From the sequence record SRR20825010_2151: 64,000 nucleotides of DNA; one strand, given 5' to 3'. Position 1 is the first letter of the stretch; each line of letters starts with the position of its first letter. Below, one piece after another: positions 1 through 64,000 of this stretch. The notes beneath the pieces are model-generated. The model searched no databases and was not told where the DNA came from. It worked only from the letters and a program-made list of their open reading frames with translations. A program made the position numbers and the translations under genes.

Positions 1-1
1 T

Positions 2-88
2 TGCGGTAAAAAAAGAAAAAGACATAAGATTTCAACTCACAAGAGAAAGAAAAGACTTAGAAAAAACAGACACAAAACTAAGAAGTAG
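2..88 (+). CDS. 30S ribosomal protein bS22 (AURKAIP1/COX24/mS38-like), 5' end cut by the window edge
   Basis: Frame 2 reads CGKKRKRHKISTHKRKKRLRKNRHKTKK*, matching the Bacteroidota bS22-type peptide. It is too short for the ORF track. Confidence 0.85.
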   Translation, partial: CGKKRKRHKISTHKRKKRLRKNRHKTKK

Positions 89-105
89 TACTTCTTAGTT
101 TTGTG
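71..105. repeat. 17-bp perfect inverted repeat overlapping the bS22 stop codon
   Basis: cacaaaactaagaagta-g-tacttcttagttttgtg. Confidence 0.85.
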
Positions 106-152
106 CTTATACGCATCACTAGTTTAATTATTAACATTTAACTTTTTTCAAA

Positions 153-1709
153 TTGAGCAACGAATTAGTAATTAATTCGACTCAAGATGGATGTCGTATA
201 GCCCTTCTGAAAGATAAAAACCTGGTTGAGTTTCATCATGATCATGATGACAACCAGTTTAAGGTAGGTGATATGTACCTAGGAACGGTTAAGAAAATCG
301 TCCAAGGATTGAACGCGGCTTTTATAGATATTGGGTACGAGAAAGATGCTTTTCTGCATTATCTTGACCTTGGTCCGCAAATAAAATCACTAAACAAATA
401 CACCAGAATGGCCCAATCGGCCAATGATGTCAACGGTAACCTGAGTAAATTCAAAGGTGAGCCAGACATTAACAAGCTTGGCAAAATGGGTCAAGTGCTG
501 ACAAGAGGTCAGCAAATACTTGTTCAGGTTGTAAAAGAACCTATTTCAACAAAAGGGCCACGACTCTCTTGCGAGTTGTCTATAGCTGGGCGCTATATGG
601 TTTTAGTGCCTTTCTCTGATTCTATCAATATTTCTAAGAAAATAACTGATGGAGACGAGAGAAAAAGATTGATGAGATTGATTTCATCGATCAAACCCGA
701 AAAATTTGGTGTCATCGTTCGCACAGTAGCGAAAGGAAAAGATGTGGCCGAATTAGATAAAGATCTCCGAAACCTCGAAGAAACTTGGATTGAAGGCATT
801 AAAAAACTTCACAAAGCCAAGCCTAAAGATAAGGTCATCGGAGAAATGAGTAGGGCTTCATCCTTGCTCCGCGATATCCTCAACGAATCTTTTGACAGTG
901 TAAGTACGGATGATAAGGAAATCTACAATGAGATTAAATCCTACATTCAGAAAATTGCTCCCGACAAAGAAAAGATAGCTAAGCTTTACACAGGAAAAGC
1001 CAAAATCTTTGAAGCCTTTGGAATTGAAAAACAATTCAAATCGCTTTTTGGTAAAACTGTAAGCTTGCCAAAAGGCGGCTATCTAATAATTGAGCATACC
1101 GAAGCACTTCACGTTATTGACGTGAACAGTGGTAATAAATCGAATGCAGGAGAAGATCAAGAAAGCACCGCGCTTGCTGTTAATATTGAGGCAGCAAGAG
1201 AAGTAGCACGCCAATTAAGGCTCCGCGACATGGGTGGTATTATTGTGATCGACTTTATCGATATGCGTAAGGCTGAAAACAAAAAGCAGCTTTACACTGT
1301 AATGCGTGACATTATGGATGATGACCGTGCAAAAAACACAGTCCTGCCCATCACCAAATTTGGCTTAATGCAAATTACACGTCAGCGTGTAAGGCCAGAA
1401 ATGAACATTACTACCCGCGAAAACTGCCCAACATGTGGAGGAACGGGAAAAGTAGCTGCGACAATACTTGTTTCAGATACGATTGAAAAGAATATCGATT
1501 ACATTCTTGGTACCCAAAACGAAAAGGGAATTACGCTATTAGTGCATCCTTTTTTACATGCTTATTTCACCAGGGGAATATTCTCTAAAAGGTGGGAGTG
1601 GTACAAGAAATATCACACTTGGGTAAAAATTGAAAAAGACAGTTCTTTAAGTCTTTCAACTTATACCATAAACAACAAGCTTGGTGAAGAGATTGCCATT
1701 ACAGCTTAA
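153..1709 (+). CDS. Rne/Rng family ribonuclease
   Basis: S1 domain (AAFIDIG..KDAFLH), IDVNSG and RLRDMGGIIVIDFIDM catalytic motifs, CPTCGG Zn-link; TTG start. Confidence 0.95.
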   Translation: MSNELVINSTQDGCRIALLKDKNLVEFHHDHDDNQFKVGDMYLGTVKKIVQGLNAAFIDIGYEKDAFLHYLDLGPQIKSLNKYTRMAQSANDVNGNLSKFKGEPDINKLGKMGQVLTRGQQILVQVVKEPISTKGPRLSCELSIAGRYMVLVPFSDSINISKKITDGDERKRLMRLISSIKPEKFGVIVRTVAKGKDVAELDKDLRNLEETWIEGIKKLHKAKPKDKVIGEMSRASSLLRDILNESFDSVSTDDKEIYNEIKSYIQKIAPDKEKIAKLYTGKAKIFEAFGIEKQFKSLFGKTVSLPKGGYLIIEHTEALHVIDVNSGNKSNAGEDQESTALAVNIEAAREVARQLRLRDMGGIIVIDFIDMRKAENKKQLYTVMRDIMDDDRAKNTVLPITKFGLMQITRQRVRPEMNITTRENCPTCGGTGKVAATILVSDTIEKNIDYILGTQNEKGITLLVHPFLHAYFTRGIFSKRWEWYKKYHTWVKIEKDSSLSLSTYTINNKLGEEIAITA

Positions 1710-1730
1710 GTTTTAAAACATCAATTCAAA

Positions 1731-1765
1731 CAAAAAAGGGAACCTCAAATGAGGTTCCCTTTTTG
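1731..1765. terminator. Bidirectional intrinsic terminator
   Basis: caaaaaagggaacctca-aa-tgaggttccctttttg between convergent genes. Confidence 0.9.
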
Positions 1766-1786
1766 CTTTATCAGTCTATTTGATTG

Positions 1787-3595
1787 TTATGCGAAATAAT
1801 AAGGGAATTTGCCCTTGGCAATCATTGTGTCTGCCACTTGTCTTCTAAGCTCCTTAGTATTTACTAAGTCCATTTTTGTAAAGCGCTTCAAGCCCATTAA
1901 CATCACTTTCTGCTCATCACCTTTGGTGAAGGATGCAATGGCCTCTTTGGCTGCTGCATTCACTTTATCGATAGCTTGAGCCATGTAAATCTGTGTCATG
2001 GCAATGTAATCCTTACAAGCTTCCTCGCCTCTTTGGCTCACTAGTTTCTCTGTTCTTAGCATAGATGATTCTACTGCGTAAATCTCAATCAGAATATCGG
2101 CAAGATTCATCATCACCTCTTGTTCGTCTTCAATTTTATCCTGAAGTGCCATAGCCGCTTTTCCGCCTACCATAAGGAAAACCTTCTTCAAGTTTTTCAC
2201 TACTTCTTTTTCAGCATTAAATAATACCGACTTATCAATTGTAGTGAAAGAAGGCACAGAAACAAGCTCTTTAGAAACTGCCATTGCTGGTTCGAACATG
2301 TTCAGTTCGCCTTTCATTGCACGTTTCAAAAGCATTCCGATCATCAACATTCGGTTGATTTCGTTAGTGCCTTCATAAATTCTGGCAATACGCGCATCTC
2401 TATAAGCTCTTTCCATTGGAGCATCGGCAGAATAACCCATCCCCCCATAAACTTGAACACCTTGATCCACTACATAGTCCAACACTTCAGAACTGTGAAT
2501 TTTTGCAATGGCGCACTCAATAGCGAATTGCTCCACACCTTTAAGTTTCGCTTTCGCATCGTCCATTCCACCTGCGATCAGATCGTTAATTTTATCTTCG
2601 ATGTTCTGCCCTGCTCTGTAGTCCAAAGATTCCGTCACGTAGGTCTTAGTAGCCATCTCGGCTAATTTGCTTTTGATCGCGCCAAAGCTTGAGATTGATA
2701 CACCAAATTGTTTGCGTTCGTTGGCATATTGAGTAGCATAAGAAATTACGGTTCTACAACCTCCTAACACTCCTGCACCCAATTTCACTCGACCAATGTT
2801 CAAGATATTTACCGCAATTTTAAAACCATTACCTCTTTCAGAAAGCATGTTTTCAACAGGAACTGGGCAATCATTAAAGAATACCTGGCGGGTTGAAGAA
2901 CCTTTAATACCAAGCTTCTTCTCTTCTTCATTCATTGTGATTCCACCGAAGGATTTCTCAACAATAAAGGCGGTTAGGTTCTTGTCATCTTCAATCTTTG
3001 CGAATACGATAAACAAGTCAGCGAAACCTGCATTCGAGATCCACATTTTCTGACCCGTAACATTATAGTGCTTTCCATCCGCAGATAGAACAGCCTTTGT
3101 CTTTCCTGAATTGGCATCAGATCCAGCATCAGGCTCTGTCAAGCAATAACAAGCAGCCCATTCACCAGTGGCTAGTTTCGGTAAATACTTTTCTTTCTGT
3201 TCCTCAGTTCCGTAATAAAGAATTGGCAAGGTTCCGATTCCAGTATGTGCACCATAGGTTGTAGAGAACGATCCTGCTGCACCAATTACATCGGCCATCA
3301 GCATACTTGTATTGAAGCTCATTCCTAAGCCTCCATATTGCTCTGGCACGGTGATGCCCAAAAGGCCTAGTTCTCCTGCTTTTTTGAAAATGCTAGGAAC
3401 CAAATCCGGCTCTTTCATACTGTCGATTCGATCGGCATTAGGCGTAATTTCTGTTTCGATGAAATCGCTACAGGCTTGCGCCATCATTTTTTGCTCTTCG
3501 CTAAATTCTTCAGGAATAAAAACTTCCTGAGCAGGAGTTTCTCTTACTAGAAATTCACCGCCCTTAATTGATGCTTTATTGGTTTCGCTTGACAT
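1787..3595 (-). CDS. Acyl-CoA dehydrogenase (FadE-like)
   Basis: LTEPDAGSDA, GQKMWISNA, ERKQFG, GGMGY, IYEGTNEINR motifs. Confidence 0.95.
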   Translation of the reverse strand: MSSETNKASIKGGEFLVRETPAQEVFIPEEFSEEQKMMAQACSDFIETEITPNADRIDSMKEPDLVPSIFKKAGELGLLGITVPEQYGGLGMSFNTSMLMADVIGAAGSFSTTYGAHTGIGTLPILYYGTEEQKEKYLPKLATGEWAACYCLTEPDAGSDANSGKTKAVLSADGKHYNVTGQKMWISNAGFADLFIVFAKIEDDKNLTAFIVEKSFGGITMNEEEKKLGIKGSSTRQVFFNDCPVPVENMLSERGNGFKIAVNILNIGRVKLGAGVLGGCRTVISYATQYANERKQFGVSISSFGAIKSKLAEMATKTYVTESLDYRAGQNIEDKINDLIAGGMDDAKAKLKGVEQFAIECAIAKIHSSEVLDYVVDQGVQVYGGMGYSADAPMERAYRDARIARIYEGTNEINRMLMIGMLLKRAMKGELNMFEPAMAVSKELVSVPSFTTIDKSVLFNAEKEVVKNLKKVFLMVGGKAAMALQDKIEDEQEVMMNLADILIEIYAVESSMLRTEKLVSQRGEEACKDYIAMTQIYMAQAIDKVNAAAKEAIASFTKGDEQKVMLMGLKRFTKMDLVNTKELRRQVADTMIAKGKFPYYFA

Positions 3596-3600
3596 GTTAT

Positions 3601-3631
3601 GTGTATTTAGTATTGTGATTTGGGTATTGAG
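3601..3631. repeat. Degenerate 7-nt tandem array (downstream arm of four-helix cassette 1)
   Basis: gtgtatt tagtatt gtgattt gggtatt gag. Confidence 0.7.
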
Positions 3632-3635
3632 CCTG

Positions 3636-3989
3636 CTAGCGGTTAATTGACTTTTTGAGACTATAAATCATCTTCTGTATCTTATCCACTTCTAACTCTA
3701 GTTTCCCAAATGAGTCATTGTTTAAAAATTTTAATCTATTTGCAATAATTAGTTGTGTCTCCAGTTCACAAGAAGAGCCATAGGCAATTCCTAAAAACTG
3801 GTTAAATTCTCCAGAGGTATTTCTTCCAGCGCCTTCCGCAATATTTGAACTTATTGAAACTACACTTCTTCGAATCTGACTTGTCAGCCCAAATCTTTCA
3901 TCGGCAGGCAATTCTTCTGTTGATTTATAAATATCTACCGCAAAATCAACGGAACTTTTCCAAACTCTTAACTCCTTATAATTATTCAT
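3636..3989 (-). CDS. Four-helix bundle protein (23S rRNA IVS protein-like), copy 1
   Basis: YKELRVW...ERFGLTSQIRRSVVSISSNIAEGAGR...GSSCELETQL family signature. Confidence 0.9.
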   Translation of the reverse strand: MNNYKELRVWKSSVDFAVDIYKSTEELPADERFGLTSQIRRSVVSISSNIAEGAGRNTSGEFNQFLGIAYGSSCELETQLIIANRLKFLNNDSFGKLELEVDKIQKMIYSLKKSINR

Positions 3990-4025
3990 ATGTGCTATGT
4001 TTTTTGTTTACAACTGAAACTCATT

Positions 4026-4056
4026 CTCACTACACAATACACACAACTAAATTCTA
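4026..4056. repeat. Degenerate 7-nt tandem array (upstream arm of cassette 1), inverted relative to 3601-3631
   Basis: Minus strand reads tagaatt tagttgt gtgtatt gtgtagt gag; the first TAG is the thiolase stop. Confidence 0.7.
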
Positions 4057-5232
4057 TTTTAAGAATTCATAAATACCCGCTACACCTTGGCCACCGCCTA
4101 CACAGGCTGTTACCATTCCGTATTTAGAGTTGCCTCTCCTTCTCATCTCGTTGAAAAGCTGAACCGAAAGTTTTGCTCCTGAACAACCAAGTGGATGTCC
4201 TAAAGCAATTGCTCCACCATTAACATTCAAAATAGAGCGATCAAAATCTAGCTCTTTAATTACCGCTAAAGATTGGGCTCCAAATGCTTCGTTTAATTCA
4301 ATTAAATCAAGATCAGACTGTTTCAAGCCTGCTTGCTTTAATGCTTTTGGCACTGCATCCACTGGACCAATTCCCATAATTCGCGGGTGAACACCCACAG
4401 CGGTATAGGTAACCATTCGGGCGATAGGCTCTAAGCCAAGTTCCTTTACCATTTTCTCAGACATTACCATCACAAATGAGGCACCATCTGAAACTGGAGA
4501 AGAGTTGCCGGCCGTTACCTGACCCCCTTGAGCAAATACTGGCCTTAGTCCAGCCAATATTTCCATTGAAGTATCTCCTCTTGGTCCTTCGTCTTTATCT
4601 ACGGTGTAAGACTTTTCCGTCATTTTGCCGTCAGCGCCAACAAATTTCTCTGTTACTTTAATCGGAACAATTTCATCATCGAATTTACCATCAGCTTGCG
4701 CTTTCACCGCTTTTTGATGTGACTCATAGGCAAATTGATCTGACTCTTCTCGAGTAATATTATATTCCTTTCCTACTTGCTCAGCAGTTAAACCCATACT
4801 CAAGTAGTAATCTTTATGCTCTGTGGCCAGCTTGTAATTCAAGGCAGTTTTATAACCCATGACAGGTACTTGACTCATCGACTCCGTTCCACCCGCTATG
4901 ATACAATCTGCCGTACCCGCGTGAATTCTAGACGAGGCCAAAGCAATGGCTTCCAAACCAGAACCGCAATAGCGGTTAACGGTTACGCCAGGTACTCCAA
5001 TAGGCAATGACAAAAGAGAAATCATTCTTCCCATTTGCATACCCTGCTCTGCTTCTGGCACTGCGTTACCTACAATAAGGTCATCAACTCTGGTTGGGTC
5101 GAAATTGGCTACCTGACCCACCAAGTGTTTTATAACTTCAGCAGCCATGTCATCAGAACGTACACTTTTAAGCACACTACGCTTTCCACGTCCTACGGCT
5201 GTTCTATATCCTGCAACTATATATGCGTCCAT
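4054..5232 (-). CDS. fadA: Acetyl-CoA C-acyltransferase (3-ketoacyl-CoA thiolase)
   Basis: VNRYCGSG, ELNEAF, GGAIALGHPLG, ACVGGGQG thiolase motifs; fad operon context. Confidence 0.93.
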   Translation of the reverse strand: MDAYIVAGYRTAVGRGKRSVLKSVRSDDMAAEVIKHLVGQVANFDPTRVDDLIVGNAVPEAEQGMQMGRMISLLSLPIGVPGVTVNRYCGSGLEAIALASSRIHAGTADCIIAGGTESMSQVPVMGYKTALNYKLATEHKDYYLSMGLTAEQVGKEYNITREESDQFAYESHQKAVKAQADGKFDDEIVPIKVTEKFVGADGKMTEKSYTVDKDEGPRGDTSMEILAGLRPVFAQGGQVTAGNSSPVSDGASFVMVMSEKMVKELGLEPIARMVTYTAVGVHPRIMGIGPVDAVPKALKQAGLKQSDLDLIELNEAFGAQSLAVIKELDFDRSILNVNGGAIALGHPLGCSGAKLSVQLFNEMRRRGNSKYGMVTACVGGGQGVAGIYEFLK

Positions 5233-5241
5233 ATTTTTATT

Positions 5242-5276
5242 TAGATTATAGAGGTTAGATATTAGAAGATAGACTT
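5242..5276. repeat. TAGANNN 7-nt tandem array (downstream arm of four-helix cassette 2)
   Basis: tagatta tagaggt tagatat tagaaga tagactt; 5249-5266 is the exact reverse complement of 5668-5685. Confidence 0.9.
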
Positions 5277-5277
5277 A

Positions 5278-5637
5278 CTAACTCTTACCTCTTAGTTTGT
5301 TTAATAGTCCTGTAATCATTTTCTGAATTTCCCAGACTTTCTCTAGGCATTCGTCTAACTTTTCTTGGGTCAGAAAACCCAAATCAAAGGACAAAAGAAG
5401 CTGAGTTTCCAATTCATGCGAAGAACCCATACTCATGTCCAAGAATCTAGCAAAATCAACATCGCTGCTCCTACCAGAACCTTCAGCAATATTTGAGGGA
5501 ATTGAAACAGCACAAGATTGAAGCTGGTGGCATAAGTTGAATTTCTCACTGGCTGGAAATGTTGAAGTCAATAAATAAACTTCCTTCACCAGGAACATAC
5601 TCTTTTGCCATACTTTTAACTCTCTGAAATTATGCAT
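5278..5637 (-). CDS. Four-helix bundle protein (23S rRNA IVS protein-like), copy 2
   Basis: FRELKVWQKS...EKFNL...AVSIPSNIAEGSGR...GSSHELETQL. Confidence 0.9.
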   Translation of the reverse strand: MHNFRELKVWQKSMFLVKEVYLLTSTFPASEKFNLCHQLQSCAVSIPSNIAEGSGRSSDVDFARFLDMSMGSSHELETQLLLSFDLGFLTQEKLDECLEKVWEIQKMITGLLNKLRGKS

Positions 5638-5643
5638 CTCTAT

Positions 5644-5685
5644 TCGTCTAAATACTATTATCTAGCGTCTAATATCTAACCTCTA
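5644..5685. repeat. TAGANNN 7-nt tandem array (upstream arm of cassette 2)
   Basis: Minus strand reads tagaggt tagatat tagacgc tagataa tagtatt tagacga; the first TAG is the fadN stop. Confidence 0.9.
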
Positions 5686-8067
5686 GTTTCTAAGCGGTTT
5701 TCCTTTGAAAAGAATGCTGTGAATTCGCTCTAAGGTCTTTGGCTCGGCAGTAAGTGCCAAGAAAGCCTCGCGCTCTAAATCAAGAAGGTATTGTTCTGAT
5801 ACTTCTTGTGGAGCAGTTAAGTCTCCACCACACATTACATAACCTACTTTTCTCGCAATTTTAGCATCATGCTCAGAAATATAGTTTCCGAAAAGCATTC
5901 CGTTAATTCCCGCTTCGAAAAGTGCTAGACCAGTTACACCTTGCACTTTAATATTCGTTCTTTCCACTGGCTGGGTATATCCCGCTTCATGCAATTCGAG
6001 CACTTTCTTCTTAGCGTCAGAAATCAATCGTTTTCTGTTCATCGTAATTCCGTCAGTCGGTCGAAGAATATTCATTCCTCTGGCCTCTTCAGCTGAAGTA
6101 GCAACCTTAGCAGTCGCAATATTCATAAAGGCTTCTTGAAGTCTGTTCAGTTCTGGATCACCCGCTACGTAAGAATCTGCAGCTCTTAACGCGAGCTCCT
6201 TCGTTCCTCCTCCACCAGGGATCAAACCAACACCCACTTCAACCAAACCAATGTAGGTTTCGGCATGGGCTTGAATGGCATCGCAATGCAACGACAATTC
6301 ACAACCTCCACCCAACGCTAGACCTGCCGGTGCGGCTACTACCGGGATGGAAGAGAATTTCGCCAGCCTCATTGTATTCTGGAATTGTGCAATCATTAGA
6401 TTGATCTCGTCAAAATCTTGATCGCCCGCATACATAAACAGCATGGCCAAGTTTGCCCCTGCTGAGAAGTTTGGCCCTTCGTTTCCAATCACCAAACCTT
6501 TATAATCTTTCTCTGCCATAGAAATGGCCGTTTGAATTCCTTCAATGACTTCAGCGCCCATCGAATTCATTTTGGTATGGAACTCTAAGCAAAGCACACC
6601 ATCTCCTATATCGAAAACGGATGCACCAGCGTTGCCCCAAACCTTATTGGTTTCACGGATATTTTCTAAGATGATCAGCTCATCTAAGCCCGGAATTACT
6701 TTGTATGATTTTGAAGGAATGTCATAATAGTGCTTGATCCCTTTTTCAATTTTGTAGAAAGCATCGTTTCCAGCTTCAAGCATTTCATACACCCAAGCCG
6801 CTGGCTTTAGGTTCATGGCTTCCATTTTCTCCACAGTGGCTTTTACTCCTAGCAGATCCCAAGTTTCATATGGACCTAGCTCCCAACCAAAACCAGCGCA
6901 AACTGCTTGGTCTATTCTGTAGAGCTCGTCTGAAATTTCTGGTATTCTGAAGGAAACGTATTTGAAAGTATCGTAGAATGTAGTTCTGTAGAACTCACCT
7001 GCTTTATCATCAAAATTAACGAGTGTTTTGATTCTGGCTTTGAGGTTTTCTTCTTCCTTAACGGCTTCAAGTGCTTTGAAATTCGCCCTTGTTCTTTCAC
7101 CGTATTCATAGGTTTTTAAATCAAGTTCAAGAATTTCGGTCTTGCCGTTAGCGTCTTTTGTTTTCTTGAAATAGCCTTGCTTAGACTTGTCGCCAAACCA
7201 ACCTCGCTTATGCACTTCTTCAACAATACCTGGAAGAATAAACTTCTCTCTGGCCTCGTCATTCTGTAAGCCCTTATGCAAATTGTTGGCAACATTAACC
7301 GTAGTATCTAAACCAACAACATCCATGGTACGGAAAGTGGCAGACTTAGCACGACCGATAATTGGCCCAGTCATTCTATCTACTTCGCCAACCGTAAGCC
7401 CCATTTCTTCAATGGTGTGCATAGCAGACATAATAGCATAAATACCAATTCTGTTGGCAATAAACGCTGGGGTATCTTTACAAAGCACGGTTTCCTTTCC
7501 TAAGAAAAGGTCTCCATAATGCATTAAGAAATCAATGATCGCTGGGTCTGTTTTAGGCCCAGGAATGATTTCTAACAAGCGTAAATACCTTGGTGGGTTG
7601 AAAAAGTGAGAACCACAGAAATGCTTCTGGAAATCCTCGCTTCTACCTTCACACATCAAATGCATAGGAATACCAGATGTATTCGATGTAATCAGCGTGC
7701 CTGGCTTTCTGTGTTTTTCAACTTGATCGAAGATGATCTTCTTAATATCAAGCCTTTCCACCACAACTTCCATAATCCAGTCCACTTCAGAAATTTTAGA
7801 CATATCGTCTTCAAAATTTCCTGTGGAAATTCTGCTTGAAAAACTCAAGTCATAAATTGGGGAAGGCTTTGATTTCAATGCTGTTGTTAATGCACCGTTT
7901 ACCAGTTTGTTTCTGGCTGCTTTATTGGACTTCTGGTCTTCGGGTAAATCCCTCGGTACCATATCCAATAACAATACTTCTACTCCGATATTAGCGAAAT
8001 GGCAAGCTATACGTGAGCCCATCACTCCTGAACCTAATACCGCAACTTTTCTAATCGATCTGTTCAT
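5683..8067 (-). CDS. 3-hydroxyacyl-CoA dehydrogenase/enoyl-CoA hydratase (FadN-like)
   Basis: GSGVMG Rossmann motif, SNTSG, HFFNPPRY, C-terminal crotonase domain (FSAGANL, ALGGGCE, GLVEVGVGLIPGGGG). Confidence 0.95.
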   Translation of the reverse strand: MNRSIRKVAVLGSGVMGSRIACHFANIGVEVLLLDMVPRDLPEDQKSNKAARNKLVNGALTTALKSKPSPIYDLSFSSRISTGNFEDDMSKISEVDWIMEVVVERLDIKKIIFDQVEKHRKPGTLITSNTSGIPMHLMCEGRSEDFQKHFCGSHFFNPPRYLRLLEIIPGPKTDPAIIDFLMHYGDLFLGKETVLCKDTPAFIANRIGIYAIMSAMHTIEEMGLTVGEVDRMTGPIIGRAKSATFRTMDVVGLDTTVNVANNLHKGLQNDEAREKFILPGIVEEVHKRGWFGDKSKQGYFKKTKDANGKTEILELDLKTYEYGERTRANFKALEAVKEEENLKARIKTLVNFDDKAGEFYRTTFYDTFKYVSFRIPEISDELYRIDQAVCAGFGWELGPYETWDLLGVKATVEKMEAMNLKPAAWVYEMLEAGNDAFYKIEKGIKHYYDIPSKSYKVIPGLDELIILENIRETNKVWGNAGASVFDIGDGVLCLEFHTKMNSMGAEVIEGIQTAISMAEKDYKGLVIGNEGPNFSAGANLAMLFMYAGDQDFDEINLMIAQFQNTMRLAKFSSIPVVAAPAGLALGGGCELSLHCDAIQAHAETYIGLVEVGVGLIPGGGGTKELALRAADSYVAGDPELNRLQEAFMNIATAKVATSAEEARGMNILRPTDGITMNRKRLISDAKKKVLELHEAGYTQPVERTNIKVQGVTGLALFEAGINGMLFGNYISEHDAKIARKVGYVMCGGDLTAPQEVSEQYLLDLEREAFLALTAEPKTLERIHSILFKGKPLRN

Positions 8068-8072
8068 GTGTT

Positions 8073-8507
8073 CTAAAAGATTGATTTTTTATCTATAAGA
8101 TTATTTATCTGTTCTATTACTTCGAAAAAGGTGTCTAGCTTTTCTTTTTCTATTAACTCGTTAGCGGTAGTATTAAATTCTAAAACCGTGGCTCGAGATA
8201 TCTCTCTCTTCTGTTTTCCAAGTTCAGTAAGAAATATTCTAACCGAACGACCGTCATTAGGATCCTTCTCACGATATATAAAGCCTTTTTCTTCCATGCT
8301 TTTGAGCATACGGGTAAGGCTTCGGGATTCTAATCCCATTAAAGGGGCAATTTTTGTGGCTGGAGTGCCTTCTTTACTATTAATAATAAGGAGTACAAAA
8401 CCAATAGAGGTGGTAATGTCGTGTTTTACTGCTTGTTGATTATACATGCGGTAGATCGCATGCCAAAGCATTTTTACATTGTGGTCTATGGTTTCTTCTC
8501 TCTTCAT
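8073..8507 (-). CDS. MarR family transcriptional regulator
   Basis: SLTRMLKSMEEKGFIYR...DGRSVRIFLTELG winged helix; first gene of the fad operon. Confidence 0.92.
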   Translation of the reverse strand: MKREETIDHNVKMLWHAIYRMYNQQAVKHDITTSIGFVLLIINSKEGTPATKIAPLMGLESRSLTRMLKSMEEKGFIYREKDPNDGRSVRIFLTELGKQKREISRATVLEFNTTANELIEKEKLDTFFEVIEQINNLIDKKSIF

Positions 8508-8543
8508 AATCCTGTAAGGGTTACGAAGTTAAAGAAAATTTGT

Positions 8544-8555
8544 TATGCATGCATA
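8544..8555. promoter_or_regulatory. Palindromic candidate MarR operator
   Basis: Perfect palindrome TATGCATGCATA 37 nt upstream of the marR start. Confidence 0.6.
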
Positions 8556-8603
8556 CTATTTTTTTGAAAAATTTTTGCTCCTCTTTTAAATGGAGAATCT
8601 CCT

Positions 8604-8804
8604 TTACAAGTCGATAAGGTCAAAATCTTCTCCTTTTCCGTAACGTATAAGATCAAAAAGATGGTACGTATCTAATGAGTTGAGGTCTTTAAGAAGACAG
8701 TCTTCATTTGCTTTTATTTCGATTACTTCAAACTCAAACGTTTCTGAAAAATTCAGAAGCTTAAACTTCTTACCTACCCGTAAATTATTAAATGATTTTG
8801 CCAT
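8604..8804 (-). CDS. Small hypothetical protein
   Basis: 66-aa ORF, co-oriented and tightly spaced after the acyl-CoA ligase. Confidence 0.7.
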   Translation of the reverse strand: MAKSFNNLRVGKKFKLLNFSETFEFEVIEIKANEDCLLKDLNSLDTYHLFDLIRYGKGEDFDLIDL

Positions 8805-8816
8805 TGAGCGAAGGTA

Positions 8817-10580
8817 TTACACTGCGTAAATCTTCTCTATTAGATCCGCATATTTTTCTTTTATGATTCGCCTTTTTAGCTTTAACGTTGGCGTGAGTTC
8901 CCCTGAAGCAATACCCCATTGGTCATTCAGGATTTCAAACTTTTTTACCTGTTCCCAATGACCAAAACTCTGATTTGTAGCGTCTACCTCTGCCTGAAAC
9001 TTAGTCATGACCTCGTCATTCTTGAGCAAATCAGGATCGGTTTTATTTAACCCATGGCGGTCTGCCCAAGCTCCAACAGCTTCTAAATTCGGAACGATAA
9101 GGGCCGCTGGAAATTTTCGATTTTCACCAATGACCATAACCTGTTCTATTAGAACGGATTCTTTCAGCTTATTTTCCATTACCTGGGGAGCAATATATTT
9201 GCCCCCAGAGGTTTTAAACATTTCCTTTTTTCGATCAGTGATTCTTAAAAAACTCTCATCGGTTAATTCGCCAATATCTCCAGTATGAAACCATCCATCT
9301 ACAATAACCTCATCCGTTTTCTCTTGGTCTTTATAGTAACCCATCATTACGTTAGGGCCTTTCACCAAAATTTCTCCGTCATTGGCAATTTTAACTTGAA
9401 CACCCGTAAGAAGCGGACCAACGTAATCAAGCTTGGCTTGAGTTGGATCTGGCATACCAATACTAATACCAGGCGATGTTTCGGTTAGTCCATATCCTTC
9501 GAGTATTTTAATATCGGCCGCCCAAAAAACTCTCTTTAGACGAGGCTGAATTGCTGATGCCCCGACAATAATGTGACGTACATTTCCGCCTAGAGCAGCC
9601 TGCCATTTACTGAAAATGAGCTTTCGAGCAATTTTCAACTGAAGGTCGTATACAAAACCCATTGGTTGATCTGGGTTATATTTAAGACCCAAGTTTACAG
9701 CCCAAAAGAAAAGTTGTTTCTTTATTCCCGACAGGGCAAAACCTTTGGCAATGATCTTGTCGTAAATTTTTTCGATAAGCCTAGGAACAGTGTTAAATCC
9801 GTGCGGTTTAATTTCTTGTAAATTCTCACTTATGGTCTCTAAGCTTTCGGCATAATGAATGGACAAGCCAAGCTGAAAGTAGAAGTAAATAGCGGTGCGT
9901 TCAAAAATATGGCACAATGGCAAAAAACTAAGGACTCTGTCATGACCATTGTTATATTCTGCCCTTTCAGAAACCGCTATGGCATTAGAAATAATGTTCT
10001 TATGATTCAGCATTACACCTTTTGGTCTACCTGTTGTGCCTGAGGTGTAAATAATGGTGACAAGGTCGAACTCATTTACTTGAGCCTTCCTTTTTTCCAT
10101 TTCTTCCTTTTGTTCTTCAGAACCTGAAGTCAGAAGGGTGGACCAGTGCTCCGTAACTGTAGATTCATCAAAAATATAGATGTCTAAATCCAAGTTTGCT
10201 TTTGCCGCTCCATTTTTCGCCTTTTGATATATTTCTTCGGTAGAAACAAAAACGAGTTTACTTTCAGAATGCTCAAAGATAAAAGCATAATCGTCTTCAG
10301 AAATGGTTGGGTACATCGGAACACTGATGGCTCCAATTTGCTGAATGGCTATATCTGCAAAGTTCCATTCAGTTCTGTTTTCACTTATTATAGCTACTTT
10401 TTCTCCTGCTTGAATTCCCTTGCTCATCAGCCCAAAAGAAAGTTGAGTAGATTTTTCTATGACCTCATGGGTTGAATACTTTCTCCATTTACCATCCTTT
10501 TTATCGGCAAGGCAAACATCAAGGTTATATTGTTCTAACTGCAGAGGTAGCAGTTCAAAAAGTCGGGTTGCAGTCTTCAT
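8817..10580 (-). CDS. Long-chain fatty acid-CoA ligase (AMP-dependent synthetase)
   Basis: YTSGTTGRPKG, EGYGLTETS, WFHTGDIG, TPTLKLKR. Confidence 0.93.
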   Translation of the reverse strand: MKTATRLFELLPLQLEQYNLDVCLADKKDGKWRKYSTHEVIEKSTQLSFGLMSKGIQAGEKVAIISENRTEWNFADIAIQQIGAISVPMYPTISEDDYAFIFEHSESKLVFVSTEEIYQKAKNGAAKANLDLDIYIFDESTVTEHWSTLLTSGSEEQKEEMEKRKAQVNEFDLVTIIYTSGTTGRPKGVMLNHKNIISNAIAVSERAEYNNGHDRVLSFLPLCHIFERTAIYFYFQLGLSIHYAESLETISENLQEIKPHGFNTVPRLIEKIYDKIIAKGFALSGIKKQLFFWAVNLGLKYNPDQPMGFVYDLQLKIARKLIFSKWQAALGGNVRHIIVGASAIQPRLKRVFWAADIKILEGYGLTETSPGISIGMPDPTQAKLDYVGPLLTGVQVKIANDGEILVKGPNVMMGYYKDQEKTDEVIVDGWFHTGDIGELTDESFLRITDRKKEMFKTSGGKYIAPQVMENKLKESVLIEQVMVIGENRKFPAALIVPNLEAVGAWADRHGLNKTDPDLLKNDEVMTKFQAEVDATNQSFGHWEQVKKFEILNDQWGIASGELTPTLKLKRRIIKEKYADLIEKIYAV

Positions 10581-10630
10581 AATAGTTGGCTAAAGTTGAT
10601 CAAGATAATAAAATCGGAGTGCAGTAAAAA

Positions 10631-12454
10631 TTAACCGAAGTCACCTCTTAGCTCTCTAAGTCTTTTTCTGGCTTCAGAAACAAAAATACTCCCCTTAAAT
10701 TTTTCGAGAAGCTGAAGGTAAACTTCCATTGCTTTTTCGTTTTCCTTTAAATCATCTTGCAAAATAATACCTGTGAGAAATAAGGCGTCATCACCCAGAA
10801 TTTCAAAATAATGCTTCTCATTTATTACTCCCAATGCCGTTAAGGCTTTATCAAAATGACCAAGTTCTCTTTCAGTTTTCGCCATTAAAAAATAGACTTC
10901 ATCAATAATTGAATGGTTAGGATATTTTTCAATCATTTGATTCAATGCTGCTATGGCTTCATTTTTTTGATTTTGGAAAAGCTGAAGTTCAATATTTGCG
11001 TACTCTTGCATCACCACATCGGTTGAATCAAAAACTGTATTGTTCTTAATTAAAATACTCAAGTTCAACGCATCGTTGGCAATTTCTCTGGACGTGGCCA
11101 GCTTCAGAATATCTAAGTGGCTTTGGGCAAGCTCAAACTCCCCTTTGAAGTAAGAAAGTTTCGCGCTCTTCAACTTAGCCTCATAACCCAACGGTTCGTC
11201 TTTAAACATTCTTTCCACCTGAGCATAGAGTAAGATGGATTCCCAGGGTTCTTCATTAAGTAGATATATATCTGCCAAGTCCATTTTTGATTCAGCAATT
11301 ACCCTGTGCTTACCAACAGGTTGATTCACGTTTTCGGTAAGAATTTGAATCGCCTTCGGAATTTCATTTAAGTAAAAGGCATAGAGATGAGCGACCCTTC
11401 GATTGGCATCAATGATATTAAAGACATCGCGTAAACTTTCTTTATAGTCCTCATATTTAACAATCAGACTTTTAATAGCTGTAGTATCTACCGGATAAGT
11501 TTCCTTCACCACTTCTTCATCGGCCATTAAGACATAGCGTGAGGCTAAATTCCGACTGGGGCTTTCGGGAAATTCCGCCAATACATAATCGAAAGCCTTT
11601 TGCGCAGTTTTGTATTCTAGGTTTCTAAAAGCAATGAGGCCAACGTTAATAATATTCTCTGCATTATTTTGAAGTCTTCTATCAAGCGCTCTAGCCTGCC
11701 GTAAGGCAGCGGAAAAATTTTTCTGTTGTAGGTGTGTCCAAACCAATAGATCATTGTAGATGGGGTTACCAGCGTCTTTCTGAATGAATTCATAGAGCGT
11801 AGTCTCAAGTGTATCTAAATCTTCAGGTTCAGTAAGTGCTCTTTGAAATGAGTTTTTAACATAGCTGAGATTTTGCGGCTGAGATTTTGAAAAAACGAGG
11901 TATTCCAAAACCATCTCTTGCTTTTGATTCATGAGTTGGTAAGCGTTGGCAAGCTCTAATGAAAACATATCAGGACGGTTCATTGCCTTTCTTCCTTCCT
12001 GATAAGTTTCCAGTGCCTTTTGCCTTAAGTTCTTCTCGAAGAACACCTGTGCTAAAAACCTGATGCCATTCGTCTTATTGTTCTCACCAGCATCTTTCGC
12101 CTGTTCGGCAATTATATCATTGAATACCTTCTCAGCTTTCTCCTCTTCCTTTTGACTTTTATACAACATACCTAAGTCAACTTTATAGAAGAAGTTATCT
12201 GGGTTATCCTTAATAGTACCCTTTAGGTATTTTTCAGCTTCGTTAAACTCTTCTTCGCTTAAAAGTAACTTCAGATAGTTATCGTGTATTCTCGAAATAT
12301 TCTCGTTGTCTTTCGCTAGTTTTTTATACTCCTTAAGTGCCTTCTCAAAATCTCCTTGTTCATAGTATTGATTGGCAAGTGCAATCGCATCGATTTGCGA
12401 AAAAGCAATAGTACTCATGAGTATCATAGAAAGTAAAAGAGCTGTTTTCCTCAT
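10631..12454 (-). CDS. Secreted tetratricopeptide repeat protein
   Basis: Signal peptide (MRKTALLLSMILMSTIAFSQ) followed by repeated helical TPR-like motifs; start chosen at MRKT (ORF track starts at 12475). Confidence 0.85.
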   Translation of the reverse strand: MRKTALLLSMILMSTIAFSQIDAIALANQYYEQGDFEKALKEYKKLAKDNENISRIHDNYLKLLLSEEEFNEAEKYLKGTIKDNPDNFFYKVDLGMLYKSQKEEEKAEKVFNDIIAEQAKDAGENNKTNGIRFLAQVFFEKNLRQKALETYQEGRKAMNRPDMFSLELANAYQLMNQKQEMVLEYLVFSKSQPQNLSYVKNSFQRALTEPEDLDTLETTLYEFIQKDAGNPIYNDLLVWTHLQQKNFSAALRQARALDRRLQNNAENIINVGLIAFRNLEYKTAQKAFDYVLAEFPESPSRNLASRYVLMADEEVVKETYPVDTTAIKSLIVKYEDYKESLRDVFNIIDANRRVAHLYAFYLNEIPKAIQILTENVNQPVGKHRVIAESKMDLADIYLLNEEPWESILLYAQVERMFKDEPLGYEAKLKSAKLSYFKGEFELAQSHLDILKLATSREIANDALNLSILIKNNTVFDSTDVVMQEYANIELQLFQNQKNEAIAALNQMIEKYPNHSIIDEVYFLMAKTERELGHFDKALTALGVINEKHYFEILGDDALFLTGIILQDDLKENEKAMEVYLQLLEKFKGSIFVSEARKRLRELRGDFG

Positions 12455-12475
12455 AGTTGTTAACATTTTCAACAC

Positions 12476-12846
12476 GGTAGTAATTAAAGATAGTTAATTG
12501 ATTAAAGATAATTACTCTCTATTAAGACTGTGGATATGTGTATAACTTCATTAATCACATTTTGTGTTTAGATCTGTGAACAACTTGTATACTTGTTTAA
12601 GGTTATGAACATCTTATTAACTTTCAAAATATTGATTGATAAGTACTTACAAAATTTGATGCAATAGTCCGTTATTTTGTGGATAAGAAATAAAGACTTT
12701 TGAATTGTGGATGAGGTTTTGAAAATTACTTGAAAGGTTAAGGCTTTATCCACTTGGGCCTATCTTGTTAGGGAACTATGTTAATGAGTGTGGATGGTGG
12801 TCTCTCTATCCTCTTTCTTATTCACAGTTAATCGTTGTTATTCACA
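12476..12846. other. Putative chromosomal replication origin oriC
   Basis: TTATNCACA matches at 12537-12545(-), 12678-12686(-), 12818-12826(+), 12838-12846(+); near matches at 12529, 12551, 12575, 12706, 12746; AT-rich tract 12476-12525; IHF-like site 12625-12637; near mnmG and parS. Confidence 0.85.
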
Positions 12847-14465
12847 GAGTATGAAATGTTAATATCGCCTATTTCCCAGTTCTTCTTAACGCTTATATTT
12901 TTGCTTTTCGAAGATGGATCGGTGTAGAAAATTATGGTTTCTGAGGACATTCTTGTCAGGATATTTCCGACATCTAGCATTTTATTGTGGTTATTATCTA
13001 CGATCATTCTTACTTTATAATTACCTGCGTCAAGATTATCGAAAGTGTATTTTTTGACATTGTATAATTCACGAATTACTTTTCCTTGATTGTTTAATAA
13101 CTGAAGGATAAAGTTGGGTGCATCAGTCGTAATGGTTCCATCTATGATACCAGAGTCTTCTGATTTGGCTACTTGAAATGTTTTTTGAATCAAGGACGAT
13201 GTATCAGATTCGATACTAATGAATGCACGCGATTCGAAGATAGCCTTGAACTGTTCACCAGGTTTAATGAAATTACTCGCATTTAATAACCAGGATATCT
13301 GTGTTTTGGAACTGTTCCACGTGAGCAGTGAATCGGGTAAAGAAAACTTATTTAGACTATCCTTTTGTAGAATAACTTTTTCAGCTTGATAAGAAGTGAT
13401 GGGTTTGTTGAACGTCACTTTCAATTCGAAATTATTTGTAACGTATGATGAGGATGGGGAGATTTCTTGACTGAGTTTATCTCCTTCCAAATCAGAATCA
13501 TTAAAGTAGAGTTTTATGTTTTGCTTTAAATTACTGTTAATGGAATCATTTGCGTTGACTACAACTTTTGTTGAATCACCATAGGTTGCCTTCGTATTGT
13601 AAATACGGATCTTATCAGGTGCATAGAGATGATGAACTAAGGGAGTATTATTATCTGATTCTAATTGATATGAAGTGATGGGTTTGTTGAAAGTAATGTC
13701 GTAGTATTTTCCGAAATGACGGTTTGTCTTAATGGATAATGGAAGGACGTTGAGTCGCTGTAAGGAGAATGAAAGTTGCGAAGTGTTTTCATTAAGCTTA
13801 ACTGTATCTTTCAAAAAACCATATAACTCTTTATCGGTATCTGCCTTTGAGTTGTTGTTTTTATCGAGAGCAGCATAAACCAAGAAGCTTCCGGAAGGTA
13901 GATTTTGAAATTTATAGTTACCAGCGGTATCTGTTTTTGTGAGGTATAGTGCTGTGCCTGATGTTATGTTCAAGGTGTCATTGGCTGGATATAAAGATAC
14001 CAATGCTTGTTTCACGGGTTCTGCAGTGTAGAGGTTTGTTATTTTTCCTGAAAGGGTTAAGGAATCAATGGTTGCTCCTGTGGAAAAGCTGAGGTAAAGA
14101 TTCGATGGCACATTTCCTTCGTTAAGGTCCTGAATAGTATTTCCGAAGTTGAAGGAATAAGTTGTGTTCTCTCTCCAAGTACTATCGAATAGGAGTTGAA
14201 CAGTATTACGCTTAATTCGAGTTTTGAAATTGCCTTCAATGGAAGGTGTAATGATTAGATTATTCTCAATGGATTTAGTGGTTACAGCCTCATCAAATAC
14301 AAGGGTAATGGTCTTTTCATTGAATAGGGTTTGACCATCTTTTGGACTAGAAGTTACTAGTACAGGTGGGTCTTTATCTTCGGGTCCACCAGTTGGTGAT
14401 GACACGCGAGCACAACCCAATAGTGATAATAGTATGAGAATGAAAAGGGTCTGTATTCTGGTCAT
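12828..14465 (-). CDS. Ig-like (Big_5-type) domain lipoprotein
   Basis: Lipobox LLGC, PTGGPEDKDPP motif, beta-rich Ig-like segments. Confidence 0.8.
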   Translation of the reverse strand: MTRIQTLFILILLSLLGCARVSSPTGGPEDKDPPVLVTSSPKDGQTLFNEKTITLVFDEAVTTKSIENNLIITPSIEGNFKTRIKRNTVQLLFDSTWRENTTYSFNFGNTIQDLNEGNVPSNLYLSFSTGATIDSLTLSGKITNLYTAEPVKQALVSLYPANDTLNITSGTALYLTKTDTAGNYKFQNLPSGSFLVYAALDKNNNSKADTDKELYGFLKDTVKLNENTSQLSFSLQRLNVLPLSIKTNRHFGKYYDITFNKPITSYQLESDNNTPLVHHLYAPDKIRIYNTKATYGDSTKVVVNANDSINSNLKQNIKLYFNDSDLEGDKLSQEISPSSSYVTNNFELKVTFNKPITSYQAEKVILQKDSLNKFSLPDSLLTWNSSKTQISWLLNASNFIKPGEQFKAIFESRAFISIESDTSSLIQKTFQVAKSEDSGIIDGTITTDAPNFILQLLNNQGKVIRELYNVKKYTFDNLDAGNYKVRMIVDNNHNKMLDVGNILTRMSSETIIFYTDPSSKSKNISVKKNWEIGDINISYSVNNND

Positions 14466-15343
14466 TTTCTGAGAATATAAATTAAGCTACTGTATTCGCC
14501 ATTGCTTGTTGCTTTCCGGTTAGATTTGAATCCATTCAATAACCCACGAACTAGTGTCATAGAAGTACCCGCATATTTTTCTGAAAGCATACTTACGTAA
14601 AAGGAATCGAATACCATTGGTTCGATTTTATCAATTTTTAGGCCATGTTCTTGTGCTAAGTGTTTCACGGAGTTTCGATCGAAATGATATAGATGTCTGG
14701 GTACATCATAACCTGCCCAATGCTGCTGGTAATGTTCAGCATCAAAAGATTTGTGGTTGGGAAGGGCGAGTAATAAGATTCCGTTTGGTTTGAGTTGCTT
14801 TATAAGTAACTCAAGCACTGTGTTAAGATCATGCACGTGTTCCAAAACATGAAATAATGTGATTACATCGTAAGTATTAAGTTGAATTGATTCTAAATTA
14901 TGTAAAATTAATTTTTGAATTGATTGATTATTATGGGCTAATGCATTTTGGTCTGGTTCGTATCCTTTAGAAACCCATCCCCTCTTTGAAGTATAGTCTA
15001 TGAAATGGCCTGTCCCGGAACCATAGTCCAAATGATGTATTTCTGCATTGTGGCCAAGTAATGATTGAATGAGTCTATACTTTTTACGAAGTGTATATGA
15101 TCGCACCAGTTTGTATAGAATACTGGAGATGCTTTTTGTTTTGTTGGAATGAGAGATATAATCGGTTGACTTATAATAAGGGCCAATTTCTGCTTGTATT
15201 GGTCGTGGATTAGTAAAGACCAAATGGCATGAAGAACACTCCATCAGTTCGAATACTTCATGACTCAAAAAGTGATCACTGATTGTTGAATGATGTTCAA
15301 AATGAGGATTGCCGCAAAGTGGACATTGTTCTAAGTTTTCCAT
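14462..15343 (-). CDS. Class I SAM-dependent methyltransferase with N-terminal Zn-ribbon
   Basis: CPLC...CSSC, LDYGSGTG, YDVITLFHVLEHV, YDVPRHL. Confidence 0.9.
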   Translation of the reverse strand: MENLEQCPLCGNPHFEHHSTISDHFLSHEVFELMECSSCHLVFTNPRPIQAEIGPYYKSTDYISHSNKTKSISSILYKLVRSYTLRKKYRLIQSLLGHNAEIHHLDYGSGTGHFIDYTSKRGWVSKGYEPDQNALAHNNQSIQKLILHNLESIQLNTYDVITLFHVLEHVHDLNTVLELLIKQLKPNGILLLALPNHKSFDAEHYQQHWAGYDVPRHLYHFDRNSVKHLAQEHGLKIDKIEPMVFDSFYVSMLSEKYAGTSMTLVRGLLNGFKSNRKATSNGEYSSLIYILRK

Positions 15344-15346
15344 TCC

Positions 15347-17212
15347 TTATCGACCCATATATACCATAAGAACTGAAATATCTGCTGGAGAAACACCACT
15401 GATTCTAGAAGCTTGGCCGATGGTGGAAGGCTTGATTTTTTTGAACTTCTCACGTGCTTCTGCGGATAAAGCGCTGATGGAATCAAAATCAAAGTCATTT
15501 TGAATAGCGTGATTTTCCAAGCTACTGATCTTGTCTGCTAGCTTTTCCTCTTTGTCTATGTAGTCTTCGTATTTGATAAGAATATCAACTTGCTCCAGTA
15601 TTTCAGGGTCGTACTTTGCTAAGTAGTCAGCCAATTCTTCATCAAAAGAAGGTAGATCGTATATGTTAATTTGAGGACGCTTTAACAGTTTTGCATAGTT
15701 TGTCCGATGCTCTATTGTGGCAGTTCCAAGTGCAGCAAGAGCAGGGTTGGCCTTATCAGGATCAATCTTCTTTTGTCGAATGTCGTTCAATAACTTCGAC
15801 ACAGACTTCTTTTTCTCTTCTACAATTTTGAGTCTTTCGTCCGAAGCCAAACCTAGCTTATGACCTTTTGCAGTGAGGCGAATGTCTGCATTGTCTTGAC
15901 GTAGAAGGATTCTATACTCAGCCCTAGACGTGAACATTCGATAAGGTTCGTCAGTGCCTTTGTTGATTAAGTCATCAATCAACACTCCGATATATGCTTC
16001 TGACCTTCCTAAAACAAAAGGGGCTTTATCGTGTGTTTTATTGTGTGCATTTATTCCAGCCATTAATCCTTGGCAGGCCGCTTCTTCATAACCTGTGGTG
16101 CCATTGATTTGACCAGCAAAGTATAGGTTCTGAATAAGGTTGGTTTCGAGCGTAGTACTCAACTGAGTTGGTGGAAAGTAATCGTACTCGATGGCATAAC
16201 CTGGCCTGAACATTTTGGCATTTTCGAAACCAGCGATTTTGCGAATTGCTTTGAACTGAACATCTTCAGGAAGCGATGTTGAAAATCCATTGACATAGAT
16301 CTCAACGGTATCCCAACCCTCAGGCTCAACAAAAACCTGATGCCTCGTTCTCTCAGCAAAACGATTGATTTTGTCTTCAATAGATGGACAATAGCGTGGA
16401 CCCAAACCTTGAATTCTACCATTGAACATTGGCGACCTGTCGAAACCGGTCTCTAATATTGCGTGTACTTCCGGGTTCGTATAGGTAATGTAGCAACTTC
16501 TTTGTTGTGCCAATGGAGTTGTTGATGGTGAAAAAGAGAACTTTCCGGGCACTTCATCTCCCTTCTGTTCTTCCATTTTTGAATAGTCTAAAGATCGACC
16601 ATCTACTCTGGGAGGGGTTCCTGTCTTCATTCTGCCGGACTCAAAGCCAAGCTGAACGAGTTGTTCGGTGATTCCTTTGGATGCTCCTTCTCCTGTTCTT
16701 CCGCCACCAAACTGCTTTTCTCCAATATGAATCAGGCCATTTAGGAAAGTACCATTGGTAAGGATTACAGATTTTGATCGAATCTCTATTCCCATTCCCG
16801 TGGTAATACCCACTGCAGTATTGTTTTCGACAATAATGCCAGTGACCATTTCTTGCCAAAAATCAACATTAGAATTACTCTCTAGTGCCAATCGCCACTC
16901 TTCAGCAAACCTCATTCTGTCACTTTGAGTACGCGGACTCCACATGGCCGGGCCTTTTGACTTGTTGAGCATCCTGAATTGGATCATGGATTTATCGGTA
17001 ACAATTCCCGACATGCCTCCAAGGGCATCAATTTCCCTGACGATTTGACCTTTGGCCACACCTCCCATGGCTGGGTTGCATGACATTTGGGCTATGGTAT
17101 TCATGTTCATGGTTACTAATAGAACCTTTGAACCCATAGTTGCGGCAGCGTTTGCAGCTTCGCATCCAGCGTGACCAGCACCAACAACTATGACATCGTA
17201 TTGATTGAACAT
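15347..17212 (-). CDS. mnmG: tRNA uridine-5-carboxymethylaminomethyl synthesis enzyme MnmG (GidA)
   Basis: GAGHAGCEAA, MSCNPAMGG, KTGTPPR, GPRYCPSIEDK, AGQINGTTGYEEAA. Confidence 0.98.
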   Translation of the reverse strand: MFNQYDVIVVGAGHAGCEAANAAATMGSKVLLVTMNMNTIAQMSCNPAMGGVAKGQIVREIDALGGMSGIVTDKSMIQFRMLNKSKGPAMWSPRTQSDRMRFAEEWRLALESNSNVDFWQEMVTGIIVENNTAVGITTGMGIEIRSKSVILTNGTFLNGLIHIGEKQFGGGRTGEGASKGITEQLVQLGFESGRMKTGTPPRVDGRSLDYSKMEEQKGDEVPGKFSFSPSTTPLAQQRSCYITYTNPEVHAILETGFDRSPMFNGRIQGLGPRYCPSIEDKINRFAERTRHQVFVEPEGWDTVEIYVNGFSTSLPEDVQFKAIRKIAGFENAKMFRPGYAIEYDYFPPTQLSTTLETNLIQNLYFAGQINGTTGYEEAACQGLMAGINAHNKTHDKAPFVLGRSEAYIGVLIDDLINKGTDEPYRMFTSRAEYRILLRQDNADIRLTAKGHKLGLASDERLKIVEEKKKSVSKLLNDIRQKKIDPDKANPALAALGTATIEHRTNYAKLLKRPQINIYDLPSFDEELADYLAKYDPEILEQVDILIKYEDYIDKEEKLADKISSLENHAIQNDFDFDSISALSAEAREKFKKIKPSTIGQASRISGVSPADISVLMVYMGR

Positions 17213-17229
17213 ATGATTTTTCTACTTGA

Positions 17230-17245
17230 TGTTTCACGTGGAACA
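17230..17245. promoter_or_regulatory. parS site 1
   Basis: TGTTTCACGTGGAACA matches the parS consensus TGTTNCACGTGAAACA on the reverse strand. Confidence 0.92.
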
Positions 17246-17266
17246 GTTCTGGTTGAACACTCGTTA

Positions 17267-17282
17267 TGTTTCACGTGGAACA
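17267..17282. promoter_or_regulatory. parS site 2
   Basis: Identical 16-mer TGTTTCACGTGGAACA. Confidence 0.92.
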
Positions 17283-17291
17283 GTTGATTCA

Positions 17292-17720
17292 CTAATTGAT
17301 TTGCAAAGATAGATAAGCTTCTTCTTTTTCTCTCATGAGCAGCTGCTCTTCTTCCGTCTTGTCATTATAGCCTATAAGGTGAAGCAATCCATGAGCAAGG
17401 ACCCTGTTGAGTTCATGTTCGAATGATACGTTTTGGTCTGAGGCGTTTTCAGTGACCCTGTCGATTGAAACGAAAATGTCGGATTCTATAGGGTCTTCTG
17501 GACTATCACGATTATCAAAGGTGATAATGTCGGTGTAATAGTCGTGATCTAAATATTCTTGATTGATTTTTAAGAGATAATCGTCTGTGCAGAATATATA
17601 ACTGATTTCTTCAATTAACTTGTTTTCTGACTCTGCGATACGTTCAAGCCAAAGCGTGATCTTTTCTTCTTGTTTCAGGCTGAAGTCTATGTCTTCAGAG
17701 AAGAAGCTAATGTTATCCAT
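17292..17720 (-). CDS. ybeY: rRNA maturation RNase YbeY
   Basis: TDIITF, HGLLHLIGYND metal-binding motif. Confidence 0.95.
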   Translation of the reverse strand: MDNISFFSEDIDFSLKQEEKITLWLERIAESENKLIEEISYIFCTDDYLLKINQEYLDHDYYTDIITFDNRDSPEDPIESDIFVSIDRVTENASDQNVSFEHELNRVLAHGLLHLIGYNDKTEEEQLLMREKEEAYLSLQIN

Positions 17721-18121
17721 TAATTGAGGTAGAAGGTAAGTTTAACTTCTTGGCCATTGTCTTTAAAGGTGACTTCATCGGCCAAATGCTTCATTAAGAA
17801 GATACCTCGCCCCCCTGGTTTTGTGAGGTTTTCAGGCGATGTTGGATCAGGTAAATCATTGATAACGAATCCGTTACCCTCATCTTTGATTAAAAAAGTA
17901 ACTGAAGTTTCATCGAGAATCATAGAGAGTTGTACAAACTTACTTTTTTCTAATTTATTACCATGAATAATGGCATTGTTCACGGATTCAAGAACGGCTA
18001 TCATGATGTTCCCGTAGAGATCATCGTCTAACTGATATTTGTCTTTAGCGTTGTCTATAAAACTTTCGACAATACGAATGTTCTCAACGAGAGATGGAAT
18101 TTCAATGCTAATAGTGTTCAT
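17720..18121 (-). CDS. RsbW-like HATPase_c protein (anti-sigma/Ser kinase fold)
   Basis: ESVNNAIIHGN, DEGNGF, PDPT, GGRGIFLM. Confidence 0.85.
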   Translation of the reverse strand: MNTISIEIPSLVENIRIVESFIDNAKDKYQLDDDLYGNIMIAVLESVNNAIIHGNKLEKSKFVQLSMILDETSVTFLIKDEGNGFVINDLPDPTSPENLTKPGGRGIFLMKHLADEVTFKDNGQEVKLTFYLN

Positions 18122-18129
18122 GTAGAGAA

Positions 18130-21100
18130 TTAATTCTTCTGCTTTATTTTTTTGAAGTACTTGTTCGTCTCCTGCTTATAGTATGGGTTAAGGATTGCAG
18201 GGATAGTTTTTAATAATTCTATTTCCTTTTCCTTAGCCTTAAGGTATTCATTTAAAGATTCAGGAACCGAGATGTCATAGTCCGAGGCAGTTTGCGCCTT
18301 TCGTTCTTCATCTTCACCCCTTTCGTTCATGGCGTTTTCAGCTTCTAACAAACGAGTAAGGATTTCCTGCTGTCTTTCTACTGTTTCATCCGTTAGATTT
18401 TTATTGATAAGATCTTCCTCATTCTTTTCCATTTGGTCGATGAGCTTATCAATCTTCTCGCCTAAATTATCTCCGTCAACTCCGGTTTCAAAATTTTCAA
18501 GGGCATTTCTCAAACGTTGCTGCTCGGCTGCTAGTTTCGCCAGTTGCTCAGAAAGTTGCCTACCTGATTTTCCGCTTTGCTTTAAATCACTTATTTGTTC
18601 ACTGAGTTGTTTTTGAAGTTCACTTAAGCCACCAGGCATTGGCTTATTTTTTTTATTGCCTTTATTAGATGAGCTGGCCATTTGGTTTTGCATTTGCTGA
18701 ACGATATCATCCAATAGAAGTGCCAAATTGTTGATAGAAGTCATTGTAAACTGCTGTTTACCAGTGGCTTGATTAATTCTTTTTTCTTTCAACTCGTCTA
18801 AAGCACCATCCATTTGACGGTTCATTTCACTTACTTCTCTCATCACAAAGGAGGAGATTTGAAAAACTCTTTGAGAAAGCGAAATTAGGCTATCTTGAAC
18901 AATCTTCGAGTCATCTTTAAGTTTAAGCTGCTGCTGCGTAAGGTCAATGAAGCGAGGGTCGCTTTCGCGTATTTCACGGAAAGAGTTCATAAGGTCTTCC
19001 TGATTGAAGGAAAGTGTCACAAGGTTGTCCACTAGCTCTTTCAAGAACTCTAAGTTTTCTTGCTGTTGCTCCATTTCCATACCGCCTTGCATTGACTCTA
19101 GGTCCTTTTTCATTTCCTTCATTTTCTCAGCCGCTTTTTGCTGAGCTTTGGTTGCGTTTTGTCTTTGCTGCGAAGGCTTACTATCTTCCTTTTGTTGCTC
19201 CACTTGACCTTCTTCTTGTTCCTCTGCTTCTTCGTTCGTCTCTTCTGACTTTTCTTGATTATTACCTTGCTCTGAGTCTTTTTGAAGCTCTTCTTTTGCT
19301 TTTTCTTGCTCTTCTTTTATCTCTTCAAATTGCTCTTCTAAATCACTAGGGAGTTCGTCTGGGGTTTTTCTTTCTTCATTTAACTCTTTTAACTTATCGA
19401 TTTGCTCTTGAAGCTTTTCAAGGTTTTCTTTTTGCTGGGCTTGCTTCTGACTGAGTGAATCAGAGCTCATTTTCTCGTTTTGAGTTTCCTCAATAAGTTG
19501 CTCTTGATCTTTGATGTTTTGCTCCAGTTCTTTGATGTTTTGCTCCAGCTTCATATCGAATTGTAGCTTTTTGAAGAGTTCAAGGGTTCGTTCCAATTCC
19601 TTTTCAAGATCGCCACCTTTGTTTTTCATCTCCTCTATTTTATCTCGGAACTCAGAAATTTCCCCTTGATCTTCAAGCAGTTTTCTTAATTCATCATAGA
19701 GTTTTTTGGTTTCATCATCCAGAATGTTGTTCATCAACTCTTGGAGCTGATTCATTTTTTCCTGAATCTTATCGTTCTGAGGGGAGAATTGCTCTTTCTT
19801 CATATTATTGAGCTGATTTTCTTTCTTTAACTCCTCCAGCTTTTCGGCCAATTGCTCTTTCTGCTTGAGAATATCTTGCATTAGCTTTTCATCTTGCCAA
19901 TCCAATTCTTTCTTGGTCTTCAGGCGTTCATCTACCTCAGCTAATTTTTCGTTCAACTCTTGGGCTTCTTTCAACGTTTTGTCAATGTCTTTTTGAACCT
20001 TTTCAGACGAGCGATCTATTTCTTTTTCAATTTCTTCTTTAGAGGGTATTTTGAAAGAGTAAGTACTAGTTTTTATTGATTTTGAACCATTAACACCATC
20101 ATTATCAGATACTTGTACGTAATATTTAATTTCTGAGCCAGCCGTGATTTTAGCGGAATCAAGTTTGAATACCTTATAATAGCTCTGGTTACTCAAGTCT
20201 CTATTCAGCTCTAAAGGAAGCTCTTCGAAGCTTTGCTCATTCTGATATTGGAAGAATATAGAAAGGCGTGAAAACCCGTGGTCATCGGTAATATTTCCAC
20301 CTAGAACCAGAGACTTAAATAGGACGGTGTCTTGATATTGATCTAAAGTAATTTCAGGGTAACGGTCTTTCACGGATTCTAACGCAAAAACAAGTGAGTC
20401 TCGGTTGAGGCTGTATTCGTTTTTTAATTGAATGGAATAACGGCTCGACTTGTTGATCGTTTGTTCGTAGGTATAAGTACCATTTGAGTTCCTTTTTGCT
20501 TTTTCGAATACATCGAGCTCAGGAAAATTAAGCTTCACTTCATCCGTATGTTCGGTACTGAACTTCCATGTAACCTTGGTGCCTTCAGGGATTGAAACGT
20601 TTCCAGAATTTTCTAATATTTCTTTCTCACGCTTTAAATATTTTGGGAAGTCAAGCTCGAGGTTGAATAATGAAAGTGAGGGACGAGAAACGACTTCGAT
20701 TTCATATTCAGGAGAAGTAATACTTTCTGCTTCCAAAGAAAACTTGGTGCCCGCCTGAACTCTTGTGAAGGTGTATTCAAAGTTATTAGGGCCAGTTTTA
20801 TTGGCTTTTACTTTTCGGTTATTGGTCCAAACATAAAGATTTTGAGGGTTCGACCTTCCTTCGGTGTTTACTTCTAATATGAAGTTTTCGCCCTTAAACG
20901 CTTGGAAGCCGGTGTTTTGGATTGAAAACGAAAAAGGAGCTTCGGGAAGAAACTCAGTATTATAGTTCATAATTCTAGTTGAGCTCTCTGTGAGAAACTG
21001 GGGAATAAAAAGAAGCAGCCCAACAATAATAGCTCCTGGCCCAATTACATAACGAAGGTATTTTCGGTTGCTTTTATAGTCAATGGCGCTGACAAATGAA

Positions 21101-21516
21101 ATTTTACCGACTTCGTTACTTTTTTGCTCTATGCTGGCTAGTAATAGCTCATTTTGAGCTGAATTGAGCTTTTCTAACTGTATTATGTTTAAAAGCTTGT
21201 CTGAAATTGCAGGAAAATGAGCACCTATTTGTTCCGAGGCTTGTTCGTTTGAAAGGTGTCGCTGTGCATTTTTTAATTGGAAGAGGTTCTTCCCAATGAA
21301 CCAGACGAAAGCCAATAGACTTGCAACTACAAATGAAAAGAAAAGAATGGCTCTACCGCCACCACTTAGGCGTGCAGAGAACTCAAAAGCATTGGCTACA
21401 ATAAAAAGGCTAAGGAAAAAGGCTAGAAATAGAATAGTGCCTTTGATCAACCGGTTAGTGTAGAATTTTTTCTTATATGCCTGAAGTTGCTGCTTTAGTA
21501 ATTGGTTAGAACCCAT
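18130..21516 (-). CDS. Large membrane-anchored coiled-coil protein (DUF4175-like)
   Basis: N-terminal TM helices, Ig-like middle region, long Q/E/K-rich coiled coils, RQQEILTRLLEAE C-terminal motif. Confidence 0.75.
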   Translation of the reverse strand: MGSNQLLKQQLQAYKKKFYTNRLIKGTILFLAFFLSLFIVANAFEFSARLSGGGRAILFFSFVVASLLAFVWFIGKNLFQLKNAQRHLSNEQASEQIGAHFPAISDKLLNIIQLEKLNSAQNELLLASIEQKSNEVGKISFVSAIDYKSNRKYLRYVIGPGAIIVGLLLFIPQFLTESSTRIMNYNTEFLPEAPFSFSIQNTGFQAFKGENFILEVNTEGRSNPQNLYVWTNNRKVKANKTGPNNFEYTFTRVQAGTKFSLEAESITSPEYEIEVVSRPSLSLFNLELDFPKYLKREKEILENSGNVSIPEGTKVTWKFSTEHTDEVKLNFPELDVFEKAKRNSNGTYTYEQTINKSSRYSIQLKNEYSLNRDSLVFALESVKDRYPEITLDQYQDTVLFKSLVLGGNITDDHGFSRLSIFFQYQNEQSFEELPLELNRDLSNQSYYKVFKLDSAKITAGSEIKYYVQVSDNDGVNGSKSIKTSTYSFKIPSKEEIEKEIDRSSEKVQKDIDKTLKEAQELNEKLAEVDERLKTKKELDWQDEKLMQDILKQKEQLAEKLEELKKENQLNNMKKEQFSPQNDKIQEKMNQLQELMNNILDDETKKLYDELRKLLEDQGEISEFRDKIEEMKNKGGDLEKELERTLELFKKLQFDMKLEQNIKELEQNIKDQEQLIEETQNEKMSSDSLSQKQAQQKENLEKLQEQIDKLKELNEERKTPDELPSDLEEQFEEIKEEQEKAKEELQKDSEQGNNQEKSEETNEEAEEQEEGQVEQQKEDSKPSQQRQNATKAQQKAAEKMKEMKKDLESMQGGMEMEQQQENLEFLKELVDNLVTLSFNQEDLMNSFREIRESDPRFIDLTQQQLKLKDDSKIVQDSLISLSQRVFQISSFVMREVSEMNRQMDGALDELKEKRINQATGKQQFTMTSINNLALLLDDIVQQMQNQMASSSNKGNKKNKPMPGGLSELQKQLSEQISDLKQSGKSGRQLSEQLAKLAAEQQRLRNALENFETGVDGDNLGEKIDKLIDQMEKNEEDLINKNLTDETVERQQEILTRLLEAENAMNERGEDEERKAQTASDYDISVPESLNEYLKAKEKEIELLKTIPAILNPYYKQETNKYFKKIKQKN

Positions 21517-21606
21517 CTCCTGAATTTAAACTTGTAAACACTAATACGTGAACGAGCCGTATTTGATTGTAAAACAATTGACTAAAGGAGAAATATACGA
21601 TTTAAA

Positions 21607-22368
21607 TCATCGAATTTCTAGGAGTATCGGGCAGTGATCGGAATGGATGGCATCGCTCAAGATAGAAGCACCCGCCAATCTCTCTTTCATTTGCACTGTG
21701 GTCATGTGGTAATCTATCCTCCAACCTTTATTGTTCGCCCTTGAATTGGCTCTGTAGCTCCACCAAGAGTATTCATCTGGGTTTTGGTTAAAAACACGAA
21801 AAGAATCAATAAAGCCAGCATCCATGTATTTTGTGAACCACTCTCTTTCTTCGGGCAAAAAGCCAGAAGAGTTCTTATTTGAGACGGGGTTATGAATATC
21901 AATTGCTTTGTGCGCTATGTTATAATCTCCGCTGATGATTAAATTAGGAATAGTTTTTCTTAATTCATTGGCGTAATCAAAGAAGAAGTCGAGCCACTCA
22001 TATTTAAAATCTTGACGAAGATCACCACTTGTGCCACTCGGCATGTAGACGCTCATCACAGAAAAATCCTTATAGTCAGCCCTGATTACCCTTCCTTCAG
22101 AATCATATAAAGGGTTTTTGCAACCATGTTCCACGTGAAGCGGCTTGAGTTTACTGAAAATTGCTACACCACTGTACCCTTTTTTTTGAGCGGGTTCCCA
22201 ATATAAATGATAACCCAAGTCCTCAAAATCAGTAGTGTCTACTTGTTCGGGTAATGCTTTTAGCTCTTGTAGACAAAGAATATCAGGGTTTTCGGCTTTT
22301 AACCAGCCCACAAAATCTTTCTTCATGGCGGCCCGAATTCCGTTTACGTTGTAGCTGATAATTTTCAT
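21607..22368 (-). CDS. xth: Exodeoxyribonuclease III
   Basis: SYNVNGIRA, LQELK, GDYNIAH, GWRIDY, SDHCP. Confidence 0.95.
   Translation of the reverse strand: MKIISYNVNGIRAAMKKDFVGWLKAENPDILCLQELKALPEQVDTTDFEDLGYHLYWEPAQKKGYSGVAIFSKLKPLHVEHGCKNPLYDSEGRVIRADYKDFSVMSVYMPSGTSGDLRQDFKYEWLDFFFDYANELRKTIPNLIISGDYNIAHKAIDIHNPVSNKNSSGFLPEEREWFTKYMDAGFIDSFRVFNQNPDEYSWWSYRANSRANNKGWRIDYHMTTVQMKERLAGASILSDAIHSDHCPILLEIR
22127..22142. promoter_or_regulatory. Possible degenerate parS inside xth
   Basis: TGTTCCACGTGAAGCG, 14/16 match to TGTTCCACGTGAAACA. Confidence 0.4.
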
Positions 22369-22727
22369 AACTCAATTTTTAATTCAGTCTCAAAGTATTC
22401 AATAACATGCATTTTGAGAAGCTTTTCTTGGTCCATCAGGTCGAAGTGAGGAAGAGCGGTTTCGGCTTTTTTCCAATGTGGCCAACCTTCAGCATCAATT
22501 CCCTCGAGTTCATAAAAGCCTGAAAGACTCAATATTTTGCAGATAGCAATGTGCATTAAGTCTTGTTTTTCCTCTTTCGTAAAATTCTGTTTGCCGTTGC
22601 CCAATTCTTGAACCCCAATAAGAAATAGAACCCCATTAAGATCTTTGGGCCTTTTTCCTAAAAGCTGCTCTAAATGGGTCATTAGTTTTACCCAGTTTCT
22701 CTGAAGTTCTAAATCCTTTTTATACAT
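22365..22727 (-). CDS. Hypothetical protein
   Basis: 120-aa ORF translationally coupled to both neighbours. Confidence 0.8.
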   Translation of the reverse strand: MYKKDLELQRNWVKLMTHLEQLLGKRPKDLNGVLFLIGVQELGNGKQNFTKEEKQDLMHIAICKILSLSGFYELEGIDAEGWPHWKKAETALPHFDLMDQEKLLKMHVIEYFETELKIEL

Positions 22728-23065
22728 TACTTATTAAGCTCTTCCCAAAATTCCACAGCCCTTCTAAGGTGCGGAATTACAATGGTTCCCCCAATCAAGT
22801 TGGCGATTGAAAACACTTCAAACACTTCTTGGGTGGTGACTCCTAAATCGTGACATTTTCCTAAATGATACTTGATGCAGTCGTCACACCTTAAAACCAT
22901 TGAACTTGAAAGCCCAATAAGTTCTTTTACTTTTCCGTCCAATGCACCGGGTGCAAAGGCGTTAGTGTCAAGATTGAATAATCTTTTCAACACTGTATTG
23001 TTCTCTTCCAAGATTTTCCCATTCATCTTGGCGCGATAATCATTGAATTCTTCTACAATAGTCAT
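22727..23065 (-). CDS. Carboxymuconolactone decarboxylase (AhpD-like) family protein
   Basis: GALDGKVKELIGL...RCDDCIKYH (CxxC plus H). Confidence 0.9.
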   Translation of the reverse strand: MTIVEEFNDYRAKMNGKILEENNTVLKRLFNLDTNAFAPGALDGKVKELIGLSSSMVLRCDDCIKYHLGKCHDLGVTTQEVFEVFSIANLIGGTIVIPHLRRAVEFWEELNK

Positions 23066-23104
23066 TACCTTAATATTTTCGTCAAATATAGTTTCGTTTT
23101 GCGA

Positions 23105-23803
23105 ATGCCCAGCAAGATAAATTTAATCTTGAACGACTTTGTCGCTCTCTTTTTTCCAAATATATGTATTGGGTGTAAAGGGCCATTGCCCAATGGCATG
23201 AAGCATATCTGCCCTACTTGCCAGTACGAATTGCCGAAAACAAATAACTATAAGAAAGAGGTTCCACATATTTATCAAAAATTGGCGGGCTCAATTCGAT
23301 TTAATCATATGTTAGCTTACCTGCACTTCCAGAAAAAAGGAATCGTTCAGCATATTATGCACGAGCTAAAGTATAATCATAAAGAAGACGTTGGGCTAAT
23401 GATGGGTCGATGGTATGCTCACGATTTGTTACTCAGAGGTTTCGCCAACGAGTTTGACCTCATTATTCCTGTTCCATTGCATCCTTCAAAACAGAGAAAA
23501 AGAGGTTATAATCAGAGTGAAGCTTTTGCAAATGGCCTTTCAGAAGTACTGAAAACAGAAGTTTATATTGGGCTTAGGAGAGTTACAGCAAGTGAAACTC
23601 AAACAAGAAAGAGTAGGGTCGAAAGATTGGAGAATGTGAAGACAGTTTTCGAAGCAATAGGCCCAGCAGAACTTAAAGGGAAACGTGTGCTTTTAGTTGA
23701 TGACGTAATTACAACTGGGGCAACCCTGTTGGCTTGCGGAAATGTATTGTTAGAAGCTGGAGTAAAAGAACTTAATTTTGGTGTCTTGGCATCTACTTAC
23801 TAA
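23105..23803 (+). CDS. ComF family amidophosphoribosyltransferase-like protein
   Basis: N-terminal CxxC pairs, PVPLH...RGYNQS, VLLVDDVITTGAT; exact start uncertain. Confidence 0.9.
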   Translation: MPSKINLILNDFVALFFPNICIGCKGPLPNGMKHICPTCQYELPKTNNYKKEVPHIYQKLAGSIRFNHMLAYLHFQKKGIVQHIMHELKYNHKEDVGLMMGRWYAHDLLLRGFANEFDLIIPVPLHPSKQRKRGYNQSEAFANGLSEVLKTEVYIGLRRVTASETQTRKSRVERLENVKTVFEAIGPAELKGKRVLLVDDVITTGATLLACGNVLLEAGVKELNFGVLASTY

Positions 23804-23815
23804 TGATCCAAATGA

Positions 23816-23850
23816 GAAAAGGCCGTTTCCTATTAGGAAACGGCCTTTTC
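23816..23850. terminator. Bidirectional intrinsic terminator
   Basis: gaaaaggccgtttccta-t-taggaaacggccttttc between convergent genes. Confidence 0.9.
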
Positions 23851-23868
23851 ATAGACTCTTTCTAATTA

Positions 23869-25299
23869 TTATCTTCTTTTAGATTCAACACCGATAGAAA
23901 TCATGGCACACCTAAAGCCAATAGTATTAGTCGCTTTATCTTGATCTAAAAATCTTCTGGTACCTGGTGACATCCAGTAGGCAACATCCTTCCACGAACC
24001 TCCTTTGTATACTTTTGCTCTGTCGTTAATCAATGACCTGAAATCTGTTCTATCGCCATCCCAACCGTAAAGTTGTTCTGAATCTGCTGTTCCATCCTTC
24101 CTCACGGGATTTAAATCATCAACCGCTTGATAAGAAAGAGGTCTATAGGTATCGTTTACCCACTCACTTACGTTGCCGCCCATGTTGAATAAACCGAAAT
24201 CATTTGGTTCGTATCCTCCAACCTCAGCTGGAATTACGTCACCATCATTATTGATATTTCCTGCAATACCAGCATAGTCACCTCTACCTCTTTTAAAGTT
24301 AGCTAAAAGCTCTCCTCTTCTTTTTCGGTATGGGTTTCTAACGCCTCTTCCATCCCAAGGATAAATTCTTCCGTATTCTTCGTTTTCGTCTAAATACTGT
24401 GTTCCAATGGTTGCTTTGGCAGCATATTCCCATTCAGCCTCATTTGGTAGTCTGAATTCAGGTAGATAAATACCCCTTTCTATAAAAAGCTTTTTGTTTG
24501 CATTTATAAAAGCAATTTGATCCTGTTGAAGGTCATCCAACTCTTGTGGTGTCACTTCTATCGCTCCTGTAAGACCAATTTCACTACTACCAAGCATTTG
24601 TAGAGTACCATCTGGGTTAAAAAACTCGAATTTGTAAGCATCGGGAAGATCTTCAAGCGGTAGTTGGCTTATGGTTAGGTAGTTAACAAAATCTGTTCTC
24701 CACTTACAAAAGTCTACAGCCTGTCTCCAAGTCACTCCAACAACTGGGCGATTGTTGTAACCTGGATTGTTATAGTAATTTTCACTATAAACATCATTGA
24801 AAGAAAAGTCGCTTGACCAAACACTATCGTTAGGGATCAAGTCTTTAAGGGCCTGTCCATTATGAGAAGTGGTGGCAGGAAGAAATGGGTTCGTTGGATC
24901 GTCCACAATATTTACCTCCCTACCCAAACTAATTGGTATTGGATTAAACTGATAAAAAACATATTCTTTCCAGTTTTCATTAGTGACTTCAGTTTCGTCC
25001 ATGTAGAAAGAATTTACGGTAACGGTTCTCTCTATGTTGTCTCTACTACCCAATAAATCTTCCTCAAACGAGCCTAAAACGGTTCTACCACCTTGAACAA
25101 ACACCATTCCCGGAGGGTTGGGTAAATTTTTTGTATCAAATGGGGTAAAATTGAGTGTGTCTTTGGAGTTACCATAAGCCATACCCGTTGTAGAACTCAC
25201 TCTTCCTTTGTTTTTATTAAAAAGGAAGCAAGAAGATAATAATGAGGAAGACAGTAAAACGAATACTGAAACCTTCAAAAACCCAGCTGTGTTTTTCAT
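23869..25299 (-). CDS. gldJ: Gliding motility lipoprotein GldJ (FGE/SUMF1 domain)
   Basis: Lipobox LSSC, SFYMDETEV, RLPNEAEWEYAA, NFKRGRGDYAGIAG, KVYKGGSWKD, IGFRCAM. Confidence 0.85.
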   Translation of the reverse strand: MKNTAGFLKVSVFVLLSSSLLSSCFLFNKNKGRVSSTTGMAYGNSKDTLNFTPFDTKNLPNPPGMVFVQGGRTVLGSFEEDLLGSRDNIERTVTVNSFYMDETEVTNENWKEYVFYQFNPIPISLGREVNIVDDPTNPFLPATTSHNGQALKDLIPNDSVWSSDFSFNDVYSENYYNNPGYNNRPVVGVTWRQAVDFCKWRTDFVNYLTISQLPLEDLPDAYKFEFFNPDGTLQMLGSSEIGLTGAIEVTPQELDDLQQDQIAFINANKKLFIERGIYLPEFRLPNEAEWEYAAKATIGTQYLDENEEYGRIYPWDGRGVRNPYRKRRGELLANFKRGRGDYAGIAGNINNDGDVIPAEVGGYEPNDFGLFNMGGNVSEWVNDTYRPLSYQAVDDLNPVRKDGTADSEQLYGWDGDRTDFRSLINDRAKVYKGGSWKDVAYWMSPGTRRFLDQDKATNTIGFRCAMISIGVESKRR

Positions 25300-25623
25300 G
25301 TTAGTGCTTTAATCAGACCTTTTAGGTGAATTAAGGGGGCTAATATACGCTTATCCCTCATGTTTAACAAAGGTGTAATTCACTCATTGTTATGCAAAAA
25401 CGCTACTTTCAAGTACATATTTTAAAATTCATGATCAAAATCTATGCATTAAGAAAAGTAAGAGATAGAAAAGAACTATAGTGTTAATCATTTTTTAACT
25501 TGAGATAGGGTTATTGTGGTGTCATTTGTTTTCTGATCGGGCTTATTTTATGGTTAATCCGACTATTAAACCTTTCAGTAAATTGATCGCAGAGGTGTTG
25601 GATAAATGTATTTGCTTTAGGTG

Positions 25624-26763
25624 ATGAAAAAGAATCAGCTGTATTGGATGCTCCAAATTGGAGGTTGGGGCGGACTCCATATTACCAGCTTTCTGGCTAT
25701 TGCTTTTGTTTTACCCTTTTGGGCCTCCGTCATATCTTCTTTGGTCAGTGTTCTTTGCGCTATTCTTATTAGCCATTTGTATAGGCTTTATGCGAAAAAG
25801 AGAAAGTGGAAGGACTTAAAAATTGTCAAGCTCATTCCTCGAGTTTTTTTTAGTAGTATTCTTCAAGGTGCGCTCTTGGCCATTCTTACCTTTTTAGTGG
25901 CCATTGGCTCTGTTGTGCTATTAATAAAACTAGATCCCAATTTAATGGATCATTTTACGGGGCTTTCTAAAATGGAAGGGGTTGATGAGGCCACTCTTGA
26001 AAAATTGAGAGAGGTGAATCGTGACATATTTACACCTAGTACATTGATTATAATGGCCATGAGCTTTATTGGAAGCTATTCGGTTTACTTTATCAGTTGG
26101 TCATCAATCTATTTTGCATACCAGTTTCTTCAGAAAAACAGGGAAGTAGAAATCGAAAAATGGAAGCTTCAAGCTACCGTGAAAGATGCAGAATTGAGTG
26201 CCTTAAAATCTCAAATCAATCCGCATTTTATATTCAATAGTCTCAATAATATTAGATCTCTTGTGGTAGAAGATGCAGAAAAGGCAAGAGATTCTATCAC
26301 TCACCTTTCTGATCTTTTAAGGTTTTCCATTCAATTCGATCATTATGAAAAAGTGAGTCTTGAGAAGGAAATGGAAGTGGTTGCTCATTACTTAAACCTT
26401 GAGTCTATTCAGTTAGAAGACCGACTTAGGTACCAGCTTTTGCTTGATAGTGAGACTAAAGAGTTTGTGGTTCCACCAATGATTATTCAAACCTTGGTGG
26501 AAAACGCGATAAAACACTGTATTAACAATTTACCAGAAGGGGGCGAAATTATCGTTGAATCGAAACTGGCCCCTGGCTTCCTTAGTATTTTTGTGAAAAA
26601 TACCGGGCAATTAAAAGGGCCAAACGGTGTGAAAAGAAAAGGAATTGGAATTGGTAACGCTCGTGAGCGGTTGCGCTTACTTTACGGAGAAAAGGCCGCT
26701 CTTAGCGTTGAAAACATGAACGAGCACATGGTATGTGCTACTGTAAAAATCCCTTTAAATTAG
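25624..26763 (+). CDS. LytS/YehU-type membrane sensor histidine kinase
   Basis: TM N-terminus, ELSALKSQINPHFIFNSLN, QTLVENAIKH, GIGIGN. Confidence 0.92.
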   Translation: MKKNQLYWMLQIGGWGGLHITSFLAIAFVLPFWASVISSLVSVLCAILISHLYRLYAKKRKWKDLKIVKLIPRVFFSSILQGALLAILTFLVAIGSVVLLIKLDPNLMDHFTGLSKMEGVDEATLEKLREVNRDIFTPSTLIIMAMSFIGSYSVYFISWSSIYFAYQFLQKNREVEIEKWKLQATVKDAELSALKSQINPHFIFNSLNNIRSLVVEDAEKARDSITHLSDLLRFSIQFDHYEKVSLEKEMEVVAHYLNLESIQLEDRLRYQLLLDSETKEFVVPPMIIQTLVENAIKHCINNLPEGGEIIVESKLAPGFLSIFVKNTGQLKGPNGVKRKGIGIGNARERLRLLYGEKAALSVENMNEHMVCATVKIPLN

Positions 26764-26783
26764 AAACCACAAAATTAAGCCAT

Positions 26784-27506
26784 ATGAAAACTTTAGTAAT
26801 AGACGATTCAAGACTTGCCAGAAACGAATTAAAAAGGCTGCTCAAGGAGTTTGACAATGTTCAGGTTGTTGGAGAAGCGGCAAGTGTAGATGAGGCGATT
26901 GAAAAAATTACCGAACTAAAGCCAGACTTGATTTTTTTAGACATTCAAATGCCAGTTAAAACAGGCTTTGATTTGCTGGAAGAGCTTGAAATTGTGCCTG
27001 AAGTAATTTTTTCAACTGCTTATGACGAATATGCGCTGAAAGCTTTTGAATACAATGCGCTTGATTATTTGGTGAAGCCAGTTCAAAAAGATCGCTTAGC
27101 TGGAGCCATTTCGAAGGTGATTGAGAAGGTTGAGAAAAAGGAGCGTGATAAAGAAAACGGAAGCGATAAACTCACTATTCACGATCAGGTTTTTGTAAAA
27201 GATGGCGAAAAATGTTGGTTTGTTCAGTTGGCAGATATTCGCCTTTTCGAAGTAAGCGGAAACTATACTACAGTGTATTTCGACAAATCGAAACCCATGA
27301 TTACGCGTACTTTGAATTACTTGGAATCGAGATTAGACGACAAAACATATTTCAGAGCAAACCGTCAGCAAATCATCAACTTAAAGTGGATTGAAAGAAT
27401 TGAACCTTGGTTCAGCGGTAGTTTGAGAATCTATATGAAAGGGGGCGAAGAGATTGATGTTTCGCGTAGGCAAACGCTCAAGTTTAAAGACATAATGAGT
27501 TTCTAA
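26784..27506 (+). CDS. LytTR family response regulator
   Basis: Receiver (VIDD, FLDIQMP, TAYDEYA, YLVKP) plus LytTR (FRANRQQIIN, VSRR); start moved to MKTL. Confidence 0.93.
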   Translation: MKTLVIDDSRLARNELKRLLKEFDNVQVVGEAASVDEAIEKITELKPDLIFLDIQMPVKTGFDLLEELEIVPEVIFSTAYDEYALKAFEYNALDYLVKPVQKDRLAGAISKVIEKVEKKERDKENGSDKLTIHDQVFVKDGEKCWFVQLADIRLFEVSGNYTTVYFDKSKPMITRTLNYLESRLDDKTYFRANRQQIINLKWIERIEPWFSGSLRIYMKGGEEIDVSRRQTLKFKDIMSF

Positions 27507-27527
27507 AGTTGAAAAAGTCTAGAAACC

Positions 27528-27566
27528 AAAAGCTCCGAAAGTAAACTCTACTTTTGGAGCTTTTTT
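27528..27566. terminator. Intrinsic terminator
   Basis: aaagctccgaaagt...acttttggagcttttt between convergent genes. Confidence 0.7.
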
Positions 27567-27584
27567 CTTTTCAGTATAAACTGG

Positions 27585-30500
27585 TTAAACGCTCATGTTT
27601 TGCAAAACCTCTATTGCTTTACCAACAGTTAAAACCTCATCGATTCTTAAAATTAATCGGGTTTTATGCTCTTTCATGTGGCAGCTTTTTGGATGAGATT
27701 GAACATAAGCGATTACTTTTCCGAAAGCTGGCGATTGGAAATAACGCTCATTGTCTGAAGACAAGAAGTAGCATTTCATCGACTCGTTTTTGATTACCAC
27801 TTTTTCAAAACCTAGATTTTCAGCCAACCAACGAAGTCTCACGGTTTCCATTAAATCTAAAACAGGTACAGGAATAGGTCCAAAACGATCTTTAATACTG
27901 GTCGTGAACTTCGCCAAGCCTTCTTCATTCTTAATGTTATCGATTTTAGAATAAAGGCCAAGTCGTTCCGAAATATTTGAAACGTAAGTTTCAGGAATTA
28001 GAATTTCTAAATCGGTTTCAATCGAAGTATCCACCTTAACCGCTTCGGCTGCTTCTTTCACCAAATCCTTGTAGAAGAGGTCTTTGAATTCGGTTTCTTT
28101 TAATTCTTGAACAGCTTCGTCCAGAATTTTATGGTACATCTCAAAACCTAAATCGGTAATGAAACCTGTTTGTTCGGCTCCTAATAAATTACCCGCTCCA
28201 CGAATATCTAAATCACGCATGGCCACTTTAAAGCCATCGCCCAAATCAGAAAATTCTTCCAATGCACTCAAGCGTTTTCTAGAATCGGAACTAAGCCCAA
28301 TAGACGGAGGAGTTAATAAGTAACAGAAGGCTTTTCGGTTAGAGCGCCCCACTCGCCCACGCATTTGGTGCAAATCGGAAAGCCCAAACATGTGCGCATG
28401 ATTAATGATGATCGTGTTGGCGTTCGGAATATCTAGGCCAGACTCAATGATGTTGGTAGAGATCAATACATCGTATTCACCCTCGATAAACTTCATCATG
28501 CGTTTTTCAAGCACACTCCCTTCCATTTGGCCGTGGGCCACACCAATTCGAGCATCGGGCACCAACTTCAGAATAATATTTCCTACCTGAACAATGTCTT
28601 TAATTCGGTTGTGCACAAAGAAAACCTGACCACCACGCCTCAGCTCAAAACTGATGGCATCGCGAATGATGGTTTCGTCAAAAGTGTGGATTTCTGTAGT
28701 AACCGGTTGCCGATTTGGTGGAGGCGTAGCAATTACGCTCAAATCCCTCGCGCCCATTAACGAAAAGTGCAAAGTTCTAGGAATTGGTGTAGCCGTGAGG
28801 GTAAGCACATCTACATCCAGTTTAAACTCCTTGAGTTTATCTTTAACCCGCACTCCGAACTTTTGCTCTTCATCAATAACGAGAAGTCCAAGGTCTTTGA
28901 ATTCCACATCTTTGTTCACAATTCTGTGTGTGCCGATAAGAATCTCGGTTTTGCCTTCCTTCACCCGTTGAAGGGTTCCCTTAATTTCTTTACTGGTTTT
29001 AAACCGGTTGATGTATTCCACATTCACCGGGAAGTTTTCTAGTCTTTCAGCAAAAGTGCGATAGTGCTGCATGGCCAAAATGGTGGTGGGCACTAAAACA
29101 GCCACCTGTTTTCCATTGGCGCAAGCCTTGAAAGCTGCACGAATGGCAACTTCCGTCTTACCAAAACCCACATCGCCACAAACCAATCGGTCCATGGGGT
29201 GTGCTAATTCCATATCAGCTTTAACGTCTTCGGTGGCTTTGGCTTGATCGGGAGTATCTTCATAAATGAAAGATGATTCCAATTCGGCCTGCATAAAACC
29301 ATCGGGCTCGAAAGCAAAACCACTGGCGCTTTTCCTTTTCGCATAAAGCGCAATTAGGTCTTTGGCAATGTCTTTTACCTTCTTCTTGACCTTGGATTTC
29401 TTGGTTTCCCATTCAGGAGAACCCAATTTGCTCATGGTAGGCGGAGTGCCTTCTTTACCAGAATATTTCGAAATTTTATGCAGCGCATGGAGACTTACAT
29501 AAAGTAAATCGTCATCGCGATATACCAAACGGATAGACTCTTGCTTGTTTCCATTCACTTCCACTTTTTCCATTCCCGCAAAACGCCCAACACCATAATC
29601 AATGTGGGTAACGTAATCGCCTGGATGCAAAGAACGAAGTTCTTTGAGCGTTAACGCCTTTGATTTACTGTGTTGTGTTCTGCTTTTGTATTTGTGAAAT
29701 CTATCGAAAAGCTGATGATCTGTGTAGCAGAGTATCTGGAGTGTTTTGTCTATAAACCCTTGTCTGAGGCCTATATTGAGGGGTTGAATCTTAATAATAG
29801 GATTCAACTCCGTAAATATTTTTTCTAGCCTCCCGATTTGAGTGTCAGATTCGGCAGAGATTAAAAGCGTATGGCTCTTCATTTGCCAACCTGCAAGGTT
29901 ATCGGCAATCAGGTCGAAATTTTTGTTGAAGGATTGCTGCACTTCGGCATCAAACCTAAATTCGAAACCAGATTTTTTGGTAAAACGATTTCCGAATTCG
30001 ATTTGAGTCAAACTCTCAATTCCCTTTTTAAAGGATTTTTGCGTTTCGAAAAGCGCATCTGGACTGAGGACCACTTGGGCATCGGTAACGGAAAGCACTT
30101 CATCAAAATTAGCAGAAGCCTTTTCGAAGTATTTTTCAATTGTGTCTAAGGTTTGTTGGTAATCCTTAAACCAGATTTTGGTATTGTTCGGAATAAAATC
30201 CAAAAACGATTGTCTTACTTCTTGCAACAATCGGGTTTGAATATTAGGAATGATGTTGATGTGTTTTACACTTTCCTGACTGAGTTGAGAAACTGGATCG
30301 AAAGTTCGAATACTTTCTACTTCGTTACCAAAAAGCTCAATTCTGTAAGGTAAATCGTGTGCGTAAGAATATACATCTACTATTCCACCACGCACTGAAA
30401 ACTGGCCTGCTTCGTACACAAAGTCTGTTTTCTCGAAATCGTAAGTCATTAGCAGTTCTGCTAAAAACTCCACATCAATTTCTTCCCCAACTTTGGTTGA

Positions 30501-30935
30501 AAAGGTATTGGTGGCCAAAGCCTTTTTGTTGATTACCTTTTCTGTAAGCGCCTCGGGATAAGTAATAATGATTTCGCCTGTGGAAGCTTTATTATTAATC
30601 CTGTTTAGGATTTCGGCACGCATGAGAATGTTGGCATTCTCGGTTTCATGAAACTGATAAGGCCTTTTGTAAGAAGTAGGGAAAAGCAAAACTTCTTTTT
30701 CGCCAACCAGATTCTGCATATCGTTATGAAAATAAGCAGCTTCTTCTTTGTCGTGCATTACAAAAAGGGAAGTTTGTTTGTTGTGCTGATAAACGGCAGC
30801 CACTACAACAGCATCCAAACTACCCACCAATCCCTTAAGCTGAATACTATTTCCCTCATTGGGCTTAATTCGCTCGGCAATGGTTTGAATGATAGGGTCT
30901 TCCCTATATATCTTTATGAAGTCTTTTACTTTCAA
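27585..30935 (-). CDS. mfd: Transcription-repair coupling factor Mfd
   Basis: CarD/RID region (VTHIDYGVGRF), CGDVGFGKTEVA, DEEQKFG, TATPIPRTL, QMRGRVGRS, TRCF C-terminus; probable TTG start at 30935. Confidence 0.97.
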   Translation of the reverse strand: MKVKDFIKIYREDPIIQTIAERIKPNEGNSIQLKGLVGSLDAVVVAAVYQHNKQTSLFVMHDKEEAAYFHNDMQNLVGEKEVLLFPTSYKRPYQFHETENANILMRAEILNRINNKASTGEIIITYPEALTEKVINKKALATNTFSTKVGEEIDVEFLAELLMTYDFEKTDFVYEAGQFSVRGGIVDVYSYAHDLPYRIELFGNEVESIRTFDPVSQLSQESVKHINIIPNIQTRLLQEVRQSFLDFIPNNTKIWFKDYQQTLDTIEKYFEKASANFDEVLSVTDAQVVLSPDALFETQKSFKKGIESLTQIEFGNRFTKKSGFEFRFDAEVQQSFNKNFDLIADNLAGWQMKSHTLLISAESDTQIGRLEKIFTELNPIIKIQPLNIGLRQGFIDKTLQILCYTDHQLFDRFHKYKSRTQHSKSKALTLKELRSLHPGDYVTHIDYGVGRFAGMEKVEVNGNKQESIRLVYRDDDLLYVSLHALHKISKYSGKEGTPPTMSKLGSPEWETKKSKVKKKVKDIAKDLIALYAKRKSASGFAFEPDGFMQAELESSFIYEDTPDQAKATEDVKADMELAHPMDRLVCGDVGFGKTEVAIRAAFKACANGKQVAVLVPTTILAMQHYRTFAERLENFPVNVEYINRFKTSKEIKGTLQRVKEGKTEILIGTHRIVNKDVEFKDLGLLVIDEEQKFGVRVKDKLKEFKLDVDVLTLTATPIPRTLHFSLMGARDLSVIATPPPNRQPVTTEIHTFDETIIRDAISFELRRGGQVFFVHNRIKDIVQVGNIILKLVPDARIGVAHGQMEGSVLEKRMMKFIEGEYDVLISTNIIESGLDIPNANTIIINHAHMFGLSDLHQMRGRVGRSNRKAFCYLLTPPSIGLSSDSRKRLSALEEFSDLGDGFKVAMRDLDIRGAGNLLGAEQTGFITDLGFEMYHKILDEAVQELKETEFKDLFYKDLVKEAAEAVKVDTSIETDLEILIPETYVSNISERLGLYSKIDNIKNEEGLAKFTTSIKDRFGPIPVPVLDLMETVRLRWLAENLGFEKVVIKNESMKCYFLSSDNERYFQSPAFGKVIAYVQSHPKSCHMKEHKTRLILRIDEVLTVGKAIEVLQNMSV

Positions 30936-31066
30936 GGCCTTTGTTAAAAAGAGGGGCAAATGTAAATAATTCTGAAGCCATTCGTGGCAAAACAGCGTAA
31001 TCAATGGTTAAATTAACCGACATTTAACCCAACCCTTTAATTGCTTTTATTGTTAGAGCATTTGTA

Positions 31067-31693
31067 GTGAAAAAAGAAAAAGTTAGAATCGGCTTGAGGC
31101 GCGAAGCCTTTAATAAAATGGAGCAGATGCACCCGCATCAAATTATGCTCTATGTGGCCTTGATTGGCAGTTCGGTCCTTTTCCTCTTTTTGGTGGTTGC
31201 TTTTACCGCAAGCCAACCTGCAAATAGTGATTTCCTTAAAATTGAATTCCCTAAATTTTTTGTGGTCAGCACTGTATTGATGCTTCTTTCTAGTTTTTCG
31301 GTGTCCAAAATTATTCCTGCTTATGAAAAGGACGAGCTGGAAGAACTGAAAAAATGGCTGGGAATTACCTTTTTGCTGGGTTTGGCTTTTGCCACCTCGC
31401 AATTTTTAGGCTGGCGCGAACTTCAAGAGAATCAGATTTTATTTGGCGGTAGGCGTTCTGGCGCTTATCTCTATGTAATTACTGGCTTACACGTAATACA
31501 CGTGTTGGCTATTTTACTTTACGCGGTTCGATTGCTATTGAAGTGTAATAAGGTTTCGCTGGATGCCGTGCAAAGTTTGATTTACTGTACTAATCCTTAT
31601 CAGAAAATCAGATTCAAAATGCTAACAGACTTCTGGCATTTTGTAGATGTACTTTGGCTGTTGCTGTTTTTCTATTTGCTGTTTAGCTTTTAA
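31067..31693 (+). CDS. Cytochrome c oxidase subunit III-like membrane protein (orphan)
   Basis: About 5 TM helices, ITGLHVIHV and FWHFVDVLW motifs. Confidence 0.8.
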   Translation: MKKEKVRIGLRREAFNKMEQMHPHQIMLYVALIGSSVLFLFLVVAFTASQPANSDFLKIEFPKFFVVSTVLMLLSSFSVSKIIPAYEKDELEELKKWLGITFLLGLAFATSQFLGWRELQENQILFGGRRSGAYLYVITGLHVIHVLAILLYAVRLLLKCNKVSLDAVQSLIYCTNPYQKIRFKMLTDFWHFVDVLWLLLFFYLLFSF

Positions 31694-31699
31694 AAAGAA

Positions 31700-31726
31700 G
31701 AAGGCCACAACGTAGTTGCAGCCTTC
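31700..31726. terminator. Probable terminator hairpin
   Basis: gaaggccacaac-gta-gttgcagccttc between convergent genes. Confidence 0.6.
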
Positions 31727-31760
31727 AAATTGACCAACATACTGTTTCTGACTTTTGGGC

Positions 31761-32996
31761 TTACTTAAAATTAATCTGCTTTATGTTTGCGTATTTCACG
31801 TAAGTGGGCTTTCCGCTTGAATTGAAAACCAAAACTCCTTCATTTTCATCGCTTACATCTCTACCCGAACCAAGGGTTAATTCTTTACCATTTTTCAACA
31901 CAATTCTTGCGTTATCGTAATTTCTTGGGCTGAAGGACTTGATATTTTCAATTGGAATAAAGTATTCAATGTCATCGTCTTCGCCTTGAATTATTTCGAA
32001 GTTGTATTCTTCATCTAGATCAAAAATGATCTCGCCTGAAAGGGTTTCTCCTTTGGTAGTTTCTACGGTTCCAGAGATTTTTTTCACTTCGTAGGCTGAA
32101 TATGCTTTTCCAGAATTGGGTGCATTTGTGAATTCAACACGCTTAAATTCTTTCCATGGAATATCTACTCTCCCGAAATCGGTGCTTACGATAATTCCAC
32201 CATTCGAATTGTCTACATCATTCGATCCTCTCAAGTAAAGCTCTCTTCCTGATTTGGTTACCACATTACTTCCGGAACGATCTCTTTCGATGGATTTAAT
32301 ATTGCCGAATTCGATTTTCATGTCACCATCTCGGGTATCGCCATCGAGTACATTCGTACTATAGCGCTCATCGTGGTCCCACTGAACAAACCCAGTGATT
32401 GAACCTCCGTAATATTCAACAGTTCCGTAAAGCGCATCGCCAATTCTGCTGGTGAGTTTGCTGGGCGTATCCATAAATTCGATGGTTTCAATTCTGCTCC
32501 AGTTGAATTTCATGCTTCCCAATTCTTGATCCAGAATGGTGATTGTTCCACCCATATCGTCTGATCCGTCTTTAACAAAAACCCTATCCCCATTGCGAAG
32601 TGTTAATTCTACTTCGGAACGTCTGTTAATATTGATTTTTGAAATGTTGCCAAATTCAGTTCTGAATTCATGTGTGGTTTCCCAGCTGTTATTGCCCCAA
32701 CTAATATTGAAGCTGCCCCAGCTACTGTTTCTTCTTCTTTGTTCGTCCCTTAAGTCGTTTTTTTCTTCTCTCGTCAGGTGACGATAATTGTCGTTTTCTT
32801 CTTTATTTCCATTAAAATGGTCTGTCCAATAGCCTTCACCGCGATCGCCCCAGCGCATTTGACCAGTGTAACTCTTGCCATCAATGGTAGTAAGTTTTCC
32901 GTAGATGAATCCTTCATCTTGTGCATTGGCCGAAATAAATGGGGCCGCAATGAGCCCGAGAAAAAGGGCAGATTTTGAAATAATTGATTTAATCAT
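31761..32996 (-). CDS. Secreted hypothetical protein with three internal ~110-aa repeats (paralog A)
   Basis: Signal peptide from MIKSII to ANA-Q; three repeats of G.V.T..G....G...WD.DE...I.F.NIKSI...GS.DV. Confidence 0.85.
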   Translation of the reverse strand: MIKSIISKSALFLGLIAAPFISANAQDEGFIYGKLTTIDGKSYTGQMRWGDRGEGYWTDHFNGNKEENDNYRHLTREEKNDLRDEQRRRNSSWGSFNISWGNNSWETTHEFRTEFGNISKININRRSEVELTLRNGDRVFVKDGSDDMGGTITILDQELGSMKFNWSRIETIEFMDTPSKLTSRIGDALYGTVEYYGGSITGFVQWDHDERYSTNVLDGDTRDGDMKIEFGNIKSIERDRSGSNVVTKSGRELYLRGSNDVDNSNGGIIVSTDFGRVDIPWKEFKRVEFTNAPNSGKAYSAYEVKKISGTVETTKGETLSGEIIFDLDEEYNFEIIQGEDDDIEYFIPIENIKSFSPRNYDNARIVLKNGKELTLGSGRDVSDENEGVLVFNSSGKPTYVKYANIKQINFK

Positions 32997-33093
32997 GGTT
33001 GTGTTGTTTGAGTTTGATTCTTTTTGACGAATTAAAGATGCAGAATGACACTTTACCAAGAAATACGGATTGGCTCTACCTAGTTATTCTTTA

Positions 33094-33124
33094 ACCGAAA
33101 CGGGAGGAGACCCTACTGAACTGG
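33094..33124 (-). promoter_or_regulatory. Candidate LytTR binding direct repeat
   Basis: accgaaacgg and actgaactgg with 21-nt periodicity, upstream of paralog A. Confidence 0.6.
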
Positions 33125-33192
33125 AATTGATTATTGAAAACTAAGAGGTAATTTTCTAGAAGAGAGGTTCTTCTCGTTTTGCTAGTATTATT

Positions 33193-33954
33193 TTAGTTGT
33201 CTAACCATTGTTTGAAAAGCGGTGTCTTTTCGGAACTCACTACAATGTCTTCATCAATTTCTGGACTAAGGCTCAGTTTTACTCGGCCTTTGAAGTAAGG
33301 GTGAATGTCGCTAACGGCATCGAAATGCACTAAAAATTTACGGTTTACCCTGAAGAACTGTTTTGGGTTTAGCATTTGATCTACTTCCTCAAGCGTGTTA
33401 TCGATGATGTACTTTTGCTTTTCAAAAGTCACAATATAAGTAAGCTTGTCGTGGGTATAGAAATAGGCGATTTTTTCTGTAGGAATAGCACGAATTCGCT
33501 GGCCAATTTTGGTGAGGAACCGTGATTTATATTCTTTGTTCTGTTCGTTAATCAGTGCTTTGATTTGGCTAAGGTCGAAGACTGGCGAGGAGGGGGCTGC
33601 AATCTGCTCTTCAAGTTTTTCTAGCGCAGTAGCCAATTTTTCGCGTTGAATTGGTTTGAGCAAGTAATCCACACTATTTACCTCAAATGCTTTAATCGCA
33701 TATTGATTGTATGCTGTTGTAAAGATTACTTTACATTTTGGTTTGTACTTTTCAAAAATGTCGAAACTCGTTCCGTCAAGCAACTGAATGTCGCTGACAA
33801 TGAAGTTGGGAGGCTCATTATTTTCGAACCAAAGTAAACCGGCCTCTACTGACCTGATGGTACCTGCGATTTCCAGTTCCGGTTTGAGTTCTTTCAGCAG
33901 TTCAATTAACCTTTCCGATGCCAGCCTTTCGTCTTCAATAATCAGTACTTTCAT
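33193..33954 (-). CDS. LytTR family response regulator
   Basis: IIEDE, SDIQL, TTAYNQYA, YLLKP, FFRVNRKF. Confidence 0.93.
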   Translation of the reverse strand: MKVLIIEDERLASERLIELLKELKPELEIAGTIRSVEAGLLWFENNEPPNFIVSDIQLLDGTSFDIFEKYKPKCKVIFTTAYNQYAIKAFEVNSVDYLLKPIQREKLATALEKLEEQIAAPSSPVFDLSQIKALINEQNKEYKSRFLTKIGQRIRAIPTEKIAYFYTHDKLTYIVTFEKQKYIIDNTLEEVDQMLNPKQFFRVNRKFLVHFDAVSDIHPYFKGRVKLSLSPEIDEDIVVSSEKTPLFKQWLDN

Positions 33955-33971
33955 TCGCTTAGCTTTTAAGG

Positions 33972-34994
33972 TTAAATTTCAGAAATATTGATGAGAGGAA
34001 CACGAACGATGAACGAGTTTGGGTTCTTAATCACTTCAACCGGCTTTGTAGTAAAGTAGGAATACCTACGTTTAATGTTTTCTAAACCTGTTTGCCCGCT
34101 GTTCGGTAATTCAACTTTCTTTTCCTGCAGGTTATTTTTTACCGAGATATAGCCGTTCTGACTTTCAACATGAATCTTTAATGGACGTGTTTCTGAAACG
34201 GTATTGTGCTTAATGGCATTCTCTATGAGCATTTGCAGGGTGAGAGGAGGCAAGTATAAAAAAGCTTCGTCCTTTTTATCTATGGCCATGCTCAGCTGAA
34301 TGGTGTCTTCGAACCGAATTTCTAACAAGTACATATAAGCACTTATAAAGCTGAGCTCCTGTTTCAACTCCACCAATTCTTCGGAACTGCTTTGAAGAAT
34401 GATGCGATAGACTTCGGCAAATTTTTCTAAGTAAGCCTGTGATTGCTTTTGGTCTTTAGAAATGAGCGAAGAAAGAATGTTGAGGTTGTTGAAAAGGAAA
34501 TGCGGATCTAAGTGATTTTTTAAAGCGTTAAGCTCTGCTTTGATCGATTCTTTCTGAAATTCCTCAGAAGCCAATTGAGCGTTTTTCCAGCGTTTCAAAA
34601 ACTGAATTCCAAAATTGATTGAAATGATGGGCAGAAGAATTAAAATTGATAATGCGTTGATGGTCGCAATTTGACTTCCAATTGGAGGGTCTTCTGTGAG
34701 GGTAATCTTGAAGAGAAAATAACTTAGGTTGATAATGATTAAAGAAACCAACACGCCAATGCTCAATTGAGAGTAAAAGCGCTTGTTACCATGGGTAAGC
34801 CAAGGCAGTTTTCTATCTAATGAAATTGTTAAGGAGCGATTGGCCAGGAGAATCAATAGTAAAACCGCAACAACGAGCCCAGCAGTCAAGTAAAGTTCTC
34901 GGGGGGCTGAAGTGGCGTATAGAAAAACAAAAACGCCAACCACCAAACTGATGGCAATACTGTTTTGGATGATTTGACTACGACTGAATTTCAA
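33972..34994 (-). CDS. LytS-type membrane sensor histidine kinase
   Basis: About 4 TM helices, ELNALKNHLDPHFLFNNLN, QMLIENAIKHN, TGLENI. Confidence 0.92.
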   Translation of the reverse strand: MKFSRSQIIQNSIAISLVVGVFVFLYATSAPRELYLTAGLVVAVLLLILLANRSLTISLDRKLPWLTHGNKRFYSQLSIGVLVSLIIINLSYFLFKITLTEDPPIGSQIATINALSILILLPIISINFGIQFLKRWKNAQLASEEFQKESIKAELNALKNHLDPHFLFNNLNILSSLISKDQKQSQAYLEKFAEVYRIILQSSSEELVELKQELSFISAYMYLLEIRFEDTIQLSMAIDKKDEAFLYLPPLTLQMLIENAIKHNTVSETRPLKIHVESQNGYISVKNNLQEKKVELPNSGQTGLENIKRRYSYFTTKPVEVIKNPNSFIVRVPLINISEI

Positions 34995-35004
34995 AGTTTT
35001 TTAC

Positions 35005-36309
35005 TCAATCAAAGATGATTTCGTCAATTTGTGACCAACGTATATAAGTTGGTTTGGCGTCTTTCGAAGTAAATATAAGCACTCCATCATTGTCTTCTGA
35101 CACATCGCGACTTTCTCCCAGTAATAGCTCTTTGCCATTTCTCAGAATGACCATTGAGTAACTGTAGTTCTTAGGAATGATGTTTTTGATATTTCGAAAA
35201 GGGATTTTGTAAACCACTCGGTCATCTTGCCCATCTAAAGTTTCATATTCCCAAGCCTCGTCTAAGTCATAGGCAATAAGGCCGCTTATTTTTTCGCCAT
35301 CTCTGTTAATCACAGTTCCTCGTAATCCAGTGGAGGATGGGAATTCACTATAGGAAGGTCCTTGATCCTTGCTTTCTATAATTTCCAGCTCTTCGAAATC
35401 GCGCCATGACACTATGATTTGCCCAATTTCTCGGTCGTTAATGACAACACCAGAATTTTCATTGTTTACATCATTCGAGCCCGTTAAGTAGAATTCTCTT
35501 CCCGATTTCAGTGTTACATCTACCCCATTTCGGTTTTTAACAATTTTCGCAATCGACCTGAACGGAATGTTTTTATCACCATCACGGTCTTCTCCATTCA
35601 GAATGTCTTCTAAAAATCGCTCATTGTGGTTGTTTTCGCTTGTGCCTTGATCCCACTGAATGGTACCTTCAAAAACGCCTCTTCTGCCGGCTTTTACTTT
35701 TCCATAAATGGCTTCGCCAAAGAGTGATTTCGGCTTTTTCCCACTTTCTAAAAACTCAACCTTTTCTATTCTCACCCAGTCCAGTTTTACAATGCCTAAT
35801 TCTTCATCGTACACACTCACGCTAGCACCTACATCTGAAAAACCACTACCACTCACTTCTACGATTACACCATTTTTTAACGCCACTTGCGCCCGACTTC
35901 TGCCCGTAGGTTTAATGCTTTTGATATCGCCAAAGCGGGAATCGAATTGGTGAGCCGTGCGGTTATATTTGTCGTCCCAAATGCTCAATACACCGAGGTC
36001 AATGCCTAACCATGAACTTCCGCCTTCTTGATCTGAAATCTGTTGTATTTCTTTTTTTGAAAGGAATTTTAAAAAATCGCTTGAGGTTTTTTGTGCATTA
36101 AAAAGGTCGACCCAATAGGCCTCATCGCCTCCCCAGCGCAAAGCGCCTTGGTATTTGTCGCCATTAATGGTGGTTACTTTTCCGTAGAGGTAAATGTTCT
36201 TTTCCTGCGACTTCGCTTCTGAAACAATAATCAATAAGCCCACCGCAATGCCAATACAAAGCATCAGCTTCCTTACCTTTCTCTCAACGCCATGTTGCAG
36301 ACTACCCAT
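35005..36309 (-). CDS. Secreted hypothetical protein with three internal repeats (paralog B)
   Basis: Colinear with 31761-32996 (YGKVTTINGDKYQGALRWG, KSGREFYLTGSNDV, RDVSEDNDGVLIF); start uncertain (36264-36393). Confidence 0.8.
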   Translation of the reverse strand: MGSLQHGVERKVRKLMLCIGIAVGLLIIVSEAKSQEKNIYLYGKVTTINGDKYQGALRWGGDEAYWVDLFNAQKTSSDFLKFLSKKEIQQISDQEGGSSWLGIDLGVLSIWDDKYNRTAHQFDSRFGDIKSIKPTGRSRAQVALKNGVIVEVSGSGFSDVGASVSVYDEELGIVKLDWVRIEKVEFLESGKKPKSLFGEAIYGKVKAGRRGVFEGTIQWDQGTSENNHNERFLEDILNGEDRDGDKNIPFRSIAKIVKNRNGVDVTLKSGREFYLTGSNDVNNENSGVVINDREIGQIIVSWRDFEELEIIESKDQGPSYSEFPSSTGLRGTVINRDGEKISGLIAYDLDEAWEYETLDGQDDRVVYKIPFRNIKNIIPKNYSYSMVILRNGKELLLGESRDVSEDNDGVLIFTSKDAKPTYIRWSQIDEIIFD

Positions 36310-36408
36310 GCAACAAACGTAATTTGAATTGTTGGTAGAAAAAACGTTTCCAGACTGTACTAGCATATTCAAACCCTGAATCGGGAAAAGCACTACTTCA
36401 AATAATTT

Positions 36409-37494
36409 CTATCTCGGAAAAGCAGAAGCGTCAATACCCGGTACCAAACGAATCGCATTCTTGTAATAGATTTTTTTCAGTACTTCATCAGACAATCCCA
36501 GGCCGTACATTTTCCAATAGGCGTGGTACTTTTTGTAGTAGGGAAAATACTCATCTTGAGTTTCCAGCACTCTAAAATAGGTGGCATATTCCTCAGGATT
36601 GTAAGCATCTTTTCCAAATAGCACACGGTCTTGGTATTTAGTGAGGAAAGTATTTGCTGCGCGAGGTTGGCGACCCAACTCAGCGATTACCGCTCCGATT
36701 TCTACATTCATATTTGGCATTGCATCCAAGAGTTTTCCCAAATGGGCTAAGTCGTTGCCATACCAACCTAAGTGCGCTGCAATGAACTGCGTATGCTTAT
36801 GCTTTTTGAAAACGTTGTGTTGTTCTTTAATTAGGGTTTCCCAAGGCTCAGGATCATTGTTTTCTCTCTTTCTGCCGGGGTGTGTTTTCAACTCCAACCA
36901 CCTTTCATTTTCAGCATCAAAGGGTTCCCAAAACTGTTTTGGATCTGCTGTGTGAATAAGTACTGGAATGCCCAATTCGCCACATTTAGCCCAAATAGGG
37001 TCAAGCCTTGGATCGTCAACCGCCACGCGGTTTCCGTCAATATCTTTTACGGAGAAGCCCAAGCTTTTGAATATTTTCAATCCACGGGCTCCGGCATTGT
37101 AATCTTGCTCTAGTAGCGCGGCAGCCTTTTCCCCCCAACCTTTCTCACCCACCTTATCGAAGGTTACATTCGCAAAAACAATAAAGCGTTTGGGTTGATT
37201 GGCATTGATGTTTTTTGTCGCGTCTGCAATTGATTGGCCACTTCCACCACTCAGGTTGACCATAAGTCCCATATTGATTCCATCCATTTCAGCAGCCAAC
37301 GCACCTAAATCCTGTTGGCCCATTCGTCTCTGATGACTGTGGATATCGATAAAAGGAAATTTAGATCGAGTTAAAGGATGTTCCGGAACAACAAGTGATG
37401 ATGGCGGATTATATCCTTCAAAGTCCATCGTTTGGGCAGTAATTGTGGTTCCCAAAAATAGACCAATGGAGCAGGCAATCAATTTGATTTTCAT
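36409..37494 (-). CDS. Secreted amidohydrolase family protein (Amidohydro_2-like)
   Basis: Signal peptide, IDIHSH, GLKI, PVLIHTADP, IAAHLG, LFGKD. Confidence 0.88.
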   Translation of the reverse strand: MKIKLIACSIGLFLGTTITAQTMDFEGYNPPSSLVVPEHPLTRSKFPFIDIHSHQRRMGQQDLGALAAEMDGINMGLMVNLSGGSGQSIADATKNINANQPKRFIVFANVTFDKVGEKGWGEKAAALLEQDYNAGARGLKIFKSLGFSVKDIDGNRVAVDDPRLDPIWAKCGELGIPVLIHTADPKQFWEPFDAENERWLELKTHPGRKRENNDPEPWETLIKEQHNVFKKHKHTQFIAAHLGWYGNDLAHLGKLLDAMPNMNVEIGAVIAELGRQPRAANTFLTKYQDRVLFGKDAYNPEEYATYFRVLETQDEYFPYYKKYHAYWKMYGLGLSDEVLKKIYYKNAIRLVPGIDASAFPR

Positions 37495-37674
37495 GGCTTA
37501 GAATAGTTTTTTGCTTAATCGATTAGAATATTAAAGGTTTTGCGCTTGTGATCAAAACACAAACATATTCTTAATATAGAATGAATAAAGCTTTTTTGAA
37601 CTAGGAAATGATTTTGGCGGTAAGAAAGAAGCCTAGTTTTTCAAGTAATTTGAAGAGGATAAACAGATTGAACA

Positions 37675-38433
37675 ATGGAGATTTCTTTAAAAGGGAAAGT
37701 AATAATGGTAACGGGTGGCTCAAGAGGTATTGGTCGTGCCCTTTCAAAGCAGCTTTCAGACTCTGGCGCTGCTGTGGCAGTTCATTATAATTCGAATGAA
37801 GAACAAGCACAGTCTATTCTGAAGGAGTTGAATTCCGATTGTCAGCTTTTTCAAGCCGACCTTTCTGATGCATTGGAAACGATAAACTTGTTTAAACAAG
37901 TAGTTGAGAAAATGAAGGGCTTGGACGTGTTGATTAACAATGCGGGAGTAGCCATTTCTTCGGATTTAGTGAAAGCAGATGACGACTGGCTAAACGATTG
38001 GCAGTTTACAATGGACGTGAACCTTCAAGCTACTGGACTTTTGTGTAAAAAGGGCATCGAGCATTTCTTGGATAGTGGCGGAGGAAGAATTATCAATATT
38101 TCATCCAGAGCCGCTTTTCGTGGAGACACTTCTGATTACTTGGCTTATGCGGCTTCGAAAGGTGGATTGGTGGCGCTTACGCGTTCCATAGCTCGGGCTT
38201 ACGGAAAAAATGAGATTAAAGCATTTACCATTGCGCCTGGATTTGTAAGAACCGACATGGCGCAAGATTTTATGGACCAATATGGTGAGGGTTTTGCCCT
38301 TAACGATATTGCATTGAATCACTTGACCGAGCCGAAGGATTTGGCACCCTTGGTTACGCTGATGGCCAGCGGATTAATGGACCATGCAACGGGTTGTACC
38401 ATAGACGTGAATGCCGCTAGTTATGTGCATTAA
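37675..38433 (+). CDS. SDR family oxidoreductase
   Basis: TGGSRGIG, NNAG, YAASK, APGFVRT. Confidence 0.93.
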   Translation: MEISLKGKVIMVTGGSRGIGRALSKQLSDSGAAVAVHYNSNEEQAQSILKELNSDCQLFQADLSDALETINLFKQVVEKMKGLDVLINNAGVAISSDLVKADDDWLNDWQFTMDVNLQATGLLCKKGIEHFLDSGGGRIINISSRAAFRGDTSDYLAYAASKGGLVALTRSIARAYGKNEIKAFTIAPGFVRTDMAQDFMDQYGEGFALNDIALNHLTEPKDLAPLVTLMASGLMDHATGCTIDVNAASYVH

Positions 38434-39761
38434 CTATTGAATAATATTTCAATAGTAAAGTTTGTTTTACTTTTTGAAAGTAAAAACTGGTAGTTGTGCT
38501 TTTCTATGACCCGCTTCGCAATCTGTAAACCAAGCCCCATTCCTTTCTGTAGCGAATCGATATTTTCGGCAATTCCATTTTGAATATGTAAAGAAAGCAC
38601 CTCGTTTTGTTCCGAAATTTCCACCGAAACAGGTTGCCTGCTCGCTCCATATTTTCTAATGTTGTCGAAGAGGTTGACCAATACGGCTTCAAGTTTTTCT
38701 CTATCTGCATTTATTGTTAAATCTTCAGGATTGGCATTGATGGAAAGCTTGATATCGAGATTTTTTGTAGACAAAGTCGGACGCATTCTTTCCAACATAT
38801 CGTAAATCAAATCGTCTAATCTGAAATCGGATTTGCGCAGCACGAGCGTTTCAGATTTGAGCTGACTCATCAGCAGAAAATCTTGGACAATGTTTTTGAG
38901 CCTAATTACTTCTTCGCGTAAGCTTGTGAGTGTTTCCTGACTTAGTTCTTTTTCAGACGAACCCATTCGGTACTCCAATTCAGACTGCATATTGGCCAAA
39001 GGCGTTCGCAGTTCATGGGCGGCCATTGCGAAAAATTGATTCTGGCTACGAATGGAGGTTTCGATCCTTGAAATCATTTCGTTCATTGTAGCCGAAAGCT
39101 GAGTGATTTCGTCATTGGCAGAAGAAACGGGTAAACGATCCATTTGAGGCGAGGCTTTTACACTTTGGGCCTTAGCAATTAATTTTTGCAATGGTGCTAA
39201 AGTGAAATGAGCAATTAAAACGGCAGCGATAAATGCGATCAGCGCTGCACCCAAGTTGGCAAAGATCAGTCTGGATTTTAAGGCTGAAATTTCATTATAG
39301 ACGACCTGATTGTTTTTAGCCAGCACCAAACTGATTTGTGCGCCTGTGCTTTCATCCAAAGGCCTTCGGGCAATGCAATAAGTAAAAGAATCAATCTTGA
39401 TAAATTCCATCAGAGAAACCTGTTCGTCTGATGTTGGTTGTTCTATTTCTACAAAAACGGAAGAGAATATTTCGGGGAAATCGGGCCGCTCATATACCAT
39501 TTGGCTTTCGAACATGTTGCCAAACCATAGTTGGATCGGTTGATCTTCTTGCGTAACGGGGATTTGCGTCAGCTCATCATCTACTCCATTTAGAATACTC
39601 AAGGCTTCAATTTTTCCGCCATTCTGAAAAGCATTGATGAGGCTGGTTCGGATGGATTGGAAAAGGGAATAATTAAATGCGAGTGAAATACCGAAAAAGA
39701 CAACGAAGAAGGCCGCAGCAATCTTGAATCGAATACTTTTGAAAAATTGAATCTGCGGCAA
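38430..39761 (-). CDS. HAMP-domain sensor histidine kinase
   Basis: Two TM helices, HAMP domain, AHELRTPL H-box, NLFDN, GMGLGL. Confidence 0.9.
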   Translation of the reverse strand: MPQIQFFKSIRFKIAAAFFVVFFGISLAFNYSLFQSIRTSLINAFQNGGKIEALSILNGVDDELTQIPVTQEDQPIQLWFGNMFESQMVYERPDFPEIFSSVFVEIEQPTSDEQVSLMEFIKIDSFTYCIARRPLDESTGAQISLVLAKNNQVVYNEISALKSRLIFANLGAALIAFIAAVLIAHFTLAPLQKLIAKAQSVKASPQMDRLPVSSANDEITQLSATMNEMISRIETSIRSQNQFFAMAAHELRTPLANMQSELEYRMGSSEKELSQETLTSLREEVIRLKNIVQDFLLMSQLKSETLVLRKSDFRLDDLIYDMLERMRPTLSTKNLDIKLSINANPEDLTINADREKLEAVLVNLFDNIRKYGASRQPVSVEISEQNEVLSLHIQNGIAENIDSLQKGMGLGLQIAKRVIEKHNYQFLLSKSKTNFTIEILFNS

Positions 39762-39763
39762 GC

Positions 39764-40447
39764 TTAACTTTTTACGAGTTCACCTTGAATTTTGTAGCCG
39801 TAACCTACTTGGGTTTCTATCAACTTGGGCTCAAATTCAAAGTCTATTTTTTTTCTGAGCTGATGCATGTGCACTTCCACCACATTGCTTCCTCGATCAA
39901 AATTAATGTTCCAGATTTTCTGGGTAATTTCTGATTTGGAAAGCACACGATTGGTGTTGCTCAACAACAGTTCTAAGATAGAGAACTCTCGCTTACTTAA
40001 TTCAATTAATTGATCGGCCCGGGTTACTTCGCGCTTAATCAAATCTACTTTAAGGTCTTTCACTTGAAGAATCGAAGCCCGCGTTGAACCGAACTTTCTT
40101 TGTACGTTTCTTACTCTGGCTTTTAACTCTTCAAAATCGAAGGGTTTTTTGATGTAGTCAATCGCGCCTAAATCCAGCCCTTTGATTACGTGCTCGCTTT
40201 CATTCAAAGCACTCATAAAAATTATGGGTGTATGGATAGAAAACTCACGCATGTTTTTCAACACCTCAAAACCGCTTTGCCCGGGTAACATAATGTCTAA
40301 AAGAATCAGATCGAAATCGTTTGTGGCTGCGGTTTCTAAGGCTTCACTACCATTGGTTTCGTGTGTTACAGAATAACCCTCTTCTTCCAAACCCTTAACT
40401 AGAAAACTGCCCAGCTTAATTTCGTCTTCAATCAACAGAATTTTCAT
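39764..40447 (-). CDS. OmpR/PhoB family response regulator
   Basis: LLIEDE, LLDIMLP, YIKKPF, winged helix (NVVEVH...LRKKID...GYGY). Confidence 0.95.
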   Translation of the reverse strand: MKILLIEDEIKLGSFLVKGLEEEGYSVTHETNGSEALETAATNDFDLILLDIMLPGQSGFEVLKNMREFSIHTPIIFMSALNESEHVIKGLDLGAIDYIKKPFDFEELKARVRNVQRKFGSTRASILQVKDLKVDLIKREVTRADQLIELSKREFSILELLLSNTNRVLSKSEITQKIWNINFDRGSNVVEVHMHQLRKKIDFEFEPKLIETQVGYGYKIQGELVKS

Positions 40448-41796
40448 AATGAGCGACTAAGGTTTACTTTGGTAGTGAAGGTTTTCCCATTTATTGTGAT
40501 TTTATTAGGAACAATAATGGTGTAACCTAATTCATTGATTTCAGAATCTAACACTTTTCTTTTCCAACCTTCAATCTGAATGGGTTTCCCTTCTTTTATT
40601 AGTTTGGATATTGAAATGGCCATCAAGCTGTTCATCTTAACGAAGATGCTATCGTTCACTAAAACGCTGCTAAATGAAGTCTTGACATTCTTTTTGGCAT
40701 AGTATATTTTGTTTACGATTCCGTTTAATGGTTCGTTTTGCTGAATATAATCTTCTTCTGCTCCTGTTTCAAAACGACTCGTTAAAATCATTTCATCTTC
40801 ATTGTCTTCTATGGCTTTTAAATGATTGTTTTTGCCAAGTACGCTGAAATGAAAATTTAAACTATCACCATCTTTTACATTGAAGGATTGAGAAATTTTA
40901 TTCGCGTCTCTTGAATTGAAGGAATAAACCTGAAGCCCGTGTTTTTTAGATTTCGCAGCAATCCCGGTAACCAAGCCAGAGTTGTCCGAAACGAACTGAA
41001 CAGGTTTGACTTTTAATGTTTCTAATAGTGACGAGTTGAATGCAAAAGGAGTGTAAATCAAAATATCATGTGAATTAATCTCTCCATGATAAAGTTTATA
41101 TGTGCTCGTACCCTTATAATATCTACCACTTTGACCGCCTTTGTCAAATTTTAGGTAAGATATTTTCTTTGAATTTAGCGGTTCATCATCATTAGAGCTA
41201 ATAGCAAGAACTAGGGTGTCACCATTTTCTAGGATTAACATTCCTTTATTCTTGTCTAGTTTTTTTCTGTCTACGACATTTACATTGATCACTGTCGTCA
41301 TCGGAGAGTCGTATAAATCATTGACATATTCTTTATCAATTTTACCTAGTTCAAATGTGCCTTTTGAGCTAGTTAAGCGTTGAATTTTTCCCAAGCCTTC
41401 AATTGGTTCTTTCAATTCTTTCTCGAGCTTTTTGATGTATTCATCCTTATAAAGCATTTCTTCTAGTAATAATTCGTCACCACTGATGGTCATCTCCACA
41501 GTTTCGCTCAGCACCAAATAAGGCTTAATATCAGTGCCAAATATGGGTGATAGACGAGCAAGGATTACTTTCCCGCTTTGTGTTCTGAAAACAACCCCAT
41601 CGAAAGAGCCTCCATATTCAAATTTTCCAAAAAGTAATTTGATGATCTCTCCTTTGTATACTTTTTCAATATGATCGTTTGTTCTCCCTAATCTTTTGAG
41701 TTGCTCAACTTGCTCTTTAGGAACAGTTTGTCCCCTAAGTTCTTGATGAAAAGGCAAGAGGCTAAGAAGAAGCAAGAATGTAATCCAGTTTTTCAT
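40444..41796 (-). CDS. Secreted hypothetical protein
   Basis: 450-aa ORF with a signal peptide, overlapping the response regulator start (ATGA). Confidence 0.8.
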   Translation of the reverse strand: MKNWITFLLLLSLLPFHQELRGQTVPKEQVEQLKRLGRTNDHIEKVYKGEIIKLLFGKFEYGGSFDGVVFRTQSGKVILARLSPIFGTDIKPYLVLSETVEMTISGDELLLEEMLYKDEYIKKLEKELKEPIEGLGKIQRLTSSKGTFELGKIDKEYVNDLYDSPMTTVINVNVVDRKKLDKNKGMLILENGDTLVLAISSNDDEPLNSKKISYLKFDKGGQSGRYYKGTSTYKLYHGEINSHDILIYTPFAFNSSLLETLKVKPVQFVSDNSGLVTGIAAKSKKHGLQVYSFNSRDANKISQSFNVKDGDSLNFHFSVLGKNNHLKAIEDNEDEMILTSRFETGAEEDYIQQNEPLNGIVNKIYYAKKNVKTSFSSVLVNDSIFVKMNSLMAISISKLIKEGKPIQIEGWKRKVLDSEINELGYTIIVPNKITINGKTFTTKVNLSRSL

Positions 41797-41830
41797 GTCC
41801 TTAATTTTCTTCGAACCTATAACACTCGTA

Positions 41831-41866
41831 TTAAAACTAGCTTAAATTCAGATTAATATTCCTTAA
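41831..41866. promoter_or_regulatory. Candidate OmpR-family binding repeats
   Basis: TTAA at 41831, 41842, 41853, 41863 (11/11/10-nt spacing). Confidence 0.45.
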
Positions 41867-41875
41867 TTTCATAGT

Positions 41876-42448
41876 ATGAAAAAACGCTGTACTTGGTGCG
41901 AAAACACCTTTGAAGAATACGAAAGATATCACGATGAAGAATGGGGTGTTCCTGTGCATGATGATAAAACTCATTTCGAATTTTTGATTTTAGAAGGGGC
42001 ACAGGCGGGTTTAAGCTGGTCGACTGTTTTGAAAAAGAGAGAAGGCTACCGACAATTGTTTGCCGACTTCAATGTAGAGGCTGTTGCTGAATTTACCCCA
42101 GACGAGGTGGAAACTATTCTTCAAAACCCAGCGATAATTCGAAATAGACTTAAGGTAGCTGGAACGGTGATCAACGCGAAGAAATTTATGGCGGTACAAA
42201 AAGAGTTCGGCACTTTCGACAAATTCATTTGGTCTTTTGTGGGCGGAAAACCCATTGTTAACGCTTGGGAAAATATGAAACAAGTACCTGCTACAACTCC
42301 AGAGTCGGATGCGCTGAGCAAAGATTTAAAGAAGCGAGGCTTCAAATTTGTTGGTAGCACAATTATGTATGCTTATATGCAGGCCTGTGGTTTAGTGATG
42401 GATCATACTAAAGACTGTTTTAGGTATAAGGATTTAAGCGGAAATTAG
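41876..42448 (+). CDS. tag: DNA-3-methyladenine glycosylase I
   Basis: RCTW, YHDEEWG, LEGAQAGLSW, IIRNRLK, GFKFVG, DH..DCF. Confidence 0.95.
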   Translation: MKKRCTWCENTFEEYERYHDEEWGVPVHDDKTHFEFLILEGAQAGLSWSTVLKKREGYRQLFADFNVEAVAEFTPDEVETILQNPAIIRNRLKVAGTVINAKKFMAVQKEFGTFDKFIWSFVGGKPIVNAWENMKQVPATTPESDALSKDLKKRGFKFVGSTIMYAYMQACGLVMDHTKDCFRYKDLSGN

Positions 42449-42451
42449 GTG

Positions 42452-42919
42452 TTATTGAGCAACGCTCAAGACAATTGTTTTTCTAGGGATTTTGATGGAC
42501 CACATACCCACTTCTTTTCCGTCCGCTACCATGGGGCTGGTGTAAAGCACGAAATGAGTGTCTTCCAAAAATTGTACGTTGGCAGGTGATTTAATGTCGT
42601 TTTTACTATTATATTGGTAGGCTTCATAAATGGCTTTTCCTTTTCCCTCTAAGCTATTTTCTTCATTGAAAGGGAAACCCTGTACTTCAATATTTTCTGA
42701 CTCAATTGCTGTCCAGATCACTTTTTCTTCTTCAAGATTTAGCTTGAGTTTAGCAGAAATACTATCGCCTATTTCCGTGGCTTTTTCAATGATTTGCACG
42801 TCCGATACCACTTGAATTTCTTGGCTTTTCATGTCTTGAAGGGCCTTTTTTGTATCTACCTTTTGGTTTGAACAATTAAGTGCGAAAAGAGAGAGTATTA
42901 CGATGCTTAGCTTTTTCAT
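42452..42919 (-). CDS. Hypothetical lipoprotein
   Basis: Lipobox ALNC at about residue 16. Confidence 0.8.
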   Translation of the reverse strand: MKKLSIVILSLFALNCSNQKVDTKKALQDMKSQEIQVVSDVQIIEKATEIGDSISAKLKLNLEEEKVIWTAIESENIEVQGFPFNEENSLEGKGKAIYEAYQYNSKNDIKSPANVQFLEDTHFVLYTSPMVADGKEVGMWSIKIPRKTIVLSVAQ

Positions 42920-43002
42920 AGAATAAAATATTTATTCAGTTCGATGTAAAATTAACAGCCTTGTCAATTGTTTGTTAATTTTGAGGATTAAATCACAGAA
43001 AT

Positions 43003-44076
43003 ATGATTGACAAGTTAGAGACAATTAAAGCACGGTTCGAAGAAGTAGGCCAACTCTTGGTTCAGCCTGATGCCATGACAGACATGAAGCATTATTCTAA
43101 ACTGAACAAGGAATACAAGGATTTAGAGAAGATTGTGACTGTCTATGACGAGTATGTTAATGTGAATGAAAACATAGAATCGTCTAAAGAACTGCTTAAA
43201 ACAGAAAAAGACGAGGAGTTTCGTGAAATGGCCAAAATGGAAATTAATGAATTGGCCGAAAGAAAAGAGGAGATCGAAGAAGAGCTGAAAGTAATGCTTA
43301 TCCCTAAAGACCCTGATGATTCTAAAGATGTAATTGTAGAAATTAGAGCGGGTGCAGGAGGAGATGAAGCCGCAATTTTTGCAGGTGATTTATACCGAAT
43401 GTACGATAGGTATATTGAAAATAAGGGGTGGAAGAAGGATTTGATCAATATCAACGAGGCTTCATCTGGAGGGTTTAAAGAAATCACTTTTGGTGTTTCT
43501 GGCGAAGATGTTTACGGAGCATTAAAATTTGAATCTGGGGTTCATCGTGTACAGCGAGTTCCTGTAACTGAGTCGCAAGGGAGAGTGCACACTTCGGCAG
43601 CTTCGGTAGCAGTTTTACCCGAAGTAGAAGATATTGATGTGAACCTCGACATGAAAGATGTTCGAAAAGATACATATCGTGCTTCTGGCGCTGGTGGTCA
43701 GCACGTGAACAAAACAGAATCAGCTGTTCGACTAACCCATATTCCAACAGGGATAGTGGTGGAATGCCAAGATGGACGTTCACAACATAAGAATTTTGAT
43801 AAGGCGTTGAGCGTATTGCGTTCGCGCATGTACGAAATTGAGCTAAATAAGCAAGAAGCCGAACAAGCTGGAAAGCGTAAATCTTTAGTAGGCAGTGCCG
43901 ATAGATCCGATAAAATTAGAACATACAACTATCCTCAGGGCCGTGTTACGGATCACAGAATTGGGTATTCTCAGCACAATTTACCTACAGTGATGGATGG
44001 TGAAATTGGCGAGTTTGTAGAGCGATTAAGAATGGCAGAAGCCTCTGATAAAATGGCCCAAGACAGTATGGTTTAA
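43003..44076 (+). CDS. prfA: Peptide chain release factor 1
   Basis: PVT recognition loop (RVPVTE), [21 protein letters not shown]. Confidence 0.98.
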
Positions 44077-44289
44077 TTACTTAGCTTGGTAATCCATTGG
44101 TTCAAGCTCGAACAAACGGTTTACAGTAGTATTGAAAATCTCAGAAATTTTAAGGGCGAGCGTGGTCGAAGGAGTGTATTTTCCTCGTTCTATGGCGTTA
44201 ATGCTTTGTCGCGATACTCCCGCAAGGCCAGCAAGTTGTTCCTGAGTTATCTTTTTTCGCTTTCGTTCTTCGCGGAGTGTGTTTTTCAT
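44077..44289 (-). CDS. XRE-family HTH transcriptional regulator
   Basis: TQEQLA...VSRQSINAIERGKYTPS...LALKI. Confidence 0.92.
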   Translation of the reverse strand: MKNTLREERKRKKITQEQLAGLAGVSRQSINAIERGKYTPSTTLALKISEIFNTTVNRLFELEPMDYQAK

Positions 44290-44477
44290 TTTGATTCCGA
44301 TTCTTACGTAAAACTAGAACGATCAGCCTTTTGAACGGGCTTTTATTTAGTTAAGTTTATATTACATTTTTGTCTCAAAAACGAAGGGAATGTTACAAGG
44401 CTGTTAAAAATTCGTGAACAGTTTCTTAACATTGGCATTTTGATTTATCTTTGCCCTCCGAAATAAAAGAAGAAACT

Positions 44478-44615
44478 ATGTTATTCGACCCACCAATTGC
44501 ATCTGGCGCAAACACCTTTATTTGGATTGTTGTTATCCTAATCGGATTTGTAGCTGCTTTAAGCCAACACGATGCGATTTTTAAAGGAAAGAAGAAGAAA
44601 GAAGAAGAGCACTAG
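44478..44615 (+). CDS. Small single-pass membrane protein (45 aa), not in the ORF track
   Basis: MLFDPPIASGANTFIWIVVILIGFVAALSQHDAIFKGKKKKEEEH*; TATCTTTG promoter motif at 44446-44453 and an A-rich leader. Confidence 0.7.
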   Translation: MLFDPPIASGANTFIWIVVILIGFVAALSQHDAIFKGKKKKEEEH

Positions 44616-44688
44616 GCTTTCCCTCCTCTCTTTTTCTCTTATTTGATCAGTCAATTTTTTTGATTGATTTTTAATTGCATGCTTTTGG

Positions 44689-46113
44689 CTAGTAATCGCT
44701 AGCCATCACCTCTTTTGCTTTTTTCTGAATCAAAGTCCAAGCGTTTTCGACATGTTTGGCTTCTAGATTTGTATTTCCAAAAGCCAATCTTAGCGAAAAC
44801 TTGCTGTTCAACTTCGTTTGAGCAAAGAAGAGCTTTCCAGTAGCATTCACGCGATTCATAATTTTCTCATTCAGTCCGTCCAGTTTGTCTTCACTTATGT
44901 ATGGAGCGAACCTAAAGCAAAGGGTATTTAATGGAACTGGGGCTAAAAGCTCAAAATCAGGATGTTTTTCAATTTCAGCTTTGAGCCATTGACCTAAAGC
45001 GATGTGCTTTCTAATTTTAGCTTGAATGCCTTCAACGCCCATTTCGCGAATTACAAACCAGAGTTTAAGTGCTCGGAATCTTCTACCTAAAGGTACTCCC
45101 CAATCACGGTAATTTTTCACTTCATCATCTACCGAAGTTTTTAAATAATCGGGAGAAATTGAGAAGGTATTAATTAAAGCGCGTGGATCTTTGACGTAGT
45201 AAGCTGTGCAATCAAAATTGGTGAACATCCATTTGTGTGGGTTGAAAACAAAGGAATCGGCCATTTCAACACCCTCTGCCATCCATCGCATTTCAGGCAA
45301 AACCAAAGCAGTGCCCGCATAAGCTGCGTCTACATGGTGCCAAATATCATATTGCTGGCAAATTTTACTAATTGCCAATATTGGGTCGATGGCCGTGGTG
45401 CTCGTAGTGCCAATAGCAGAAACTACGCAAAGCGGTTTTCTTCCTTCAGCTATGTCTTCCTTGATCAAAGCTTCTAAATGCACAGGATCTAAAGCAAAGG
45501 CATCATCAACATTCACTTTGCGAAGATTATTGGAACCTATGCCTGCAATTTTGACTGCCTTATCAATTGAAGAATGAATTTGATTTGAAGCGTAGACAAT
45601 GTATTTCTCCGTTCCAGAAAAGCCATCTTCGTTTACTTTGTAACCCGAAGCCTTTTCGCGTGCGGTAAGAATGGCGCAAAGCGTGGCGGTAGAAGCGGTA
45701 TCTTGAATGACTCCTGTAAAATGCTTTGGCAGAGCCAGCATTTCTTTCATCCATTCCATCATTTGTTCTTCAAGCTCGGCTGCCGCTGGCGAAGTGAGCC
45801 AAATCATGCATTGCGCACCCAATGTTGCGGTGAGCATTTCACCCAAAATAGAGGGCATGCTTTTGTTCCCAGGGAAGTAAGCCATAAAGTTAGGGCTCTC
45901 CCAGTGGGTCATTCCTGGCACAATTTGCTGCTTGAAATCGGCAAAAATGTTCTCGAATTGTTCCGCTTGTTCTGGCGGCAGTTCAGGAAATTGCTTTTTT
46001 ATATCGCCCGGTTTTACATTGGGTAAAACAGGGTATTCTTCTACGTTTTGTAGGTAATCGGCCATCCAGTCCACAAGGCTGTGGGCGTGTTTTCTAAAAG
46101 AATCGTTGTTCAT
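44689..46113 (-). CDS. PLP-dependent group II decarboxylase (aromatic L-amino acid decarboxylase-like)
   Basis: THWESPNFMAYFP, SPAAAELE, HVDAAYAG, FNPHKW, LGRRFRALKLW. Confidence 0.93.
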   Translation of the reverse strand: MNNDSFRKHAHSLVDWMADYLQNVEEYPVLPNVKPGDIKKQFPELPPEQAEQFENIFADFKQQIVPGMTHWESPNFMAYFPGNKSMPSILGEMLTATLGAQCMIWLTSPAAAELEEQMMEWMKEMLALPKHFTGVIQDTASTATLCAILTAREKASGYKVNEDGFSGTEKYIVYASNQIHSSIDKAVKIAGIGSNNLRKVNVDDAFALDPVHLEALIKEDIAEGRKPLCVVSAIGTTSTTAIDPILAISKICQQYDIWHHVDAAYAGTALVLPEMRWMAEGVEMADSFVFNPHKWMFTNFDCTAYYVKDPRALINTFSISPDYLKTSVDDEVKNYRDWGVPLGRRFRALKLWFVIREMGVEGIQAKIRKHIALGQWLKAEIEKHPDFELLAPVPLNTLCFRFAPYISEDKLDGLNEKIMNRVNATGKLFFAQTKLNSKFSLRLAFGNTNLEAKHVENAWTLIQKKAKEVMASDY

Positions 46114-46219
46114 TATTTTCTTCCTTTCTACTCAATACTCAATGTGACCAAAGATACTGAATGGAATCAGATTCGAACTTTCGATTTACTATTTTCCAAG
46201 GAATTCGTTACTTTGATGT

Positions 46220-46447
46220 ATGGATATACAAGCAGAAAAATTACGACTGATTGAATGGTTGTCTACTTTGAGAGATTCTAGTACTATTTCCGAGTTAGTT
46301 GCTTTTAAAAAATCCAAGGAAATTGATTGGTGGGATGAAATTAGTGAAGAAGAAAAGGCCGAAATAAAAGAGGGTTTAGCGCAGGCTGATAAAGGAGAGC
46401 TAACACCGCATGATCAAGTAATGTCAAAATACGACAAATGGCGCTAG
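46220..46447 (+). CDS. Putative type II antitoxin
   Basis: 75 aa, acidic, WWDEISEEEK...GL.QAD.G...PH.QV motif; overlaps the toxin start. Confidence 0.75.
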   Translation: MDIQAEKLRLIEWLSTLRDSSTISELVAFKKSKEIDWWDEISEEEKAEIKEGLAQADKGELTPHDQVMSKYDKWR

Positions 46448-46734
46448 AGATCGTTTGGACTAAGCGTGCAGTTACTGGTTATGAAAGCACCATTGAATAC
46501 TTAGAAAAGAACTTCACAGCTAGAGAGGTAAAAAGCTTCATTAAACAATCCACAGAATTTTTTGAGTTGCTAAAGCTCTACCCAGAAATGCTTGAAAGAA
46601 CAGAAAAACGGAAAGATGTTTTTCGTGGGCCAATTAACAAATACACGATACTCACTTATCGCTTAGTAAAGAAAAACAACCAAATACAGCTTATCAATAT
46701 TCGTTCGGCAAGAAGAAAACCATTGAAAGGATAA
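46438..46734 (+). CDS. RelE/ParE family toxin
   Basis: 98 aa, basic, IVWTKRA...YL...ILTYR...I.S.RR.P. Confidence 0.8.
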   Translation: MALEIVWTKRAVTGYESTIEYLEKNFTAREVKSFIKQSTEFFELLKLYPEMLERTEKRKDVFRGPINKYTILTYRLVKKNNQIQLINIRSARRKPLKG

Positions 46735-46858
46735 TCTTCATCTTATACAGAGAGCACAACTCATTTTTCAATACGTTTATCCGCCATATTGTCCGAAAAC
46801 AAAGTTAGCATATATCTTGCAGGCTAAAGAACGTACTGTTACACAAAGCAAAAAAATT

Positions 46859-47452
46859 ATGAAAACGAAATGGATTGTTTTAATCGTGGTTGTCCTATTG
46901 GTAATCATCGGTTACTCTACTTTTAAAGGATCTTACAACGGAATGGTTCAACGCGAAGAAGGCATCAGTGGTGCTTGGGCTCAGGTTGAAAACCAATACC
47001 AAAGAAGATCGGACCTTATTCCCAACCTAGTAAACACAGTAAAAGGCTATGCCGATTTTGAGCAAGAAACCTTAACAGGCGTTATCGAAGCAAGGGCTAA
47101 AGCTACTTCGGTAAGCATTAATCCACAAAACTTAAGCCCAGATGCCATTGCCCAATTTGAGCAAGCGCAACAAGGCGTGAGTTCAGCCCTAAGCAGACTT
47201 TTGGTCACTGTAGAACGCTACCCTGATTTAAAGGCTAGCACACAATTTAGCCAACTTCAAGTTCAGCTAGAAGGCACAGAAAACAGAATTTCTGTAGAAA
47301 GAAGAAACTTCAATACTGCGGTTCAAGGCTATAATACCTTTATCAAAACCTTCCCAAAAAATCTTATTGCTGGTATGTTCGGCTTTGAGCAGAAGGGATA
47401 TTTTGAAGCGAAGCCAGGGTCTGATGTAGCACCAGAAGTAACTTTTGACTAA
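46859..47452 (+). CDS. lemA: LemA family protein
   Basis: N-terminal TM helix, QYQRRSDLIPNLVNTVKGYA, ERYPDLKA, EGTENRI; start moved to MKTK. Confidence 0.95.
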   Translation: MKTKWIVLIVVVLLVIIGYSTFKGSYNGMVQREEGISGAWAQVENQYQRRSDLIPNLVNTVKGYADFEQETLTGVIEARAKATSVSINPQNLSPDAIAQFEQAQQGVSSALSRLLVTVERYPDLKASTQFSQLQVQLEGTENRISVERRNFNTAVQGYNTFIKTFPKNLIAGMFGFEQKGYFEAKPGSDVAPEVTFD

Positions 47453-47892
47453 TGGCTGAGGATTTATTCAGTAGCGACCAGAAAAAAAGAATCAAAGCGG
47501 CAATTCAGGAAGCTGAATTGAACACCAGCGGAGAGGTTCGGGTACATTTAGAAAACCATTGCAAAACGGAGAATGTACTCGACAGGGCATCGCAAATGTT
47601 TTCCAAATTGGAAATGCATAAAACCGATGCTAGAAATGGCGTATTGATTTACATGGCGGTGAAAGATCACCGCTTTGCCATTATTGGCGATGCCGGCATT
47701 AACCAAAAAGTAGGTGACGATTTTTGGGATACCACCAAAGATAAAATGTTGGTGCATTTTAAAAACGGAAAACTCACGACAGGTTTGGTAGAAGGAATTT
47801 TGTGTGCGGGAGAAAAGCTAAAAGAGCATTTCCCATACCAAAAGGACGACAAAAACGAACTGTCAGACGACATCTCATTCGGAAAAAACTAA
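47452..47892 (+). CDS. TPM domain protein
   Basis: AELNTSGEVRV, RNGVLIY, GDAGI, NELSD. Confidence 0.9.
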   Translation: MAEDLFSSDQKKRIKAAIQEAELNTSGEVRVHLENHCKTENVLDRASQMFSKLEMHKTDARNGVLIYMAVKDHRFAIIGDAGINQKVGDDFWDTTKDKMLVHFKNGKLTTGLVEGILCAGEKLKEHFPYQKDDKNELSDDISFGKN

Positions 47893-47893
47893 T

Positions 47894-48694
47894 ATGCGAT
47901 ACTTACTTACCATAGCTTTAATCTTCAGTCAAGCACTTGCTTTTGCGCAGGGAATTCCGGCAAAGCCGAACCCAATGCGATTGGTGAATGATTTTACTGG
48001 CACAACCTTATCAACTGCTGATGCCAGTGCACTTGAGCAAAAGCTCTTAAATTACGAAGACACCACTTCGACACAAGTTTCGATTCTGATCGTAGCATCA
48101 CTTGATGGTTATGAGGTGGTGGATTTTGCTCAGCAAACGGGACAAAAATGGGGTATTGGCCAAGCGGAAAAAGAGAATGGTGTTTTTATAGTTGTGGCTA
48201 TAGATGACCGCAAAGCGGCAATTGTAACGGGCTACGGTATGGAAGGCTCCATTACCGATGCGGCTACTTATACCATTCGTGAGGATTATATGAATCCACG
48301 CTTTAGGGAAGGTAACTTCTATCAAGGTTTAGACGATGCTACCACAGTAATTTTTAAACTGGCCTCTGGTGAATATACATCAGATGAAGTTGCTAGCGGA
48401 AACACTGGCGGTGGCGGTGGTGGTTTTCCATTCTTTACCTTGTTTATTCTCTTCTTCTTTATCATTCCTGCCTTGGTGGGAAAAAGAAGAGGTAATAGCC
48501 ATGGTTCACGAGGAATTCCATGGTGGGCTTGGCTCATGATGGGCAGCGGAGGTGGAAACCATAACGACAAATGGGATAATTTCCGTGGTGGCGGAGGCTC
48601 ATTTGGTGGAGGTTCTGGCTTTGGTGGCGGAGGCGGCTTTGGCGGTTTCGGAGGTGGAAGCTTTGGTGGAGGCGGCTCTGGCGGAAGCTGGTAA
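47894..48694 (+). CDS. TPM domain protein (YgcG-like) with Gly-rich tail
   Basis: LVNDF, WGIG..EKENGV, GYGMEG.ITD, C-terminal GGGSFGGGGSGGSW. Confidence 0.92.
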   Translation: MRYLLTIALIFSQALAFAQGIPAKPNPMRLVNDFTGTTLSTADASALEQKLLNYEDTTSTQVSILIVASLDGYEVVDFAQQTGQKWGIGQAEKENGVFIVVAIDDRKAAIVTGYGMEGSITDAATYTIREDYMNPRFREGNFYQGLDDATTVIFKLASGEYTSDEVASGNTGGGGGGFPFFTLFILFFFIIPALVGKRRGNSHGSRGIPWWAWLMMGSGGGNHNDKWDNFRGGGGSFGGGSGFGGGGGFGGFGGGSFGGGGSGGSW

Positions 48695-48719
48695 ACCTAA
48701 TTCACTTAAAAAAATATTT

Positions 48720-48752
48720 AAACCCCTTTCAAGAAATTGGAAGGGGTTTTTT
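48720..48752 (+). terminator. Intrinsic terminator
   Basis: aaacccctttcaa-gaaa-ttggaaggggtttttt. Confidence 0.85.
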
Positions 48753-48822
48753 GTTCACTAATCACCTACTCTACGCTGTAGGGGACGGGGGTGGATGGCC
48801 TAATACTGAAGTAGACTATCGG

Positions 48823-48870
48823 CACTTCAGCACCTAAACACCTAAACACCTCAATACTTCAACACCTCTT
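48823..48870. repeat. Degenerate 8-nt tandem array running into the LytTR gene 3' end
   Basis: cacttcag cacctaaa cacctaaa cacctcaa tacttcaa cacctctt. Confidence 0.7.
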
Positions 48871-49600
48871 TCAACTTACTGTGCCCGCTGCGGCTCACGG
48901 GCAATTGGGCACCAGTTTTTAGGCTGAGTAAATAAGAGTCCTTTTCGTAGAGCTCTAGTTTTTCAATGTGTTTAATGGAGACAATGTGAGAACGATGCAC
49001 ACGAATAAAATCACCAATTGGTAGATTATCTTCCAGATGTTTCATCCGCATCAATTTCAAAAATTTACCTTGGTCTGAATGAATGGCTACATAATCATCT
49101 TGCGCCTCAAAATGCGCAATTTGGTCCAAGCCAAGGATATGGATTTTGTTTCCCGTTTTTACCACCAAACGATCAATACCTTCCGAAAGCTCTTCGCGTT
49201 TTTCAGTTAAGGTTTCAATTTCTTTTTGGGCTGATGAAGTCCTAGATTCAATTTTATCGATTGCTTTTTGAACCGCTCCTTTAAAGCGTTCTTCGGAATA
49301 AGGCTTTAGTAAATAATCTGTAGCGTTCAGTTCAAAAGCTTTGATTGCATATTGATCGAAAGCGGTGCTGAAGATGACCACTGGAGGGGTTTCAATTAAT
49401 TCCAGCATTTCAAAACCCGTTACTTTTGGCATTTGAATGTCTAGAAAAAGTAAATCAGGTTGATGTTCTTGAATTGCCTTCAAACCCTGAAAGCCGTCAC
49501 CACATTCTGCTATCACTTCCACCTGAGCAAAGTTTTGCAAATAAGCCTTGATGATATCGCGGGCTAATTTTTCATCGTCAACAATTATGGCATTGATCAT
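48851..49600 (-). CDS. LytTR family response regulator
   Basis: IVDDE, FLDIQMP, TAFDQYA, FIRVHRSHIV, VSRS. Confidence 0.93.
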   Translation of the reverse strand: MINAIIVDDEKLARDIIKAYLQNFAQVEVIAECGDGFQGLKAIQEHQPDLLFLDIQMPKVTGFEMLELIETPPVVIFSTAFDQYAIKAFELNATDYLLKPYSEERFKGAVQKAIDKIESRTSSAQKEIETLTEKREELSEGIDRLVVKTGNKIHILGLDQIAHFEAQDDYVAIHSDQGKFLKLMRMKHLEDNLPIGDFIRVHRSHIVSIKHIEKLELYEKDSYLLSLKTGAQLPVSRSGHSKLKEVLKY

Positions 49601-50652
49601 TTTTCGCTGGGTTGGGGAATGTCCAAACGGACGGTAAATAGATTTTCGTTGGTTTCGGTAAACACTAATTTCGGTACGCCATAAATGACGCGCAAACGTT
49701 CGCGCACATTTTTAAGCCCAATACCTTTGCCTTTTTTGCTCACGGCTTTTGGGTCGAATTCGTTGGTCATGGAAAGGCGAAGAATACCACTTTCGGTTTT
49801 TGCCATTACACGAATGGTCACATCTTCTAAGCTTTCGTAAATACCATGTTTAACGGAGTTTTCAATCAAAGGCTGAAGAATGAGGTTCGGCAACGTGAGG
49901 TTTAATGCTTCTATGTCAATCTGGGTTTCTACTTGAAGTCGGTCGCCAAAACGTACTTTTTCTATTTCTAAATAGAGCATCAAGTTGGCCATTTCTTCTT
50001 CCAAAGTATTCAGCTGGTGGTTTTCCTTTCCCAAAGAATAGCGAAGAAAATCGGAAAGCTTCACCACCATTTCGCGTGCCTGATTAGGTGCTGTAATGGT
50101 CAGCGATGCAATAGAATTAAGACTGTTGAAAATAAAATGCGGATTGATCTGCGACTTCAACATCTCCAATTCCGACTCCTTGAGCATAGTTTCTAACTGG
50201 GCTTGTTGCTGACCCCTATCCCTTAAATCATCATAATACTTTATAAGGTGGTACACCAAAATGAGCACCGCATAGTAAAGCAAACCCAAACCAGAACGCC
50301 AAACAATTGAGCTATTCAGATAGATCAACGAGTCTTCTGTCTGAGGCAATACGTTTTTTAAAATGGTAATGGTGATAAAAACACCAGCGGCTACTGAGAG
50401 CGCGGCAGCGACCAAATGACTTACAATAAGGTTGAGAATTTGAGAAGATTCGAAGGAATTATACCGTACTACAAACCAAAATGCTAGTCCTAGTCCATAG
50501 AAAGTACCGTTAAAAATGAAGCTATCAATATTCGCTTCTTTAGTGCTGAAATCATAAAAATACCCAAGGCTCAGCCCAAACAGAATGGCAACAAATAGCC
50601 ATACCGCGGTGTAAAAAATAATACCATTGTTTTTTAGAAAGGGGTGGTTCAT
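49597..50652 (-). CDS. LytS-type membrane sensor histidine kinase
   Basis: About 4 TM helices, LKSQINPHFIFNSLN, QPLIENSVKHG, GIGLKNV. Confidence 0.92.
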   Translation of the reverse strand: MNHPFLKNNGIIFYTAVWLFVAILFGLSLGYFYDFSTKEANIDSFIFNGTFYGLGLAFWFVVRYNSFESSQILNLIVSHLVAAALSVAAGVFITITILKNVLPQTEDSLIYLNSSIVWRSGLGLLYYAVLILVYHLIKYYDDLRDRGQQQAQLETMLKESELEMLKSQINPHFIFNSLNSIASLTITAPNQAREMVVKLSDFLRYSLGKENHQLNTLEEEMANLMLYLEIEKVRFGDRLQVETQIDIEALNLTLPNLILQPLIENSVKHGIYESLEDVTIRVMAKTESGILRLSMTNEFDPKAVSKKGKGIGLKNVRERLRVIYGVPKLVFTETNENLFTVRLDIPQPSEK

Positions 50653-50712
50653 AGAAATCTAAACGAAACGAAAATTAGTGATTTCTGCTAAGGCTTTATA
50701 AAAAAATAAAAA

Positions 50713-50754
50713 AGAGTATTGAATCAAGAGCGACCAACTCTAACTCAATACTCT
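50713..50754. repeat. 10-bp inverted repeat built on the GAGTATT unit
   Basis: agagtattga (50713-50722) and tcaatactct (50745-50754). Confidence 0.65.
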
Positions 50755-50771
50755 AGATTTAAGCTACCGTT

Positions 50772-51470
50772 TTACTTTACTTCGCCTCCACCAAAAAGAA
50801 CCAATCCTTTTATTACGAGCTCTTTTCCTATGTTGGCTTCATTTTCGGTTATCATTTTTCTTTCGTCTGAAAATCCTCCGAAAATGGCAGTTACCTTTAC
50901 TTTTACATTCATGTCAGACGGAACTTTGATCTCCGTTCCGCCAAACAGTACAAATACATCCAAAATATTCGTGCCACTGGCAACTTCTGCACCTCGAAGG
51001 TTCAAATCTGTTCCTCCGAAGATGGTAGTTATCTTTCCTCCACTAAACTGTTTTGAGGTAATTTGTCTTTCTGCTCCACAGAAAATCGCGATTTCGTCTA
51101 CGCTATCTAATTCTGCTTCAGTATTTTTTTTTTCCTCACGACCGTCTTTATCCATTCCTCTTCTGAAAAGAAGCGAACCACCGATGATGATGAAGATAAC
51201 AGGCCAGAAGTCGAAGATGTCTCTAAAATCAAGATAGTAAACATCTCTTATTAAGAAGGCAGCCCCGATGGCTACGAATGTTAACCCCAGACCTACTTTT
51301 TCTCGCATTGTGGCAACAAAAATACCGATTAAGATCATGATGGAATACCATTCGGTAAAGTACCATGGAAGACGAATATCGAAGACACCAATGTTGTCTA
51401 ATGTCCATAAAGAACCGATGATCAAAAAGAGAGCACCTACGATATACCTTTTACTAGCTGACTGTGACAT
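50772..51470 (-). CDS. LiaF-like membrane protein (TM region plus DUF2154-like C-terminal domain)
   Basis: TM helices with FWPV motif, then IFGG/LFGG repeats and KGLVLFGGGEVK; start moved to MSQS. Confidence 0.85.
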   Translation of the reverse strand: MSQSASKRYIVGALFLIIGSLWTLDNIGVFDIRLPWYFTEWYSIMILIGIFVATMREKVGLGLTFVAIGAAFLIRDVYYLDFRDIFDFWPVIFIIIGGSLLFRRGMDKDGREEKKNTEAELDSVDEIAIFCGAERQITSKQFSGGKITTIFGGTDLNLRGAEVASGTNILDVFVLFGGTEIKVPSDMNVKVKVTAIFGGFSDERKMITENEANIGKELVIKGLVLFGGGEVK

Positions 51471-51586
51471 AATTTTTTGGCTTAAATGCAGGCAGAAAAA
51501 TTTTCTGCCTGCTGTGGTTGTTGTTTTGAGTAATTGTTGTTGTTTAATTGACCGGTGTTTTTTGACCTTTGGGCTTGAAACACATT

Positions 51587-51656
51587 CAAATGTACGTGGC
51601 ATTGGAGTGTTTTTGTTGGCGGAATTCGGTGAACGAACGCCTGAACTCGGTAAACG
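51587..51656 (-). promoter_or_regulatory. Bacteroidota promoter with upstream LytTR direct repeats
   Basis: TACATTTG (-7 motif, 51587-51594 minus strand); tcggtgaacg (51626-51635) and tcggtaaacg (51647-51656) 21 nt apart. Confidence 0.7.
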
Positions 51657-51773
51657 CACAATGTTTTCGACCACCACATTCAGCAGTTTTAAATAATCGG
51701 TGAATAACATGACCGAATTACTTTCTAACTAGTCGTTCATTGCCTAATTTTGAATTGAATAAAATCTCATCAC

Positions 51774-53174
51774 ATGGAATATAGAATAGAGAAGGATACC
51801 ATGGGGGACGTTAAAGTTCCTGCAGACAAATACTGGGGAGCCCAAACCGAGCGCTCAAGAAACAATTTTAAAATTGGACCAGAAGCCAGTATGCCGCTTG
51901 AAGTAGTATATGGTTTTGCCTACCTTAAAAAAGCGGCAGCCCATACCAACCATGCTTTGGGTGTTTTGGCAGTAGAAAAGCGCGATCTTATTTCTAAAGT
52001 GTGCGATGAGATTTTAGAAGGAAAACACGATGACCAATTTCCATTGGTGATTTGGCAAACAGGTTCGGGCACGCAATCAAATATGAATGTGAACGAAGTG
52101 GTAGCCAACCGTGCGCATGTAATTGCCGGTCATAAATTGGGCGAAGGAAAGACAGAAGTTCACCCGAATGACGATGTGAATAAATCACAATCATCAAATG
52201 ATACTTACCCAACAGGTATGCACATTGCGTCCTACAAAATGATTATTGAGACTACCATTCCGGGAGTTGAAAGATTACGAGATACGCTACAGGCCAAGTC
52301 TAAGGAGTTTATGAAAGTGGTAAAAATTGGCCGTACCCACTTAATGGACGCCACACCACTTACTTTAGGACAAGAGTTTTCGGGTTATGTTTCTCAGTTA
52401 AACCACGGCTTAAAAGCATTAAGAAACACCTTAGAGCACCTTTCAGAATTGGCTTTAGGTGGTACCGCTGTAGGTACTGGAATCAACACTCCAGAAGGCT
52501 ACTCTGAATTAGTTGCTGAGAAAATCGCTGAGTTTACAGGCCATCCATTTATTACTGCTGAAAATAAATTCGAGGCACTAGCGGCCCACGATGCATTGGT
52601 AGAAACGCACGGAGCGCTCAAGCAGATGTCAGTTTCTCTAAACAAAATTGCCAATGATATTAGAATGTTAGCCTCTGGGCCTCGTTCGGGAATTGGTGAA
52701 ATCATCATTCCATCTAACGAGCCAGGCTCTTCTATTATGCCAGGCAAAGTAAACCCAACCCAGTGTGAAGCTATGACGATGGTTTGCGCTCAAGTAATGG
52801 GAAATGATGTTGCGGTTTCAGTGGGTGGTGCCCAAGGGCATTATGAACTGAATGTGTTCAAACCAATGATGGCATACAATGTATTACAGTCTGCACGTTT
52901 AATTGGTGATGCTTGCGTTTCTTTCACTGAGAACTGTGCAATAGGCATTGAGCCAAATTACAAAAGTATTGAGCAACACGTGAACAATTCATTGATGTTG
53001 GTGACGGCTTTAAATACTAAAATAGGGTACGAAAAGGCAGCAAAAATTGCAAAAACCGCACATGAGAACGGAACTACCTTAAAGCAAGAAGCTGTCAATT
53101 TAGGCTACTTGACAGCCGATGAGTTTGACGAATGGGTAAGGCCAGAAGATATGATCGGAAGTTTGAAAAGCTGA
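51774..53174 (+). CDS. fumC: Class II fumarate hydratase
   Basis: [39 protein letters not shown]. Confidence 0.98.
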
Positions 53175-53230
53175 CATTAAAGTTATAATTTGTGATTTAA
53201 TGGGTTTCACTCAAATAAAACAAAGATAAG

Positions 53231-53890
53231 ATGAAAGCTTCTAAAGTATTTTTCACGCTTTTACTGGGCATCTTTATTGCCTCAGCCGCCATTGGTCAAG
53301 AAATGACCAAAGCCGAAAAGAAGGCCTTCAAACAAGAAATGAAGGTTTGGAAGAAAATGAAAAAGTCGATGTCTCCAGAGGACTTCAAGACACTTTCTGA
53401 GGAACACCGTAAATTGAAAACCTCCAATGCAGGAGCTTTGAGTGACATTCAAACGCTTGAAACCCAATTGAGCGGTAAGGATGGCCAAATTGGTGATTTG
53501 CAAAAACAAGTAGCCAGAATGCAAGCGTCTTATCAAGCATCTCAAAAGGAAGTAGAGAACCTAAAGGCTCAAATTGACAGTCGTCCAGCATACAATCCAG
53601 AGATAATCAATGGAGAGGATTTTAGCGTGGGTGTTGTGTTTAAAGTTCAAGTGGGTGCTTTCAGAAAGGTAGATTTAAAGAAATATGCAGATACAGCCAA
53701 GGACTTTGCTGAAGAAGGAGAGGAACTTAGAAAGTATGTAATTGGTAACTTTAGAAACTACGAAGATGCTAATGTCCTAAAAAGGTATTTAAGAGAAATG
53801 GGGGTTGAAGACGCCTGGATCGTACCCTATAAAGATGGTAAAAGAGTTCCACTCAAGGACGTTCTCCCAACTGCAGAAAAAACGAAGTAA
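53231..53890 (+). CDS. Secreted coiled-coil protein with C-terminal SPOR-like domain
   Basis: Signal peptide, heptad region, FKVQVGAFR...GNF...A...L...G..DAWIV. Confidence 0.75.
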   Translation: MKASKVFFTLLLGIFIASAAIGQEMTKAEKKAFKQEMKVWKKMKKSMSPEDFKTLSEEHRKLKTSNAGALSDIQTLETQLSGKDGQIGDLQKQVARMQASYQASQKEVENLKAQIDSRPAYNPEIINGEDFSVGVVFKVQVGAFRKVDLKKYADTAKDFAEEGEELRKYVIGNFRNYEDANVLKRYLREMGVEDAWIVPYKDGKRVPLKDVLPTAEKTK

Positions 53891-53911
53891 ACTTTTCCCG
53901 TATTAGAATTT

Positions 53912-53944
53912 AGCAGTGCTTTATTAATAAAGCACTGCTTTTTT
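53912..53944 (+). terminator. Intrinsic terminator
   Basis: Perfect 28-nt palindrome agcagtgctttatt/aataaagcactgct followed by a T-run. Confidence 0.8.
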
Positions 53945-53980
53945 ATACCCTTTTAGGTTCAATATTTACTACTTTTATAC

Positions 53981-55681
53981 ATGCAAAAGAGGTGGCTATT
54001 TAATGAAGAAGCGGACGGAGAACTGGTACAGTCGCTTCAGGAAAACCTCGGGTTAACAGAAAACCTGGCCTTATTATTCGCTCAAAAAGGAATTAAAAAC
54101 TACGATGAAGCCAAAGCTTACTTTAGACCTCAACTAGACCAGCTGCACGACCCATTTCTAATGAAAGATATGGATCGAGCTGTGGATCGATTAACCACAG
54201 CGCTAGAGAATGGAGAGAAAATTCTCGTTTATGGCGATTACGATGTAGATGGTACAACCTCAGTAGCCACTTTTTATGGCTTTCTTTCCGAAACCCATGA
54301 CACACTTGAGTTTTATATTCCAGATAGATATAAGGAGGGTTATGGCGTGTCTAAAACAGGAATAGAGTATGCTATCGAGAATGGGTTTGGGCTTATTGTG
54401 ACCTTAGATTGTGGAATCAAGGCACACAATAGGGTTGATCAAGCTCAAGAAGCGGGTATAGATGTTATCATTTGCGACCACCATACTCCGGGGGATGATT
54501 TGCCAGCAGCGTATGCGGTGCTAGATCCAAAGCGAGTAGATTGTGAATACCCTTATAAGGAATTATCGGGTTGTGGAGTAGGCTTCAAGCTTTTGCAGGC
54601 TTATTGCCAAAGAAAGGAAATTCCCCAAGAAGGACTTTTTCAATACTTGGATTTATTGGCGGTGAGTATTGCTTCGGACATTGTACCTATTACAGGAGAA
54701 AATAGAGTCTTCACTTACTTTGGTCTTAAAAAACTAAATCAAGACCCAAGACCGGGGTTAAAAGCTCTAGTAGATCTTTGTAAGAATAGAAATGACTTTA
54801 CTGTTTCCAGCATTGTTTTTGGCATTGGTCCTAGGATTAATGCTGCTGGACGAATGGATCACGCCAAAGCATCGGTAAAACTACTTTTAGCCAAGACCGA
54901 AGAAGATGCAGATGCAAAAGCATCGCTGATCAATGATAAGAATGATGCTCGTAGAGATTTCGATAACACAATTACAGAAGAGGCTTTGTTGATGATTCAA
55001 TCGGATGAAGTGCTTTTAAACGCGAAGTCAACAGTTTTGTATAAAGAAGACTGGCATAAAGGCGTGATAGGAATTGTGGCTTCCCGTTGTATTGAAAAAC
55101 ATTATCGGCCTACGGTTATTTTAACAGAATCGAATGGTAAAGTAACAGGTTCTGCAAGGTCGGTGTTGGGTTTCGATGTTTACAATGCCATTACCGAATG
55201 TGCCGATTTACTTGATCAGTATGGCGGACATATGTATGCCGCTGGAGTGACGATGGAAATTGCCAATGTGGAGGCTTTTCAAGCAAAATTTGAAAGCATA
55301 GTAGCCAGTACGATTTCGGAAGATCAACTTGTTCCTGCTATAAAAATTGATTTGGTCATCTTTCTGGATGATATCCATTTCAAGTTTTATGAAACCATTA
55401 GACAAATGGGACCTTTCGGTCCCCAAAATATGCAACCTGTTTTTGTTTCAGAAAACGTACATGCAGAAAACGCTAAAGTACTGAAGGAACAGCACCTTAA
55501 GTTTACCGTAAAGCAAGAAGGAATTAGTGGTGCTATTGATGCCATCGGTTTTGGTTTGGGTGAATATTACGATTTGGTAAATTCTGGCATGAAATTTCAC
55601 ATGGCCTATACCATTGAAGAGAACGATTTTAGAGGACATAAGAGCCTTCAACTCTTCATTAAGGATATTAAGTTTGAATGA
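53981..55681 (+). CDS. recJ: ssDNA-specific exonuclease RecJ
   Basis: YGDYDVDG, TLDCG, CDHH, PRINAAGR, GSARS, GGHMYAAG. Confidence 0.97.
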   Translation: MQKRWLFNEEADGELVQSLQENLGLTENLALLFAQKGIKNYDEAKAYFRPQLDQLHDPFLMKDMDRAVDRLTTALENGEKILVYGDYDVDGTTSVATFYGFLSETHDTLEFYIPDRYKEGYGVSKTGIEYAIENGFGLIVTLDCGIKAHNRVDQAQEAGIDVIICDHHTPGDDLPAAYAVLDPKRVDCEYPYKELSGCGVGFKLLQAYCQRKEIPQEGLFQYLDLLAVSIASDIVPITGENRVFTYFGLKKLNQDPRPGLKALVDLCKNRNDFTVSSIVFGIGPRINAAGRMDHAKASVKLLLAKTEEDADAKASLINDKNDARRDFDNTITEEALLMIQSDEVLLNAKSTVLYKEDWHKGVIGIVASRCIEKHYRPTVILTESNGKVTGSARSVLGFDVYNAITECADLLDQYGGHMYAAGVTMEIANVEAFQAKFESIVASTISEDQLVPAIKIDLVIFLDDIHFKFYETIRQMGPFGPQNMQPVFVSENVHAENAKVLKEQHLKFTVKQEGISGAIDAIGFGLGEYYDLVNSGMKFHMAYTIEENDFRGHKSLQLFIKDIKFE

Positions 55682-55705
55682 TTATTCTATTTTTGCCATT
55701 CCATC

Positions 55706-56437
55706 ATGAAATTAAGAGCCGATAACCTCGTCAAGACATACAAAAAAAGAAAAGTAGTTGATGACATTTCTGTGCAAGTTGAACAGGGAGAAATCGTTGG
55801 ATTACTTGGGCCAAATGGCGCAGGGAAAACCACTACATTCTATATGATTGTTGGCTTGATTAAGCCAAATGAGGGAAATGTCTACCTCGAAGATGAAGAT
55901 ATTACCCCCTTACCAATGTTTAAAAGGGCCAAATTAGGGATTGGGTATTTGGCACAGGAACCGAGTGTTTTCAGAAAACTTACTGTGGAAGAAAACATTA
56001 TGGCGGTGCTTGAAATGACAAAACTGCCAAAGAAATTACAGAAAGAGAAGATGGAATCTCTTTTAGAGGAGTTCAGTCTTACCCATGTGAGAAAAAATAA
56101 GGGGCAGGTACTTTCAGGGGGTGAAAGAAGAAGAACAGAGATTGCTAGAGCACTATCAGTAGACCCTAAATTTGTATTGCTTGACGAACCCTTTGCTGGT
56201 GTAGACCCTATTGCCGTGGAGGAGATTCAGTCCATTGTTTTCAAGCTGAAGCAAAAAAACATAGGTATTCTCATTACAGACCATAATGTGAATGAAACCT
56301 TGTCTATCACTGACCGTGCTTATTTGATGTTCGAGGGGAAACTTTTAAAGGCTGGAACTGCCGAAGAGTTGGCAGAGGATGAGCAGGTAAGAAAGGTATA
56401 TCTAGGTAAAAATTTTGAACTAAAGCGGAAAGTGTAA
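55706..56437 (+). CDS. lptB: LPS export ABC transporter ATP-binding protein
   Basis: [40 protein letters not shown]. Confidence 0.97.
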
Positions 56438-57976
56438 GTGGCAATAATTAACTCTATACTCACATGGGTAATGAAAAAGCGGATGTATCAAATCGGCCTT
56501 TTTATGAAATATCCATTAGAGGTACAAGACGAATTATTCAAGAAACTGATTACCACTGCCAGAAATACAGAGTTTGGTCGTACCCATGGTTTTGCGGACA
56601 TTCAGAATCAAGAGCAGTTTAGACGAGACATCCCTATCTTCTCTTATGAGGAAATAAACCCTTATATAGAGAGAAACATGATGGGTGAGCAAAATTTGCT
56701 TTGGCCATCAGATGTAAAGTGGTTTGCCAAATCATCGGGAACCACCAATGCCAGGAGCAAGTTTATCCCAGTTTCTTATGAGGCTCTAGAGGAATGCCAC
56801 TTTAAAGGAGGCAAGGACATGCTTTCTATATACTGCAATAATAATCCGGAAACGAGAATGTTCGATGGCAAGGGTCTCACCATTGGTGGAAGCCAGCAGA
56901 TGAATCAATTCGACAGTAGCCAAGAGTCGTTTTATGGAGATGTCTCAGCAGTAATCATGTCTAACCTTCCGTATTGGACAAGATTCGTTCGTACACCTGC
57001 ATTAGACATTGCCTTAATGGATGAATGGGAGTCTAAAATTGAGATCATGGCCAAAACTACCATGGATGAGAATGTGACCAGCATTTCGGGAGTGCCTACA
57101 TGGACGATTATTTTGCTCCAAAAAATAATGGAGCTTAAGGGAACAGATAACATTCATGACGTCTGGCCGAACCTCGAAGTCTTCTTTCACGGAGCAGTGG
57201 CTTTTGGCCCGTATAAAAATATTTTTCAGAAAATGATTCCTTATAGCGGGATGTATTATATGGAAACCTATAATGCATCTGAGGGCTTTTTTGGTATTCA
57301 GGATGTAATGGGGTCTGAGGATATGTTGCTCATGTTGGATTATGGCATTTTCTATGAATTCATTCCTTTTGCCGAAATACACAAAGATTCGCCCAAGGTA
57401 ATTGGGTTGGAAGAAGTAGAAGAAGGCGAAAACTATGCCTTGCTCATTTCTACCAATGCTGGCTTGTGGAGGTATAAAATCGGAGACACCATTCAGTTTA
57501 CATCCGTTTCTCCCTATAGAATTCGAATTTCAGGAAGAACAAAGCACTATATAAATGCTTTTGGAGAAGAGTTGGTTGTTGAAAATGCAGAAAGGGCAAT
57601 TGCTGTGGCTTCAGAAAAAACAGGCGCTCTGATTAACAACTTTACGGCTGCTCCAAAATACTTTAGCCAAGATGAAAAGGCAGCCCACGAATGGGTGGTT
57701 GAATTTGAAAAGGAACCTGATAGTCTTGAAGAATTCACTCGATTTTTGGATGAAACGCTTCGCGAAATCAACTCAGACTATGATGCCAAGCGTTATAAAG
57801 ATATGGCATTGACCAGCCCGATTGTTCATAGGGCCGAAGTGGGAACTTTTTATAAATGGATGAAGGGAAGGGGAAAGCTGGGTGGTCAGAACAAAGTGCC
57901 TAGACTCTCAAACACACGAGAGTACCTAGACGATATTCTAAAGATGTTAGGGGCAAATCACAAGCAAGTATTATAA
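56438..57976 (+). CDS. GH3 family acyl-adenylate/amido synthetase-like protein
   Basis: KSSGTT, YNASEG, WRYKIGD, GGQNKVPR; GTG start abutting the lptB stop. Confidence 0.9.
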   Translation: MAIINSILTWVMKKRMYQIGLFMKYPLEVQDELFKKLITTARNTEFGRTHGFADIQNQEQFRRDIPIFSYEEINPYIERNMMGEQNLLWPSDVKWFAKSSGTTNARSKFIPVSYEALEECHFKGGKDMLSIYCNNNPETRMFDGKGLTIGGSQQMNQFDSSQESFYGDVSAVIMSNLPYWTRFVRTPALDIALMDEWESKIEIMAKTTMDENVTSISGVPTWTIILLQKIMELKGTDNIHDVWPNLEVFFHGAVAFGPYKNIFQKMIPYSGMYYMETYNASEGFFGIQDVMGSEDMLLMLDYGIFYEFIPFAEIHKDSPKVIGLEEVEEGENYALLISTNAGLWRYKIGDTIQFTSVSPYRIRISGRTKHYINAFGEELVVENAERAIAVASEKTGALINNFTAAPKYFSQDEKAAHEWVVEFEKEPDSLEEFTRFLDETLREINSDYDAKRYKDMALTSPIVHRAEVGTFYKWMKGRGKLGGQNKVPRLSNTREYLDDILKMLGANHKQVL

Positions 57977-58020
57977 AGTATGATTGCCTCCCTTCTTAAC
58001 GAATAGCGTATATTACCCTT

Positions 58021-58623
58021 CTATTTTATCGTACAGCCAATGGCTTTAGTACTGTTGGTTTCGATGCTCTGCCCCTTTAAAAGGGCATCTACAGCGCTTT
58101 CTACATAGCGTTTTGTGGCTGATTCAGGGTTTCTGCTATTATTGTCTATCGCACCAATATATGCTACTCTAAACGCTTCTCCTTCCTTATTTAAAACATA
58201 TACTTGAGGCGTGTTTGTAGCGCCATAAGCGGCTGTGGTTTCCTGGCTATCGGTGTCTATTAAATACGAAAAGGGAAACTCTTTGTCATTTGCCCTTTCT
58301 TTCATTTTGGAATAGGAGTCTCCAGTAGAAATTTTAGGGTTGTTAGGCTGAATGGCAATTACCGAATAGCCTAAAACGGAATATTTCTGGTGTAATGCAA
58401 TAACTCGATCTTCGTACATGTCTGAATAAGGGCAAGTATTACAAGTGAAAACAATAATATAGCCCTTCGCACTTTTATTGGTATTGAGTGATACCATTTT
58501 ACCATCAATATTTTTAAGGTTAAAGTCTGGAGCAGTACCCCCTATTTTAACCCCCTGAGGAGTTTGATTCAGTCCTCCTACTATAAAAAGAAATGATATT
58601 ATAAATGCTTTAATATAAACCAT
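58021..58623 (-). CDS. Thioredoxin-fold (AhpC/TSA-like) protein
   Basis: APDFNL, FTCNTCPY, YGATNTP, YIGAIDN, C-terminal GCTIK. Confidence 0.88.
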   Translation of the reverse strand: MVYIKAFIISFLFIVGGLNQTPQGVKIGGTAPDFNLKNIDGKMVSLNTNKSAKGYIIVFTCNTCPYSDMYEDRVIALHQKYSVLGYSVIAIQPNNPKISTGDSYSKMKERANDKEFPFSYLIDTDSQETTAAYGATNTPQVYVLNKEGEAFRVAYIGAIDNNSRNPESATKRYVESAVDALLKGQSIETNSTKAIGCTIK

Positions 58624-59058
58624 AACTGCTGATCTTTATTGGTAATTGCTTTTTTAAGGTTTGAAGTTCGTCATTCTCTAACTTTGATTCAACATGTTTT
58701 ATGTAACCGTTGTTTGAAGAATTTTTCATTGGAGTTATGGCTCACTTCCTTTATAAATCAGACGTTTGAAATATGAATATTCTAATATGAGCTGAAAGTA
58801 GCCAAATTGTTTTGACTTGGCTCTTTATTGATGCCAAATACAAAAAATCAACCTGCTCATATGGGCGTAATATTGGGTTAACATTCAGGTCATTGGGGGT
58901 TGAACTATTTGCGTTTTGATTTGAGTCAACTCTTACTCCTGAAAATACAATTGAAGCCTCTACTGAAAGCTGCGTTTATGGTTCAGAAATGGACTTTCAA
59001 AAATCAATTACTAGTAATGTTTTTAGACAAAACAAAGATTGATTAAAGTCAAATAATG

Positions 59059-59211
59059 TTTTCCACAAAACCATAAAGTTGTCCACATTTTTCAACAGAA
59101 AGAACATAAGTAACTGATTATAAGGGGTTTAAATTAAGCAAGTGGAATTTGATTTTTGTTGATAAGTATTTAAAAAATTGCCCTGAGGTATTCTGAAGGG
59201 ATATATTCACA
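59059..59211. promoter_or_regulatory. Second cluster of DnaA-box-like motifs with an IHF-like site
   Basis: ttttccaca 59059, ttgtccaca 59079, ttttcaaca 59089, tgttgataa 59157, atattcaca 59203; AATCAGTTACTTA on the minus strand at 59107-59119. Confidence 0.5.
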
Positions 59212-59261
59212 GTTTGGGGGCAAAATAATTTCTAAAAAATGGGTGGCCATTTTTGGAACAA

Positions 59262-61037
59262 TCATTCCTTATTCTGACGCTTGAGTTTAGTGCGATATGC
59301 ACTGAAAATACGCGATTTTGACATAATTCCTAAATATTTATCGTCCTTAATCACGGGCAGATTCCAAGCACCCGTCTTCTCAAACTTTGTCATTACTTCT
59401 TCCATTTTATCGCTTGTAGAAACCGTAGCAGGGGGTTTATGCATTAGGGCTGCTACAATAACACTTTTTTGAGATGATGGATCAAACATAATTTCACGAA
59501 TGTCGTCAAGCGTGATGATTCCCTGTAGTTCACCCTTCTCATTTACTACAGGAAATATATTCCTTTTAGACTTTCGAACAAGGGCCACTAAATCACCAAG
59601 GGTTTTTTCTGGGTGGATAGTCAGCAGGTCATTTTCAATTAGCTTTTCAATTTTTATCAAGCTTAATACCTGTCTGTCTTTATCATTAGTAATGAGGTCT
59701 CCTGCCTTAATTAAACGACCCGTATAAAAGGAGTACTGCTCGAAATAACGTGAGGTGCTGAGACCAATTGCTGAGACCAACATTAAGGGTAGAAACAAAG
59801 TGTAACCACTGGTAATTTCTGCAATAAGGAATATGGCAGTAAGTGGGGCGTGCAATACACCACTCATTACACCACACATACCAACTAAGGTGAAATTACT
59901 AATTGAAAGAGTTTTGCCTATTCCTAGAAAGTTGATGGTTTGGGAATAGATATAACCAGTAATGGCTCCGATAAAAAGAGATGGCGCAAAAATCCCTCCA
60001 CTACCACCAGCTCCTAATGTAAGTCCTGTGGCAATTGGTTTGATTAACAAAATTCCTAATGAAAAAAGGATCAGATAAAGCGTACTGTCTTCATTCTTCA
60101 AGAAAAAACTCTCATTTAAAAGTGCCTCAGGGTTTCCATTCAGAATAGTTGTGATGGAGTCGTAACCCTCACCATAAATTGGATGAAAAACGAAAATGAT
60201 GATCCCCAATGCTAAGCCGCCAATAACAGCCCTACCCGTTTTGTTTTTAATCTTAACAGCTACTGACTCAGTAAGCTGGGTAAGTCGAGTAAAATACACG
60301 GCAACCAAACCGCAAAAAACACCGAACACCAAGAAGTAAGGAAAGTCAGACGCAAGAAACGGATCGGTAAGGTCGAAGGAAAACAGTACATCTGGCCCTA
60401 AAGTGAGCATGGACACCAATGAGCCAATTACGGATGCGATCAGCAGCGGAATAAAGGCTGCGATGGTTACCTCGGTTAGAATAACTTCGATACTGAAAAT
60501 TACGCCCGCCACTGGCGAATTGAAAATGCCAGATATTGCAGCAGCAGCTCCGCAACCAATCATCAGAGTGCGTTGCTTATAACTAAGGTGCATTAGCTGC
60601 CCAATGTTGGAGCCTATGGCCGAACCCGTTACAACAATTGGTGCTTCAAGCCCTACCGAACCCCCAAAGCCTACCGTAAGTGCAGAAGTAATCATGCTAC
60701 TATAGGTTTTTACCCTAGTTATGATACTTGATTTTTTGGAAATAGTGTATAGAATACTGGTGATTCCATGGCCTAATTTTTCTTTCAGAAGCTTGTCAGC
60801 AACAATGGAAGTAATAACGATTCCAATAAGTGGATAAATTAGAAAAAGATAATGGGCAACATCTTCTCTAAAATCACTTAGCGAGTGTTGAATATAATGA
60901 ACGGTGCTTTTTAGGAGTACAGCCGCTATTCCACCCAAAAGACCAATAATTCCGCTTAGAATCATAAGGAAATTACGCGTGCTAATGTTGCGTATTCTCC
61001 AGATTAAAAACTTTGAAAGGGTCTTATTGAACTTCAT
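59262..61037 (-). CDS. ClC family chloride channel/transporter with CBS pair
   Basis: GHGIT, GGSVGLEAP, GGSGGIFAP, HAPLT, C-terminal CBS domains. Confidence 0.93.
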   Translation of the reverse strand: MKFNKTLSKFLIWRIRNISTRNFLMILSGIIGLLGGIAAVLLKSTVHYIQHSLSDFREDVAHYLFLIYPLIGIVITSIVADKLLKEKLGHGITSILYTISKKSSIITRVKTYSSMITSALTVGFGGSVGLEAPIVVTGSAIGSNIGQLMHLSYKQRTLMIGCGAAAAISGIFNSPVAGVIFSIEVILTEVTIAAFIPLLIASVIGSLVSMLTLGPDVLFSFDLTDPFLASDFPYFLVFGVFCGLVAVYFTRLTQLTESVAVKIKNKTGRAVIGGLALGIIIFVFHPIYGEGYDSITTILNGNPEALLNESFFLKNEDSTLYLILFSLGILLIKPIATGLTLGAGGSGGIFAPSLFIGAITGYIYSQTINFLGIGKTLSISNFTLVGMCGVMSGVLHAPLTAIFLIAEITSGYTLFLPLMLVSAIGLSTSRYFEQYSFYTGRLIKAGDLITNDKDRQVLSLIKIEKLIENDLLTIHPEKTLGDLVALVRKSKRNIFPVVNEKGELQGIITLDDIREIMFDPSSQKSVIVAALMHKPPATVSTSDKMEEVMTKFEKTGAWNLPVIKDDKYLGIMSKSRIFSAYRTKLKRQNKE

Positions 61038-61057
61038 AGATATTTCACTGCAAATCT

Positions 61058-61867
61058 CTAAAGATTCTTAGCCCTTTCCCAATATTTATCCATTTCCTGC
61101 AGGCTCATTTCGGCTATGTTCTTCCCGTCCTTTTTCGATTCGGTTTCTAAAAACTTAAAACGTTTTATGAATTTAAGATTTGTTCGCTCTAAAGCCTCTT
61201 CTGCATCGATATCTATAAAGCGAGAATAGTTGATGAGCGAGAATAGCATATCACCAAATTCTCCAGAAGCCTTTTCTTTATTAATTTTAGTCGAATCCTC
61301 AATGTTGAATTCATCCTTGAACTCCTGCATCTCTTCTTCTACCTTTTCCCAAACTTGTTCTTTCTTCTCCCAATCAAAGCCAACTCCTCTTGCCTTGTCT
61401 TGAATCCTCATGGCTTTTACCATCGCTGGTAAGCCTTTAGGTACACCTCCCAAAACGGAAGTGTTTCCCTTTTCTTTGAGCTTAATCTTTTCCCAATTTT
61501 CCTTTACGGCTTGTTCATCTTTGGCATCTACATCGCCATAAATATGTGGGTGTCGATGAATAAGTTTATCGCAAATGGCGTTTATGCTGTCGGCAACATC
61601 AAAAGCTTTTTGTTCATCGGCAATTTTTGAATAGAAAACCAAGTGGAGCATAACATCCCCTATTTCCTTTTTAATTTCATCAAGATTGTTTTCGAGAATG
61701 GCTTCTGAAAGCTCATATGTTTCTTCAATGGTTAAATGACGAAGGCTTTCCAGTGTTTGTTTTTTATCCCAAGGGCAGTTTAATCGCAACTCATCCATAA
61801 TGGTTAGCAGGCGGTCAAATGCTTCTAATTTTTCTTTTCTTCGAAGGTCTTTTTGGGGTTCAAGCAT
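61058..61867 (-). CDS. mazG: Nucleoside triphosphate pyrophosphohydrolase MazG
   Basis: LRLNCPWDKKQT, EETYE, EIGD, RHPHIY, GFDW, KFIKRF. Confidence 0.96.
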   Translation of the reverse strand: MLEPQKDLRRKEKLEAFDRLLTIMDELRLNCPWDKKQTLESLRHLTIEETYELSEAILENNLDEIKKEIGDVMLHLVFYSKIADEQKAFDVADSINAICDKLIHRHPHIYGDVDAKDEQAVKENWEKIKLKEKGNTSVLGGVPKGLPAMVKAMRIQDKARGVGFDWEKKEQVWEKVEEEMQEFKDEFNIEDSTKINKEKASGEFGDMLFSLINYSRFIDIDAEEALERTNLKFIKRFKFLETESKKDGKNIAEMSLQEMDKYWERAKNL

Positions 61868-61953
61868 TGAGATAAAGGCTTTTTGGGAAACTTACTGTTC
61901 AAAGGTAGCGTTCTACGCTCAACTATCTTAAATTTGCAAAAAATTAGTCTACT

Positions 61954-62184
61954 ATGACAACTTTATATTTGACCTTAGGACTTGTAGGATTGTTTTTCGT
62001 ATTCATGTCTGTTCGTTTGATCTTTTTAAAAAACGGAGAGTTCAAAGGAACATGCGCCTCTCAAAATCCCTTTTTGAATAAAGATGGAGCAGCTTGTGGC
62101 TATTGTGGAAAAACTGTACAAGCAGGAGAAAGCTGTGGAAATCCGGATAACGAAGTAGATAAAGTACTCTCCAAGTTTAAATAA
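61954..62184 (+). CDS. Small membrane-anchored Cys-rich protein
   Basis: TM helix followed by GEFKGTCASQNP...CGYCG...C. Confidence 0.8.
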   Translation: MTTLYLTLGLVGLFFVFMSVRLIFLKNGEFKGTCASQNPFLNKDGAACGYCGKTVQAGESCGNPDNEVDKVLSKFK

Positions 62185-62280
62185 GCTTTGGCTTCTTTAC
62201 CTATTTCAAAAATCACTATAAAGTGACGGTCATATTCTGATTTTGCTAGCTTTGTAATTTACAATCAACCCAATATATAA

Positions 62281-63672
62281 GTGACCTTAATCAAATCTAT
62301 TTCAGGAATAAGAGGAACCATTGGAGGTAAAGTAAACGAAGCACTTACACCAATTGATGTTGTTAAATTCTCTGCCGCTTTTGGCACTTGGGCCAAGCAA
62401 AACTCCAAACAAAATACTATTGTAATTGGTCGTGACGCTAGACCCTCGGGCGAAATGGTTTCTTCTCTTGTCAGCGCTACCCTTCGAGGTTTAGGCCTGA
62501 ATGTAGTTGATCTTGGCCTTTCTACTACCCCGACTGTTGAAATGGCGGTTACAGCTGAAAATGCCTGTGGAGGAATTATTCTAACAGCAAGTCATAACCC
62601 TGTGCAATGGAATGCGCTAAAGCTTTTGAACGCAAAGGGTGAGTTTATCAGCGGTGATGATGGTAAAGCAGTATTGGAAATTGCTGAGAACGATGCGTTT
62701 GAGTTTGCCCCTGTTAAGTCTTTAGGCAAATACAGAACAGACGATACATACATTCAGAAACATATTGAAGCCATTCTTAAACTTCCATTGGTTGATGTTG
62801 AAGCGATTAAGGCGGCCAAATTCAAAGTGGCTATTGACTGCGTAAACTCTACAGGGGGTATTTCTCTTCCTCCTTTGTTGAGAGCTCTTGGCGTTGTTCA
62901 AATTGAAGAACTTTACTGTGAACCTAATGGCCATTTTCCTCATAACCCAGAACCACTTCCAGAACACTTAGGAGACATTACCAGAATTATGCAGAAAGGC
63001 ATTTACGACCTTGGCATTGTGGTAGACCCAGATGTAGACCGTTTGGCTATGGTATCCGAAAACGGAGATCCTTTTGGTGAAGAGTACACTTTGGTGGCTG
63101 TTGCAGATTATGTGCTTTCACAAACCAAAGGCAATACTGTTTCAAACCTTTCTTCAACCCGGGCATTGAGAGATGTAACGGAAAAAAGAGGGGGCACTTA
63201 TCAAGCCGCTGCGGTGGGTGAAGTGAATGTGGTAACCAAAATGAAAGAAATAAATGCTGTAATCGGTGGTGAGGGAAATGGTGGAATCATCTATCCTGAA
63301 TTACACTACGGTAGAGATGCGCTTGTTGGAATCGCCCTTTTCTTAACACACCTGGCTAAATACGGAAAGAAAATGTCTCAGTTGAGAGCCAGCTACCCTA
63401 ACTACCACATCTCAAAAAATAAGATTGATTTATCACCGGACATTGATGTAGACAAAGTATTGGAAGGAATGCAAAAGCGATATGCCAAGCAGCCAGTAAA
63501 CACTATTGACGGGGTAAAAATAGAGTTTGACAAAGAATGGGTACATTTGCGAAAGTCGAACACCGAGCCAATTATTCGTATTTATTCTGAATCAGAATCG
63601 CAGGCTACTGCCGAGTATTTGGCCAACAAAATAATCACCGATATTAAAGAAATCGTTTCGTCAAAATCTTGA
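62281..63672 (+). CDS. glmM: Phosphoglucosamine mutase / phosphohexomutase
   Basis: TASHNP phosphoserine loop, DPDVDR, GGEGNGG, RKSNTEP. Confidence 0.88.
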   Translation: MTLIKSISGIRGTIGGKVNEALTPIDVVKFSAAFGTWAKQNSKQNTIVIGRDARPSGEMVSSLVSATLRGLGLNVVDLGLSTTPTVEMAVTAENACGGIILTASHNPVQWNALKLLNAKGEFISGDDGKAVLEIAENDAFEFAPVKSLGKYRTDDTYIQKHIEAILKLPLVDVEAIKAAKFKVAIDCVNSTGGISLPPLLRALGVVQIEELYCEPNGHFPHNPEPLPEHLGDITRIMQKGIYDLGIVVDPDVDRLAMVSENGDPFGEEYTLVAVADYVLSQTKGNTVSNLSSTRALRDVTEKRGGTYQAAAVGEVNVVTKMKEINAVIGGEGNGGIIYPELHYGRDALVGIALFLTHLAKYGKKMSQLRASYPNYHISKNKIDLSPDIDVDKVLEGMQKRYAKQPVNTIDGVKIEFDKEWVHLRKSNTEPIIRIYSESESQATAEYLANKIITDIKEIVSSKS

Positions 63673-63676
63673 TAGA

Positions 63677-64000
63677 ATGAAGAAGATATATTTAGATAAC
63701 GCTGCCACAACCCCATTGGACCCTGAGGTTTTTGAAGCCATGAAACCCATGATGTTAGAAATGTATGGGAATCCATCATCTACTCATGCCCATGGGCGAG
63801 AAGTAAGAACCAAGATTGAAAGGGCAAGAAAGACTGTGGCAGAGTTGCTGAATACAACTCCTTCTGAAATTTTCTTTACTTCTGGCGGAACTGAGGCTGA
63901 TAATACTGCCATTACGTGCAGTGTTGATGCTTATGATCTAAAGCATTTAATCACTTCTAGAATTGAGCACAAGGCGGTTTTGCAAACAGCGGAAAAGCTC
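63677..64000 (+). CDS. Cysteine desulfurase (IscS/NifS family), runs off the window end
   Basis: MKKIYLDNAATTP...YGNPSSTH...FTSGGTEADN...IEHKAV. Confidence 0.92.
   Translation, partial: MKKIYLDNAATTPLDPEVFEAMKPMMLEMYGNPSSTHAHGREVRTKIERARKTVAELLNTTPSEIFFTSGGTEADNTAITCSVDAYDLKHLITSRIEHKAVLQTAEKL

Follow-up and report, generated by a model that had tools for sequence, protein, structure and literature searches.

The stretch of DNA considered here (the window, 64,000 nucleotides of sequence record SRR20825010_2151) comes from a marine bacterium, a Roseivirga species with an AT-rich genome (39.5% G+C), and carries a fad operon headed by a MarR-family regulator gene (Table 1). The spacer between the fadN-like gene and fadA consists of a cassette in which a small gene, IVP1, is set between arrays of heptamers, and the spacer between fadA and fadE consists of another, with its own gene, IVP2. 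The second cassette was overlooked in an earlier note on this DNA. Both cassettes fill the space between two cistrons, and neither cistron is disturbed. Among the 52 longer open reading frames (ORFs) of the window, which were scanned against Pfam, there is no transposase, integrase or reverse transcriptase, in agreement with the earlier statement that the window lacks a transposase, and a search of positions 3400-5900 against Rfam at E values up to 1 matched no RNA family.

Table 1. Genes and cassette features of the fad region, in positions of the window
Feature	Positions	Strand	Basis or remark
MarR-family regulator gene, operon head (host)	8073-8507	-	Pfam PF01047, E 4e-15; synteny kept in related loci
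fadN-like gene, 3-hydroxyacyl-CoA dehydrogenase / enoyl-CoA hydratase (host)	5683-8067	-	Pfam 3HCDH_N 1.7e-40, ECH_1 6.8e-16; stop TAG 5685-5683 is the first upstream-array unit
Cassette 1 upstream arm: six tandem TAGANNN heptamers (5685-5644), then ATAGAG, then ATG	5638-5685	-	Sequence reading
IVP1, PF05635 four-helix-bundle protein gene, 119 aa	5278-5637	-	Pfam E 2.4e-37
Cassette 1 downstream arm: five NNNTCTA heptamers, inverse of upstream units	5242-5277	-	Sequence reading
A-rich leader preceding fadA ATG	5233-5241	-	
fadA thiolase gene (host)	4054-5232	-	Pfam Thiolase_N 7.6e-69
Cassette 2 upstream arm and leader, TATTGTG-type units	3990-4053	-	Inverted-repeat part 4026-4052
IVP2, second PF05635 gene, 117 aa	3636-3989	-	Pfam E 6.6e-39
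Cassette 2 downstream arm: CTCAATA CCCAAAT CACAATA CTAAATA CACATAA	3596-3635	-	Inverted-repeat part 3605-3631
fadE acyl-CoA dehydrogenase gene (host)	1787-3595	-	Pfam Acyl-CoA_dh domains

The ORF of the first cassette is real and, as had been recognised from its letters, belongs to the 23S rRNA intervening-sequence protein family (Pfam PF05635, 23S_rRNA_IVP), scoring 127.8 bits (cut-off 33.8) over model positions 1-106 of 106; IVP2 reaches 132.8 bits against the same cut-off over positions 1-105 of 106, and the two proteins are 43% identical. By sequence homology IVP1 matches XCC0516 (PDB 2gsc, E 6e-22), and the entries for this protein and for the solved relative 2rld each contain five chains. 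Strong purifying selection keeps both proteins, with dN/dS values between the window and its relative L001 of 0.07 for IVP1 and 0.02 for IVP2, next to 0.013 for fadA. The domains listed as CRISPR-associated in one published survey include the 23S rRNA IVP (PMC10910872).

On the sense (minus) strand the upstream arm of cassette 1 reads TAGAGGT, TAGATAT, TAGACGC, TAGATAA, TAGTATT, TAGACGA and the downstream arm (ta)AGTCTA, TCTTCTA, ATATCTA, ACCTCTA, TAATCTA, that is, six heptamers before the gene and five of opposite orientation behind it with a period of 7 nt, just as first described. The perfect inverted core of 18 bp reported for these arms, TAGAGGTTAGATATTAGA, has exactly two copies in the window, at 5249-5266 (plus strand) and 5668-5685 (minus strand), and none of 100 dinucleotide shuffles contained any match to it. 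A wider inverted repeat joins 5241-5273 with 5661-5693 (33 nt, 85% complementarity), and Tandem Repeats Finder assigns the upstream arm a period of 14 over 5655-5693. The arms of cassette 2, of CACAATA type, are likewise inverted over 27 nt with 78% complementarity. Both cassettes have terminal inverted repeats, as do intervening sequences (IVSs) and DNA transposon or MITE-like elements, and the typical unit spans about 440-460 bp, with 4-7 heptamers, a four-helix-bundle gene of about 118 codons and the same heptamers inverted. The number of upstream heptamers varies, the window having one unit more than L001. The first TAG of the upstream array is indeed the stop of the fadN-like ORF; because the fadN-like ORF of a relative with an empty site (L005) also ends in AACTAG, this stop belongs to the host gene itself. 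The proposals that TAG in all three frames is a general trait of the arrays and that the cassettes insert at stop codons fail on this point and on the wider sample, in which 12 of 137 cassettes have TAG in all three frames and most use stop-free heptamers.

The heptamer period recurs in the flanks of PF05635 genes beyond this operon. In 746 kb a strict tandem-array scan (85% unit identity) detected 5 arrays of period 7, and 4 of these adjoin PF05635 genes; autocorrelation was used instead because that scan is too strict for degenerate units. In 42-nt flanks of 37 cassettes the mean identity at lag 7 was 0.50 upstream and 0.50 downstream, compared with 0.32 and 0.30 in those of 383 control ORFs (Mann-Whitney p 2e-12 and 1e-15), and lag 7 was the best lag in 26 of the 37 on each side; the comparison of homologue flanks that the earlier note had proposed thus yields a sharp 7-nt periodicity at cassettes that control genes do not share. 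Across a broader set of 136 cassettes (272 arms) a strong period-7 segment was found in 108 arms, a period-8 segment in 24 and segments at lags 5, 6, 9 and 10 in 1-5 each, with the periodicity threshold passed on both arms by only 28 of the 136. Cognate arms form duplexes with a median energy of -16.2 kcal/mol; the corresponding value is -8.1 in the flanks of control genes (p 1.6e-8) and -8.8 when arms are taken from unrelated cassettes (p 2e-5). A match between five units per arm and a pentameric protein is not supported, as arms have a median of 4.0 units (interquartile range about 3-4.7).

The state of the two fad junctions in relatives was surveyed in 80 related fad loci, which gave 70 measurable fadN-fadA and 55 measurable fadA-fadE junctions. 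A PF05635-like ORF is present in 17 of the 70 and in 17 of the 55, respectively, so that the gene is not fixed at the fadN-fadA junction, and the comparison of this junction that had been suggested did reveal empty sites: in the Roseivirga relatives L005 and L006 both junctions are empty, with spacers of 19-47 nt, and L002 is empty at fadA-fadE. Heptamer arrays are absent from the empty sites. One contig of run X3, which differs from the window at 66 of 1847 aligned bases (about 96% identity), has 3585-4053 replaced by 37 other letters, 3584 being joined to 4054, and so has no cassette 2 while retaining cassette 1. In other taxa the same junctions hold ORF-less heptamer-array hairpins or a gene remnant (L029, L052, L055, L063, L067 and L016). 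Gene and arrays are gained and lost together, as one discrete unit. No target-site duplication was evident on comparing filled with empty junctions among the related loci and the X3 contig, whose spacers have diverged too far for this comparison to settle the matter. Genome-wide, PF05635 matches number 112 in 41 genomes, and the fad junctions are occupied far more often than this copy number predicts.

In the protein tree, Roseivirga copies that share a junction group into clades (SH-aLRT 98 and 90). The junction label has a clustered distribution, requiring 6 changes against 12 with shuffled labels, at least two of the changes being forced by the starred branches. The fadN-fadA copy of L041 nests among fadA-fadE copies that include L041's own (support 99), and each cassette lineage carries a heptamer of its own, on both of its sides. 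The tree bears out the idea of colonisation, different cassette lineages having entered the same two fad junctions; much of the junction pattern also fits old insertions followed by vertical descent and later loss.

Because relatives show identical sites filled, empty or scarred, the cassettes are regarded as mobile, and on balance it is probable that both elements in the window represent a mobile IVS-type gene cassette, likely a selfish one, with the arrays as its ends. The two arrays would serve as repeated, symmetrically placed recognition sites, most likely read by the element's own, presumably pentameric, protein, whose binding to them is putative, and movement would take place at the DNA level by means of machinery encoded outside the cassette. 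Pairing of the arms within the fad transcript could also give a stem of 25-33 bp that, by analogy with rRNA IVSs, host RNase III may cut; such cutting would be a tolerated by-product that renders the insertion harmless, not the function for which the arms are selected.

The main competing account places the function at the RNA level, as the earlier note had done: selection would favour pairing of the arms within the polycistronic fad mRNA, the looped-out ORF would be excised by RNase III, and processing itself would serve to insulate cistrons, to release an IVP RNA that is separately translated or degraded, or to allow RNA-mediated mobility. This is possible but rather unlikely. It gains from the folding check, in which the two arms pair and a closing stem is predicted for both cassettes in minimum free energy (MFE) and centroid structures; the predicted fold of cassette 1 is also unusually stable (z -4.24, 0 of 100 shuffles as good), but that of cassette 2 is no better than its shuffles (z -1.24, 9 of 100 as good). 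An RNase III gene (PF14622) was found in both related genomes searched, and in vitro RNase III cuts the Coxiella rRNA IVS, whose design is the same (PMC4990558); processing of this type at the arms of the fad transcript is plausible. Bacteroidota copies of the gene share the direction of the host operon in nearly every case and can therefore be read from its transcript: all 35 PF05635-like genes at fad loci are codirectional with the operon, a non-independent sample since many are orthologues, and across Cytophagales genomes the coding blocks next to the gene share its strand in 66 cases against 8 (upstream 29 vs 2, downstream 37 vs 6). This orientation does not extend to the annotated cyanobacterial plasmid cases, 3 of 6 of which are antisense to both neighbours, and for this reason an intervening sequence of host mRNA cannot be the general mode; in a Pseudanabaena cassette, moreover, the arrays are direct rather than inverted. 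Nor do three sequence tests (wobble, orthologous arms and heptamer shuffling) give any sign of selection maintaining RNA pairing. Mismatches between arms, counted on the sense strand in the 58 of 137 cassettes (26/52 + 32/85) that reach the arm-alignment score, comprise G·U against A·C in ratios of 9 to 18 (p 0.12) and 28 to 33 (p 0.61), and are mostly transversions (67 and 70 in the two samples). Arms of orthologous cassettes pair with each other as well as cognate arms do (mean score 26.5 vs 25.2), a negative result for compensatory co-evolution among these cassettes, and shuffling one arm in blocks of 7 nt preserves most of the score, all 23 cassettes giving z > 0 with a median of 1.5 and 6 of the 23 reaching the 5% level.

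It is also conceivable, if very unlikely, that IVP1 and IVP2 are accessory genes of benefit to the host, perhaps regulatory or defence-related, inherited vertically and never mobile, with the arrays acting as slippage-prone spacers that tune translation of the gene or of the next cistron. The strong purifying selection on both proteins, the clades formed within Roseivirga by copies from the same junction and the CRISPR-associated listing mentioned above would suit such a role, as would the differences in unit number between close relatives, seen between the window and L001 and between Coxiella strains (PMC4990558). Against it stand a presence/absence difference at about 96% nucleotide identity, the occupation of the same junctions by unrelated lineages together with junction-to-junction copying in one genome, the ORF-less relics, and the range of unrelated contexts in which the gene occurs, from the fad operon to plasmid ribonucleotide reductase, secretion and cas operons; the mirror-image arrays on both sides of the gene are left unaccounted for.

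That the inverted arrays are a chance product of low-complexity intergenic DNA with no functional tie to the gene is scarcely credible, since an AT-rich genome and the few control flanks that reach a lag-7 identity of at least 0.5 (16/383 upstream, 11/383 downstream) have to be set against the failure of shuffles to reproduce the 18-mer core, a lag-7 peak confined to PF05635 flanks (p about 1e-12 to 1e-15), empty sites without arrays in relatives, the identical design in other phyla, and the cognate-arm duplex energies and period-7 segments of the broad sample.

The favoured reading, a mobile cassette with the arrays as its ends, bears on two older puzzles. Some 30 years have passed since rRNA intervening sequences with ORFs became known. 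The role of their protein and the origin of the sequences themselves are left unexplained (PMC4990558), and intergenic heptamer repeats have been recorded as unexplained elsewhere (PMC4692102, PMC4679880); a discrete operon cassette that is recurrently inserted makes both testable. The combination of a PF05635/S23p gene with heptamer arms outside rRNA was not described in the literature searched, in which only the Coxiella IVS paper was found and to which subscription-only work such as Ralph and McClelland 1993 does not belong. A much broader generalisation would be that PF05635 cassettes are a widespread mobile class without a classical transposase whose pentameric protein reads its own end arrays, that the cassettes and their ORF-less relics are the source of the intergenic heptamer excess (STRR, GGGAATC of Xanthomonas, TAACTGA of Beggiatoaceae), and that rRNA IVSs are the subset that landed in rRNA helices; this we offer as speculation and consider distinctly unlikely. 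For annotation, PF05635 genes within cas, fad and other operons are probably hitch-hikers and not components of the pathway.

Among the closest known systems is the IVS in helix 45 of the Coxiella burnetii 23S rRNA, which is 428 nt long, has a 28-bp stem and carries tandem GACAGAT heptamers ahead of its ORF, two or three according to the strain; the ends produced by RNase III map to the first heptamer, within the stem, and an ORF-bearing 23S rRNA IVS of Leptospira is cited in the same account (PMC4990558). The resemblance to an RNase III-processed rRNA IVS that had been pointed out for cassette 1 is well founded, extending to the S23p/PF05635 gene, the closing inverted repeats, a similar size, strain-variable heptamers just before the start codon and an ORF codirectional with the host transcript. 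Unlike the rRNA IVSs, both cassettes lie between protein-coding cistrons and not in a 23S rRNA helix (25 or 45), and whereas the Coxiella ORF is described in that text as decaying and is thought to be untranslated (PMC4990558), IVP1 and IVP2 are under strong purifying selection. The fold relationship to Avd, the accessory protein of DGRs (bAvd), which the earlier note had stated, also holds, in that PF05635 is discussed as Avd-like within a homologous four-helix-bundle family (PMC10053308); the HEPN superfamily paper (PMC3710099) was set aside as a source on IVS/Avd proteins, the terms intervening, S23, Avd and IVS having 0 occurrences in it. The cassettes differ from DGRs in that the scan of 52 window ORFs revealed no reverse transcriptase and the bAvd Pfam model gives 33.2 bits, below its cut-off of 40.

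REPtrons consist of a RAYT (Y1/IS200-like) gene flanked by inverted REP hairpins. REPtron-like units occupy the fadN-fadA junction of Chryseobacterium, where 3 of 3 ORFs scanned match the Y1 transposase family PF01797 (Y1_Tnp, E about 1e-27) and inverted GC-rich hairpins flank them. The cassettes share with REPtrons the single small gene within inverted repeats and the intergenic position, but their gene is a four-helix bundle without a known catalytic motif and not an HUH transposase, and their arms are tandem heptamer arrays in place of single REP palindromes. Non-autonomous transposons (MITE/MIC-like) may carry passenger genes, and transposon ends may have multiple subterminal binding sites. 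The inverted ends made of repeated short sites, the passenger-sized insert and the presence/absence polymorphism recall such elements; unlike them, the cassettes have no known cognate transposase (none among the window ORFs scanned), their end sequences differ from one cassette to another, and the target-site duplication typical of transposons is not seen at their diverged spacers.

Intergenic tandem repeats of heptamers are familiar as the STRR of cyanobacteria. The heptamer TAACTGA is repeated between genes in Beggiatoaceae, Cyanobacteria and Bacteroidetes (PMC4679880), and GGGAATC and GGGGATT in Xanthomonas and Nostoc, the Xanthomonas heptamers including 70-75 convergent (inverted) pairs (PMC4692102); S23, IVS or four-helix-bundle genes are mentioned 0 times in these two papers. 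Most of the repeats that they describe, unlike the cassettes, have no demonstrated mirror-image pair around a gene. Repeats and cassettes have in common 7-nt units that lie in operon spacers, often abut start or stop codons and vary in number. PF05635 genes with heptamer arrays occur on plasmids of Nostoc and of the Calothrix group, and the same cassette design is found on named plasmids of Nostoc, Azospirillum, Gemmatirosa and Stanieria.

The fad operon in the window holds two cassettes, each made up of a PF05635 gene between a heptamer array and an inverted heptamer array (the arms), one at the fadN-fadA junction (cassette 1, gene IVP1) and the other at the fadA-fadE junction (cassette 2, gene IVP2), and all genes of this region lie on the minus strand. 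Both small ORFs belong to Pfam PF05635 ('23S rRNA intervening-sequence protein') and share 43% identity; IVP1 matches Xanthomonas XCC0516, a protein of solved structure (2gsc), at E 6e-22. Elsewhere in the window, a ParE-toxin-like ORF is overlapped at its start by a short preceding ORF, the two probably forming a toxin-antitoxin pair, and no Pfam family matches a 1128-aa ORF at an E-value of 1e-5 or below.

Features of the window and of related sequences (L, loci; G, genomes)
Feature	Sequence	Position	Strand	Remarks
MarR-family regulator	window	8073-8507	-	first in order
fadN-like dehydrogenase/hydratase	window	5683-8067	-	
18-nt core, inverted repeat	window	5249-5266 / 5668-5685		cassette 1
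IVP1, 119-aa ORF	window	5278-5637	-	PF05635 full-length, E 2.4e-37
fadA thiolase	window	4054-5232	-	
IVP2, 117-aa ORF	window	3636-3989	-	PF05635 full-length, E 6.6e-39
fadE acyl-CoA dehydrogenase	window	1787-3595	-	
1128-aa ORF	window	18130-21516	-	
Probable toxin-antitoxin pair	window	46220-46734		
ParE-toxin-like ORF	window	46438-46734		PF05016, E 2.4e-06
8-nt-period array	window	48823-48868		
Response-regulator gene	window	48851-49600		
Y1_Tnp genes, Chryseobacterium	L070; L078; L067	3343-3994; 3330-3994; 1072-1747		fadN-fadA junction
Cthe_2314-like HEPN protein	L080	938-1786		fad junction
Fic/DOC protein	L038	5263-5892	-	fad junction
Cupredoxin	L037	1822-2415		fad junction
MORN-repeat protein	L059	1725-2417		fad junction
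PF05635 gene, plasmid pPg_01	L195	511-1050		between cas6 and cas4
PF05635 clusters	G002:C1; G017:C3; G012:C1	4154546-4157157; 672781-679022; 112126-116873		

On the sense strand the spacer upstream of IVP1 reads TAGAGGT TAGATAT TAGACGC TAGATAA TAGTATT TAGACGA and the downstream spacer AGTCTA TCTTCTA ATATCTA ACCTCTA TAATCTA. The earlier note had described this one cassette, with six TAGANNN-type units upstream of a real ORF, inverted units downstream, a perfect 18-bp inverted core and a first TAG that is also the fadN stop codon, and all of this stands; what it missed is the sister cassette beyond fadA. The core is present in none of 100 shuffles, and the arms extend to 33 nt at 85% complementarity. 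The stop codon is the host's own, since fadN in L005, a relative with an empty site, likewise ends in AACTAG. The arms of cassette 2 differ in sequence (units TATTGTG before the gene, CACAATA after it) and span 27 nt at 78% complementarity. Folding as RNA, a check that the note had proposed, closes both cassettes with a long-range stem in the minimum-free-energy and centroid structures, with z -4.24 for cassette 1 and only -1.24 for cassette 2.

Comparison with close relatives, which the note had called for as a search for empty sites, recovered several. Judged by its fadA thiolase, the window organism is a Roseivirga, with L001 as the best-matching locus at 98% identity. Both cassettes occur in L001 and in L004, a further Roseivirga relative; L003 has a cassette at the first junction only, with a protein just 61% identical to IVP1; the fadA-fadE junction of L002 is empty; and in L005 and L006 neither junction is filled, the spacers measuring 19-47 nt. 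A 19-kb contig from the public sequencing run X3, with 66 differences from the window over 1847 aligned positions, is continuous through cassette 1 and joins position 3584 to 4054 through only 37 other letters, and thus represents a strain about 96% identical that lacks cassette 2. Heptamer arrays are absent from all the empty sites examined among the Roseivirga relatives and the X3 contig, which makes them part of the cassette rather than of its target. An orthologue of IVP2 is present in the more distant L004 and missing from the closer X3 and L002, a distribution that reflects either repeated loss or transfer through homologous flanks.

The same junctions are filled repeatedly across Bacteroidota. 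In a protein-profile search of 80 fad loci, PF05635-like copies filled the fadN-fadA junction in 17 of 70 measurable cases and the fadA-fadE junction in 17 of 55, and 35/35 copies were codirectional with the operon. The remaining fadN-fadA junctions comprise 33 spacers of ≤75 nt, 12 of 76-330 nt without such a copy and 8 longer ones without one; the corresponding numbers for fadA-fadE are 21, 13 and 4. Several mid-sized spacers (L029, L052, L055, L063, L067, L016) are inverted-heptamer-array hairpins from which the ORF is absent or of which only its tail remains. On a protein tree of 35 rows, from which L072 and L012 (<100 aa) were left out, the Roseivirga copies cluster by junction (support 98 and 90), and the junction label changes 6 times, against 12 with shuffled labels, the starred branches forcing at least two changes. 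The fadN-fadA copy of Xanthomarina sp. F1114 is nested among fadA-fadE copies, its own included (support 99), which looks like copying between junctions. When 41 Cytophagales genomes were searched, 112 matches were listed. Genome-wide counts in Cytophagales place the neighbours on the same versus the opposite strand in 29 versus 2 cases upstream and 37 versus 6 downstream. Occupancy of the two fad junctions far exceeds the expectation from genome-wide copy number, making them a hot spot. Within a genome, PF05635 copies tend to cluster at distances of a few kb, just like the two in the fad operon of the window, with three inside 6.3 kb in G017, and such clustering suggests local hopping or favoured operons.

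Other genes are also found at these sites. At the fadN-fadA junction of Chryseobacterium there is an operon-codirectional Y1_Tnp (IS200/RAYT-like) gene of 154-171 aa (E about 1e-27), and because it lies between inverted GC-rich hairpin repeats the unit is REPtron-like; L071, L075 and L077 hold ORFs of equal size, judged by size alone. Four further single genes, one of them on the opposite strand (Fic/DOC), are listed in the table, and from this variety it follows that the junctions accept varied insertions.

Heptamer arms are a common property of the family. The note had proposed that the flanks of homologues be examined for inverted 7-mer arrays, and a 7-nt period is indeed common beside PF05635 genes: across the 42-nt flanks of 37 cassettes, identity averaged 0.50 at lag 7 on both sides, 0.45 at lag 14 and near 0.30 at all other lags, against a flat profile (0.32 and 0.30) for 383 control ORFs of the same loci, and 7 was the best lag in 26/37 cassettes on each side. 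In an enlarged sample of 136 cassettes, to which two Roseivirga genomes contributed 15 genome-wide copies and a spread of Cytophagales genomes 85, a strong period-7 segment was present in 108 of 272 arms and a period-8 segment in 24, with lags 5, 6, 9 and 10 accounting for 1-5 arms each; arrays have a median length of 4 units. Both arms exceeded the periodicity threshold in only 28/136 cassettes, so that heptamer arms, although common, are not universal at the stringency used. The unit is specific to each lineage (e.g., TAGANNN, CACAATA, AAGAGNA, CAAGANC, CGGAAGN, GTCATTG, CAATAGT). The window also contains a lone 8-nt-period array (CACCTAAA-like, about 4.6 copies), with no PF05635 gene nearby, that overlaps the 3' end of a response-regulator gene.

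Cassettes occur on plasmids outside Bacteroidota as well. A plasmid protein search returned 25 records, mostly from heterocystous cyanobacteria, eight of which were inspected and their arrays read by eye. Nostoc edaphicum has GGGAGTA-type units upstream and TCCCTAC ×5 downstream, the Azospirillum lipoferum gene lies between GAGGACG-type inverted arrays, and arrays on one or both sides were seen in Gemmatirosa, Stanieria and two Nostoc plasmids; none was seen at the PF05635 gene of a Calothrix plasmid. In Pseudanabaena galeata, where the gene sits among cas genes, the arrays are perfect and direct, not inverted, with about 12 copies of AAAAGCT upstream and about 10 of AAAAGCC downstream. Hitch-hiking of PF05635 in cas loci may be the reason that the 23S rRNA IVP domain appears as CRISPR-associated in a published survey (PMC10910872). 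The gene is antisense to both neighbours in 3/6 annotated plasmid cases, so that co-orientation, strict in Bacteroidota, is no general rule. In N. edaphicum (L189) it lies antisense between codirectional ribonucleotide reductase beta and alpha genes and in Calothrix (L190) between two codirectional secretion genes, unlike every Bacteroidota fad-locus case.

The earlier note proposed that the arms may act at the RNA level, as an intervening sequence (IVS) of the kind that RNase III excises from 23S rRNA, and this reading remains a live rival. Cognate arms have a median duplex energy of -16.2 kcal/mol, versus -8.1 kcal/mol for control-gene flanks (p 1.6e-8), and pair better than arms from unrelated cassettes (p 2e-5). 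RNA pairing is compatible with these data, since it follows automatically from the mirror arrangement. Three tests for an RNA stem, all on arm alignments scored in DNA style with G·U and A·C treated alike, bear on its maintenance. A maintained RNA helix should show an excess of G·U over A·C in the sense transcript, and because none was found (9 vs 18 in 26 cassettes, p 0.12; 28 vs 33 in 32 cassettes, p 0.61) there is no sign of one; the commonest mismatches in the two samples were transversions (67 and 70), which is what opposed non-identical units should give. Across eight orthologous groups, arms paired between species scored 26.5 on average vs 25.2 for own arms, with no cognate advantage. 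Shuffling one arm in 7-nt blocks lowered the score modestly (z > 0 in 23/23, median z 1.5), with only 6/23 cassettes beyond 5% of shuffles. By these three tests the conserved feature is one heptamer family, mirrored on both sides, rather than a particular helix, an arrangement that fits recognition sites repeated at two element ends and also fits arrays constantly remade by slippage. As for the gene, comparison of the window with L001 gives a dN/dS of 0.07 (IVP1) and 0.02 (IVP2), against 0.013 for fadA, which indicates a functional protein under selection.

We interpret both elements as a mobile, probably selfish, IVS-type cassette: a discrete, recurrent unit that is gained and lost, has lineage-specific arms and a protein under selection, and in Bacteroidota is co-oriented with the host operon. 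The arrays would be the element ends, read by the cassette's own protein, and movement would occur at the DNA level through machinery supplied from outside the cassette. A hairpin in the transcript could be cut by host RNase III, which is encoded in two relatives, and insertion between cistrons would then be harmless. New here are the occurrence of two cassettes in a single operon, an empty site in a near-isogenic strain, the hot spot formed by the two junctions, and the negative outcome of three tests for selection on RNA pairing. The literature searched yielded no link between PF05635 genes outside rRNA and heptamer arms, and two papers that describe intergenic heptamer repeats of unexplained origin do not mention the family (PMC4679880, PMC4692102). 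The closest published parallel is the IVS of Coxiella burnetii, whose reported anatomy matches that of the fad cassettes: 428 nt in helix 45 of the 23S rRNA, closed by a terminal stem of 28 bp, with an S23p ORF in transcript sense and, ahead of its start codon, two or three tandem copies of the heptamer GACAGAT depending on the strain; RNase III cleaves it in vitro, and the ends mapped in vivo fall within the stem, at the first repeat (PMC4990558). Older ideas cited in the same report see IVSs either as relics of transposition or as mobile elements with an ORF that serves their mobility (PMC4990558). The Coxiella ORF is reported as decaying (PMC4990558), whereas IVP1 and IVP2 are under selection.
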